A stretch of 64,000 nt of DNA from Podarcis vaucheri (lineage: Eukaryota), in NCBI GenBank assembly GCA_965113315.1, contig OZ220372.1. One strand, given 5' to 3'. This document shows, piece after piece, positions 1-64,000 of the stretch. The position numbers and the translations under genes are program-made. Each line of letters opens with the position of its first letter. The stretch's first letter is position 1. The notes below the pieces were generated by a model, which searched no databases, had not been told where the DNA came from, and was given only the letters and a program-made list of their open reading frames with translations.

Positions 1-1691
1 GAGCATGTGACAGTTGGTATTATATTTTATAGACTATAAAATGGCTTGTTCATTCAAAGCAACCTAGTCCCTGGACACTTGCCAATGGCTTAATCTTTCC
101 ACAGCAAATACTCCTAACAGGACACCTTAGAGCTTTTTCCCCCCTTTGACTCTCTTCCTGCTCCCTCAAATTATATTCATTCTCGAGCAAGGCATTCTAC
201 TGCCCCTACCCACGTCAACCACAGCTGCCCTTTGGTGCAAAATGGAAATGCTTTATTTTCATGCTCTCTGGGTGCCTATCAACCCCTCTGAAAGCAGCTC
301 AGCATTGACATGCTTTGGAAAGCCCAGCTGGAGGAACATATTGGGAAGCGCAAGCAGTGTAAATGTCACATCACTCTTTCCCTTTCCCTTTTCTGAGGCT
401 GAAGTGATGCCCGAGTGTCTCCCATTATGTAACACACAGTGCACATGGGAGCCAGGATGCCACAGGGTGGATTACAGGCAGTGAGTGGAACAGCCGCAGC
501 CATCGGACAAAGCTATTTTTATAGCTCAGCTCTTGCCGCCGCCCCCCTTCTCCTCTAGCTCCTCTCATAGTGCCAAGCAGAGGAATAAGATATTGCAAAG
601 TTTTGTTGAAAGGAGTACAAGAATTCCTTCACTGTAACTTTGTTAGACAACCAGCAACACTAAAAAGCTGAGGTAAACCTGGAGATTCTGATGTCCAGGT
701 CAGACTCTTGGAGGTGCCTCATCATCTTAACAGCAAGTATGGTCGCCTGAGCTGGCACTTATCTCTGCTGGGGAAGATTTTTCCTCAAACACCGAAGGTT
801 GTACACCTCCTCATTTCAGCCACCACCCACCCCCCTTTCCTGACTTTGGTGTGTCTCCTTAATCCCCATTCCCTGCAGTAGTGGCAGTCCCTCTCTCTCG
901 TAGTAATATTAGAAAGGTCACTCCACTGCCATTCCCACCCAGGGCGACCGGAGCAGGATGTCGGTGGAAACTGCACCATAGTGAATAGGGAATCTAACAC
1001 CCCTGGAATCGCCCCATCAGCTGAACAGAGAGGGAGAGACAGATGGTCAGGAGCAAGAGAATGCCTGCTTAAAGAGGCTACATGTGACCAGCTTTCTCTC
1101 AAAAGCCCTGCTCACCCACTCCACTCCCTGGGCTGGCTGTTGCTGAATCAACCAGCACCAAGGCAAATAGCTCTAGCTCCTGTCTGCAGATCAACCAGAT
1201 GCAGAAGAGGGCAGGGGACTTTTCGTTGTCATCAGAGACGCCTCCTAAACACAAAAAGTGGTCTACAGTAATCAAACAGCCTAATGTCTGAAGTAGAATT
1301 TTTGACAAAAGTTCAGAACATCCTGCCACTGTGCTGGGTGCAGTTTTAGGCATAAATCTTAATTTCACTTAATTCCCAAGGGAGTAATGTTTTAGGGGAG
1401 GGGGACGCTTCAAAAATAGAACTACAGTATATATTAATTTACTGGCTTTCTGTGCAAAATGAAAGAGATTTGGGGCATCCAGTAACGCTCTGGGAAACTA
1501 TAGGTATTGTTCTGCATGCCAAGCAGTTCTGGAAGTAGAAAGGGTCTCCCTTTTCACTCCACTTGGTAGGGCAGTGAACTCCTTCTCTGGGGGACAGATA
1601 AGTGGCATGGTTGGTTTCCTACTGGCCTCTTGGTTTACTTTCCTTGTTTTTCTAGCACTGGATATCATTTTTATTTGTGGAGAGGGAAATA

Positions 1692-1922
1692 CAGTGGTAC
1701 CTCTGGTTACAAACTTCATTCATTCCTGAGGTCCGTTCTTAACCTGAAACCGTTCTTAACCTGAGGTACCACTTTAGCTAATGGGGCCTCCCACTGCCGC
1801 CACGCAATTTCTGTTCTCATCCTGAGGTAAAGTTCTTAACCTGAGGTACTACTTCCGAGTTAGCGGAGTCTGTAACCCAAAGTGTTTGTAACCCGAGGTG
1901 TTTGTAACCCAAGGTACCACTG
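1692..1922 (-). mobile_element. Non-autonomous Tc1/mariner (pogo/Tigger-like) MITE
   Basis: TIRs CAGTGGTACC.../...GGTACCACTG flanked by TA on both sides (1690-91, 1923-24); interior is the reverse complement of the copy at 62264-62505. Confidence 0.75.
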
Positions 1923-2194
1923 TACATGGTGAGGGTGCTCTCCCCCCCCCCTTTTCTTGCCCTGGATGGCATGGGGTGGGAAGTGAAGCAGGGATGGCTC
2001 TACCTTCCTTCTTTTCCTCGCTCTGGAGGACATTTTGATGGGGTGGAAAGAAGAGGGGAGAGGGTTGGCTTCCCTTTGTTTCTTGTATTTTGATCAAGTG
2101 TTGGGGAGGAAGAGGCAAAGGGGATGCCATCCCCACTTGCCTTAAGGCTTGTCTCATTTCTTTTCTGCCCAGAAGGGCATATTTATTTTTTAGT

Positions 2195-2195
<1 letters not shown>

Positions 2196-2239
<44 letters not shown>
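2196..2239. repeat. (AAT)n microsatellite
   Basis: Direct reading; explains the poly-Ile ORFs 1849..2268 and 2090..2326. Confidence 0.95.
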
Positions 2240-3638
2240 TCCTCCATGCAGCTCAAGGTGCTATACATAGTTCTTCCTGCACGTCATTATATCCTCATAG
2301 GTTGGGCTGAGAGAATGGCTGGCTGAAAATTGCCCAGCGAACTTCATCACTGAGTGGGAATTGAAACCTTCATTTCCCTAGTCAACCAATCAGTTAGTTG
2401 ATGCTTTGCTACATAGGAATAAGAGTATTCCCAGTTTTGTGTCAAGCCATGCCCTCATGACAGCCATTTTGCATCAAGCCACGGTGCCTTGTGGCAGCCA
2501 TTTTGTGACTGGTGGCTTCAACATTCTCTCAAAATTCCAAAAATGTTGATGACCACTGCTTAAGTAGCACAATCAATGAGAATTGCTCCTCAGTCCTAAC
2601 CCAGCTCCATTTCAGATGCAGTCTGATGTTGCATTGTTAACAGTTTCCATTTCCTTGCTATAAAATTGGTCCCTCATGGTTGGAAGTGCTGTCCAGTAAA
2701 GGTACTTCAGTTACATTCATTAGCAGTTTAGCTTACATCCTCAACCGATTGGTTGAAAGCTCAACAAAACAATGTTAAAATGACATAGTAGCAGCCATGA
2801 CCCTGGAATGCAAAGCACCTTAGATCTACGAGATTAATGGCATTTAAACATAAATCAAGGTATAAAAATAATTTAAAAATCAGGTTCACATGGGGAAGTC
2901 ACACCTTTGGATGCGTTCACATAATACATTTAAAGCACGAGGCCAGTGCCAAGTAGTTAATACTTGCTTTTTTAGTGTTAATGACTCAAAATGTCAGGCA
3001 AACACTTAAGAGGCGGTGGCCAAAAAATGGAGTTTGCGGTACAAAACTGACTGAGGTTTTGGGAGGATACCAGATTTTAGGGTTTGTAGCTAATGGCAGG
3101 CAGACATTTTCATTATTTATTTGTATTTATATCCTACACTTTCAGCACAAAATAATCCCAGGGCAGCTGTTACAACACTTTGAAAGCAATCTGACTATAA
3201 AAAGGAAGCGCACGCACTAAAAACACAACAATGGTAACAGCAGCAGCATGTTGATCAGCACAAGAGGTTGATCAAACACAATACAGTATTTTTAAACGTC
3301 TAAGGAAAATAAGAAGGGTTCATGAAGCACTAAAAGACACAGAGTGCCAGGCTAAGTTTCCTGGGGAAAGTAGAGTTGTTACAGTTGAACAGGTCACTCC
3401 CATGTCCCCTGAAGCACCTCAGGTAGCAGAGACACCTGGAGAAGAGCTGTTTACAAAGATCTTAACACATCAGCTGGTAGATGTGAGAAAAGGCAGCTCT
3501 AGAGGTAACCAGACCTAAAGCCCCATAGATCATTAAACAGCAAGTATTAGCACTTGCAATTATGCTTGGAAACAGGCAGTCATGATATGTTTGCTAGGCC
3601 TGGTGCCAGTTGGTGACTTTATGATGTGCTTTTATTTA

Positions 3639-3858
3639 CAGTGGTACCTCTGTTTACGAACGCTTCAGGTTACAAGCTCCGCCCGAAAGTAGCTGCTCCT
3701 GGTTGTGAACTTTGCCCCAGGATGCGAACGGAAATTACGTGCTGGAGGCGCGCACAGTGGGAGGCCCCGTTAGCGAAAACGCGCCTCAAGATAAGAACTG
3801 TTTCAGTTTAAGAACAGATTTCCGGAACGAATTAAATTTGTAACCAGAGGTACCACTG
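3639..3858. mobile_element. Non-autonomous Tc1/mariner (pogo/Tigger-like) MITE
   Basis: TA|CAGTGGTACCTC ... GAGGTACCACTG|TA terminal inverted repeats with TA target duplication. Confidence 0.75.
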
Positions 3859-4280
3859 TAATTTTTAATTCTTTTGTTTTACTACTTTGTTGTTTTCCAC
3901 TTTGGGTTCCTTTGGGAGGCAGGGCAGGATAGGAATTTAATAAATATATATAATGATAATATTCCAAACCAAATGAAGTTTGAGAAGTCGGCAACATATC
4001 CACACATATTGTATATACACAGGTAACGCAGGTGTGTAATCTACACACCAAACATGTTGCAGTGATCTCATCTGGAAATGACCAGAGCTGGATCACTGTG
4101 GCTAAGCTGTCTCTGTCCAAAAAGGCCACGGCTGGCATGGCAACACCAGGTGGTGAAAAGACACTGCAAAGCACATCATGAAGGCCTCCAGTAACAAAGC
4201 TGAATTAAGTAGCACCCCAAGACTGTGGGTCTAATCCTCATCTTTTAGTTTGTATTGAATTTTTAAAATGCCATAGGCTT

Positions 4281-4320
4281 AGGTAAAGGTAAAGGTAAAG
4301 GTAAAGGTAAAGGTAAAGGT
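4281..4320. repeat. (AAGGTA)n hexamer repeat, same motif as the Sauria SINE tail (ACCTTT)n
   Basis: Direct reading; the same motif forms the tail of the SINE at 38314-38676. Confidence 0.8.
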
Positions 4321-5096
4321 AGTTAGGAAAGTTATTTTATTTTGTTTGCCTTCTTTCTGCTGCTCATTCTCTTCCACCATATGAATCCAACTAGACAGGA
4401 TGTGTGAGCGGATTGCTCCAAGTCCTGAATGCATGTTCAGAAACTTTTAGCATTATTTTGTAACCTGGCTTTCTTTGCTGCTGTATGGAAAAACACATGA
4501 ATATGACTGTTGATGATTTTGTAAGTACACTTCTTTTAAACTTACCAAACTGTGTAATCTATTCAATGCTAAGAGGGTAGAAAGGGAAAGTCGCCGTAAG
4601 CAACTTAGAATGAGATATTTAAAATGTCTAAGAGCCTATATTTCCATGCTTCACTTTGCTGCGTGTTTTGCATTTTAAAATCTCTGCTGAGGCTCTCTCT
4701 TTCCAGAAAGTATTCTACCCCGTGTTTGGATCTAGGAATCTGGCATTCTTTTCTTTAAATCAATCATAAACCAGCACCAACATATGGCAAACCACAGGTT
4801 GCCCATCTCTGCTGCAGAGGAAAGGGATAGCCTTGGAACGATTTTCCTTCTTTTTATAGGGCTACAAGAGCACTTGTGTGATAAATTGGATAAAGGTCCC
4901 TTTCACTGCACTTTAAATGAACACACAATACAGGAGAAAAGAGCACTTAAGCTTCTGTGACTTAGTACTATCTGTCAAAACACTCATTTATATAATTTGG
5001 GCTAAATGCAGAACACTTTCTGCATGGGAGAGTGCAGAATAATCTCCTTTTGGGCAGGGAAGTAGATCCTTTGCCAATGCAGTTTGCAGTTGTCAC

Positions 5097-5236
5097 CATG
5101 GGCGTAGCCGGGGGGGGAGCGGGGGGCAGCTGTTTCCCCCATCAATAAAAATAAATGAAAACACACAGCTAACTTAAATTCTGCCCCCCCCACAAAAGGC
5201 CTACCCCCCCCCACAAAAATCCTGGCTACGCCCATG
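5097..5236. mobile_element. Short TIR element (hAT-like MITE)
   Basis: CATGGGCGTAGCC ... GGCTACGCCCATG inverted termini; flanks GTTGTCAC/GTTGCTGC resemble a decayed 8-bp TSD. Confidence 0.6.
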
Positions 5237-5771
5237 GTTGCTGCTACATATCTCTCTGAAAAAAATATTTTGTTCCCCATACAGATTGGTTTTGACAAGC
5301 CTAGATCCTTCTTATCCAGAATGGCAGTCCCTGGGGTTGCAATCCTTTTCACTTGTGGCACAAAGACTTTTTTCTATAATTCATTATCCTTGAAACTGCT
5401 CAGTCATCCATACTAAACAAACTCGAGGAGAAGTGGACCAGAATGTAGAGTCTTAAGACTCTAGCCTGATCATCCATCATGCTGGTTCAACTGGCATATA
5501 AAAGGAAAGAAAGTGTGATTGTTTGCTAATGCGAGGTTTATTTATTTACAATCATTTTTTTACTGCCTTTCAGTTAAAGAAAATAAAAACCATTCCAAGA
5601 CAGCTGGTTGCAAAGCTTTGGCTGGATTAGTGTCAAAACAGTATGCTTCTCTTTCTCTCTCTCTCTCTCTCTTTCATTTCATATCAATAACCTTTAGTTT
5701 CTTGGGCAATCCCATCGGGAGGGTTATTTATTTTTAAAGGGACAAGGTCACAGCACTTGCTATGCTGCAAC

Positions 5772-5790
5772 AACGCCATCTGGTGGCGAG
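5772..5790 (-). promoter_or_regulatory. Candidate CTCF-binding site
   Basis: Minus strand reads CGCCACCAGATGGCG, matching the CTCF core CCASYAGRKGGCR; motif match only. Confidence 0.45.
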
Positions 5791-7796
5791 TCATTAGAAA
5801 AGCAGAACGTTTCTTAACCAAATTAGAAGATTGGAGAAGGGGTAAGATGAGCGTGATGAGGGCACAAGTATAAATGTGGGGGGACCTGCATGCGGAGGGA
5901 TGATGAATCCTCCCTCCCCTGATTTCCCTGGACTCCTTTGCCCTACTGTCAGGCCTTGGCCAGGATCTAACAAGGCCTCATGTGAAGAGCCCAATGCAGG
6001 GGCAACCAGCCAAGGTTCATAATGGCCAGAAGTATTATAAGGTTGAAAACATGAGACAAGGAGAGAGAGATTCCATGGTTACTTGGTAAGTTGTTCATCA
6101 GACTAAGAAGCTCAGTTGGACACAAGGGCTAGAAAAGTGAATAGAGAACAGAGAGGGTCAAAGCAGAGCAGAAAACGAAATCTAAACCCCTTCCCTCAAA
6201 ATCAGAAGGGATGGAAGTTGTTCAGTAACCCTGAACTTCGCTGGCCCCACTGGTGAGGGAAGCTGCTTTCAGGTCAGTCTTGCTGACTGTGCTCTCCTCT
6301 CCCAAAGCAAAGTTCAAAACCAGAAAATCAGTGTTACCTCCAGCATTGTAACTCCAAGTGTATCCCAGGTAAATCGTACATAAGGTCACCTATTGCAATG
6401 CCTGGAGTACTGCCAGTACTTTTGCTCTAAAGCCTTGCTACTTCCAGCTGCCCACTCACTTCCACCAATCTTAGCTCTTTCCGTGTCACTCCCCCTTTTG
6501 CAGAAGATAGTTCAGATGCAGTTTTTTAATTCAAACAACCACTGCTTAGAACTAACTCTCTCTCTCTCTCATCTCCCAATGAGGCAGCAATTTTTTTAAA
6601 AAAATCCTTCCAATTTTAGGAAGGCATGAAAATAACAAAGAACTAAACTTTTCAAGATGTGAGGTACAAACTTTTAAATACTACATGGAAGTCTCCCAAC
6701 AGACTCATGGAGGGACACCACATAGTATCGGAATAACTGGGAAACAGCAAAAATGGGGCAGGTGAGATGTATATCCACCAAAAAAGAGATTTGACAGGTG
6801 AGGTGCAAAACAAAAAAAATGAACCATGTTGCACACAGATAATAGGCAACTGCCCCTTTTTCCAGAATACAAAAGTTCTGAAGCACATCCTCTGGAATAC
6901 ATTTTCTCATCACACAATTAAATTTTAATGAAACTCTATCATTCCTTGCTTCCATTCCAGCCTGCCCACACCTTTAAGTCATTCTCACCTGCCTGACACC
7001 CAGAGCAATTAAACTGATGAGTATAAAAGGGCATTCTCTATATTGTCACCATAGCTCTTTTTCAGCTGGACTCCTTCAGGCCACAACATTTCAGGACTTT
7101 AGGAAAGGGTTGAAAACTTACCTGCTTACACTGGCCTTTCCTTGAATTAATTTTTTCTTGCTGCAGTTGATTTTGGCTATATATGTGTGATAGGGGTGGG
7201 GGGGTGGCTGGATGTTTATTGCTACTGGCTTATTAAATGTCTGTAATTTTTTGATGATATTGTATTTGTATTATTTAACAGAAGCCAACTTAACAGGGTT
7301 TGACTCTTAAAGCCAGCATACAAATAGATCAAATAAATAAACACAATTTAAATAAAACTATTTGGTTTGGAGGAAGGGCCAGTGGTATGACTGGGGTTGA
7401 TGTAGAAGACAGCTCCTTCAGTTGCAAGGGGACAACTGTGAAGAGCTGAAATGTATCACCATGGTGTCTCATTACAACCAAATGTCAGATGAAAGAAAGT
7501 GGAAAATAGAGACTGATTTCCAAGGTTGGAGAAAGACAATAGTTTAAAAGCTGGAAGCGGTTGGAGAAATTGTTTCAAAGAAAGACAGATATTTCATTGA
7601 TTCCATTGTTGCCTCTTATCAAGCAGGTTTTTTGCAACCAATACAAAATCCTGTAAAACCTGTTTAAGCAGAGTCAAAAGGAGGATAGTGTGTGTGTGTG
7701 TGTGTGCGCGCGCACGTGCGTTCATATACACACACACAACGCCCCCCCACGACAGCAATCTATCTTTCAAACCACCTTCAATTCTTTGAAAAAAGC

Positions 7797-8553
7797 TGTC
7801 AGGGGTTCAGAAGCAGAGACGCAGAGAAGGGTGGAAACAGAGAGCGAGGGGGAGGAAGCCGAAGGGAGAATGAGTGATGATGACGACCCGAGATCTCCAA
7901 GCCTAAGCAGTGAGTCAGAGGACTCCCAAAAGGGAGCCCCAGTGAGCAGAGCAAGGGGGGGATCCGGGGGGACACCCCAGGAGGAAGGGAACAGAGGAGA
8001 TTCAGAGAGCAGCAGCTGGAAGTCGGGACCCACGCTCAAGACTGAGAGCAGCAGGGAGGAAGGCAGCCAGGCATCGGGTTCCGGAGGCCGTCAGCAGGAG
8101 GGAGGGCACGAGTCAGGGGTGGTCACGCCCTCCTCAGAGAGCGAGGCAACGGTCAAGAGGAAAGTAGAGAGTTGGGCGCGCGCGCCAAGTTCAAATGCAG
8201 CGGAAGCTGGAGCAGTAAGCAGCCCGGAGAGTGAGCCAGGTCCCAAAGCCCGCCGAAAGGAAGTGGAAGGATCAGGGGGGTCAGCGTCAGAGGAGAGTAG
8301 AAGGGAGGAGTCCCAGGGGGGCAGAAGGACCCAGAGACGTAGGGAGAGGCGAAGGAGGTGGAGCAAGGCTAGGGTATTAAGCTGGTGTGCAAGAGGCGGG
8401 GACTCAGATGGGTCTTCGCCGACCTAGGGCAGAAGGTGTAGAGCTGCACGCTGCAGTTCGGAAATGAAACCTGTAACTCAATAAAGACTCTTTTAAAGTG
8501 GACGCTGTGTGGCGTGGTCCTATGTGAGCTGGGACCTGGTAGCAGCTCTGACA
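7797..8553 (+). repeat. 5' LTR (U3 7797-8405, R from about 8406, U5 to 8553)
   Basis: Matches 13606-14362 except T8264/C14073 and C8313/T14122 (by eye); TATTAA 8375-8380, AATAAA 8480-8485. Confidence 0.97.
8375..8410 (+). promoter_or_regulatory. LTR core promoter: TATA-like box (TATTAA) and initiator, predicted TSS A8406
   Basis: TATTAA starts 31 nt upstream of an Inr-like CTCA(+1)GA; this A is also the first base of the sequence complementary to the PBS. Confidence 0.7.
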
Positions 8554-8555
8554 GT

Positions 8556-8566
8556 AAGACCCATCT
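8556..8566 (+). other. Self-priming primer-binding site (AAGACCCATCT)
   Basis: Begins after a 2-nt spacer downstream of the 5' LTR; lacks the TGG of tRNA PBSs; exact reverse complement of 8406-8416 (AGATGGGTCTT). Confidence 0.85.
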
Positions 8567-8663
8567 CATCAAAGCTTCAGAAACCTGAAACCTCGCAGCG
8601 GGAGCAGAAGCCGCTAGGGGAGGAAGAGGGGTGTCTGTAAGCAAGCTCACAAAGGTTAGCAAG

Positions 8664-9740
8664 ATGACGGAAGAACAGAGGATCTCCGCGCTGCAAGAGG
8701 CAGTGACCCAGTTGTCCTCAGAGGTATTGGCTTCCAAGAAACGGGAGGAGGAGACTACAGCCGCCTACAGAGACCTACACGCCAGGTTTGAAATGCTTGT
8801 TAAGCAAGGGCAACCGGGACCCAGACCGGAGGGCGTGGGATTGGCACGGAGAGCAGGAGGGCTTGTGGCTCACTTCGATGGGACTTTGCAACAGTACCCT
8901 AATTTTAGAGCAGACGTAATGTGCGCACTGCAACTGCTGGCAAAAGACTTTAGAGATGAGGAAGAGAAGGTGGGGTTCATATTGTCCCATTTGCATGGGG
9001 ATGCCAAAGCCTGGCTGCGCAATTTGTGGAGGGATAAAGATCCGGCGCTTCAGAATGCAGATGCCTTTATCAAAGCGATGGATGCGTGTTTTTTGTCTAC
9101 TATTGATGTGGATCTTGCCAGACGGGAGATTCATGGACTAAAACAAGGGAGGGCGAGCGTCCGGCAGTATCACGCCCGATTTTTTGCGCTGGTCAGTGCT
9201 TTAGAATGGGATCGGGATTCGCCCCCTGTCAGAGACCTCTTCTGGGAGGGTCTAAGTTCTGCGGTTAAGGATGAAATTGCAAGGGGGGAGAGGCCCCGAA
9301 GCACGCAGGAGGTGGTCCAAAGGGCGCTGACTGTGGGGGTGAGGCTGGAAGAACGTCCATGGTTCAGAGATGAAGGACGTGGAGGGCGCGAAGCAGCGAG
9401 AAGTTTCTCTTTCGTTCCGAGGGAAGCAGCGCGTGCGCAATCCACACCTCCGCCAGGAGGGGGAGGGGAACCGATGGAGGTTGGAGGTGCAAGGGCTCAG
9501 TCAGCAGCCAGAGCCCTAGCACCGGCAGCAGTGAAAGCGAAGCCTCCTAGAGGGAACAGGAAGTGTTACATCTGCGAGGATCCAGGCCATTTGGCGAAGG
9601 AGTGTCCCCGGAGGCTCCACAAGCACACTGCAGCCTCAGCAATGGTGACTGCAGCAACGCAGCAAGGAGAACCACAGCAGGGAAACGACGATGTCTGGCT
9701 GGAGACGGAGGCACTGGGGCCCAGCCAGACGCATCTGTGA
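8664..9740 (+). CDS. gag: Gag (358 aa), PEG10/sushi-like capsid plus CCHC zinc knuckle
   Basis: First ATG at 8664; N-terminal coiled-coil-like stretch, FDG...KVGFILSHLHGDAKAW capsid motif, CYICEDPGHLAKEC (CX2CX4HX4C). Confidence 0.93.
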   Translation: MTEEQRISALQEAVTQLSSEVLASKKREEETTAAYRDLHARFEMLVKQGQPGPRPEGVGLARRAGGLVAHFDGTLQQYPNFRADVMCALQLLAKDFRDEEEKVGFILSHLHGDAKAWLRNLWRDKDPALQNADAFIKAMDACFLSTIDVDLARREIHGLKQGRASVRQYHARFFALVSALEWDRDSPPVRDLFWEGLSSAVKDEIARGERPRSTQEVVQRALTVGVRLEERPWFRDEGRGGREAARSFSFVPREAARAQSTPPPGGGGEPMEVGGARAQSAARALAPAAVKAKPPRGNRKCYICEDPGHLAKECPRRLHKHTAASAMVTAATQQGEPQQGNDDVWLETEALGPSQTHL

Positions 9741-9752
9741 AGCAGTCCCCAG
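9680..9752 (+). other. -1 programmed ribosomal frameshift: slippery heptamer G_GGA_AAC plus predicted H-type pseudoknot
   Basis: GGGAAAC 9680-9686 in gag frame; 6-nt spacer; stem 1 9693-9702/9721-9730 (10 bp); stem 2 9714-9719/9747-9752 (6 bp); pol is in the -1 frame. Confidence 0.88.
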
Positions 9753-12700
9753 CGATATTGCAACCCACGGATCCCCTCCCACCCAAACCAGTAGTGCAGC
9801 TCACAGCATCTCTCCAGCTACCCGACGGCGTCACTATCGAAGTGCCGCTTTCTGTGGATTCTGGAAGCAACGCAGACTTTATAGCGCAGAGCTTTGTGGA
9901 GCAGCACGCTATACAGCTATTGCCTGCCACTCTGCCCCTGCAAGTCGTCACAGTGGATGGCAGAGAGTTGCTAGGGGGGCAGGTGGTGAAGCAGACGCCA
10001 CCGATGGTGATGCGCCTTGGCAACCACAGGGAAGTCATCAGTTTTAATGTCACCCAACTGTCGGACACGCCCATTGTGTTGGGCATGAGTTGGCTGGACA
10101 GGCACAGTCCGACACTGGCTTGGTACCAGAGACAACTGATCTTCGGCTCCTCTTATTGCGCAGAACACTGCATCCTGCCCCGACGGGAGGGAGAGGAGGA
10201 GGAATCACAACTGCAGTTGGGAACGTTGCAAGCGGTCCCCCACAAATACGCGAGCTTTTTGGAGGTCTTCTGCGAGAAGGAGGCGGACAAGCTACCCCCT
10301 CACCGGCCATATGACTGCAAGATTGACCTCCTACCGGGGGCGACGCTGCCGAAGGGGCGGCTATACTCCATGTCTGAAGATGAAATGCAGGAACTCAAAC
10401 AGTTCATCGAGCATAATCTGGAGCGTGGCTTCATCAGAGAGTCCAAGGCAGTGGGGGGCAGTCCCGTTTTCTTCGTGAAAAAGAAAGACACGCCCCAAAA
10501 AAGACTCGTTGTGGACTACCGCCTTTTGAACCAGATGACCAAACCGTCTGATTACCCCATGCCCAGGATTGACGACCTCCTCGCGACGGTGCGCAAGGGA
10601 CGCGTGTTCACCAAGTTGGACCTGCGAGGGGCGTACAATCTCATCCGCATGCGGGAGGGCGATGAGTGGAAGACGGCCATGTTCACACCGCTGGGCACCT
10701 ACGAATACAGAGTTATGCCCTTTGGATTACAAAATGGCTCTCACTGTTTTCAAGCTTTTATGCATCACGTGTTGGAGGGACTCCTCTACAAGACATGCGT
10801 CTGCTTCCTGGATGACATCCTGATTTTCTCTGACTCGCAGCAAGCTCACGACCGAGACGTGAGGGAGGTGCTCAGCAGGTTGCAACAACATAGACTGTAC
10901 GCCAAGCTGGAGAAGTGCCAGTTCGACACGACGGAGGTGGATTTCCTGGGATACAAGTTGTCGGACAAGGGGATAGCCATGGACAGCACCAAGGTTCGTG
11001 CGGTATTGGATTGGAAGAGCCCGCGCAACCGGAAGGAGGTCCAGCGGTTTGTCGGCTTCGCCAACTTCTATCGCAAGTTTATCAAGGGGTTCGCGATGCA
11101 GACGGCAGCAATTACGGACACGCTCAGCTCCAAAAAAAAGAAATTCATCTGGACGGAGCAGGCGGAACAGTCCTTTCAAGCGCTCAAGCATCTCTTCGCA
11201 TCGGAGAAGCAACTGCTGCATATCGACCCCAGTAAACCGTTGAGGGTAGAGACAGACGCATCAGACAGAGCCGTGGGAGCTGTCCTGCTGCAGCGAGACC
11301 CGCAGGGGGTGTGGCGGCCGGGAGCGTTCTACTCCAGAAAGCTCAGCAAGTCGGAGCAGAACTACACCATCTGGGACAGGGAGTTGCTGGCCATTCATGC
11401 AGCTTTCAAGGCGTGGAGGCACTTCCTAATCGGCGCCAAGCACACGGTGCAGGTCTGCACGGACCACAAGAATCTGGAGCACTGGCGCACGGCTCAGTTC
11501 CTGAACCAGAGGCAGATACGTTGGGCGGAGTTCTTTGCTGACTTCAATTTCCGAATAGAGTACGTCCCAGGCGACACCAACATCATGGCGGATGCACTGT
11601 CCCGAAAACCGCAATACCTAGAAGAGGTGACGCCAGCGGCGGCCATGCACATCTTCGCACCGACGGCGTGGGCGTGTGCCTCAGCTACAGTAGACCTGGA
11701 TGCGGTGCGACGTGCATTGCGGGACGACTCATTCGCGCAAGACAAGATGGCGGAACTGCTCAGAGGCACGGCTACCAAGGACGAGTTCCAGGTGCGGGAC
11801 GGCTTGCTCCTACGCAAAGGGGCTGTCTATGTACCAGGAGACGACCTTCGCGCCAAGGTACTGCAACAGTTGCACGACGCACCCACGGCCGGTCACTTTG
11901 GCACAGAGAAAACGATGGAATTAGTCGCGAGAGACTTCTGGTGGCCCAGGCTGAGAGGAGAGGTCGCGGACTACGTCGCGAGGTGCGACACCTGCCAGAG
12001 GGCCAAGCCGGTACACAGACCACCGGCGGGACTGTTAGAACCGCTGCAAACACCGTTTGAACCGTGGGAGAGGGTGGCCCTGGACTTTGTGACGGATTTA
12101 CCCAGCTCGAGAGGCAAGACAGCTGTGCTAGTGGTGGTGGACTTGTTCACCAAGATGGCACATTTCATTCCGTGTGCGAAGGTGGCCACGGCGGAACAAA
12201 CCGCCAAACTGTTCATAGATCACGTGTTCAAAGTGCATGGCCTGCCACGGTCTATCCTGTCCGACCGCGGACGCCAGTTCATCTCGTCTTTCTGGCAGAA
12301 GCTGATGGGTTTTCTAAATGTCAAGGTCAATCTGGCATCAGCAAGACACCCGCAGACCAACGGGCAAGCAGAGAGGGTCAATGCCATCATGCAGCAGTAC
12401 CTGAGATGCTATGCCAATCAACAGCCTGCGACGTGGGTGGATTACCTGCCGCTAGCCGAGTTCGCTTACAACAACACGAAGCACGTGTCCACAGGAGTGA
12501 CGCCGTTCTTTGCCAACAATGGGAGGAATCCCAGAACCTTCCCGGGACTGGAGAGAGTGGGGGAAGGAGAACCACAGACGGCGGACGCGTTCGCGTCAGA
12601 GCTGCAGGCGGTCCACGATCAACTCAGACGGCAGCTGGAGCTAGCTAAGCACGCCTACAAGGTGCAAGCTGACAAGCACAGGCGGGTTGGCGAAGTGATC

Positions 12701-14236
12701 CAAGTGGGAGACTGGGTCTGGTTGGCAGCCCACGCAGTGCCGACCAGGTCACTTGCCAAGAAGAAGTTGGGGCACAAGCAGATCGGTCCGTACCAAGTCG
12801 AAGCGCAGATCAACCCGGTAGCCTTCCGACTGGCGCTGCCGGAGGGTTCCAGAATGCATCCGGTGTTCCACAGGTCGGTGCTCACTCCCTACAAGGCACC
12901 TCACAGGTTCCAGGAGCCAGGGACGGCGCCAAGTCCGCTCCGGGAACGGACGGAGACGCGGGAGGTGAAGCACCAGGACCACATCAACGAGGTCACGGAG
13001 ATTTTGGACTCCAGATGGGGGGAAGAGGGAGTCGAATACCTCTTAGCCAGAGAGGGCACCCGGGCCAGCGCCAATAGCTGGGTACCAGACTACGCTTTGG
13101 AGGAACCCCTGCTCAAGGACGAGTTTCATGCCCTCTTCCCACACAAACCCATGCCAGCGAGCTTCTTCGACGACTGGTTGTTCACACCCACACTTTCTTC
13201 CAGCACGTTCCATGGATTCGACTCAGAAGGGGAACCCGCACGGAGCACCCGTTCCCCAGAAGGTTCACCGGCAGGTTCGGCATCAGGCAACTCGTATTGG
13301 TGGGACGATCGACCAGAGGAGCAATGGCGCAGGAAGTGGCTGGAGATGCCAGGTCGAGCGACCGACGCAGAGACTGACATGGACGTGTTCGGGGAGGACC
13401 TCGGGTTCGAGCACGGCGGTACAGAGATGGAAGAGCAACAAGTCAACGTCGACGACCGCGAGGGGGAAGACTCGGAGGTCTTCAGTTGGCGGCCACCCAA
13501 GGGGAGCGACCTGTATCCAGCATTCCCTCCCATGATGATGGAGCACCCAGCACCCACACCTGACAGCGGGGAGGGGGGAAGGGGGGGCTTCGAGGGGGGG
13601 ATGGATGTCAGGGGTTCAGAAGCAGAGACGCAGAGAAGGGTGGAAACAGAGAGCGAGGGGGAGGAAGCCGAAGGGAGAATGAGTGATGATGACGACCCGA
13701 GATCTCCAAGCCTAAGCAGTGAGTCAGAGGACTCCCAAAAGGGAGCCCCAGTGAGCAGAGCAAGGGGGGGATCCGGGGGGACACCCCAGGAGGAAGGGAA
13801 CAGAGGAGATTCAGAGAGCAGCAGCTGGAAGTCGGGACCCACGCTCAAGACTGAGAGCAGCAGGGAGGAAGGCAGCCAGGCATCGGGTTCCGGAGGCCGT
13901 CAGCAGGAGGGAGGGCACGAGTCAGGGGTGGTCACGCCCTCCTCAGAGAGCGAGGCAACGGTCAAGAGGAAAGTAGAGAGTTGGGCGCGCGCGCCAAGTT
14001 CAAATGCAGCGGAAGCTGGAGCAGTAAGCAGCCCGGAGAGTGAGCCAGGTCCCAAAGCCCGCCGAAAGGAAGCGGAAGGATCAGGGGGGTCAGCGTCAGA
14101 GGAGAGTAGAAGGGAGGAGTCTCAGGGGGGCAGAAGGACCCAGAGACGTAGGGAGAGGCGAAGGAGGTGGAGCAAGGCTAGGGTATTAAGCTGGTGTGCA
14201 AGAGGCGGGGACTCAGATGGGTCTTCGCCGACCTAG
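9686..14236 (+). CDS. pol: Pol polyprotein (protease, RT, RNase H, integrase, chromodomain, long C-terminal extension into the 3' LTR), expressed as a Gag-Pol fusion of about 1857 aa
   Basis: VDSGS protease; KLDLRGAYN/MPFGL/FLDD RT; ETDASD...DRELLA...TDHKNL RNase H; HHCC and D,D,E integrase; GPY motif; chromodomain 12986-13150; stop TAG 14234-14236 lies inside the LTR. Confidence 0.96.
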   Translation, partial: RRCLAGDGGTGAQPDASVKQSPAILQPTDPLPPKPVVQLTASLQLPDGVTIEVPLSVDSGSNADFIAQSFVEQHAIQLLPATLPLQVVTVDGRELLGGQVVKQTPPMVMRLGNHREVISFNVTQLSDTPIVLGMSWLDRHSPTLAWYQRQLIFGSSYCAEHCILPRREGEEEESQLQLGTLQAVPHKYASFLEVFCEKEADKLPPHRPYDCKIDLLPGATLPKGRLYSMSEDEMQELKQFIEHNLERGFIRESKAVGGSPVFFVKKKDTPQKRLVVDYRLLNQMTKPSDYPMPRIDDLLATVRKGRVFTKLDLRGAYNLIRMREGDEWKTAMFTPLGTYEYRVMPFGLQNGSHCFQAFMHHVLEGLLYKTCVCFLDDILIFSDSQQAHDRDVREVLSRLQQHRLYAKLEKCQFDTTEVDFLGYKLSDKGIAMDSTKVRAVLDWKSPRNRKEVQRFVGFANFYRKFIKGFAMQTAAITDTLSSKKKKFIWTEQAEQSFQALKHLFASEKQLLHIDPSKPLRVETDASDRAVGAVLLQRDPQGVWRPGAFYSRKLSKSEQNYTIWDRELLAIHAAFKAWRHFLIGAKHTVQVCTDHKNLEHWRTAQFLNQRQIRWAEFFADFNFRIEYVPGDTNIMADALSRKPQYLEEVTPAAAMHIFAPTAWACASATVDLDAVRRALRDDSFAQDKMAELLRGTATKDEFQVRDGLLLRKGAVYVPGDDLRAKVLQQLHDAPTAGHFGTEKTMELVARDFWWPRLRGEVADYVARCDTCQRAKPVHRPPAGLLEPLQTPFEPWERVALDFVTDLPSSRGKTAVLVVVDLFTKMAHFIPCAKVATAEQTAKLFIDHVFKVHGLPRSILSDRGRQFISSFWQKLMGFLNVKVNLASARHPQTNGQAERVNAIMQQYLRCYANQQPATWVDYLPLAEFAYNNTKHVSTGVTPFFANNGRNPRTFPGLERVGEGEPQTADAFASELQAVHDQLRRQLELAKHAYKVQADKHRRVGEVIQVGDWVWLAAHAVPTRSLAKKKLGHKQIGPYQVEAQINPVAFRLALPEGSRMHPVFHRSVLTPYKAPHRFQEPGTAPSPLRERTETREVKHQDHINEVTEILDSRWGEEGVEYLLAREGTRASANSWVPDYALEEPLLKDEFHALFPHKPMPASFFDDWLFTPTLSSSTFHGFDSEGEPARSTRSPEGSPAGSASGNSYWWDDRPEEQWRRKWLEMPGRATDAETDMDVFGEDLGFEHGGTEMEEQQVNVDDREGEDSEVFSWRPPKGSDLYPAFPPMMMEHPAPTPDSGEGGRGGFEGGMDVRGSEAETQRRVETESEGEEAEGRMSDDDDPRSPSLSSESEDSQKGAPVSRARGGSGGTPQEEGNRGDSESSSWKSGPTLKTESSREEGSQASGSGGRQQEGGHESGVVTPSSESEATVKRKVESWARAPSSNAAEAGAVSSPESEPGPKARRKEAEGSGGSASEESRREESQGGRRTQRRRERRRRWSKARVLSWCARGGDSDGSSPT
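13568..13605 (+). other. Polypurine tract (plus-strand primer), G-quadruplex-prone
   Basis: GAGGGGGGGATGGA immediately precedes the 3' LTR TG at 13606; four G-runs within 13568-13600. Confidence 0.85.
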
Positions 14237-14362
14237 GGCAGAAGGTGTAGAGCTGCACGCTGCAGTTCGGAAATGAAACCTGTAACTCAATAAAGACTCT
14301 TTTAAAGTGGACGCTGTGTGGCGTGGTCCTATGTGAGCTGGGACCTGGTAGCAGCTCTGACA
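13606..14362 (+). repeat. 3' LTR (poly(A) signal AATAAA 14289-14294)
   Basis: 757-bp direct repeat of 7797-8553, followed by TSD AAAGC. Confidence 0.97.
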
Positions 14363-14957
14363 AAAGCATTTTTTAATCTGACCCAAGATTTCCGCAAAGG
14401 TCCCTTTGGAAACATTTAGCACTCTTGTCGGAAAGGAGACAGTCTAACCCAGTTCTTGTGGCTGATGTGTGCAAGTCATCAAAATCAATGGACGCAATTC
14501 CAGTGATTTCAATTTATCCACTCAAGAGTTTGACCAACCTTGGATATCACCAGTTTTTTAATGAATAATTTTTATTAATTCTAGTTTTTTGAGGCACAGC
14601 ACTGCTTATCATCCTCACAGACTTCCGAGTCCCAAAGATTTCTACACTTTGTCATTTAAAAGCCATATTTAGCTCAAGTTGCACGAAGATGGCCAAGTTT
14701 GAATCTTCTGTCTTTCTACCTCCATATCCAAACCCCATTTGTCAAAAACAAAAACCCAAGGACATTTATGATCAATAGTTGCTATCTTAATGCCAAACAC
14801 TACCACAAAACTCCTACTGCCCATCAGCATTCAGAGGGCAAGAGGCAGGTATCCGGCAAGGGTGGGGGGCAGTCTAGGTATCATGTTGTGCAAACTCTAC
14901 TCTACCAAGTGGGGATTTTTTTTGTCTCTTTTTTCATGTTTGCCACATCTTCTTACC

Positions 14958-15214
14958 CATGGGTAGGCAAACTAATGCCTGAGAGCCGGAGCTGGAGCTG
15001 GCCCAATCGCCTTCTAAATCTGGCCCACGGGTGGTTCGGAAACCAGCATGTTTTTACATGAGTAGAATGTGTCCTTTTATTTAAAATGAATCTCTGGGTT
15101 ATTTGTGAGGCATAGGAATTTGTTCATTTCCCTCCCTTCAAAATATAGTCTCCCCCCCCCCAAGGTCTTGAGGGACAGTGGACCGGCCCCCTGCTGAAAG
15201 TTTGCTGACCCCTG
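14958..15214. mobile_element. Non-autonomous hAT DNA transposon
   Basis: Imperfect TIRs CATGGGTAGGCAAAC/GTTTGCTGACCCCTG; perfect 8-bp TSD TTCTTACC (14950-14957, 15215-15222). Confidence 0.85.
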
Positions 15215-18200
15215 TTCTTACCCTACTGGAAACTGACTTCATTGCTAAGGAAGCAGTAAGTGACTTGTGGCATGACTAGCTCCAGTAGGCAATTTAATGT
15301 TCTTTCCATCTGCATACGATGTAATTTGACTTGCATGATTGGCATCTAACTTCAGTACTTATGCTCTAGGGAGAGCTTTTAGTACTCTTTTAAGCAACCC
15401 TTTCTGGTGCTTAAGAAGATTAACTTACTATTGATTAGTGGTGCTTCGGAGACAGTCGATAGATTCTTCACGGCATGTGAAGTTTTAATTCCCACAAAAG
15501 GTCCCATCCCCACTCCCCTTTTAAGGCAGTTCCAGTACATAGGAACAGACTAATTTTTTGCCTTTTGTTTCAAGATTTTCAACAAAAGGCTGCGGGAGAC
15601 CATTTGTGAAATAGGTGGTTTCCATAAACATTAGGAGTGTTAAGTGCTTCAGGAGGGATTACTCAGGATGTGACTTTGCCCACACACATTTTAAGAAGCG
15701 CAGTACGTGGCGCTTGCTTTTCTTTCTCAGGAGAAGCAACCCTGTTCAGCTTTATTGCGCTCCACAGATACTGGCTGTAGTTGCAGCAAGCCGGGCTGCT
15801 TCCAGGGAAAACTTGCTCCCTGGCGCTGCTGCTTCTCTTCTGGGTGCTGGAGTGGTGGGGGCTAGGGCTGGAGCTGGGTTTTCCCCTCTCACTCCTGCAG
15901 CCAGGGGGTCTGGCTTAAAAGACTGCATTAAAGTATAAACAACGCTTTTATATGCACTGGGAAAGAAAAGAAAGAAGTTTGACTCCCTTTATTGTGATAT
16001 TTGTTTTAATATGGTGGTCTGGAATAACTCTGAGGTATGCCTTATTTCTGATACACTCACAAGGTAAAAACTTGAGGAGAAATAAATATAAATAAAATAA
16101 ACTTTTGTGTTCATTCATGGCTAGAACTAGCTTGTAAATATAGGAAGCAAGGGTACAGCCTGACTTCTGAAAGTGGTTATTGACACCAACTCCTACAGAC
16201 AGACATCAGAGACAGCTGAAGGATCTGCACCACATCTTTATGTTCTGGTGACAGTTTGCAAACAATATACTGCAGTGACTATATCTTGTACTTAGTAGAA
16301 TATACACTTTATTTTTTTAAGGGGGAAAAATCCAACAATTCAATACAGTCAAAACTTTACATTTTTAAAACAAAAGCATTCTTTTTAAAAAGACACTTAG
16401 CAGAGAGACTTACATACCCAGACAATCCACCAACAGAGAGCTCATATCCTTAATTCTATCATTTAGAAAGTGTCATAAAAATGAATACCAGGTAGGCTTT
16501 GAATATGAAAATGTTTTTTTTTCTTACCAGGATTATCATTTTTAAGTCCTTTCGACAGTCATCCATTATTCATTTGTGTGTACAGGGGGGGGGGGAATGG
16601 GTAGGGATAGACATTTTTACCCTGATGTTTTTATAAATGGTAACGATCCTACAATGTAGTGCCTTAAAATCTATGACTGAAAAGCATTTTATATACTAAT
16701 CTACACACTTTCACTCAGTACATACTGGAACACATCAAAGAGAAATGCAAATGTTATACAGCAAAAACAAAGAGTAGTTTTGACCAAAAAAGGTCACATT
16801 TTATATTGCAGTCACATTTCCCCTGTTTAATGACAAATGGAGCTAAACACTCACCTGCTGCTCCAAAGGAACAGAATGGAGTAAAGACAATGAAACTCCT
16901 GAGTAGTTAATCTCTCTAACTATGGAAAAATAACATAGCTATGCTGCAGGATTATCTGAGAACATATTTTTAAAGGGACACTGTATCCAGCTATGTTATA
17001 AGCAGATCAAGCTTTCCATGCCAATGATAATGGAGTTTTAACAGCAGAAATAATGTCATTAAGCTGGAGAAATGCTAAGGGAAGTATGTTGCATGCAGCA
17101 GATGCCAATGTAGAATACTGACAAAAAAAAATATTTCCAAATTCATCTACCTTTTTTTTATGGCTAAGCTACCATAAACCTAATGTATAGTGTGCTGAAT
17201 GACAATTCACACCAGGCTGGTGCAAAGAGCACGTATGAACACAACATTCAGAGTAGTTTGCATTTCTGAAATCATCATGTGCTTTTTGTCAACAGGAATT
17301 AATGCATGAGGATACTGCTAACTGGCAAAATAGGCTTGCCTCCAAACAAAACCAGTTGAGTGTGATTATGAATAAACTCAGTGACCACAGAAATAGCTCC
17401 CATGCCAATTCTCAGTGTCTCTACTTTTTGTGGTTTATTAAACATTTTGTAAATAGAAAGCATCACAAACCAAAGCTCTACAATAATTTAATTTCGCTTG
17501 ATTTCTGCAGTTTTCTAAGAAACAAAATCCTCAAACCATGCTACATTAAAATATCTTAATGAGTTTGCAGAGATTACAATGAAAGCACTTATTACTCCAT
17601 GAGGACTGAGATTAATATTAAAGTGTATTTACATATTTTGTCGTACAAAATACAGTATTCCAATAATCATGTTATTACTGTGTTTCAGACACAAATGGAA
17701 AAACACTACACTTCTGCTATTCTGGACCCAACTAAACACCTTGCCAGTTGATGCTTCAAAGCACAAGTTAATTGTTATCCTAGTTCAGCAAAACAATACA
17801 AAGAACACCTCAGCCTCAGTTTTGTATTAGGAGGCTACCTTGCTGATTAATTCAGATAAAGTTCACAAGAAAGCACTACTAGGAACCACAAGTAAGAACC
17901 ATGTGCATTAATGGAGCAGTGGGGGAGGTTATGTGTGTGGGGAAAGATGTATTATTAAGAGTCTGAAAAATGGAATTATTACATTCCCTCCTCAGCCTCA
18001 CCTTCTTTTCATTATAATTAGATAGTACAAGTTCACCAGAAAGATAATCAAGTTGACAAGCTTTCACATCAAAAGCAATTCTCATTATAAATTAACTCAA
18101 ATGAAGAGAATTAGTATCTAAAGTTCACAATGAGAATGACTTTGAACTCAGCAATGCCTTGTCTCTTACAATGTTGCATCTTCCTTGCTGGGCATCATTC

Positions 18201-18617
18201 AGCCAGGAGAGCATAAACTTGCGTTGTTTTCATAAGAAAGATGTTTAGCAAGGCATTGCCATTGTGAGGGAATGTAGTTGCCATTAAGTATTTTTATAGG
18301 TTCTGTGACAAATTTGGGAAAAACAGATGTAATATATAGAGTATGTTTTGGAGCCACAGGGGGAGAGAGGGTGTTTTATTCAGACTACACCCAGTGAAAT
18401 TACTGGACCTAATTTAAGTCAGGTTCGTTAGTTTCAATGGGTCTATTTTGAGTAAAACATAGTTGCGTAGCTTAGTTGAGTAAAACATCCAGTGAATTCT
18501 TCCCTGCTTCTCAGCTTAATGAGATCTGCATACCAGTGAATTCAATGCTGGCTCAGAAATCAGCCTTGCCTTATTCTGTTAATGAAAAAAGGACAAAGGT
18601 GTTTTTTAAAGCGGAAA

Positions 18618-18621
<4 letters not shown>

Positions 18622-18654
<33 letters not shown>
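18622..18654. repeat. (TG)n microsatellite
   Basis: Direct reading. Confidence 0.95.
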
Positions 18655-18656
<2 letters not shown>

Positions 18657-18688
18657 TGTTGTAGTTGCCATCCTATCAATGCCACATG

Positions 18689-19052
18689 CAGCGGCGGAGC
18701 GTATGCCTGCACTGCCCAGGGTGGGCGTGCTTCCAAGGGGGGCAGAACGCGCTCCTGAGCAGGGTGGGGGACAGAGGGTGCCCTCCCAGGTGCAGGATAG
18801 CCACTCGGGTGCACAGAGCGGTGCACGCGCCCTGCAGCTGGGGGTGGAGGGAGCCACTGAGGGCGGACATTCGCCCCCACCCCCAGTTGTCAAAACGAAG
18901 GGGGGAGGGGGGAATGCTACCAGCAAAGTGGCGCAGCTCCCCCCTTCCCCCGACGGCTTGGGGTAGGCTTGGGCAGCACACCGAACGCCCCCCCCCGAGC
19001 GAAGACACCTGGGGCAGCCTGCCCCCATCGCACCTCCCTTCCTCCGCCCCTG
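18689..19052. mobile_element. GC-rich non-autonomous hAT-like element
   Basis: Termini CAGCGGCGGAG/CTCCGCCCCTG; perfect 8-bp TSD GCCACATG (18681-18688, 19053-19060); GC/CpG-rich island in an AT-rich background. Confidence 0.8.
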
Positions 19053-22000
19053 GCCACATGCACACCTGGCTTGGGCTGCAAACTTACAAAACAGTTTTTT
19101 GATATTTTTTATTTTGTTTGTTTTTAAAGAACATGTTTGAACAAGATGAAGCTTCTTCCAAACAAATCTCACTGCTCTATACAGGTCACATCTGTCTTTT
19201 CTCTCTAACTGGTTTTCAAACTGAAAAAGGGACAGTAATCAGTTAAGAATTTTTGATTGCCAGCATTGTCTCATGGCTATGCACATTGCACAGAGGCAAA
19301 CCTCAGATCTGTCACAGACTGTGCGCTCCATAATGAGGTGCAGTTAATCAAGGCTGCCTGGAGGTGTGTCCGTGGATGCCTGAGGCTCCAGCATTGCAGG
19401 TGAAGCCAAGCAGGTGTGGACCCGATCAATTATTTGGATGGGAGACTATTGGGGCAACCCAGCTAGATGGGTGGGGGATAAATAATAAAATTATTCTAAT
19501 TATTATTATGTATACGCAGGATATAAAATTATATTTTAAGTGTGTCTGCATGATGTATGCTTGCAAACACATGGTTATCACACTCACAAAATTTAGGTGA
19601 GCATTTAAAAAGGCAGATCTAAAAGGGTGCACACAGAAATACATGAAGTAGATATTTAGCTGAAGAGTATATGAATACTAGTGAATCAGTGTACACATTT
19701 TTCCAGGAAAGCAGAGGTGCATATACAAAAAGATAGATAATGCGCCTTTTTTCCGTAGCAAAGGTTCAGATTTGAAAGATTTCTGTTACTCTAGAAGTTG
19801 AAACAATTCAGTTTTGTATAGCTGCCTTTAGTGGGTGAATCAGCCTCAACATGAGTATCTGTGTTAAAACATCCCCAAATTCTGGGGGGTTTTGTGTGTT
19901 TTTGGGGTGGGGGTAAAAAAAACTGAACTAGATGCTTATGGCCCAGAGGTGTTTAGGAATTCTGTAAAAAAACAACACCATAGAGATTCTAGTATGCCTT
20001 AACTATTCAAAATATATTTGCTCTTAACAATTTTACAGTATCTCTGTTAAGCTTTAGCTGCTGGTTCTCTTTTACTGCACCTGTTATCTTGATACCTGAC
20101 AGAAGGACTGCCCACTAGGGAGTACTAGAACCAGTTCTACATCTAGAATACTTGGTTATTCAGCACAATACAGCACAACACAGCACAGAAAGGGAAAGTG
20201 CCAATCAATATTTTTTTTTAAAAAACCCACCTCCAAAGACATTGGGAATTTATACAAAACAGCAACCAAGATTAATATCATAGGTTTAATATAAAAACTT
20301 ATAAAGGCTTCAGCACCCACAGCACTAAATATATGCCTCCATTACTTCTTGAATGAATGATACAAAAGTAATGAATAAGGGAAAACTCCACCAAAATTTC
20401 ACATGAAACCTGCACAGAGATTGATCACAAAGAACCACAAATTATCCCTTAAACCTAAATCATTGCTCTAGTTGCAAAGTAGAAATCTCACATGACTATT
20501 AAAGAATGATTAAAAACCAATAAACAGAGTTAAATGCCTATGCTAAGCCTGTACAATGAAATGAAATCTTTAAGAAAAGGAAGATCAGCTTCTAAATTAT
20601 TATTTAGAAATTATTATTATTATTCAATTAATTTCATCTATGGATGAAATTCAGTTAGGGGGATATTTTATTTCAATCTCTCTCAAGGGGATAATCATGT
20701 ACATTAAGATTACCATAACAAAATTCTCTATTATATAGATCCTTTGCTTTTGAAGATTTTCTTTCTTGTCCACAATATTTATTAAAAAATTAAAAGTTGT
20801 TAACCCTTGGATCTTCAGTGGCATGTTGATAGTAACTGGGTAACCATAAAGAGATTACTGTTCCCCTCAAACTGTTCCCAGCAAGGTCTGTAATCCTACA
20901 GATCACACAGATCCTACAGATTATATAATTAAATAGCAATATGTAGAAGAGTTTGCATACTTATAGCAGGCATCCTGCACTATTTTTTTGGACAAATTAA
21001 TGTTAAACGTTAGTGCAAATTAAGAACATTATTCTCTACTATTATCACTATAAATTGGTTACCAAGATGAAGAGGAAGGTGGAAGACCTGGTTATGCTAA
21101 TGATATATTATCTACCTCCCATACCAAAGAAATAATGCATTTGAAAGAAACAAAGTTGTAAAGTCACATGATGTTTACTGTGTCTCATTTGTTTTTCCTG
21201 GGAAGAGTATTACAACTACTTCTTCCTACACAAAGGTACACGTAAAGTTACACACATAACCTTTGCATTGTGTTGTACAACACATGCAAATCTTCCAAGT
21301 GACTAACCAAAGCACATTAAATGTGGGAATTCATATTCTATTTCAGTTGTTTTGTGCTATAAAATGGCTGGAGAACTAAAATTATTAACAGCTATCATGA
21401 AGAGCCATATATTATATTTCTTATGTAACACACACAGGTATTGGAAAGCTGGCTCCAACTGCAAGTTATAAGGGGATGCAGCACATCATTTGGATTAGTA
21501 CTACAATTCTGATAATATTTTCTTTCTGTGTGTATTTAATCATTATACCAATCTTCTCCAACTTTTGAGAGATTCTATAAACAGCCCACAGTCAATTTTA
21601 CTACGTAATATGCACACTGGTGCATTAATTGCAAACAATTAAAACAGTACAGGCAATTTCTTAATTTTGTGAGGATTACGCTTTGAAAACAGCAGAAAAC
21701 CAGTGTTTTGCAAAATGTAATCTACTAGCATAGTTGTGTTGGGACTTTCCTGTCAAGTCCAACTTCTGAATCTGAAATAGCAATCTTGAAACCTCTTGTG
21801 CTAAGCAGGGATTGCCAGCATTGAACTGTACACCCAAAAAATCCCGTGTTGCAACACGCTAAACAACAACAAGCAACACGTTGGCTAATAATGTACTGAC
21901 AATATTTTTATAACATTATACTGTTTCAAAATTCATAAACAGAAAACATATGTGCATGGAGTCACAAATTAGTAAGAATTGAATAAATGGAACATCCATG

Positions 22001-25000
22001 CACATTGTCCATGCACATATTTTCTGTTTATGAATTTTGAAACAGTATGTTATAAAAATATTGTCAGCATTGAACTGTAGGCACAATAGTGCCCCTGAGG
22101 TCTTCCCATGGTTCCGACAGGCCAAATGAGCCCCTCTTACTTTCTGCCCTTTTAATGAGCTGGCGAGGGGGGAATGCATAGAGCTGAATGAGGAAATTGG
22201 AAGCATGATGCTTATTTCCACTTTCTCTTTTAGCTCCATGTCCTTTGCAAGGCCCAGATTAATTATTCTGGATAAGATCACTTGGAAAAGTGATCTTCTT
22301 TCTGTGGGGAGGCTGACCTGGCTGAGGGAAGTGGCCAGAAGGGATGGTGCACTTGTCCAAAATTCCAAATGTGCCCACAAGTCTAAAAAAGTTGGCAACC
22401 TCTGTGCTATGCTTTCCATTAATCAACTGATGGAAGCCTGCTAACCCAGCCATTAGTCCTATGACAAATTGGTGTGGGTTTTATCCAGTTTTGAAATATA
22501 TCTATTCTTGACACATTTCAAGTTTCATGTAGCTCATACTCAGGGTGTAACTTCTACAGAATTGAAATGCCCTATTTTCACAAGCTATTTTGCTGCCCCT
22601 AGGGTCTAAGCAACAGGTTCTGCTACCACATAGGCATGTATCTGATGGGATATTCCAACTGTGCTATGTCTGATGCTTCAGATTAATGAGTCCAATGCTC
22701 ATCATACTATGTTCAGGCACTCAAGTGAAATTCAGAAATCTTTAAGGGAAAAATAGTAGGGGAAAACAGCATAAACGTTGCTTATTTTATTTCTAACATG
22801 TACAGGACCAGGTAGAAGTGAAAATCAGCAATTATTCCGTAATTATTCAGTTGGGGCAATCAGAAGGCCACCCCAATTTTGATAAGGGACTTGGGGAAAT
22901 TTGTTCAGCAAGAAAAAGTAAACTAGATATTGAACTTGCATCTTCTAGAAGATAAGCAACAGCAGATAAAATGAGTAACTGAGTGAATAACTGAGTCACC
23001 CTACTTTCGCAACCTGTCCTTTTATTATACTGCTCCCTCTTCATTACACATCTAGGTTTATGAAAGTAAGGAAATAGAAATTTCTTAGGATTATTACAAG
23101 GAGTAGATTGTGAAAATGCATCAGCATGCCATCACAATCATTCTATTGTCAGAGTCAGCAAGCTTAAGAAAAAGTGCTAATTTCAGAAAGTGAGTGTCAG
23201 CTTTAATCAGCCGAGAAAATAAGGTGCATCTAACTTTCTAGCATTTGTTAAGATATAGTGCATCTTGGGGTATGTGTTATTTTCCATTACTTCTATTTTA
23301 ATTGATATGTTGGTTGTATAGTGTATCAAAACTATTTCTTTTTAATCTGTTTTCCACATATGCTGTTTCTGTTCCAATAGTACAAGATACAATAGATTAA
23401 CAGAATTTAGCTGCAATATTGATATCCATTCTAAAGCACAGAACAGATATGAAAAAGAAACACAGAAGGAAATCTTGAATAATTATAGTTATATTCCCTT
23501 AATACTTGCCCCTTCCTCCCAGTAAAGGATCACCACTAATTATTCAAACTGAACTCAAGGACACGAGCACCAAGTGTCATTGAAAAGAGTTAATAACTGT
23601 ACTGCATATTGTGGGTACAAGGAAAAATAGCAGTACAACAGAAATGTACCCTTAGAGACCTTGGTCTTTTCATCATGCTCAGCCCTTGGGTAGTTCAGAG
23701 GGAGGTACTTGCAGGCAAGCAGGGTCATCATCAGTTGTGGAACACCTCACATCTTTCACTATTCATTCTGATGGCAGGTGGTTTCATGTGTAGTTTTTAG
23801 TTTCTTTGTGATTTTAAGAGTCTTTAAAGTTGCATCACTCGGAATCGGATAAGTCACTTTAAACAAAGCAAAGCAAGAATATGACTATTTATAAAACAGC
23901 ATATTGTTACATTCACTCTCAGGGATGTTACCAATTCCCCATTATAAAGGAAACAGACTACTTGGGGAGCATTACACGAGCACTAAAACCACTCCGCTGA
24001 GTCAAGGTATCACGAGAGGGTACAACAATTCTAGGAAATGTATTTTAACTGCACAAAATTAAACTGCTTCCCATTTCTATCAATGAGCCATGGTAGAGCT
24101 TGTCCAACTGTTGATCCATACCCAATACCTGGTGTTTTTTAACACTACTGTGACCTCCCTTTAAAAAGTGGGTGGGTGGGCACAACAGAGGACTGTTACT
24201 GGCTGCAGCACATCTAGATTATATCATCCTAAAACAGCAGCAATGTCCCAAACATTGCCTTTAAGAAAAACCTCCATTCTGCCTGAAAGCTAGTTCAGCA
24301 TTCAGGCATTTTTCTCTCCTTGATCATTAAGAAAGAGCATTACATGCTGAAAAAAATTGCTACAAGGGGATGTGTGCACCTGAACAGGCTCTGCTAAAAT
24401 TCAAGGTACCCATTTACTTCTGTATTACTGACATTCTTATGTATCCTTGCAACCAATGGCCTTGAAGAAGGTCTCCAGGATTACACCAATGTATGCTGCT
24501 TTAGCTGGAGGAGGTTATTAGCAGCTAATAGCAGCTATGGGGAAAGCCTTGTGCGTTCTTTTCAAGATAAGCACTAAAATATGCTTGAGACACGACATGC
24601 AGCTGTCAGGGAAACCATATGCAAGGCAACCCAAAAGGATGAATAAATTAAATAGCTTGCAGCAAGGTAATGTGCCCCACCCACCTCTTACATTGGTCAG
24701 GTCAGAACCAACACTGTAGCAAAGCATCACTTTAATGGGTCTAAAGCAAGCTCTCCCAGGACCAATATTACCCTACAACTCTAGGTCACAAATATTGTGG
24801 CTCATTACTTTTTAGTAAAAATAAGAATATACTCCTTTGAAGAATTAAGTGCAGGAATTTACTATAATGAACTGAACCTGTAATTTAAGTGAATATGGTT
24901 ATTTTTATTTTCAGCCACTCATATTAGTTAAAAAAACTAATGCAAGTGATTTGGAGACAAATTGCTTAAATGAAAGTAAAAAAAATCCAAATCAATTAAG

Positions 25001-25700
25001 AGGAAATGCTTCCATTTTACAATATGCAAAGGAATTTATAATTTTTTTCAGAAGTAATACACCCACAGCAGTGTTGTTTGGACAGATACACATCTGATAA
25101 GGTTGCAATCTAAACCCCACTTATTTGTAAGTCCAATTGCATTCAAGAGGACTTACTTCTGAGTAGTCACGGTTAGGATTGAAGCCAAAGCCTCATTTCT
25201 GCCCAAAAGAATCAAAAGGCCCAGAACTGAAAAGAAGATTCATACTTGTTCTCAAAGTAAGAGAAAACTATCAGTCCTGCACATCATATTATTTTATATG
25301 TATAACTTGGAAAAGGGAGCAATTACAAAATTATTTCAGCATGACTCCTTCCACATTATATGATTTGTTTTAAAGGAAAATACTTTCGAATCATTTGCCT
25401 TCCATTCCAGACATGACAGCAGTAAAACACCTGCCAGTCTAGCAACATAGACAGATTTATTCCTCAAGTCATCAAATTAGTGTTATTTGATTAGAAACAC
25501 CAAATTCTTTAAAATGTGTTAAATTTGTTTTTTAAAATATTAAAAATTGGCATATTGCAACACAAGGATCAGAAAGCGCCTGACCAAGTTGTGTCAGAAG
25601 AAGTGGATCCTGTTCAGGGTTACAGAACAACTGAGCTACAAACATTAGTCTCTATTGAAACAGAGCAAGCCAAGGATCAAAGTAAGGGAAAAGGGTTTGC

Positions 25701-25916
25701 TTACAAGGGTCCATATCTGCTCTCATATTTAGAGACAATGTTCTTGCATTTTCCCATTTCCTTTCGCAGCTCTGCCACCTCGGTCCTCAGAGCTGTATTC
25801 TCCTTCTCCAGAAAGGCAGCTCGGACTGTGATCTGGTTCTCTTTCAGGCGACGAGCATCACGAGATCGTTTGGCTGCCACATTATTCTTCTTCCGCCTAG
25901 TCCAATATTTTTCATC
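25701..25916 (-). CDS. TEF: TEF exon 4 (bZIP basic region and leucine zipper, stop TAA)
   Basis: ag|[71 protein letters not shown]; phase 0. Confidence 0.97.
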
Positions 25917-26246
25917 CTAGAAAGAAAAGAATCAGTTCAATAGTTAAATACTTCAGATATCAAAAAGCCAAAAAGTACCTACCATTTGGCCTCTTCTTAT
26001 GACCAGCTATGCAACCCAGCTTAGCAAGAGTTATCTATGCCCTAGTAACTTCGAGAATAATTTCTGTGTCTCATATGTAGGGACTACTCAGAAATCTGGC
26101 ACAGGAAAGAATCTGCTAGATTGGTCAGTCCTGATCAACAGACAGAACACATCTTCAAACAGCTCCAGTGGTTACCATCCACTTCACAGCTGGGTTTACT
26201 TGTATTACAGGATTTAGTAGGACATACTGTAATTTTGCTTTATTCA

Positions 26247-26835
26247 ATCATAGAGTCATATAACTGTAGAGTTGGAAGGGACCCCGAGGGTCATCTAGTC
26301 CAACCCCCTGCAACGCAAAAATCTCAACTAAAGTATCCGTGACATATGGTCACCCAACCTCTGCTTAAAAACCTCCAAAGAAGAAGAGTCCACCACCTTC
26401 TGAGGGAGTCTGTTCCACTGTCAAACAGCTCTTACTGTCAGAAAGTTCTTCCTACAGTTTAGTTGGAATCTCCTTTCTTGTAACTTGAATCCATTGGTTT
26501 GGGTTCTACCCTCCAGTACAGGAGAAAACAAGCTTGCTCCATCTTCCTATGGCAGCCCTTAAGATATCTGAAGATAGCTGTCATATCTCCTCTCACATTT
26601 CCGCTTATCCAGGCTAAACATATCCAGTTCCCTCAACCCTTCCTCATAAGACTTGGTTTCCATACCCCCAATCATCTTAAATGCCCTCCTTTGCTTAAGT
26701 TCCAGCTTGTCAATACTGTATCCTTCTTAAATTGTAGCACCCAGAACTGGACACATTACTCAAGATGTGGTCTGACCAAGGCAAAATTGAATAATTCTAT
26801 TACTTCCTTTGATCAGGACACTATACTTCTGTTGA
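26247..26835 (-). mobile_element. CR1 LINE 3' fragment
   Basis: ATCATAGAGTCATA...GAGTTGGAAGGGACC...TCATCTAGTCCAACCCC is the reverse complement of the typical CR1 3' end; a shorter similar piece lies at about 33265-33370. Confidence 0.75.
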
Positions 26836-26925
26836 AATATAGAAATATGCTTGACCAAATGCTGGTGACCTTTAAAAATACGTATATAAAATATATATAT
26901 ACACATATAGCATGTACCTGTGTAT

Positions 26926-26928
<3 letters not shown>

Positions 26929-26963
<35 letters not shown>
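26929..26963. repeat. (CA)n microsatellite
   Basis: Direct reading. Confidence 0.95.
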
Positions 26964-26965
<2 letters not shown>

Positions 26966-27249
26966 TAGTTGCTAGAGAAGGATGAAGGCATTTTCATATT
27001 GCTCATACCTCTGTACCAAACAAACAATACAATGGGTCAAAGGGGTCAGCTGATTTACCAAAAAAGAGGGGGGGAGCTGTAGGAAATACCAGTACTATGA
27101 ACCAGAACAGCAAAGTAGTGAACAAACCAGCTTCCAAAAACCTTTTCATTATTACCTCCCATCTATGCAATAACTCATTCTAAAAAAATAACACATGAAC
27201 ACTGCTCTCTAACTCACATTCTAACACTGTGATAAAAACCAGGTGTTAC

Positions 27250-27470
27250 CTTTTGGTCTTCCGGGACAAAGACTTTCTTGGCTTTTTTAATCATGGGCTG
27301 TGGTTTCAGGTCCTCTTCAGCAAACTTATGCTTTCTAGGGTTGAAGAGCTCACCTCCTGGAACACTGGACAGCACTAAATCAGCAGGGTCAGGGTTGAAA
27401 TTCACATCAACCTCAACACACTCTGGATCAACAGGGCTGGGAGTCAGTCTCTCGTTATCTGGTGAGGATT
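27250..27470 (-). CDS. TEF: TEF exon 3 (PAR domain)
   Basis: ag|..[73 protein letters not shown]|gt; 221 nt, phases 1/0 are consistent. Confidence 0.97.
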
Positions 27471-29084
27471 CTGGCAAAGAAAAAAAATTGAAATTGGAAG
27501 TCAGTGTGAGGAAAATATCAACAAGGAAACCAAAGGGTTAAAAGCAGCCCCCCTTTATTTAACACCCCCATGTACATGGCACTTTACAAAGAATGGTATG
27601 ACATGTCCTCACCCCAAGGGACTTCTGGTCTAAATCTAGACACAAAGGCGACACCCATGGGAGAGGAAGGAAGAAGGCAAGGGAAGAATTTGTGATTTTA
27701 GTTACATACCTTTGACCTTAGTTACAGGAGGGTAATTAAAAGACCACAGGGATAAAATCACTATAAAGCAGCCTTAAGGCTGTGCTGTTGTGACAGGAGT
27801 TAGTGCACCCATTTCATCCCACCAAAACACCCTGATACTTGCAGCAGGAGCTGGGATACAATCAATTTAAGGTCAGTTAACAGGTCACCTAGCTAATTTA
27901 ACTCACCAAAAAAATAACCACATCAATCCATGGTATTTCGGAAATACACCTAAGATATGCAAGGAAACCTGGACAGCAGCAAATTGAAAGGTGGCAGCAA
28001 AACAAAAAAGCACATTCCTTCTTTTAATGTCAAGCCACAGGACTGCCCCAGCAAAAGACAGGTATGAGTGTGCCTATGAGTGAGTGCGGAGGAGGCTATT
28101 AATCCCAACTAACATCCTATTAACAATCCATTAAGAATTTGTTCTGAATCCGGGATAGATGGGGTCATTCCCAGAAGCCAGCATCTGCAGTCTTCTTGTG
28201 TTAACTACCACAAACTGTGTACCAGCTTGTATGAAGTAATACCTACAAGAAGAGTGTAAAGACAATCCTGTTATTTGACAGATGAACTATATATATATCT
28301 CTTGTTCATCTGTCAAATAAGATTAATTGCATATGAAAACAGCTAACAAATGCATGCTTTCAAGAAAAACAATTCCCCTCAACATCACGTCTGCCAAAGC
28401 AGATAGCCAGACATGCAGGGTATTAATGTGCTCTGTTTCGTCATGTGAAGGATAACATTTTGCTATTCTTCGCTGTCTGGCTGGTAATCTACGAAGAGGA
28501 GAACTCGGACTTGTGAAAAGATAGGTCTACTGGTCAGAAGATGTTTGGGTGTAGCAATCACGACTGGGACTCTGCAGATTTTCAGATAATAGTTCCATAT
28601 TTCACATACATCTCCCAGCAACCATTTATTAAGCTACCTGTTGTGTTAAGAAACACAAACACACATAGGCTTTGTAAAAGAGCATGCTCTATCTGAAAGT
28701 ACAGCTCACTTGAAGCTTAGAACAGACTTACACTACTATCCCAACGTTAGGATATGTCTCTGTGCAAAGGTTCCAGAAACACAATTAATGCCGTGGAGGT
28801 CTAGTTCTAACATTACTTTCATTCATTGGGGGGGGGGGGGCACCAAAAAGTCACTTGGGCAGGGCCCCTGTAGTTGATGTAGTGTAAAAGCAATGCATTA
28901 GCAGTGATAATGAGCTATAGTGCAGAAGCAATGCAAGTTACACAGACAAGTTTAAGCTGACTTGCTACAGCTGTTTTAACCATCCATCTCCACTTTAAAT
29001 GAAAAAGCATTAAAGCACAACAGGCAAATATATTATATTGATTTTGAGATTAGGAAATATTCAGATTGGCATCATTACACATAC

Positions 29085-29411
29085 CTGCACTTGTGGTAGT
29101 TTCTGATGGCTGGAAAACCACTGTGGAAGATGATGAGAGTGGGGTGGTAGCAGCAGAAACACTGGCAGGTTCTTTTCCTTCCAGCTCAGCCACAGGCAGC
29201 AGTGGGTTCTGGTTCAGATCCAGGTGAGTAGGACTGGAAGGGATTCCATTCTCCAACAGGAACTCATCCAGATCCATGTACTCCAGGTGGAAAGACTCCC
29301 CATCATAAGGAATTGTTTTGTCCCAGATGGGAGGCATGAGGGAGGCAGAGACTGCCATTGTACTAGCAGCTGCCGCTTCATCTTCCTCAAGTTTTTCCTT
29401 CTTCTCTTTAT
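29085..29411 (-). CDS. TEF: TEF exon 2 (transactivation region)
   Basis: ag|(D)[57 protein letters not shown]...|gt; 327 nt, phases 1/1. Confidence 0.97.
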
Positions 29412-30650
29412 CTAAATGTAAAATGAAACGATGGTTTTAATCTTATGGAGAATTATAATCATGGTTCAAACATATACACCACTCAATTACTCAACAATAT
29501 CATGGTCCAATACACTTATCAGAAGGCACATGCTAGGTGCCAGAACAGAACCATTTAAGATTAGAAACATCCCTTTTCAAATGGGGGTAAGCAATTATGC
29601 ACAAAATGCAACACTGGACTTTGAGATTAAGCTATTAGAATGAACGTTGGTGTGCACACTCAGCACATAACTATAAACATCTATGTTCACAGCCAAACTC
29701 TAGCCCCTCAACTCACAGCAAGTCCGTTAAAACCCTGGATTCTAAGTAGTGTACTATAGTTTCACCAAAGTGAGTGTTTACTTTGCCTGTCTTTGATGCT
29801 ATGGTAAACATGCACTAAGAAGCCACAACTGGCTGACTCATATCCACTGCATGTTTGGAGACATACATTTCCTTTTTATATGTTTACATCCAGTCACCAG
29901 TGAGGATGTGGCAGATAAGCTGTAAAAGTGTACCTGTCCTAAAAGGGAAGACATGTCCACATAGTGTTAGTAAATCACATGAAGATAAACATTCTAACTT
30001 CCCAGCTACTACTGCCATGTTACATTTTAGAAGTTTATATGTGATCAACATATGGCAAAGCATTTTAACGTGTTTCTTTGACAGTGCAATTGTTTGCATG
30101 TTTACTCAGAAATAAGCCTCAATGTGTTAAATGGGACCTACTTTCAATATATAGAATTGCAGTCCAAAAACAATGAAAGGGGGAGAAACATTTGTCAATG
30201 TTTAGTGACATGGAGAGAGGCTCTGTACATGGATCTTATCATTTTTTTATTAGTGGTGGCCATACAGGAAATTGTGAAAACCTGGAAGACAGCTCTAGGA
30301 TATATAATACAGTCGTTCTCAAACTAACCCAGGATATTTTTTGCCAAACTTTTCCCACTGGTGTGGACATCAAGACGTGCAACAATAATTAATATGATGA
30401 CTGAAAAAACCCAGTGTGTGGACTCTTATATAGCAACTGTGCACACACAAACATTAGATCTGAAACAACCCATTTGCAAAATAATGCCCCTCTCTGGACA
30501 ACCTATTAAAAACAGCTTGTTTGGCTGGCTGAAGTGGTGGTGAAAGGGGAGAAGAGGGTTTGCATAAAGTAGAATTTTAATAATTCTGCTCAAATGTTGT
30601 CAGCCACTTATGCTACCATATTTAGTCTGTAACAGTATGTATGCATGATA

Positions 30651-31063
30651 CAGTGGTGCCCCGCAAGACGAAATTAATTCGTTCCGCAATTTTTGTCGTC
30701 TAGCGAATTTTTCGTCTTGCGAAGCACGAAATCCCATAGGAATGCATTGAAAATCAATTAATGCGTTCCTATGGTCAAAAAAAGTCCAAACAAAGCCAAA
30801 TTTGGTACAACAACAGTTTATTAACTGCTCTTTAAAGTCACACATACTGTAAAGAGCAGTTCAAAAATTTAAGGGAAAATAAATTAACTTTATAAACAAA
30901 ACATGTCTGTTTTTAGTCAAAGAAAAAAAGTCGCGAGACGTTTTCGTCTTGCGAAGCAAGCCCATAGGGGAAATTCGTCTTGCGAGGCAAATCGCGAACG
31001 GAAAAAACTTTCGTCTAGCGAGTTTTTTGTATTGCGAGGCATTCGTCTTGCGGGGCACTACTG
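30651..31063. mobile_element. Tc1/mariner (Tigger-like) non-autonomous element
   Basis: 22-bp TIRs CAGTGGTGCCCCGCAAGACGAA (1 mismatch), TA TSD, internal repeated TTCGTCTTGCGA motifs. Confidence 0.8.
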
Positions 31064-31899
31064 TACTTGTTTTTATGTTTTTCTCTTTTGCTTTAACTGA
31101 AATGATTAAAAAAGAAAAGAAAAAACTTAGGAAAATCAGTTGACTTCTGAAAACATATGTAGATGTAAAAAGTTTTATTACAGTAATAGAAAACAAATGG
31201 CAAGAATTAGGAAAGGGCTGCAGCAGGCACAATGCTGGAGCATCTACTTTGCATTAAGTATTTCAAGTAATAAAAGAACTACCTTCCCATAAAATTTTAA
31301 ACCAAGCCACACTGCATGCTTCACCCAATACACAAGATCACATACTTTTGGGTGTCCATTATTTTGAGTGTCAGATCTACAGCACTCCAGACCTTCCGCA
31401 CAAGGAAGGAATTTTATCACCTAGACTAGAAACCAGGGAGCTTTGAGAAAATAAAAACAAGGCTCCAGTGAACAACCAAAACTGGAGGAAGGCTAACATT
31501 TACTACTGAGGTTAGCAAACTGTCCATTATAGATTTTCTTCTTATCTACCATGAGTAAAAATCTACCATCCATCCAGATTCAGACCGGTGTTCTGGAACC
31601 AGGTGAATTGCAAGAGACAAATGCAGGTCAGCCATCCTTGCCACATCTACAAAACGAGATTTACATTCACATCCATCTTGGAATGTCGATGGAGAAATGT
31701 GCATGCAGGTGTGTCACTTGGGAAGGGCGGCTCCAGAACACGTATGCATGCTTACGTTAATCAGGAGCACCTCCATCTCTGGAATACCACGAAGCATCAA
31801 AACAACCAGGGCAAATGCCTCCCCCTCACTTCCCCCCACGCAACTCAACCTTGAATATTTGCAAAGAGTATTCGCTTGAAGCCCTGATGAAATCCCCAT

Positions 31900-33100
31900 C
31901 TGTTGTCTCCAGATCGTTTCCCTGGATCGGGAAGGGCGGCGCAGCGAAGAGAGCGCCTGGCCTTTCCGTGTGTCGTTTTGGCAGCCACGCTGCCGCTGTG
32001 CTTATGGGGAAACGGGAGATCAAATCGGCCCCCTCGACGCTGCGGAAGGAGCCGCTGTTTTGCCTCCTCCGCCACGACCCCTTGCGGTGCCACCCGAGGC
32101 ACGTTTGCACGGCGAGGCTTGCTCCCTCGTAAGCGTGCAGGAGGGGCTGGTGCTGCTCATCTCAGGCGCGTAAACAAGCCGCCCGGATCATGGCAGGCGA
32201 AGGACAAACCGGGGCGCCAGAGCGCCGCAAAATGGATGCGACTCTGCGCGCGCCGTTCCCCTCCAACCCTCCGGCTCGCTCCGCAGCGGCCGCCCTACCC
32301 GGAGCCCCCCCCCCCGCGCGCTCCCGCCGCCGCCGCCCTCACCGAGGCGCGTGTCCCGCGGCGGGTTTTCCATCAGCTTCTTCAGCACCAAGGGGAAGGC
32401 TCCCGCCAGGCCCCGCTCCTGCTGCGCGGCTCCCGCGGTCCCCGCCGCCGCTTCCTGGTGCGCGGCACGGCTGGACATACTATAACCAAGCGGGCGGCGG
32501 CTTCCGAGACACCCCCACCCTCCTCGTGAAGGCCCTGAGAGGGGCGAGCGGCGGCGGCGGCGAACGAGGCCAGCTGAGGGGGCACCCGCGAAGCGAGAGG
32601 GAGGGGCCGACCCGCCACCACTCGACGCCGACGCCTGCGCGTGCGCCGCTCCGGACGGCGGCTTCTCCGGGGGGCCCCGAGGCGCTTTTAACTATTCATG
32701 AGCCCAGCGTCGCCACCCTCACGTTCTGCGCCCTGCGATTGGCTAGGGTCTCCGGGAAGGCGGGGCTGGCCGCCAGGCACGTGCAGCTGAAGGGTGAGTT
32801 TCTCATTAGCATGGGGGCCCCGCCCTACGCGCTGGCGGGTATGCCGCCGAGACGCCCTATTGCTTTGCGCGCGACGCGCACCCGCGGCTCTGACCTTAAG
32901 TGAGCCTTGAAGCGAAGGGTGCGTGCCAGGGTAACCAGCAGAGGGAGGCGGCGGAGCCCTTTTCACCTGCGTGGGAAGGAGGGGGAGTGGAAGGTGAGGG
33001 GACCAAAGAGGTGCCGGGACGACGGAGGGGGCCCCGCGGGGCAGCCCCGGAAAGAGGAGCTTGGCGTCTTTAGAGGTCAGAAAGCTCGCGGAATTGGAGG
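31900..33100. promoter_or_regulatory. CpG island / proximal TEF promoter with E-boxes and CCAAT box
   Basis: Very high GC and CpG density; CACGTG 32778-32783, CACGTT 32720-32725, ATTGG 32738-32742 upstream of the minus-strand exon 1. Confidence 0.8.
32343..32478 (-). CDS. TEF: TEF proximal first coding exon (299-aa isoform)
   Basis: [45 protein letters not shown]+G|gtgag; conserved [13 protein letters not shown] motif; phase 1 joins exon 2; total CDS 900 nt. Confidence 0.93.
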
Positions 33101-33629
33101 CCAGCAAGCGCATTCACAGGAGGAACAGCAGCAACAACGAGGCTTCCAAAAGGGAGCCCCTCACACCCTCTGCAGGAAAACACGAACACGCACAGTTTGT
33201 TATTTCACCTACCATACACACCCATACGCCTCTGAACCACGTTTAAAAATAGCATCCACCCATCGTCAGAGAATCGTAAAGTTGGAAGGCACCCCGAGGG
33301 TCATCTAGTCCAACTCCGTGCAATGCAAGCATCTCAGCTAAAGCATCCATGGCAGATGGCCATCCAAGGAAGGTTGTCAATGGGAAGTTTCTGTCATATT
33401 TAAATAATTTATTCCCCACTTTTTGAGGCAGTTACCTGCAAAAGAGCTTGCAATATTTTGTAAAAGTACAGCGATACAGAAATCCATTTAAATAAAACCT
33501 TTTAAAATAGGGTAAGTATGCCCCCCATGGCTTAAAAAGGCAAAAGGGTCGTTTCTCTCCCCACTGTGTTTCAAGTGGTGTTCGCTGCACACATTAGAGA
33601 CGGGGCCAGAGTGTCTACACCCAATGCAC

Positions 33630-33639
33630 ATTACGTAAT
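33630..33639. promoter_or_regulatory. Perfect palindromic D-box (PAR-bZIP/E4BP4 site) ATTACGTAAT
   Basis: Exact match to RTTAYGTAAY, about 1.15 kb upstream of the proximal TEF ATG; motif match only. Confidence 0.45.
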
Positions 33640-33741
33640 TTTCTTTGTCCCTGGAATTCTCTGAACTCCTGTTCAAGGAAGGAAAGCGTATCAAACAGGA
33701 GTATTTCTCAACAGACTGGATTTAGGTAATGCCATATGCAC

Positions 33742-34096
33742 GGGTGGCACTGGTCTAAACCACTGAGCCTAGGGCTTGCCAAACGGAAGGTGGGCGGTTT
33801 GAATCCCTGCAACAGGGTGAGGTCCCGTTGCTCAGTCCCAGCTCCTGCCAACCTAGCAGTTCGAAAGCACATAAAAGTGCAAGTAGATAAATAGGTACCG
33901 CTCTGGCAGGAAGGTAAATGGCATTTCCATGCGCTGCTCTTGTTTCACCAGAAGCGGCTTAGTCATGCTGGCCACATGACCTGGAAAAACTGTCTGTGGA
34001 CAAATGCCAGTTCCCTCGGCCTGTAAAGCGAGATGAACACCGTAACCCCAGAGTCGTTCGCGACTGGACTTAATTTTCAGGGGTCCTTTACCTTTT
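33742..34096 (+). mobile_element. Sauria (Squam1) SINE, near full length
   Basis: tRNA-like head with GGTTTGAATCC B box, AAGTGCAAGTAGATAAATAGGTACC core, CCTTTACCTTT tail; TSD ATATGCAC (33734-33741, 34097-34104). Confidence 0.9.
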
Positions 34097-35531
34097 ATAT
34101 GCACCTGGCTTTAAACACCAGTGGTGGGAACATTGGAGGCTAGTCCATTTACAACCAGACCAGGGGGTGGCAGTGCTTGTCAGACTTCTGCTCCTTAGTC
34201 CCGTTGCCTGTGTAGAATTTAGCAGGGAGGAGGTTGCAGACAGAAACCAGTATTAGTTGCCTTCACCTATTACTGGCTCTGCTTCTGCCTGCCAAAGTTT
34301 CTGGCTCTATATACTGTTGGCCTCCTTGCCTTCCGCCCTGCAGATCCCAGTGGACCCCAGCCTCCACTGGGTAGGAGTTCACTAGAGCCAAAGTAAGCAA
34401 TAATAGGTACATATTGACAGTTGGAAACAATAAACAATTCTTATAATTACAATTCAGTTCACATAAGAATGAATCGTGAATGAAAGATTTAATTCACCCA
34501 TTGTTGGAATAAACAAATTAATATAATCTAGAAGTTCTGAACCGTACTAGAATCTTGGAAGACACACTAGAATCAAATGTGCTTGTAAAATTCATCTCAG
34601 ACCATGCCTAAAAGTCTGCGAACCTAAATTTCTAGAGCTGGGAATGCCTTCCTTTGTGTCCATCCCTTTGGGAATCAAGGTCTTGAATTTAGGTCCCACT
34701 AGTGGCATTAAGTGTTATGGCACTTTCCTGCCAAAAAGATGTGACAGGCCAAATCACCTGAGGTTTTACAGCAAACCTCTCTTCATCAAGCTTTTGGGTT
34801 CAGAACTACTATGTGGCTATTAGTGTGTACCTAGTGTTTTATATATGCATTTGCTTTATGTGTATGTATTACAGTATATGTATTGTTAGTTTGTATTATT
34901 TGCTTTCTGTAAATCAGTTTAAGTGCTGTTTGGCAGAAAAAATGTTTTAAAAATAATTTACAGTGAAAGACTATGCCTATTCAGAAGTAAGTCTGACTGA
35001 GGTCATTGGAATTTACTCCAAAGTGAGTATAAAATTGCAGCCATAAGTGTCCCTACTCGCTTCCTGGAGACTTTTCAGAAACAATAGAACAGAGTACAGT
35101 CTAAAACCACCTGCTGCTTGCGATAGAAGCAAGCAAGCAGAGGTATATAAAGTCAAGAGTAGACCTTTATTTTCGTAGTTGCAGGCCTCTCTTCTTCCAG
35201 TGGGCAGAAGCAAACTGGAGATTAACTGAAAATCCTTCTAAAAATATGTTTTAAATTTCTACTTTTTACATGCATGTAACCTGTTTCTCATTTTTTGAGT
35301 ATTAACTTTGGTTCACTACATTCACATACAAAAAGTCCACATGAAAATTGACCAGCATTTTTAAGTGAGTTTGTTTTCTAATATATGTAATGTTTATGCA
35401 TTTTTGCCCGCTATATTGCATTATGTCCAACCAGATGCTTTTGCAGGGCAATACTGAAAGCAGGATTGCATGTAACCGCCCCGATGCCACCATAAATGTA
35501 AATAATCATGAATTAATTAAAAAAGGACATA

Positions 35532-35693
35532 CCATATTTTCCCGTGTATAAGACTATGTCCCCCCCAAAAAAATGTTAAAAATTGGGGGGCGTCTTGTAC
35601 ACGGATACATCTCCCCCCATTTTCTTAAATCGGAGTCCCCCAAAATAGGGGGCGTCTTATACATGGGGGCATCTTATAAACGGAAAAATATGT
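35532..35693. mobile_element. Tc1/mariner-type MITE
   Basis: Imperfect TIRs CCATATTTTCCCGTGTATAAGA/TCTTATAAACGGAAAAATATGT flanked by TA; internal repeated GGGGGCGTCTT motif. Confidence 0.65.
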
Positions 35694-36789
35694 TATTTTG
35701 CTACTTTTACAAATGGGTACTGTTTGGTTCATGTACAGTATGGCTTATATTGGTCAGCAACAGGAGTCACAATATTGCCTTGCTCTCAGTCTACCTAATT
35801 ACAGTCAAACACAGAAAGCTGTTTTATTATATTTATGGCTAGTAAAGCTTCCAGGGTAGTTTGAGGCAGCTTGAGACAGGCGAATTTCCTTGAGTGGTGT
35901 GTTCCTCACACTAGGCTGGGACCCAGCAATGAGTCAAGGGCCACTTTCAGGTGCCTCCTCACCGGCCTGGGATTAGAATGGAAGGTGGTAAGAGGGGGGA
36001 GCTGTTAGAGGAGGAAGAGGTGAATGCAAAAGGATCAGTGAGAAGGGGCAAAGGACACTGAACATTTTGAAGTCTGGTGGGATAAGGTACAAGTTGAGTG
36101 TGGAAAAACCCTTTTCACTTAAAGCCACTGGATCAGCAAATTCTTCCTAATATGGAGTGGCTGAGTCACAATATATCCATGGCAACTGTCCTTACTTAGC
36201 TTGAGGAAAGCTGAATTGTGGAACTCCTTGCCACAAGAAAAAAGCTAAGGCAAAGAATTTAGTAATTTCAAAAAATGGATTAGATATCAGTAGAAAGTAA
36301 TAGTAATTGCCAGTTGATTATGCCAAACTATACCTACACCTGCCACTATTTTGGATTTTGCTTGGCTCCTGCATCACCATGTTGTAGTTTGTGGGCCTCA
36401 GTGATTTTCAGCCATCTCAAGTAAGGCCTGGGAGTAGAAAGCTTGAGAATCCATGTCCTAAGGTACATTACTATGAAAGAAACCATGGTCCCTAAAGTTA
36501 GACCATGATTTTCTCCTGCATCAGTTTCCTCCAGTGATCTGTTCCACCATCAGCCACTTCTGCATTCTATCTGGAAGGTCCAGCTGGACATCATCCTTGC
36601 TGGGACTGGTGACATTGAAATCCCACTGAAGGCTTGCTGTTTTCAACTGTTTACAAAACGGTTGGGAGAGGAATTATCCCTCAACATGAAATCTGGAGTT
36701 CAGACTAATAGGATTAGTGGTAATAAGATTTCTACACAACATCAGCACCTAGCATATTCTAGTGCACAAGGACAACATCATAACCAGGG

Positions 36790-37400
36790 CACATGTCATC
36801 TGGAGATTTGCGACAAGGTGCGTCATCACTCTGCAGACGACACCCAGATCAGTTTATCGTTTTCATCAGAGATCAGGTGAGGCTGCAAAAGCGGTAAGCT
36901 GGTATTTGGAGATAGCCATGGACTGGATAAAGGCCAATAAACTGAAACTCAGGTGCAGTTTCTGTTGGTAGGCAGTTCATCTAGCTTATATGGTGTTCTT
37001 TAGCCTTTTCTTGGCAGGGTTGTACTCAGACTAAAATCTGCAGTGCCGATAGATTTGGTCTTATATTTAGAGACCCAAATGACTTCTAGCCATAGTTATG
37101 TTATGGAAGCATCCAGGTTTGACTACTGTATTGCACTATATGTGGTTCTGCCTTTGCCGAATACTTAGAAACTTAAGTTAGTACAAAATACTACATCAAG
37201 ATTTGTAATCACATCCCAGCAGTCTCAAAACAACTGAACTAGTTAACAATTGCCAAGCACATGGCTTTTATGTTTATAGGCCTTAAACAGCTTAGCACTG
37301 GGATACCAGAAGGACTGCATGAACCTGCCCAGATATTAAGGTCTTCCTCAGATGCTCTTCTGAGCTCCCTTATCTTCAGAAGTGAGAAAGGTGGTGCTAG
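36790..37400 (+). mobile_element. Degenerate L2/CR1-clade LINE reverse-transcriptase fragment
   Basis: Frameshifted peptides HHSADDTQISLSF (cf. YADDTQLY) and WIKANKLKL; boundaries approximate. Confidence 0.65.
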
Positions 37401-37814
37401 ATCGGCCACCTCAGCAAAGGTAGAAGAACATAGACATCCAGGCCACTAGCCATTATTCTCCTTTAAAGTCACTCAAGTCATCACATCTCGTGGGAATGAA
37501 TTCCATAGCACAGTGGTTCTGAAACTTTTTTCTCTGGGCCATACTTTCAGAATAAAAATTTGTTCTCACCACCAATTTTTGTGTGTGTAAGAAATACATG
37601 GGGAGGGACACCTCATGGCAGTGGTTGATTTATGACATAGAACACAACTAGTTTATAATATGATCATGGGACATCCAGAAAGTATAAAACAATGCAGCTA
37701 AGAACACAAATCATTTCCTAAATAAAATACTGATTATCCTTGAATCTTCCTGCCATATTGCCATCCTCTCCTGCCACACCAGTGTGGCGCATCACAGCCT
37801 TTGAGAACCACTGG

Positions 37815-38790
37815 TCTAAGTATATAATGCTGATTGGATCATCTCTATATGTTTCGTCATACTCCTTAATGAGACAGGACTTCTTACCCTTGCAGAAGCC
37901 ATGCCGCCTCTGCTTCAGCAAGAACTGTTCTTCCATATGCTTGGTAATTTTAGCTTTAATAAAGCATTCTCCAAACAGATGTTAAGCTAGCTATCTTGTG
38001 ATTACCAGAATCCCCTTGGTTCCCATTTTTAAAAATTGTGTCACATTGCCCACTTTTCAGTCCTCAGGTATGGAGGCTGATGTTAGGAGCAAAGTATATG
38101 TTTTTGTTAGAAGATCAGCAATTCATATTTGAGTTTTTAAAGAACTCTCAGGTGGATACCATCTGCCCCCGGCAATTTGTGAATTTTAAATTGTCCCTAT
38201 GGCCTAGAACTTCATTTCTTTTTAGTACTATTTGCTTCAGTTCCTCAGACTCTCATCCTGCTATAGTTGGTTCAGGTGATCAGATCTGCCCTACATCTCC
38301 CACCATGAAAATAAGGTAAAGGTAAAGGTACCCCTGCCCATTCGGGCCAGTCTTGCCAGACTCTAGGGTTGTGCGCTCATCTCACTCTATAGGCCGGGAG
38401 CCAGCGTTGTCCGCAGACACTTCCAGGTCACGTGGCCAGCGTGACAAGCTGCATCTGGCGAGCCAGCGCAGCACACGGAACGCCGTTTACCTTCCCGCTG
38501 GTAAGCGGTCCCTATTTATCTACTTGCACCCGGAGGTGCTTTCGAACTGCTAGGTTGGCAGGCGCTGGGACCGAACGACAGGAGCGCACCCCACCGCGGG
38601 GATTCGAACCGCCGACCATGCGATTGGCAAGTCCTAGGCGCTGAGGTTTTACCCACAGCACCACCCGCGTCCCCTTACCATGAAAATAGATGGAAATAAT
38701 TCATTCACCTTCTCTGCTGAATTCATTCCCATTTTCCTCCCTTAGTGCACCTTTCTCTCCCTTATTCCTTTCTAGCCACTTTCCTGCTTC
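37815..38790 (-). mobile_element. Degenerate CR1 LINE ORF2 fragment interrupted by a Sauria SINE
   Basis: Minus-strand RHGFCKGKKSCL (cf. QHGF.KGKSCLTNL) and IIYLD motifs; boundaries approximate. Confidence 0.65.
38314..38676 (-). mobile_element. Sauria (Squam1) SINE, full length
   Basis: Minus strand starts GGGGACGCGGGTGG, has a GGTTCGAATCC B box and an (ACCTTT)n tail; 12-bp TSD ACCATGAAAATA (38302-38313, 38677-38688). Confidence 0.92.
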
Positions 38791-39744
38791 TAATGTGTAT
38801 TTTGTTGGTCTTTGTGTTTTCTAGTGATCCTTGAATGGCAGGCTAACTGCAACATCTTGGAAAGAAAAACAAGTACGACTTGCACAGGATGTTCCTCTGA
38901 ATCCAGGAAAAGGACAAGCAACATTCTCCCAACCCCATTATTGAGGGGGCTGTGGAGATCAAAGCTGTTGTCACAAAGAGAATGGGAATGGGCTGACAGA
39001 CAAAAAGTGTGCAATCGTGTGGGAAGTTTTAGGATGAAACTCAGCTTGTATGGAAGACTAGTGGGTCTTCATAGGAGAAAATATAGAGAGAGGAACCTCC
39101 AAACTTCATAGAGCTGTTCTTTTAACTGTGCTGACCTTCCATCAGGTGTTAGACTGATACTCTCAGGCTTGCTTTCCTCATTTTCTTCTTCACCTTCGGA
39201 GAAGAGACATCTTTGTATGTCTCTCCTGCTGAGAACAAAGAGCAGGCATGGTTCTTTGTATCTCCATCTTAGTTAGATAGAAGAAAGGATATTTCCTATC
39301 AGGTATGTTTTCCCTTTAATAAAATTAGCTTTCTTAATTTCCTAAACTCAGTATCAGTGTGATTATAATCAAGAACAAAGCGTGCTTCTCCAGCAAGTAT
39401 TCAGTGCTCAGTTCAGCTTCCAATCTGTGTATTAACCCTGCACAAATATTCCAAGTGAGTTCACACTGAAGGAGCTGTAATCATGGACCTCATTTTGAGC
39501 AAGCCTGCTCCAAATAAATCATATTATTATTAACAGAGAACATGCAAATGCATATAGAAGCTGCCCCAAATAAAACTGAATTTAGCCAAACTTTACAGTA
39601 CTTACAAGACTGAAGCTTCTCTCTAACATTGCCCCCTAGGCAATTTGTCAAGACCTTAATCTATCTACAAAGTTTACTTGAATCTTTGAACAGTAAATAT
39701 ATATATATTTATCCAATAGAAGTCAGTAATAATTGTTGTTGTTC

Positions 39745-39953
39745 TTGTATTTATATGCTGCCCATCTGACTGGGTTGCCCCAGCCACTCTGAGTAATTTC
39801 CAACAAAATATTAAAACAAAAAAAACTGAAACATTAAAAACCTCTCTGTAGCAGCTGCCTTCAGGTGTCTTCTAAAATTCAGATAGATGTTTATTCCCTT
39901 GACATCTGATGCGAAGGCATCCCATAAGGGAGGTGCAACTACTGAGAAGGCCC
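39745..39953 (-). mobile_element. L2-type LINE 3' end
   Basis: Minus-strand AFSVVAPPLWDA..RRHLK peptide and a 3' UTR shared with 43657-43808 and 48571-48924. Confidence 0.65.
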
Positions 39954-40152
39954 ACAATGCACACAAACCAAAAATAGTACCTTTATGCCCAGAGCAAGAG
40001 GAATTTACCTGTGCAGCTGGCATTCCACATATCCAACCTCTCGTTTTAACCACCCCCTCAGCCTCTATGCATGCAATACTAGTGTGCTCCAGTGAGGTGT
40101 CCACTCACTGGCATGCTATCACTGTACCTCAAGGCAGACCAACCTAGTTTAA

Positions 40153-40334
40153 GTTACAGATAGGTAGCCGTGTTGGTCTGCCATAGTCAAAATAAAAAAA
40201 TTCCTTCCAGTAGCACCTTAAAGACCAACTAAATTAGTTCTTGGTATGAGCTTTCGTGTGCATGCATACCAAGTTCATACCAAGAACTAACTTAGTTGGT
40301 CTTTAAGGTGCTACTGGAAGGAATTTTTTTATTT
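40153..40334. mobile_element. Penelope-like element terminal fragment arranged as a 64-bp inverted repeat
   Basis: Arms 40190-40253 and 40271-40334 (2 mismatches); 13-bp TSD CAACCTAGTTTAA (40140-40152, 40335-40347); GTAGCCGTGTTGGTCTG...AGCACCTTAAAGACCAAC...GAGCTTTCGTG resembles reptile PLE termini (recalled). Confidence 0.7.
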
Positions 40335-41745
40335 CAACCTAGTTTAAAAAAGACACCAGGTGCATGAGACGCTTCACAGGGTCGTTCTTGCCTGGCAACT
40401 TATTTAAATCAGGCTTCAGTTCACCAAATGAAAGAGTCGCCTTCTGGAATAGCAGAAACATCCATAGGGTTGATATTCTGAACTAGTATCCATATTGTGA
40501 CATACTACTGGCCCATGGTGTGGCACATAGTGGAGTTTCACATACATTATTTAGGATCTATGTGAGCTATTATTTAGGAACTTAATGCATAGGAACTGAT
40601 TTTGCAGATTTGCTGGACTACGCTTTTTTACTTACAGTTCTTTTGGAATTAGTTGTTCTGACTGCCAAGCAGACTGAATGCTGTACCCTAGACTACCAGC
40701 TGCACCTTCTTGGTTTGCTTAAAGTCTAACAACTTCAGACTCAGTCCCTTTTTGGTATTAGCCATAGGCAATAAAAGAAAAAAAGCAGAGAATTCAGTGA
40801 GACTCATAACTGGCCCACAATTAAATGTCTGAGAAAATTTTATTTTATATTAGATATGGGAAAGGTCAATGCTGATTTAAAAGGAAGACAAATAACAGGA
40901 TGATTGGGTCTGAGGGGGAAATATGGAGCCATTCAGGCCATTGGAAAATCAGTTCTCATTTATACTGTATACTAAAATATGTATAGCTGGCTCCATCTTC
41001 TAAAATATCAATGCAGTGTACAGCAAATGATGACCTCTTTGCTTTCTATTGACTGATGCCTGTATGGAGATAGCCAGATGTTGGAAAACTGGCACTGGGC
41101 TGAACATTGATTCTTGGTATAACAAAGTACAGTCAATAGCATTGGCAGATGAACTAACATGTCAGGTCAGAGCAGCAAAGGGCAAACACAACCCCTGTTT
41201 CCTTTATAACTAATGGCAAATGTTTATTGAATACATAAATACTTCAGACTGGCAGAAATCCAGCCAACACTCACGGGAAAATGTGATGTGATCTTTTAGA
41301 GTAATCAACTGAAACTTTATTACACAGCATGACAAAAGCCTGTAATTTTATCATGACAAGTTATTTGTTGTTTACTGTTGTAACAGTCGTTGTCTCAAAA
41401 TGTATCTTCTGGTACCATAAAGAATAAATGAAAAACATTATTTTTTTAAAAAGACAGTGAACAACAAAATAGGCAGGTACAGCAAAACATAATAGAATAC
41501 AATGTAAGTCTGGGATCTGCCCTGAAATCTTATGATGAGGGGTGGTCTATAAATTTAAAAAATATAAATAAATAAATAAGGCACGTTTGGGAGCCCTGCT
41601 TCTTGGGGGTCTGATCTAGCCCTCCTCTACAAAAATTCTGCAAGATCACACTGATTTGGGTAGCAGCAGATAAAATAAAATAGGCAGCACTGAGGCAGGT
41701 AGAGCTAAGCACCCTCATTGGGGTGGTCCCTCCCTGTTCATCAAC

Positions 41746-42015
41746 TTAATCATGTGATGTGTGGAGAGTGGGTGACAGCCCCCTTCATAGCTAAACCACA
41801 TGGATCAACCAAAGAAGGATACTGTGAACTTGTACGTTCCAAGAATGTGTGTGAGTGTGTGTGGATGGCCACACCCACTGTTAATCATGTGATGTGTGGA
41901 GAGTGGGTGACAGCCCCCTTCATAGCTGAACCACATGGATCAACCAAAGAAGGATACTGTGAACTTGTACGTTCCAAGAATGTGTGTGAGTGTGTGTGGA
42001 TGGCCACACCCACTG
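41746..42015. repeat. Tandem duplication, 2 x 135 bp
   Basis: 41746-41880 and 41881-42015 differ at one position by eye (CTAAACC vs CTGAACC). Confidence 0.93.
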
Positions 42016-43656
42016 CTAGCTTGTGAACCCCAGAAAGGTGATCCAAGGTGAAGGAGGCCATTGGGTAGGAGGAAAGATACCGACTCCTGTTTTAGAGGAA
42101 TGAGTAGCAACCTCTCTTTCTGTGTGTGTTCATGTGCATTTGCTTTATTTAGGTTACAAAGAACATAGCAAGTAAAAATGGAAAGTTGTTTGCTTAAGGG
42201 AGAGGGAGGTTCCCTTGACAACGTTTCAAAGATAGCATAATCTAAGAATTCAGCTTCTGAGTAGCCAAGATAAACCACATCCAGTGAAAAGTAAATCATC
42301 ACCCTCAAAGATCTGTTTGGTTTCCTTTGTATGTTCATACAAAACCAGAGACAGACAACCTGTAACCTCCAAATGTTACTGGGCTGCAGCTGCCAGCATC
42401 CCTGCCCATCAACCATTCTGGTTGGGGCTGATGGGAGTTGGAGTGGTATCACAACATCTGGAAGACTGCACGTTGCGCGCCTCTGTTCTTCACATGTTGT
42501 TTATCTAAAATCTGCTAGGTAGTTTCAGTCCTTTGGTACAGAATGTCTTGGAAGCACAATTCATATCCATCAGGTGCTGTGCATTCAGAATTGTGGACCC
42601 AATTTTGTGGAACTCTCTCCTAACTAATATCCAGCATCCCCCCACTCCCTGTTGAACCCGAAGCCTTTTCTTTATTCCAGTAGATATTTTAAGTAATTTC
42701 TGATTTAATAGTTTTTAACTGATTTAATCTGTATTGTTATTTGTTGAACTTGATGTAAACCATTTGGATACATTTATAATTAGGTGGTATATAAACTGTC
42801 AAAACAACCACCTATCAGAACAATTACATACTATTTGATTCTGGATTAACTGTCTGGTCTGCATAATTTTTCCTCTTGGGTGCAGTTCTAATTATTTTGC
42901 CAGAGCTAAATTGGACCTCCTGTTTCCAATGATCTTTTACAGTAATATCAAATAGTTCTGGGGGGCGGATGTCACAGAACAGACATCTGGCTCTGTTTTT
43001 ATAGCAGTGGTTTGTTGCAAAGGTTTCTGAAAGGAAGAAGTAGAGGACAGAAACAAGACAATGACAAAAGGAAGATGCTAGAGGGACCTAAAAAATGAGA
43101 AACATGTATTCTCCTTTACTCCCATTTTCATCATGGCACAACATTCCAACTAAACTTTGGCCATCATCTCTCTCCTGTTGCCGCAGTCAGTTCACATAGC
43201 AGGCAATTTCTTTCAGCAGGCTTTCCCCACTGCATCAACTCACTACATTGCCCCACAAAAACCTGCCTTATTGCACATGTTTGGGACCCTGAAACGACCA
43301 CAAGCTTGTGTTATAGTAACCAGGACCATATCTAAAATACGCACCACAGCATTTAGATGAGTTCCTGGCCAATAGCCAGAAATGCAGCGAGCGACTTAAA
43401 AACAACAACCCCCAAACAAACGCCTACATAACGGGAAAGAGAAAGCATCAGCCAACGGATCCCAAAGCCCATCGGAGCACTTGTTAAAGCATTCTACTCC
43501 CGGATGGCTCGATTTCATTTGGGAGGTGGAGGGAGAAGCAGCAACTTATGCCTCAGAAACAGCGCCATAAAACGACGTGACACTGATTTAAACCTGTGGG
43601 ATCGTCGACTTGCTCTCATTGGAAGACCTTTGACGTTGTAGTAGTAGTAGTAGCAA

Positions 43657-43808
43657 TTTATTATTTATACCCCGCCCATCTGGCGGGGTTTCCCCAGCCA
43701 CTCTGGGCGGCTCCCAACAGAATATTAAAAACACGATAAAACATCAAACATTAAAAACTTCCCTAAACAGGGCTGCTTTCAGATGTCTTCTAAAAGTCAT
43801 ATAGTTGT
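43657..43808 (-). mobile_element. L2-type LINE 3' end
   Basis: Reverse complement of the 3' end of 48571-48924 (FRRHLKAALFREVFN peptide and GGGCGGGGTATAAATAA tail). Confidence 0.7.
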
Positions 43809-44169
43809 TGTGGTCATGATCCGCCGGAGCTGAGCTCGCGGAATTAAAAGGTATGGAAATCCTGGGAGTTTTTGATGCCCAAGTATAGAACGGCTCCAGC
43901 AGCAGCAGTAGTTGCTTGAGCTGAGAGATCAAACCGGACCATCCACACGTATCTGACAGCTTCTTCCGAAGTCTGCGGCCGCCCCCTCCCCGACCCACAC
44001 CTAATCTAGCAGCACCAGAAAAGTGTGGCTCTCAGCACGTGTGGCTCCTCTCGACTTTCCCGATGCTTGTGGCTTAGGTCGAATTAAAGAAGAGCCAAAG
44101 CCAATATATTGTATGCCGCCACCCCTCCCTCTCCCAATCTGGCTTGGGGGCAAAAGGAGCACAGCCTAC

Positions 44170-44272
44170 CTTTCAGAGATCCCGTCCAGGGCACCGAGTA
44201 CTCCAGAAGAGACTTCAGCACTTCAGGAAAATCCATGGCAGGAGGGGCTCCGAGTCTGCTGCAGCTGGACAT
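44170..44272 (-). CDS. TEF: TEF distal alternative first coding exon (288-aa isoform)
   Basis: MSSCSRLGAPPAMDFPEVLKSLLEYSVPWTGSLK+G|gtagg; resembles the mammalian/avian alternative TEF N-terminus (MSSC..G..PAMD.PEVLKSLLE.S.PW, recalled); phase 1 fits exon 2. Confidence 0.9.
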
Positions 44273-44419
44273 TTCCCGCCTTGGGCTGGGGAAGGACGAT
44301 CCCGTTTCTTCTTCCCAAAAGAAGGGCCGGACGCGTGTCTGAGCGCGGAGAACGGGCTTCCAGCAGAAGTCACAAGAGGAGCCCGGAGCGATATTGCTCA
44401 ACAACTCCTGGCAGGGGGA

Positions 44420-44600
44420 GGATGCCAGAGGAACAGCCAATCAGAGACGGGCGCAGCCCAGAACTCTTCAGCCCGCCCCGCCCACTCCCCGCTGGCCAAT
44501 GGCAAACAGGGCCGGGCCGGTCTGCCAGGGCTGGTTTACAGGGCCCGCTGCAGCCAATCAGGCCCCAAAGAACTGGGCCGGTTACCTAACTTGCGAGAGG
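44420..44600 (-). promoter_or_regulatory. Distal TEF promoter: three CCAAT boxes, GC box, D-box-like site
   Basis: CCAAT at 44437, 44496 and 44554; CCCGCCCCGCCC at about 44472-44483; GTTACCTAAC 44581-44590; CpG-rich. Confidence 0.7.
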
Positions 44601-46805
44601 AAATGGGCTCGGTCGCAGGAAAGGCTTAAATCTCAAGTGTGAACAGACGGGCAAGAAATCAAAGGAGGATTCTGACAGTCTATCACAACCATAAAGTACA
44701 ATGCCAACCTCAGGCCAGTAAATCATAGGTTGCTCTCTGGATCAGGCAGAATAAATGCATTAGTTGCCGTAGTTCCTCCTGGTGTTGTTTTGTTTTCAGA
44801 CTGTGGAGCGGCTTTGCAAATCATCCGTCTTCTTAGGAAGGGGTTCGCAGCGTGACCCTGGAAGCTGCCACCTTCAGTATTTCTGATTTCTCCATCAAAA
44901 TACTGTAGGCAGCTTTCTAGATTTATTTTTCATATGCTACTCAGTGTCTTGTGTGGGGCCATGACCCATAGGATCAAAGGTCTTAGTCTTAAATTAGATA
45001 AACCTTAAGTAGTATAATCACAATTCTATCTCTTGGATAAAACCCCATGGTACCTAATTCAGTTACCTAATATATGACCTGGCAATAGAAGCTGCAAGGC
45101 AGAAGCGGTAGAGTTTGCTTGCTTGCTTCTGTTTGCAACAAAGCAGTCTTTCAGGTGGAATCACAACTGCTGCCCACAAACTAACCCTGCTACCCACAAA
45201 CTACGTAATTCTGTGTTCCCATTGTTCACAAAGAAGATGACCACCTGCAGTTCAAGTGGTTCATCGCACACAATTCTTGGAGTGATTGATGGTGTGTGTG
45301 AATTGCGTTGTGGGGTCCTTTAATCTGGCCTGGGTGTGGGGTAAAGGAATCATAGGGGAAATTAATTGCCGTGTGTAGATCCACATTCTGCATATGGCTA
45401 ATTTGAAGATGCCATGGACATACTCATCTATGATTGGTGGGAATTTGTGGCATTCAATGCAGATGGCAGGGAACTTGTTTGAGCTGTTTTAGTTTGTGGT
45501 GTTTAAAGAGATACTGCTTTGCTTTTGCTGCTGGGTGCACATGTGATGTCAAATACGTTCTGCCAAAGTTATAACGTATGCTATCAATGTAGCTAAGACG
45601 GTAGAATTATGGGTCACTTTCATTCATCCTGTTTCTCATGGAGTAAAATGACACACCATGCTGCTGCTTTGAGCTTCAGAGTTAGTGGGTGTGGAAAACA
45701 CCATACTTGTAATCTAGTTTCTACTTCTATGGCATCAGCAGAAAATCTGTCGCAAGATTTCCAGGAACCTTTCTGTACTGTTTATCTTAAAGCCATATTT
45801 ATACAAAACTAAAATAGAGCAATGACCTTATACATAGTCTGAGGGTGGCACTATATTTGGGGCCCAAGTGTCGTTGGTGGCTAGAGGTGCCTTTTAACAG
45901 CTTAGGTTAGTTCATTAGCTGCAACACTATCTGAATAAAGCAGACTTTGAGTTTTGTTAAACATGCTCTGGTTATTCTGGACTAGATTCTAGACTGACGC
46001 ATTCAGCTCCACCCAGCAAGGCCAGTGGCCAGGGATGGTGAGAATAGAGGTGCAGCAATATCTAGAGGCCCACAGGGCAAGTTTAGAGCCCTTCTGGTCT
46101 CAAGTATAACTCTAATTCCTAATGCTATATAGCTTGATACTGAGAGGGATCATCCAAAGCTGCCAATTAATCTTCTTACTTTTGCCATCAGTTTTAAGAC
46201 ATGCTTTATTAGGCATCATGTTCCTAATTATGTTCAAATACTTTACCACACTGTGAACATAACATACTGTACTTTAAGGCAACGTCCCCTAAATCCTGTG
46301 AACTGTAGTTAACCCTTCACAAAGCTACAGTTCCCAGCACCTTTAACAAACTACAGTTCCCAGGGTTCTTTGGATGGAGTGTATGCAGCCTGTTTTATAC
46401 AAAGAGACAGACTGGTACCATTTTGAATCAGTTGTGTGATTATGTCAGCATCTCAGTCCAGTAGCGATAGGTGTTGCAAAGCCTGCTTAAAACTGTGATT
46501 ATTCCAATGGGTGCAGTCAGCTATCCCATCCCCCAGTCACGCTTCACACCTAGACAAGTTGCCCAGAAGCAATGTTAACAAGCCTCAGCTCTTCCCTGGC
46601 ACCCCTTACACAAGTCCCTCCCACACACTGCTTTGAGCCTGGAGGCCTTACCTGCAAGATCCTTGCCCAGTGCGAGGAACTGAAATGCCTGCAAAACACA
46701 CACACACATACACACCCCTGTCACAGTTGTGGGTGTGCCAAGCCTAATTAGCCTAGCAGCCTGAAAGCTGAATACCGCTGTCACCACAAGAGAATAGACC
46801 AAATA

Positions 46806-47378
46806 TAGTGGTACCTTGGTTCTCAAATGCCTTGGTTCTCAAACAACCTGGAACCTAAACACTGCAAACCTGGAAGTAAGTGTTCTGGTTTGCGAACTTT
46901 TTTCGGAAGTAGAACGTGTTCCGTTTTGAGTGTTACACTTCCATTTTGAGTGCCACACTTCTGTTTGGAGTGCCACACTTTTGTTTGGAGTGTTACGCTG
47001 ACAATTTGAGTGCCACACTTGTTTTGAGTGCCACACTTTCGTTTGGAGAGTTACGCTGAGGTCTGTCTCTTTTTGCTATTTATTTTGTGTTTATGTGGCT
47101 CTTTTTGTGTGTGTGTGACCATGTGGAACCCAGTTCAGCTACTGATTGATTGTGTGACTGCGGTACATTGTTTATTGCGTTCATTTTATGGATCAATGGT
47201 CTCGTTAGATAGGAAAATTCATGTTAAATTGCTGTTTTGGGGGTTGTTTTTAAAAGTCTGGAATGGATTAATCCATTTTGCATTACTTTTTGTGGGAAAG
47301 CATGCCTTGGCTTTGGAACGCTTTGGTTTTGGAACGGACTTCCGGAACAGATTAAGTTTCAGAACCAAGGTACCACTG
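46806..47378. mobile_element. Tc1/mariner (pogo/Tigger-like) MITE with internal 20-21-bp tandem repeats
   Basis: TAGTGGTACCTTGGTTCT ... AGAACCAAGGTACCACTG termini; GAGTGCCACACTT-containing units repeated at about 46925-47055. Confidence 0.7.
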
Positions 47379-48149
47379 TGTCCCACCAGATCTGTAGAAT
47401 AGACCTCCATAGCTGAGTGAGAATTTGAACCCAAGTCTCCAACATGTTCACAGCCAAATGTTCTCTTCAATGTATCAGATTGGTTTCCAGTTCTCTTGGG
47501 CACAGTGGATATGATACACCAATAGCTGAAACAGCTGCCTTTGGGGAAGAAAATAAAATTCCAGATAGAATGATGGTGATGCTACACTTAAAAGAAAAAA
47601 AGTATATCAGAATTACCAGATGGTGACCAGGTGGTTGAATCCCATCTAGAAAACTATGTGTTTGGATGAAGAAACTAAAACCAGTAAAAACTGAAGTTAA
47701 TTAACAGAGACTTGGAAGCATTCTTCCAGCGCTTTGCCAAACCTGATCATTCATAGCTGCCTAATGCATTTGGATCATGTTAGGAATACCTAGCCAAACA
47801 TGGCAAAGCACTTAATCACAAATTGAAAACAAAACAAAAAACTGAGAAAGTTTCCCAACAGTTTCAAACGGTTATGTATTTATTCAATTTATGTCCCATG
47901 CCACTTAAGGCTCTCAGCAACTTGTACAAATATTTTGTAAAGAATTGTTTTAAAAAATATAATTGGATTTTTCCTAACTCTTGCAATGTCACCCTCCCCG
48001 CATGGCAGTGACTCTGAGAGCAGGTGGTAGCTGTTATGTCTGCTCTTGCTCTGAGGGATGGGCAACCTCCCACCTGTTCTTAAGCCACTAACCAATGACT
48101 GCAGCCGGTATGTTTTTTCTTTCACCTACCTACAGTTTCGGGGCAACTG

Positions 48150-48386
48150 ACAAGGCGATCCTTGGGGAAGGCCATGAGTAGTTAGTAGCCACAATGACCA
48201 CGCCTCCACAGTCAGGGGCAGCAAAGCTTCTGAATACAAGTTGCTGGAAACCCCAGGAGGGGAGCGGGCTCCTGTGGTCAGAACCTGCTTGGGGATTTCC
48301 CACAGGCATCTGGTTGGCCACAGTGGGAACAGGATGCCGGACAAGATGGGCCTCTGGCCTGATCCAGCAGCCTCTTACGTTCTTAT
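48150..48386 (+). mobile_element. CR1-type LINE 3' end
   Basis: GGCATCTGGTTGGCCAC...GGCCTGATCCAGCAG...TTCTTATG tail, shared with about 61740-62041; boundaries approximate. Confidence 0.55.
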
Positions 48387-48570
48387 GACAGCCAAGCAGC
48401 CTTTTATTTGGGTGGGAGAGGGCCTGTAGAACCCTGTCCCTTGCAGCCCTAAGAGAACGCAAGCTGGATCTAGCCCAGTATTCTTTTCCATAAGCAGGAC
48501 CTGAGTGCAATGGCATTGGCCTTACTTGCTACCTCTGAAGGCAGAGGTAGGACTTCGCTTTATCCTCCAT

Positions 48571-48924
48571 GACCTTTAAAGCCCTAAACAGCCTCGGTCC
48601 TGTATACCTGAAGGAGCGTCTCCACTCCCATCGTTCAGCCCGGACACTGAGATCCAGCGCTGAAGGCTTTCTGGCGGTTCCCTCATTGCGAGAAGTGAGG
48701 TTACAGGGAACCAGAGGGCCTTCTCGGTAGTGGCGCCCACCCTGTGGAACACCCTCCCATCAGATGTCAAGGAAATAAGCAGCTGTCCTATTTTTAAAAG
48801 ACATCTGAAGGCAGCCCTGTTCAGGGAAGTTTTAAATATTTAATGCTGTACTGTTTTTAACATTTGATTGGGAGCTGCCCAGAGTGGCTGAGGAAACTCA
48901 GCCAGATGGGCGGGGTATAAATAA
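48571..48924 (+). mobile_element. L2-type LINE 3' end
   Basis: FKALN.LGP.YLKERL...AFSVVAPTLWNTLP...FKRHLK ORF2 C-terminal motifs followed by a 3' tail. Confidence 0.75.
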
Positions 48925-51900
48925 TATATTATGACTATTAAATTATTATGAATTTGTCAATCCTTTTAAAGCCATTTAACTTGGTGGACATCACTACATC
49001 TTACTGGAGCGTATTCTGTAGTTTAACTACGTGCTGTGTAAAGAAGTACCTCCTTTCCTTTATGCTTTGTGCTTCTAACATTCAGCTTCATTGCCATCTT
49101 CCCCAGCTTTAATATTATGAGGGAGAAAAGCCTCTGGAGCTTCTAGCCAGAGACTGAATCCAGACTGAGGGCAGAGTACCGTTTGTGCTCATGTCCTGTT
49201 TGTGGCTCCCCCCAGGCATCTAGCTGGCCACAGTGAGATCAGGCAGGGCTCGTCTGACGTCCTTTGCCTGACCTCAGTAGTCCTCATGCCAATCAGTGTG
49301 TGGTGGCATGAATGTCCCAATTATTAGTAAACAGTACATGTGACATCCTAAAATAAGCACTTCCTGTGGCCCACGCCATCCCATGGACTTCCATTTCTCC
49401 TTTTCCTCTCAAAGTTAAGACTCTTCAGTGTCTGTGTACTTCCCCTCACTTTGATCAGCAATGGCTGGTATAATCATCTGACACCAGTTTTGATTTTGAA
49501 AAAAACACCACAAAGTAACAGGCCTCTTCCATCCCTCCACAAGGCATCAGCAAGCCGTTTTGTGAACTTTCACTCCAGGGTTGTTGTTTTTTCGTCTTTT
49601 ACACCTGCACATCAGCAGCAGGTGGGGGGGAAATGCTTTAAGTCACATATTTGGAATATTGTCTCAGATGACGTTGCACTACAATACTATATGGGCCAAA
49701 AGCGCCAATCACGGTTACATGTATTTATAACCCTAAATTGTGATTATTGACATCTTCAAACAGCAATTTGCTTTGTGGTAATTTGCTACCATAGAAGCTT
49801 GGGAGGCTGAAGAGCTGATTAACCTGAGGCATAGTGAAGTACACCAAGCTAGCTGTACACAACTCTTTGTAATAAGGCCACAAGCCCCATGAATGTATGG
49901 GCCATGTGCTAACATCTCTAAATAGCAACAAGAACTGTCAATGTGCTTATAAAGTACATAACCACCTTCTTGCATGGCACAGGCACCGCCTCTCAGATTA
50001 GGCAGGATTTACACGAATGTGAACCATGCAGCAAGTTTAATGGTTTACATACACCTTCTCTCTCTCCTTTACACACACTTTACTGCATGTAGGCAGAAGT
50101 AGAGTTTCAGAAGATCTTCCTCTGGACTTCTCTCCTGCTGATTATCATTTTTTAAAAAATCAAGCATGATATGCATATTTAGCCAGTCTATACTATACAG
50201 TTGGTAAACCTATGGCCCTCCAAATGCTTTTGGACTACAATTCCCACCATCCCTGGCCACTGGCCTTATTGGCTGGGGTAGATGCAAGTAGAAGGTTTGA
50301 TGTTTTATGACTCTTTTAAAAGAGTGCTGTGCTTGAACTACTATACTGTATAAGCTTTGTTCTGATTTGCCTCTGGGCAGACTCTCTTAACTGGCAGTTT
50401 GGCAAGAACAACCCTGCTAAGTTTGGCCAGGGCACAGCCTGACTCCCTCCTTTGGCAATCCTCACAGAACTCTAGCCCAATGGTTGCCATCAATTTGATT
50501 TGAATTAATTTTATAATGAAATGATTTTAGAATGTTATATTATTTTAGTGTTGTTAGCCGCCCCGAGCCCAGCTTCGGCTGGGGAGGTCGGGATATAAAT
50601 AAAATGTATTATTATTATTTATTATTAAGTTGTTCTGTCCTCATGTGCAGTAGTTAATAAACTAGGTCCCTAACTTGGATCCGTTGCACTTGCTTTTATT
50701 CTCTTAGTTCCATGTTTTTATTTCAGGTGTACCCTCACCTGGGTAACAAACCAGTGGTGTAGAAGAAAATTCTTGCCACTCTGTTTTTCAGTAAGCAATG
50801 CCAATGTCATTGTGGTACGTACAAGTGGGATGGATCAACAGTCATTTGATCAGGAGGACATCAGGACATCAAGGGTAGGGAAACTTTGGCCTTCTACATG
50901 TTGCTGAACTACAACTCCCAACCGTCCCAGCAAGCATGGCCAATTGCCAGGGATGATAAGAGTTGTAATTCAGCAGCATCTGGAGGTTCCCCACATCTGA
51001 AGTACGTAAGTAATGAGAGTAGTGACATCATGGGAACTGTGTGACATGAGACTTGGTACTTCATTCTAAATGAGAGGTAGCTAAAACAGAAAGATCTATC
51101 CTAGGCCACAAATGAATCACTTTTTGATCATGTTTCATACCAGCCATGTTGCCCACGCATGAAGAAACAGATGAGCCACCTTGCCATTCTCGTTCCAAGG
51201 AATAATACAGCACACACGGTGAGGGTTTAAAGTGCACACTTTTATTTTCTATTACAAAGGCTAAAAGAAGCAAATCTGTCTCATTAGGAACAAGAAAGTT
51301 GTTATAACATCTACATTATTATCTTGGATACTAGACCTTCTGAAAGGTACTATGGATTTCTTTGTAATAGTAAAGCGTGGTATTCTTAAAATATAGTAAT
51401 ACGAAGACATTTTGAAGGACTCTCCAACTTATTACAAGATCAGCTTAGAAATATAGCATCTCCCTTCACTGGCTTTCCCCTTTCACTCAATTTCTTAGGG
51501 ATGGCCTGGTTGAAGGCCTGGTTAATCACTATCCCATTCAAACCTACCCTTCCCTCAACTTTGAGGATCTGGGAAAGGAGTCCTCCCTCCTTTTTTGGAG
51601 CATTTTATAATACAGTGACTGAACCAATAACTTTATTTTATGTTAAGAAAGGGGCATTGCCAAGCTCTTTGTAGCACAGTTTGTTCAGTATTTAAACATA
51701 ACCAGTGACCTAATTTCATTATAATTCTCAGATGTGTCTGCCCTCCTGAAAATCTTTCCCTTGCTAGGTCATTTATGGTAGTTATCCAAATGCTTATTTC
51801 TTTTATTCAGTTGTTCTGGAGCAGTGGGCTGACACCCTTGATTGCTGAAGAACTGCTAGTGCTATGGATACAGTGAGATGCTATAGCACAAAAAATAACC

Positions 51901-54900
51901 CCATCCTATTTATATAAAGACCAAGGGGAAAAGATAAACAGAGGACAAAGTACCACCCCCTGCTCTTGACAACGTCCATTTTCTTAAGAAAATAATCAAA
52001 AGGCTTTCTTTAGCACCTTATTTATTAGATGAACATTTCTTCCCATGGAATGGGCAGATATTTACATGGGTGAGTTCACCACTAATTGGAGTAATGATCC
52101 CCTGTCAGCATAAATAATTCTTTTTCAATGCAACAGAACTATTCCTCCCCCTAACATCATTTTGTTTCAATAAGAGATGCTGCATTTCCCTAGCTAGAGT
52201 CCTTTTCCTTAACCCTCAATAAAAAAAGATTCCTTCAATACCACATACATATATAATATTATATAGAGTGATATATTTAATACCTGTGTATATATGTTTT
52301 ATGGAAGGGTTACATATATACACACTAGAACAAGTCCAGTGACAAAATACTGCAACACCACATATCAGGTTATCATATCAGGAAAAAAACAAAAGTTGAT
52401 TCTCACTGCAATGCCCAGGAATATGTGTTCCCACCCCTATAAACTCTGCTTCCATAAACCACAAAAGCCCTTTTCTCCCCCATCAAAGTAGTATTGATTG
52501 GAGTAAAAAAGGCTGCAAAGCAGTTTATTTTTTAATTAAAGAGGAAAGGAAACATTTCCCACCCCATAATCTAAATAAATTCACATATTATTACTCATGG
52601 TAGAGCATACACTTATATAGTTACATTTCTAGATGCAGATAGTTTAAGAATTTTAAACATCCATTTTCTTATGTGTGTTTTCCTCTGTCTGTCCCAAATA
52701 GGTTAACATTTCAACTCCAGAAGCTGGTCAATTGCTCTCATCAGTATTTTGAGAAATAGGACCAACAGACTGAAAGCATAATGGCCAAGCAGACAACAAG
52801 CAAATACACAGAATGCTTATGTGTGGGAAGGGGAGTGATTTGGCTCATTCAGTTGCAGTTGAATTTCTGTGGCTTTGCTTAATCCAGTGTCATTAAGACT
52901 ACTAAACTGGCAAGACAGCAGAAAATGCCAACTCCCTTTTTATCAAAATCTAGGCCAATGGAAGACACATAACATGATATGAGTGGTTTTGTTTCAAATT
53001 CTAGAATAATCAAATCAATAAAAGGGAATCATAGCTTTCGACGTGTGGATTATTCCATGGAATGGTGGTGGTCAGGGTACATGACTACCATTCACTGGGA
53101 GTTAAACACACAAAAAGCTATAACCTTCTCCTAGAAGATACCAATGAAAAGTACCTACATCTCCTCTTTAGGAATACAAGTTTTTTGTCTAACAAAATAT
53201 GCCTATTTGAAAACAAGTAGCTGGTTTTGCTTATAAAAAGAGCAAATATCTTTAAATTGGTTTTACGATAGGTACAAGTGGGTTAATAAGTGTGAAGGCC
53301 AGATACTGACAAAAATGAGTAATGGGGCATCTGATCATCAGTTAGAAAGAAAATAAAGCAACAAAAGGTTTCAGAGAACCCTAACCTAGTGATCTTATGT
53401 TCCCCTGCTCACTCTACTTCCCCTTCCTTATCACAATTATTTGGGCCTCTTCATGTCTATAGGGATAGCTTATATTATCTTAATTAATATTATTTAAGTA
53501 GGAAAGGGTTATAAAATTTGATTAAATATCAAAAACTCTTAGTTGGACAATTTCATAAAATAGATAGTATAACCAAGACTGCAGGTCCTAGATAGATACA
53601 TCTCAGCATGAAACCTCCTCATTCAGATCACACATCATCTGCTTGAAAAACATAAAGCAAATATTCCAATACTGCATACTAATTTTTAATACACATATTA
53701 GTGCATTTCCTCTTAGACCCAAAAATAGAATTGCGCCAACTTGTTCAGTCACAAGTGCTGAGCATTTTAGCTTGCAAAAATATAAGTTGTGCACATTTTA
53801 GATCACCTGCATTCTTATCCAGAACAGATGTGTCCAACACACACATCATGCCAAGTGTCATAAAATGAAAGCACTTTCCCCCCTTCTTCAACCCCTATTT
53901 CACAGAACGTTTTGTTTAATGTTCCCATCATTTTTTGCAGACGTTTACAGCCCAGTGCTGAACATGCTTACCCCAAAAGCAGCCCCCATGGCGTTCAATG
54001 GAACTTAACTCATAGAAAGCATGCTTTGGATGATAGCTTCTGGAAGCTCACTTTTAAAGGTGTATTAAATAGTACTGATAAAGAAGAGATCATATTGTCT
54101 TTTAGGAACCTTGTCCACTGTCAACGAGCGGACAGAAAGCTGATTTAATGTATTCTTGTTGCCGGAGGCTATTTGTAGATAATCTATTAGTTTTGGAAAT
54201 GAAACATTCATATGCAAGGAAGGTTTTATTCTCCTTCTTTGTAACCTTGGTTTAACCAGTTTCTCTTGTGGAAACATTTTTAACTTCTCTCTTTGCATTT
54301 AATTATATCTTTGATTTCAAGTATACCTACATTTTTTATTATCTGAGTGGCACCACATATTTTACATGACAAAAAAAAAAGGTTTCCAACCTGACTCTGC
54401 TTTTTATATGGCAAACATTTTTAATCTAAACGACTGGATTCCTTTTACATAATTTCTGTCCATTTCTGCTATCATTGCTTTTTGGTCTTTGCAGACACAC
54501 ACACCTATCCAATACGGGGAGCGGGAGGCACCACTAAGGTGGAACTGACACACTTTCAGTAACAACCAAGCAAGCTCTCTGCACAACCTGCAAACATTAA
54601 TTTTTCTTAAGCACATGTCAATCCTCAAAAGAGCATCTTGGTTTTTGGTGTCTCTACGGAGAGGTAAAGACTGCATTGTACAATTGCTCCAACTGTAGGA
54701 GGAAGAATCTTCACAGTTATGCTTAACAAACAAAGGTCCAACACAACAATCTGTTATCAATTTGCTTTTTGGGTAACAGAATAAGCTATATGGGAAGGCA
54801 GGGAATATACTGTTGCCTCCACCTCCAAAGGCAATGTAGTGATAATCTTTCTAGCTGGACTAGAAATTCATTGTCCTCCCTTACCTGAGAGGGATTGGAA

Positions 54901-55549
54901 TGGGCAGAAAGGAGGAGGTAATCTTAGAATACACAGAGAAAAATATGATCTTATTTTTTACTACTGCCTACAGCAACCACCAGAGTCACCTCAAAACTTT
55001 AAAGATAGCTTGAACTGGGCTTGTTTTAAGTTACTTCCTTATTCTTCTACACAATAGTTTGGGTGTCTGTGGAGAAGAAGCACACAGCACTGCACAGTCA
55101 CCAACACTGAACAAAACCCCACTTGCTCATCATTTCTCCACTATCTCTCTATGCTCATGTCCATGATGCTGCAATATTCCAGCAATCAGGCACCCCAAAT
55201 AAAGGATCCAGGAGCTTGGGAACCAAAGTGAGAAGCCCCCTCCCTCTTATTTACCAAACACCGCAAAACAGTATCTTTTTTTTTTATTAAGTTGAAAAGT
55301 GGTAGATTGAAAAATTATGTTTAAAAAGGGAGCAGGGGAGATAGAACAAAAGTCTAGGAGCATCATGTTCCCTGGCTATAGATGAATCAATTCAAAATCC
55401 CATTCAACATCAGTAAATCATCTTGATTATCTTACAATCAAAGAAAGGTTTGTGGAAGAACTACCAGTCTCTTTGTCACTGCCCTGCTCCTTCCCTTCCC
55501 ACATCTCTGGTTCTGAAAACCTGCCTGTTTTCTCACCACCCTCAGTAAA

Positions 55550-55742
55550 TTATATGCTATCCCGTAATAGGAAGCTGTATTTGCCAAAGTCGTCATCTCT
55601 GGGGCACAGCAGCATATCCTTGCGGGCTTTGGCCAGCTTCTGCTTCATGACTTCCCTCCGATCCAGCCACTCTGTCAGTTCATCCTGGCCATGAGCAGAG
55701 CGACACTTCTCCCCTTCAGGGCAGGATTTTGTCTTCTGGAAT
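55550..55742 (-). CDS. ZC3H7B: ZC3H7B last coding exon (CCCH finger, stop TAA)
   Basis: ag|(R)FQKTKSCPEGEKCRSAHGQDELTEWLDRREVMKQKLAKARKDMLLCPRDDDFGKYSFLLRDSI*; phase 2. Confidence 0.94.
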
Positions 55743-56101
55743 CTGCAGGAGGACAACATATGGCTTAAGAGACTTTAGGGTTTTTTTTCATTTTTAACCA
55801 TTTCCCTCAGTTCTTCAGTATCTGACACCAGAAAACTAATTTCAAACTACAGAGGGGTTTTTTCTACTAAACATAGCAAGGGCCCAAGGCAAAAGAGGGA
55901 TACTTTTTTGGCAAACAAGCCAGCCGGGTCAATTGTCAGGTATGATGGGAGCTGGAGCTGAGCAACATCTGAACTGTAACTGTTGTTTAAAGGTATGAGA
56001 TAACCTTATTAAAGCAAACATAAGTAAGTCTTAAAGAAACAACAGCAAACTTATCATGCCTTTATAGTTTATAGTAAATTATATATTGTTACTTTTATTA
56101 T

Positions 56102-56314
56102 CTCCTGCCAAACTAGCAGTTCGAAAGCATGTCAAAGTGCAAGTAGATAAATAGGTACTGCTCTGGCGGGAAGGTAAACGGCGTTTCCATGAGCTGCTCT
56201 GGTTTCCCAGAAGCGGCTTAGTCATGCTGGCCACGTGACCCAGAAGCTGTGCGCCGGCTCCTTCGGCCAAAAAAGCGAGATGAGCACCGCAACCCCAGAG
56301 TTGGCCACGACTGG
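56102..56314 (+). mobile_element. Sauria SINE, truncated
   Basis: Near-identical to the core of 33742-34096. Confidence 0.88.
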
Positions 56315-56762
56315 CCAGTTTTGTACCATGTCTGAATTTCACCAGCTATTGAGATATAGTTAAAGATGTTGGTAAACAATGTAGTACAGACATCTGGTGG
56401 CAGCAGTTAGAGAGTGAATTGGCAGCAGTAAATAAAAGCTGGCTCTCCGCCTATTAAAAATAAATAAATAGATGCGCCTCTCCACCTATTACTAATAAAC
56501 ATTTAGCCTGGAAAAGTAAATAGTAGCTGTGCTGCCCCATTAGAAAATTCCAAATCAATATTAGGGCAATAACTCTACCAGGCCAACCAAAACGTGACAA
56601 AACAGTACATAAGCTTCTGAGTCCTTCAGAACTCTTCGTAAGGCTAGACAGCAATGGGGTGAGGAAGAGCTGAAGCCAAGGACTGTTCTCTTTATTAATC
56701 TGGAGTTACATATTAACTGCACATGTAACCAGATGAGAAGGGGGTAGTTTTGTGCACAGTAC

Positions 56763-56926
56763 CTTTCACACAGCCGGAACTCCCCCATTGGGAAACGGTA
56801 GTTCCAGCAGCTGGAGTCGTTCTCCGATGTGAAGACTTTTTCTTTATGCTTCTCTGACTGAATGTGTTGCTGCCATTGCTTCTTGCTGTTGCTGTTCTTC
56901 CCACAAAGCCAGCAATGGTAACCCAT
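56763..56926 (-). CDS. ZC3H7B: ZC3H7B coding exon (C2H2-type finger)
   Basis: ag|MGYHCWLCGKNSNSKKQWQQHIQSEKHKEKVFTSENDSSCWNYRFPMGEFRLCE+AG|gt; 164 nt, phases 0/2. Confidence 0.95.
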
Positions 56927-57880
56927 CTAGCCATCAGATAACAGGAGAACACAGTTCTTTAACTTCCTGCTGTTTCACTGAACAACTGCTCCATAAAAGG
57001 GTTAGAAAGGGCTCCTCCAACCACCTCCATGCCTAGTGTTCAATAAAACCAATTTGCCCATGACTTAAACATTTCCACTAATTAAGCTGTATAGAAATAG
57101 CTCAAATAAGAATAAAAGAAATCTATTGTTCTATGTGTTTCATAATTTGATCACCAACTAGATTTTCCTTTACTATCCACTTTCCAAAATGTTTTGCAAC
57201 TGCCAAAGATATTCTGGGTTTTGTGGGGGGAGTGGTGGAGAGAAAAGGAAGAGGGGGAGGAAAAAAGGGGTGCATGTGAAAAGTTGGGTGCAAGGGGCTG
57301 CAAAAGAGAGGGAGGAGGAGGGATGGCAATGAGGATGGTGAAAACAGGTGCAAAATGGGGCTGCAGAACAGAATAGAAAAGTACCGTAACTTCAGAAATG
57401 GGGCTGGGAAAGTGAAAAGCAGCCTTTGTAGTTGCATGGGATGGCAAGGAGAAGCTCTTGGGGATTAATGTGAGGAGAATGGCAGGGGGACTGATAAGTG
57501 AAACAGTGAGCAGGGGCACAGGGGTGTGTGGGGGTGTAATAAAATAGAGTCAACATTAAATCCTTCATATATTTCACTACTCATACAAGGATTGGGTCTT
57601 CCCAAGACTTCATGTCATTCCAGCAAAATACATGCAATTTCTTTTTTTAAAATGGTACATTGTCTTCATAAAAAAATCAATATTTATTATTTGTTTGACT
57701 TAAATGCTTGCTGCTAAGAGCAACGGCATAACATACAAAACAATACCTCTCAATAAAAATCATTCCAACAACCCCAGCATAAAAACAGCAAAATCTTCAG
57801 GAGCAGCAACATTCCACCCAATGGGCCATCAACCAGCTTATGGATGGCAAGCGACAGATTGCGCAAGAGAAAGATGTTAC

Positions 57881-58011
57881 CATGTCAGCATAATCAGTGG
57901 GCATCTGGATCTGCTTCTCCCCTTCCCGCGATGTCAGAGGTGTCCCCTCACCCGGCTTCCCAGGAGTGTGTTTTTTCAGCCACATGTCGTAGGTCTGCTG
58001 CATATCCAAAA
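57881..58011 (-). CDS. ZC3H7B: ZC3H7B coding exon
   Basis: ag|(I)LDMQQTYDMWLKKHTPGKPGEGTPLTSREGEKQIQMPTDYADM|gt; 131 nt, phases 1/0. Confidence 0.95.
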
Positions 58012-58149
58012 CTGCAATGAAATATCAATTTGAGGAGCCTCCTTTCCATCATATCAAGCACAATATCTCCAAGAGGAAAGCTTTACAAGCTGCTTTATAC
58101 CAAAATCAGAGCAAGAGCTCATCTAGTTTGGTATTATCTTAGCATTCTT

Positions 58150-58272
58150 GTAGCTCAGCTCTTCAGCATTTCAGACAGGGGTCTCTCTAGAAGCCCTACC
58201 TAGAGATGCCTGGATTTGAACCTGGGACCTGCCACATGCAAAAGACGTGCTCTGCCACTGAGCCAAAGCCCC
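58150..58272 (-). mobile_element. tRNA-derived SINE (Squam3-like)
   Basis: Minus strand GGGGCTTTGGCTCAGTGGCAGAGCAC (A box) ... GGTTCAAATCC (B box); degenerate, not an intact tRNA. Confidence 0.65.
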
Positions 58273-59613
58273 ACCACACCTGAAAGGACTTACAAAAATA
58301 CTTTTTTCTTTTAAGGCAGGCGTGAGGAACTTCAGGCATGGGAGCTAAATGTGAACTTCCAAGGTTCTCTATCTGGGCCCTGGGACTCTCTCCACCCCAC
58401 ACCCCTAGGCCAACCAACCCAGCTTCAACCCCCCCCCCCTTGGGTGTTTTTGGATGGGTGGAATTTGACCCTGGACTCTGATAATAGCTCTCCCTTGTCT
58501 AGATGAAGAATAGAGAGGGGTAGGTGTCTGAGTGTAGAAACTAGACTACTGTACAAAGTTAAAAGCCACTTTTGCCTCTGGCCCTGCTCATTACTGGAAT
58601 GTGGCCCCTGGAAGGCTGCCCAGAAGGTGAGATATAAATGCGATAAATAAACAAAATAAAAATAAAATAGCACTAGGTGCAGGACACTGTTTCAGCCGGC
58701 AGAGAAGAAGATAGCTATACATGCGTGTGACATTTTGGAATACAATTCCAGCCCACAATGGTGCGGTTCCTATTTAAAGCAGACTTCTGTAAACTGCGGG
58801 TATCGGTGGATTGGGAGTCAAGTCTTGTGCATCCACTCCTCCCGCCTCTGCTCTCTGGAGTCATCTGCACCCCCTTCCTGACATTAACCATAGTTTTAGG
58901 GAACTATGGTTTGTAAACCAATTTCAAGCCACGGCTTTAATCCTATCCATGTTTAGCCCTATTCAGACCTGGAACCTCTTCATAGAGGAGCAGAGCACCC
59001 TAGCAGATTTCACTGCCAGGAAACCTGCCAGATTCAGAACTCCTGGCCCCAGGACCGAAGCTCATAACACCAGTAGCCTAGATTCCTGAATAATTCTTGG
59101 ATTCCATCCCTCCACCAATCATCACCCCTGGAGCTCCAATAATAGAGGAGGCAGAAACAAGGCAAGAACATGCTTGGCCAACAGCATGTTTGGCTATTCA
59201 GGAGGCAGGTGCCTGAAAACAGGGCCTGGCAGAGAAAGCTAGGCAGGAATGGAGTCTCCCGCTGCTATATAAGCTCTCATTCTTAGCTCCCTCAGAGCTC
59301 CAAACTCACCTTCCTAAACTGGGGAAAGAGACAAGATTCCCAATTATTTTATACATTGGTGTCCTCATAATGCAGTACTTCAATTAGCACAGGGAAGGAA
59401 GGGGAAATTGCTCTGGAGAGGGGAAGGAAGGAGCAAGTTTGACAAGACCAGCCCTTGGTCTGGAAACTATGCTTTTCAGGGAGCCAGACTTACATCTTCA
59501 CTAAGCCACAGTGTGTCCATCACTCTCAAGGTAGCTTTCCTAAAAACGGGGGTATGGGGGAACTAGAATGGAAGAGAGATTTCCCCCTGCTCCCAAACAT
59601 ACATTCCACTCAC

Positions 59614-59722
59614 TCTTATTTTCTTTCATGAAAGTCCACATCTCTCTCTCTTCAGGGCTGTGGGCAAAAGAGCAGTTTCCAACATACTGACACTTTCTGC
59701 CATTTTGGGCATGAATGCATAG
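59614..59722 (-). CDS. ZC3H7B: ZC3H7B coding exon (CCCH finger)
   Basis: ag|LCIHAQNGRKCQYVGNCSFAHSPEEREMWTFMKENK+A|gtgagt; 109 nt, phases 0/1. Confidence 0.95.
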
Positions 59723-60412
59723 CTGCAAAGAGATAGAAAACACACAAACACCAACCTTAAAAAAGAAGGTAAAAACCCTCCACCCTCAAAAGAAAAAAGG
59801 ATGAAGTAGCCAAGAATGATGCCAAGTCAAACAAAAAGGGGACAAGCAAGCTTTGCGAATTAATTCTGCTTCAGGCTGTATCTGCAAATCTGTGACTAGG
59901 CACTGATAACATACCAACGTATCAGAAAGTTACTCTGGACCACATCCTCTCTCCGTTTCTGGAAATGGAGACAAATCAAGGCCAGATTTCTTGAATACCT
60001 CTCCAAGAACCTCCTAGTTTGCAGAGTTGAATAGAAAACACTAAAATATAAATATAGGAGAACTGAAGAAAAGCTTCTCCTCCAAAGACATACTGCTAAC
60101 GTTTTCCCTTTCCCTCATATCTCACTTTTCAGTTCTTGTTTCTACCACAAAGCCTCTTCATTTCTTGAAAAGACCACAACCTGAGCAGGCTACAGCACAA
60201 CTGCCCATTCCTCACCCACAGTGAAAATCATGCTATGCTCTAGGAGAATGATTTCCAAAGCAATTGTTTTTAACGTCTCTTCCTCATCCTTACTCACTCA
60301 TGGAAACAGAAGATGTTGGCTTTGTGCTCAAAGGAAATAGACAACAGACACTCGGATTAGAAACAGATTTAATGAACAATTCCAACAAAGTAAACAAAAA
60401 CTATTCCCTTAG

Positions 60413-60545
60413 CCAAGGGTGGGGAACTTGTGGTCTCCAGATGTTGTTGGACTACAAATCCCATCATCCCCTGACCACTGGCCAAGAGTTGGAGTCCATT
60501 GGCCGGGAGTTGGATTCCAATAACGTCTGGTGGGCCAGCGGTTCA
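60413..60545. mobile_element. Short palindromic hAT-like MITE family (other copies at about 42355-42465, 50200-50280, 50871-50995)
   Basis: CAAGGGTGGGGAAC..CTCCAGATGTTG.TGGACTACAA.TCCCATCATCCC ... GGGAGTTG..TCCAA.AAC.TCTGG self-complementary structure recurring in the window. Confidence 0.55.
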
Positions 60546-61686
60546 TCAACAGAAGTACAGCAGTAAAATTATTCACTTCCTTGTAGCAACCATTTTTGAA
60601 GCACAGTTATTTCCTTTTGCAACAGAATACAAGTCTTTTAAAAAAGGGATTGGATGATTTTTATAGAAAACTCTACTAAAGCAAGGAGGCATTTGACTCT
60701 AGGGGCACATGAAAAGCCTAGATATGAACATTGATGTGTGAATATACACACGTGCATGTATTGCTTGCTCATTATTTACCAAATATTGTTGGTCGTTTTG
60801 AGTCTTCCCTCCCCTTAGGAAAAAGGGATACAAAAAAGTTTTGCAACATGTTCACCCACAACTGGGTTTAACATTAAGAGCTCCTCTTGATAGTTTTCTT
60901 CTTTTTTGAATGAGCAGTGCTTTCCAAATCCTTGAATTGACTTGAAGTCACTTCATCTTCAAGCCCAGGAGCTAGTGCCACACCTTCTCTGGCAGTAAAC
61001 AAACTGAGGAATGTCACCAGCTTCTTTTCACACACACAGCACTCTGAATTAGAGGAGGGTAACCCAAGGTGAAATGCTATACCCGATTCCAGAGCCAACC
61101 AGTCTTTCCTGGAACAAGGATTTTAATTAAAACCACCAAATTTGCATGGGTGATTTCAACGGGTGTCAAAATATTCTTTCATTATTGCACCACTAATCTT
61201 GGCCTTCAACCAGCACCTGTTTTTTGTCTAACAATAACTTTCTCTTCCTCCTTCGGCTTCTGTATTCTGGCTCCCTTCTCACTCCATACAGAGCTCAAGG
61301 GGCTTCTTAGAGAAAAGGCGAGTAAGATACACGACAGATATAAAGAATGATGCACAGTGAGAAAGTGGACAGAGAAAAGTTTTCTCCCTCTCTCATAATA
61401 CTAAAACTCAAGAGGCATCCAAGTTTCTGGGCAGCCAAAAAAAGGGCATTTCTTCACACAGCACTTAGTTCGCCTGGCACCTTCATTATATATTTTTATG
61501 CACCAGCTGAAAACCTTCCTCTTTAACCAGGCCTTTGGCTGATTAATATTCTACAGCCTTTTAAATGTGTCTGTGGGAAGGGGGGGGTATTGTTTTGCTG
61601 TTTTGTCTAAATTGTTTTCTTGTTTTTATCCTTTACTTTATTCTGTGAACTGCCCTGAGCTGAGGAGGAGTAGTATGTGTAATAAT

Positions 61687-61730
61687 AAAAATAAAAATAA
61701 AAATAAAAATAAAAATAAAATAAAATAAAT
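61687..61730. repeat. (AAAAT/AAAAAT)n simple repeat
   Basis: Direct reading; probably a LINE tail. Confidence 0.85.
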
Positions 61731-62074
61731 ACAAACAACTAGGGAATTCACGCCTACAGAAAGCAGTGGTGGCCATAAGCTTGGCTGGCTTCAAAAGAGG
61801 ATTAGAGAAGTTCATGGAGGATAAGGCAATCAACAACTAATAAGCAGGATGGTGATGGTCTACCATTGCTGCCAGAAGCAGTTTGCCTATGTATACCAGT
61901 TCCTGGGAAACACAAGTGGGGAAAATGCTACTATGCTCCAGTTCTGCTTGTGGCTTCCAATAGGCAACTGACTGGCCACTGTAAGAACAGTGCTGGACTA
62001 GTTGTGCCTGATCCTGCAGGTTCCGATGATGTTCTTATGTTAAGCGCCATCTGCAAAACAACAGGGATACTCAC

Positions 62075-62180
62075 ATCGTATTGCTGAGGGAAATTGCGGA
62101 TGGAAGGCAATGGTCGGACAGACACCCACTTCTTCTTTGCTTTGGACATCACAAGCAGCACACGGCGCTCCTTGGTCCAA
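62075..62180 (-). CDS. ZC3H7B: ZC3H7B coding exon (most 5' exon found; gene continues beyond the window)
   Basis: ag|T+WTKERRVLLVMSKAKKKWVSVRPLPSIRNFPQQYD|gtgagt; 106 nt, phases 2/0. Confidence 0.94.
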
Positions 62181-62263
62181 CTACGAGGGGAGGGGGAACC
62201 AAAAAAGATGCTCAGAAAATGTTCCATTATGAGCAGAGTCTGGCTTTCATGACAACTGGTGTA

Positions 62264-62505
62264 CAGTGGTACCTCGGGTTACATACACTTCAGGTTACAT
62301 ATGCTTCAGGTTACAGACTCTGCTAACCCAGAAATAGTACCTCGGGTTAAGAACTTTGTTTCAGGATGAGAACAGAAATCGTGCTCCGGCGGCACAGCGG
62401 CAGCAGGAGGCCCCATTAGCTAAAGTGGTGCTTCAGGTTAAGAACAGTTTCAGGTTAAGAACGGACCTCCGGAACGAATTAAGTACTTAACCTGAGGTGC
62501 CACTG
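62264..62505 (+). mobile_element. Tc1/mariner (pogo/Tigger-like) MITE
   Basis: TA|CAGTGGTACCTC ... GAGGTGCCACTG|TA; same family as 1692-1922. Confidence 0.8.
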
Positions 62506-63031
62506 TACAGACTGAGCTAATGAATCCAAAATTCCCTGTTAGAAAGAAGGAAAGCTCTGTGCCACAAACCACATGGGCAGGGTGGGGAGGACAACACACA
62601 ACAATTGATCACCAAAATAAACTGTGTGAAGCAATAGCAGATAAGAAAAGCCTTATGAGGCAGATCATCTGGTCCTGTATCACATAGATTGTATGATTTA
62701 TAGAATAAGGAAGAGTTTTCAGAACTGCGTGTCGGGGCACGCTAGTGTGCCATTAGAGAGAGAGAGAATTAGGCCTTGAAAACTTAAGCAGCTACTATGT
62801 CCAGGTCTGTGGCAGTGTGTGAAGGCACCTTCCTAAAGCAGAGTAGCAATGCCTGAATGGGAGGGAGACTATCTCTTAAGCGCCACAGAGGAAAGATGGG
62901 ATATAAATCTAATATCTAAATAATCATTGGTGGCATCTATCTCACTATATCCTTATTTGTTTACCCTTGCTACTCCTCAAGAGGCATCTCAAAATGATTT
63001 ACACTATAACAACAAATATAAAACTTGGCTA

Positions 63032-63256
63032 CAGTCATACCTTGGTTTTTGAACAGCTTAGTTCTCGAATATTTTGGCTCCCAAAAACTGCAAATCTGGA
63101 AGTGACTGTTCCAGTTTGCATACTGTTTTTGGAAACTGAACAACCGATGGAGCTTCCGACTGGTTGCAGGAGCTTCCTCCAGCCAATCAGAAGCCACGCT
63201 TTGGAAGTCGAACAGACTTCTGGAACGGATTCCATTCAACTTCCAAGGTACGACTG
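63032..63256. mobile_element. Tc1/mariner (Tigger-like) MITE
   Basis: TA|CAGTCATACCTTGG ... CCAAGGTACGACTG|TA. Confidence 0.75.
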
Positions 63257-63767
63257 TATATAAAAACAATTTAAAAAGCAATTGTGTATGTAAACAATTT
63301 TGAAAAACAACCACTATAAATATAAAACAACAACAAATACACACAATCCATTCAGGGCCAGGACAGGCACCAACTAGGATAAAGATTTTAGAAGGCTTAT
63401 TGAAGGTGTGTGCAGGCACGGTGCATACCTTCTGAGTGGGGAGGCAGCAGACAGCACCCGTTTCTGCCTTTTTGCCAGAATATGATCATTGACATAACCC
63501 TGAAGGACAGACTAATAATGCACAAGGATTCCCCAGATGCAACCTGTGCTAGAGCTGTCAGGCATGGGGGAATCCCTGACACATTGCCTACTTAGGGAAG
63601 CAACCGTGCTTCCTAGGCAAAGGAAAGGGTAAGACGTTGGGAAGCAGAATCAAAATGGGCTGGCTTCAAACTCCCTGCCTATCGCTTTACAAGTTAATCA
63701 AGCATTTATAGTAATCTTTTTTAGTGCAAAGCTGAAGTATACTGTAGTGATCAGGTGTGATTGCTGT

Positions 63768-63836
63768 TGTCTTTGTCCATGGAGTTTTCTTGGCAAGGAT
63801 ACTGGAGTGGCTTGCCGGTTCCTCCTCCAGGTGGGA
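63768..63836 (-). mobile_element. BovB/RTE LINE 3' fragment
   Basis: TGTCCATGGAGTTTTCTTGGCAAGGATACTGGAGTGGCTTGCC..TTCCTCCTCCAG matches the recalled BovB/Bov-A 3' consensus in reverse orientation. Confidence 0.7.
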
Positions 63837-64000
63837 TTGCTATGAGGAATTATAAATATAGAGTAAGCCATCTGTGTCAGCAATGAAAGCATTGCGTTTA
63901 CTGGGTTTAAACTATTTTGATATGATTCTTGATCAATCCACACCTCTGCATCCCTGTTCCATTTCTCTTTCTTGACAAGTCACGTCCTGCAGGCAGGCAT

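Follow-up and report, generated by a model that had tools for sequence, protein, structure and literature searches.

Why does the pol frame of a Ty3/Gypsy retrotransposon stay open behind the chromodomain, through the polypurine tract (PPT) and across the whole of U3, and what might the protein encoded there do? The question is raised by an element in the stretch of Podarcis vaucheri DNA analysed here (64,000 nt of contig OZ220372.1, assembly GCA_965113315.1; the window, whose positions are used throughout). A preliminary description had counted 361 open codons after the chromodomain, and the count holds: the frame runs from the ATG at 13151 to the TAG at 14234-14236, with 152 codons beginning before the 3′ LTR (13606-14362) and 209 inside it. 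The PPT is indeed read in the pol frame as GEGGRGGFEGG, an ATG at 13679 opens an ORF of 185 aa, and the stop lies just past the 11-nt self-primer (14215-14225), all as described. The description took it as established that Gypsy pol normally ends before the PPT; this is wrong, as plant CRM group A and beet Bingo pol frames enter the 3′ LTR.

The element is an intact LTR retrotransposon at 7797-14362, with two 757-nt LTRs differing at 2 positions, TG...CA ends and the target site duplication (TSD) AAAGC. Pfam finds in it capsid, zinc knuckle, protease (PR), reverse transcriptase (RT), RNase H (RH), integrase (IN), a Tf2-type SH3 domain and, weakly, a chromodomain. Its primer binding site (PBS, 8556-8566) is complementary, over 11 nt, to a site in the element's own LTR (8406 / 14215), and PBS and self-primer covary, with at least eight sequence variants across focal subfamilies and sister families; 11-nt self-priming is described as a hallmark of the Tf1/sushi group (PMC6317226). 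By its LTRs and TSD, gag, PR-RT-RH-IN order, self-priming PBS and chromodomain, the element classifies as a Tf1/sushi-type Ty3/Gypsy chromovirus. The family is young and abundant: a pattern count gave 713 exact 5′ LTR-PBS junctions in the genome, and an identical 1561-codon pol frame is present in 128 of the best 150 copies. Among named proteins, those of Podarcis muralis come nearest, at 88% over pol and 78% over chromodomain and tail. The heptamer GGGAAAC at 9680, which we take to be of the slippery type, is followed by a folded structure of -28 kcal/mol, and a -1 gag-pol frameshift is predicted at this heptamer and stem-loop. The features are as follows.

7792..7796, + strand: left TSD AAAGC (sequence)
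7797..8553, + strand: 5′ LTR, 757 nt, differing from the 3′ LTR at 2 positions (sequence)
8406..8416, + strand: 11-nt self-primer, probable 5′ end of the transcript and start of R (complement of 8556-8566; covaries with the PBS)
8556..8566, + strand: PBS, 11 nt (complementary to the self-primer; covariation)
8664..9740, + strand: gag, with Retrotrans_gag/Ty3 capsid and CCHC knuckle (ORF, Pfam)
9680..9732, + strand: GGGAAAC, presumed slippery heptamer, and downstream stem-loop (sequence and fold; putative role)
9551..14236, + strand: pol open frame (ORF)
9854..12892, + strand: pol core with protease, RT, RNase H plus integrase (H2C2, rve, Tf2-type SH3) (Pfam)
12989..13129, + strand: chromodomain without the three aromatic-cage residues (Pfam E=0.031; CBX1/CBX5 alignment; homology to the sister chromodomain)
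13151..14233, + strand: integrase C-terminal tail, 361 residues, acidic, Ser/Gly-rich, predicted largely disordered (sequence)
13163..13234, + strand: TIM/IBM-like motif: FFDDWLF, 8-residue Ser/Thr linker, FHGF, DSEGE (motif comparison, dN/dS)
13292..13345, + strand: conserved block YWWDD..EE.WR..W (alignment)
13592..13601, + strand: PPT, read in frame, with an upstream purine run at 13568-13587 (sequence)
13606..14362, + strand: 3′ LTR, whose U3 (about 13606-14214) codes tail residues (sequence)
13679..13681, + strand: internal ATG, kept only in the closest subfamilies (alignment)
14132..14194, + strand: Arg-rich stretch and (L/V/I)L-x-W motif (alignment)
14184..14189, + strand: TATA-like TATTAA, overlapped by a Leu TTA codon (sequence)
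14215..14225, + strand: self-primer copy in R of the 3′ LTR, coding (sequence)
14234..14236, + strand: pol stop TAG, within R and 126 nt short of the LTR end (sequence)
14289..14294, + strand: AATAAA polyadenylation signal (sequence)
14363..14367, + strand: right TSD AAAGC (sequence)

The T-poverty of U3, against which the preliminary description cautioned, is real (9.7% T), and the open frame was therefore compared, as that description had proposed, with composition-matched shuffles. The full tail stayed open in none of 5000 mononucleotide shuffles and in only 1 of 5000 dinucleotide shuffles. For the LTR part alone the figures were 3 and 47 of 5000, respectively, and the pre-LTR part alone stayed open in 307 of 5000 dinucleotide shuffles, which is not significant; the other two forward frames contain 8 and 11 stops. 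Composition contributes to the openness of the tail but does not account for it. The LTR-coded part (24% Ser/Thr, 19% acidic, 17% basic, 4 aromatics) reads as a disordered linker in which basic clusters occur and whose end is conserved, and the tail matched no Pfam family. AlphaFold2, run on chromodomain plus tail for six sequences, gave a mean pLDDT of 39.6, with even the chromodomain coming out unfolded, and the models were set aside. Protein searches with the focal-family tail as query matched only P. muralis, P. lilfordi and two Logan proteins, and a relative from Rhineura is a partial sequence that ends within the chromodomain. A literature search whose coverage left out subscription journals and Repbase reports returned no account of this tail in a squamate element.

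Older subfamilies of the same genome were recruited by searches with diverged P. muralis tails. They gave 101 oriented sequences, of which 58 could be delimited by patterns and 19 of these were intact, some places being represented twice; the remaining 39 carry breaks in the tail, frequently within runs of G, which is what dead elements should show. Sixteen intact representatives were picked for long open frames, in groups at 61-80% DNA identity to the focal copy. The frame and the place of the stop are kept in all 16, down to 61% identity: each frame ends at a shared motif that lies 122-126 nt from the LTR end, tails are 349-382 codons long counted from the Trp of WLF, and LTR-coded lengths are 628, 655, 673 and 703 nt. 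In ten pairs, which share branches and are not independent, Nei-Gojobori dN/dS over the LTR-coded part was 0.17-0.34 in every case, with an upper bootstrap bound of at most 0.55, and was below 0.5 in both U3 halves of every computable pair. For the LTR part it rose to 0.95-2.19 in the +1 frame and 0.69-1.15 in the +2 frame; an antisense frame with the same wobble position gives low values too (0.28-0.44), though it contains stops. The integrase core gave 0.04-0.08 in the 8 pairs without L129, whose values (0.23, 0.40) were excluded because 26-27 codons fall out of the alignment, and the pre-LTR part of the two closest pairs gave 0.57-0.63 with intervals spanning 1. The low ratios are not an alignment effect, since two gap-free pairs with the focal copy show an excess of third-position changes (29/33/75 and 31/31/77 by codon position, p<1e-6); in one close pair the excess is not significant (p=0.09). 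Close pairs carry indels of 1-5 nt only past the stop, none in the coding LTR, and SLSSESEDSQ and APSSN are conserved in the LTR-coded part, as are, within the clade, the clusters KRKV and KARRK/R. A stop after the chromodomain in intact relatives, frequent frameshifts in U3, dN/dS near 1 or equally long ORFs in shuffled DNA, any of which the preliminary description had named as telling against its idea, were not what was found. The LTR-encoded protein region is real and under protein-level selection, and we have little doubt that the tail is a functional extension of the integrase.

The same layout recurs beyond the focal family. A Pfam SH3 search of the same genome led to 30 loci of other families, one of which (L183) is a conventional chromovirus that keeps the cage aromatics and stops directly after the chromodomain. 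The remaining loci belong to sister families, the intact ones 68-72% identical to the focal element in RT and 59-60% in integrase. Intact sister copies have LTRs of about 410-440 nt, which are shorter than and unrelated to the focal LTR, yet the layout is the same: the PPT is read through, 100-110 residues are LTR-coded, and the frame stops right after the 11-nt self-primer, ending in an Arg-rich stretch and LLCW. Their LTR-coded part has a dN/dS of 0.20-0.37 in six of six pairs. Across the clades the LTR-coded length ranges from about 100 to 234 codons, and the middle of this part has no similarity between focal and sister clades. In both, 23 nt separate the terminal Trp codon from the self-primer that follows, and the Arg codons vary synonymously. 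The Leu before that Trp is mostly TTA, overlapping a TATA-like box, and as the Trp spacing is fixed too, the terminal Leu-Trp site is probably constrained both as DNA and as protein. The preliminary description, which had suspected an accessory module, was right as to an integrase tail and a selected region, though not as to a separately made Tat/Rev-like protein. It had overlooked the clade-wide layout and the best-conserved piece of the tail, the first ~30 residues with an FxGF motif before the LTR.

The first 29 codons of the tail are its most constrained block, with a dN/dS of 0.09-0.23 in 8 of 10 pairs (one pair is unchanged and one gives 0.60). The focal motif reads FFDDWLF-TPTLSSST-FHGF-DSEGE, an FxGF with a Phe-ended helix 8-16 residues upstream. 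IBD-binding motifs (IBMs) of human proteins, taken for comparison from fusion constructs, read IF-NAPSDDEE-FVGF (JPO2), LF-EGESETES-FYGF (PogZ) and FLGFGSDEE (MLL1), and the focal F-x8-FxGF spacing is that of the JPO2-M1 and PogZ motifs, with the helix Phe one position off their pattern. In 98 of 100 hits to the motif, F, G and F are invariant and x is variable (H/R/Q/M); the other 2 are mis-anchored. F-x8-10-FxGF arises in 0.13% of shuffled tails, and plain FxGF in 3%, with a chance occurrence in RT. Such TND-interacting motifs (TIMs) are described as a helix, an acidic or phosphorylated linker of 8-16 residues and FxGF, the last being reported as essential in all known partners of the LEDGF/HRP2 TND; their linkers are often Ser/Thr-phosphorylated (PMC9987994). 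A consensus D/ExExFxGF has been given (PMC8022399), and fly JIL-1 is described as using the same type of motif (10.1101/624023). The focal linker TPTLSSST, with six S/T and no D/E, departs from that strict consensus. The first sister motif (F-GTTDDEED-FVGF), with 4-5 D/E in its 8-residue linker, fits it and is placed by hhalign in register with the focal one (prob. 98.7), and a second copy reads F-ESSEDGDSS-FRGF. When read past the chromodomain, 15 of 16 sister loci have at least one such motif with an acidic linker and 12 of 16 have two. Both the LEDGF and the HRP2 gene are present in the host. A complex prediction of the Lacerta agilis LEDGF IBD (P0028 361-452) with a 36-residue motif peptide, run without alignments with a tool unproven on peptides, scored 0.24 against a mark of 0.34 and speaks neither for nor against contact. 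A search of PDB sequences with the sister motif region returned nothing below E=1, and one with the focal chromodomain plus 90 residues returned only chromodomains (E 0.015 or weaker) and two chance rows of RGS18. In a literature search that did not extend to subscription journals or Repbase reports, no FxGF/IBM motif was found described in a retrotransposon integrase.

The chromodomain in front of the tail has N, R and T where CBX has the cage residues Y, W and F (CBX1/CBX5 alignment), and it falls below the Pfam cut-off (E=0.031), being profile-homologous to a sister chromodomain with a Pfam E of 1.8e-10. With its cage residues so replaced, it is unlikely to act as a reader of methyl-lysine (H3K9me). 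On balance we think that the tail is a selected integrase C-terminus that takes over from the cage-less chromodomain as a tether for integration, via a putative contact of FxGF with LEDGF or HRP2. Gag-Pol would be made by the -1 frameshift, and the tail would stay on the integrase behind the SH3 domain and the chromodomain. The FxGF motif would dock on the TND/IBD of host LEDGF or HRP2, with a phosphorylated Ser/Thr linker perhaps substituting for an acidic one. The Arg-rich end encoded in the LTR would probably contribute nuclear import or contact with chromatin, and the tail may in this way bear on the choice of insertion site. The FxGF motif itself lies before the LTR, which leaves the retention of the 209 LTR codons unexplained.

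A whole-genome count gave 60 pattern matches at 52 places where an LTR end of the focal family lies directly in a TTAGGG-type array; the pattern had caught 8 of 11 known cases and none of 41 others. This corresponds to about 7% of focal copies when set against the 713 elements, a share for which the anchors differ and solo LTRs lie outside the denominator. It supersedes early estimates (11 of 52 flanks; 35 of 143 of the best 150 hits at most 0.5 Mb from a contig end), which were too high. Since 0.35-1.3% of the assembly (929,757 18-mers) is array sequence, focal copies are 6-21-fold enriched in the arrays, of which target-site base preference accounts for about 1.3-fold; about 90% of focal copies lie outside the arrays. 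On most large contigs the array insertions cluster at one end, within ~4 Mb of it, and they are likely pericentromeric, because lacertid acrocentrics are described as bearing telomeric-like arrays at or near the centromere (PMC7290949). Older members of the focal clade are also found in arrays (10 of 40 loci), as against none of 20 sister loci. In a genome count of one sister family, which has two better motifs, none of 69 copies lay in arrays (p=0.011), and the FxGF motif alone therefore does not explain the bias. The sister family is older than the focal one, and some array copies are segmental duplicates (L007-L009). Targeting of insertion to the arrays is suggested rather than shown, with neutral retention as an alternative, and the FxGF motif is not linked to it. 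LEDGF is a reader of active chromatin, whereas the clearest insertion bias is towards TTAGGG arrays, which weighs against the tether reading. HRP2 is described as favouring silent chromatin marks (PMC4797281), so that a tether on HRP2 would fit the array bias, at the cost of a second assumption. The wider idea that the clade swapped methyl-lysine reading for FxGF mimicry on LEDGF/HRP2, and that the LTR-coded tail steers the focal family into pericentromeric TTAGGG arrays as an animal counterpart of plant CRM, is possible but rather doubtful.

Several other explanations of the tail were weighed. That it is chance read-through of T-poor DNA with no protein function is hardly credible: U3 is poor in T, the LTR part does stay open in 47 of 5000 dinucleotide shuffles and 39 of 58 delimited sequences are broken, but the idea is contradicted by dN/dS values that, in the pol frame specifically, lie well below 1 in both clades and by the third-position excess, as well as by length changes that are in frame. 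Translation of U3 might instead be kept mainly because a shorter 3′ UTR spares the genomic RNA from decay, or because it yields a flexible spacer that delivers the terminal motif, with little hanging on the middle sequence. The variable length of the LTR-coded part, the dissimilar middle sequence in the two clades and, in the focal clade, a stop always ~55 nt before the poly(A) signal agree with this; constraint in both U3 halves and the conservation of SLSSESEDSQ and APSSN do not, and we regard it as improbable. We give the same low standing to a separate accessory protein of the Tat/Rev/Nef/Bel kind, made from the LTR part by way of a spliced or subgenomic RNA and regulating transcription or export. 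The 185-aa ORF from the ATG at 13679, which a gene caller also gave from one Logan contig (P0008), and a splice-donor-like GTAAG after the 5′ LTR in the focal clade speak for such a protein. Because U3 lies upstream of the probable transcription start, the full-length transcript would carry it solely at its 3′ end. Met occupies the 13679 position in only 3 of 8 representatives and is absent in P0004/P0011; the Met adjoining the PPT is Val, Leu or Ile in other representatives, and the sister families have GC in place of the donor-like GT. In no intact copy does a stop or frameshift come between the LTR part and the integrase, and no GT..AG joint occurred among 15 of 190 joints listed from contigs of three runs, although contigs cannot show expression. 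A continuous integrase tail is the simplest reading.

More weight, if still rather unlikely, attaches to a selected tail whose main job is another one, such as nuclear import, RNA or nucleosome binding through the Arg-rich end, histone chaperoning through the acidic part, or contact with a different TND partner. Selection acts throughout the LTR part, whose end is a basic cluster in which Arg codons vary synonymously in both clades; KRKV and KARRK/R are conserved within the clade; and TIMs are described as able to bind other TNDs (PMC9987994). Against such a job stands the FxGF block, the most constrained part of the tail, doubled and canonical in the sister families.

If the proposed binding of LEDGF/HRP2 is true, tethering by these proteins would not be confined to lentiviruses, a retrotransposon would use the same host domain through a linear motif of cellular type, and the clade would offer a natural test of how TIM-TND contacts select integration sites, with a short motif peptide and a partner domain that has been well characterised. 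The element also shows how a Gypsy LTR in a vertebrate can combine the roles of promoter, primer and coding sequence across the whole of U3, and it points to a retrotransposon populating lacertid telomeric-repeat arrays.

Among the closest known systems is the Tf1/sushi group of fungi and vertebrates, with which the focal element shares the 11-nt self-priming PBS, the PR-RT-RH-IN order, the Tf2-type SH3 domain and the chromodomain (PMC6317226). The conventional member L183 stops after a chromodomain with an intact cage, whereas in the focal element the cage is lost and 361 residues are added. A pol frame entering the 3′ LTR with a targeting domain was known beforehand from plant CRM group A (PMC3059260, PMC3605345). 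All CRM group A elements are described as having such a frame, their LTR-coded tail (CR motif or CHDCR) being a putative targeting domain and the elements being concentrated in centromeric regions (PMC3059260), and the frame of beet Bingo elements is described as extending likewise (PMC3605345). Here too the frame of a chromovirus continues past the PPT, enters the 3′ LTR and encodes the integrase C-terminus. However, CRM has tRNA-Met priming, a single gag-pol ORF and a replaced chromodomain, whereas the focal element self-primes, has a predicted frameshift, keeps its cage-less chromodomain and carries the frame through all of U3 into R. The element is not a CRM member, and the layout is convergent. 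No plant match was among the five phmmer hits of the focal tail, and the chromodomain is retained. The retroviral nef, sag and bel/bet likewise superimpose coding sequence on U3. They are separate proteins from subgenomic RNAs, whereas the focal frame is continuous with the integrase and has no conserved start. What appears new here is a tail that opens, on a retrotransposon integrase, with helix-F-x8-FxGF, a motif of the LEDGF/HRP2-binding type. With the TIM/IBM proteins JPO2, PogZ, MLL1 and IWS1 it shares a Phe-ended helix, an 8-residue linker, FxGF and an acidic flank; it differs in that its linker is Ser/Thr rather than acidic. Lentiviral integrases contact LEDGF via folded domains and are not known to use an FxGF motif. 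The use of LEDGF/HRP2 by HIV-1 integrase (PMC9987994) would be a functional parallel to the motif on the focal integrase.

The 5′ LTR ends of the window's family, a young self-priming chromovirus, lie either 5809 or ~5851 nt from their own 3′ LTR ends, which hints that the family has two young length variants. Nested or tandem insertions occur at three loci (L122, L126 and L138), among which are an older relative with a young copy inserted inside it and head-to-tail elements with a common LTR.

Two potential RNA signals were noted within the copy in the window:

Window 8554-8558: GTAAG, splice-donor-like, directly 3′ of the 5′ LTR
Window 9680-9732: slippery heptamer GGGAAAC, followed by a strong stem-loop, within the gag-pol overlap

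The donor-like GTAAG is conserved within the window's clade, whereas sister families have GC in place of its GT.

In the same-genome assembly (G000), degenerate, megabase-scale TTAGGG arrays stand at one end of most chromosomes (large contigs), with a total length of 5.6-21 Mb, for example:

C19: 106.3-108.1 Mb
C25: 0.7-2.8 Mb
C29: 0.2-1.3 Mb
C41: 39.0-41.1 Mb

At least 52 LTR ends of the window's family fall inside such arrays at large-contig ends. Most older Gypsy copies are located on C41, a 41-Mb contig that is likely the W chromosome and that carries 50 of the 69 copies of one sister family; young Gypsy copies are scarce there except in its array end.

Elsewhere in the window, two islands may represent host promoters:

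Window 18500-19200: GC-rich island
Window 32000-33000: GC-rich, CpG-rich island

The elements at L184-L212 and L213-L232 belong to self-priming chromovirus families that are sister to the window's family. Their LTR-coded tail is shorter than that of the window's family and they carry canonical FxGF motifs, two in tandem; a binding test would be better done on them than on the window's family.
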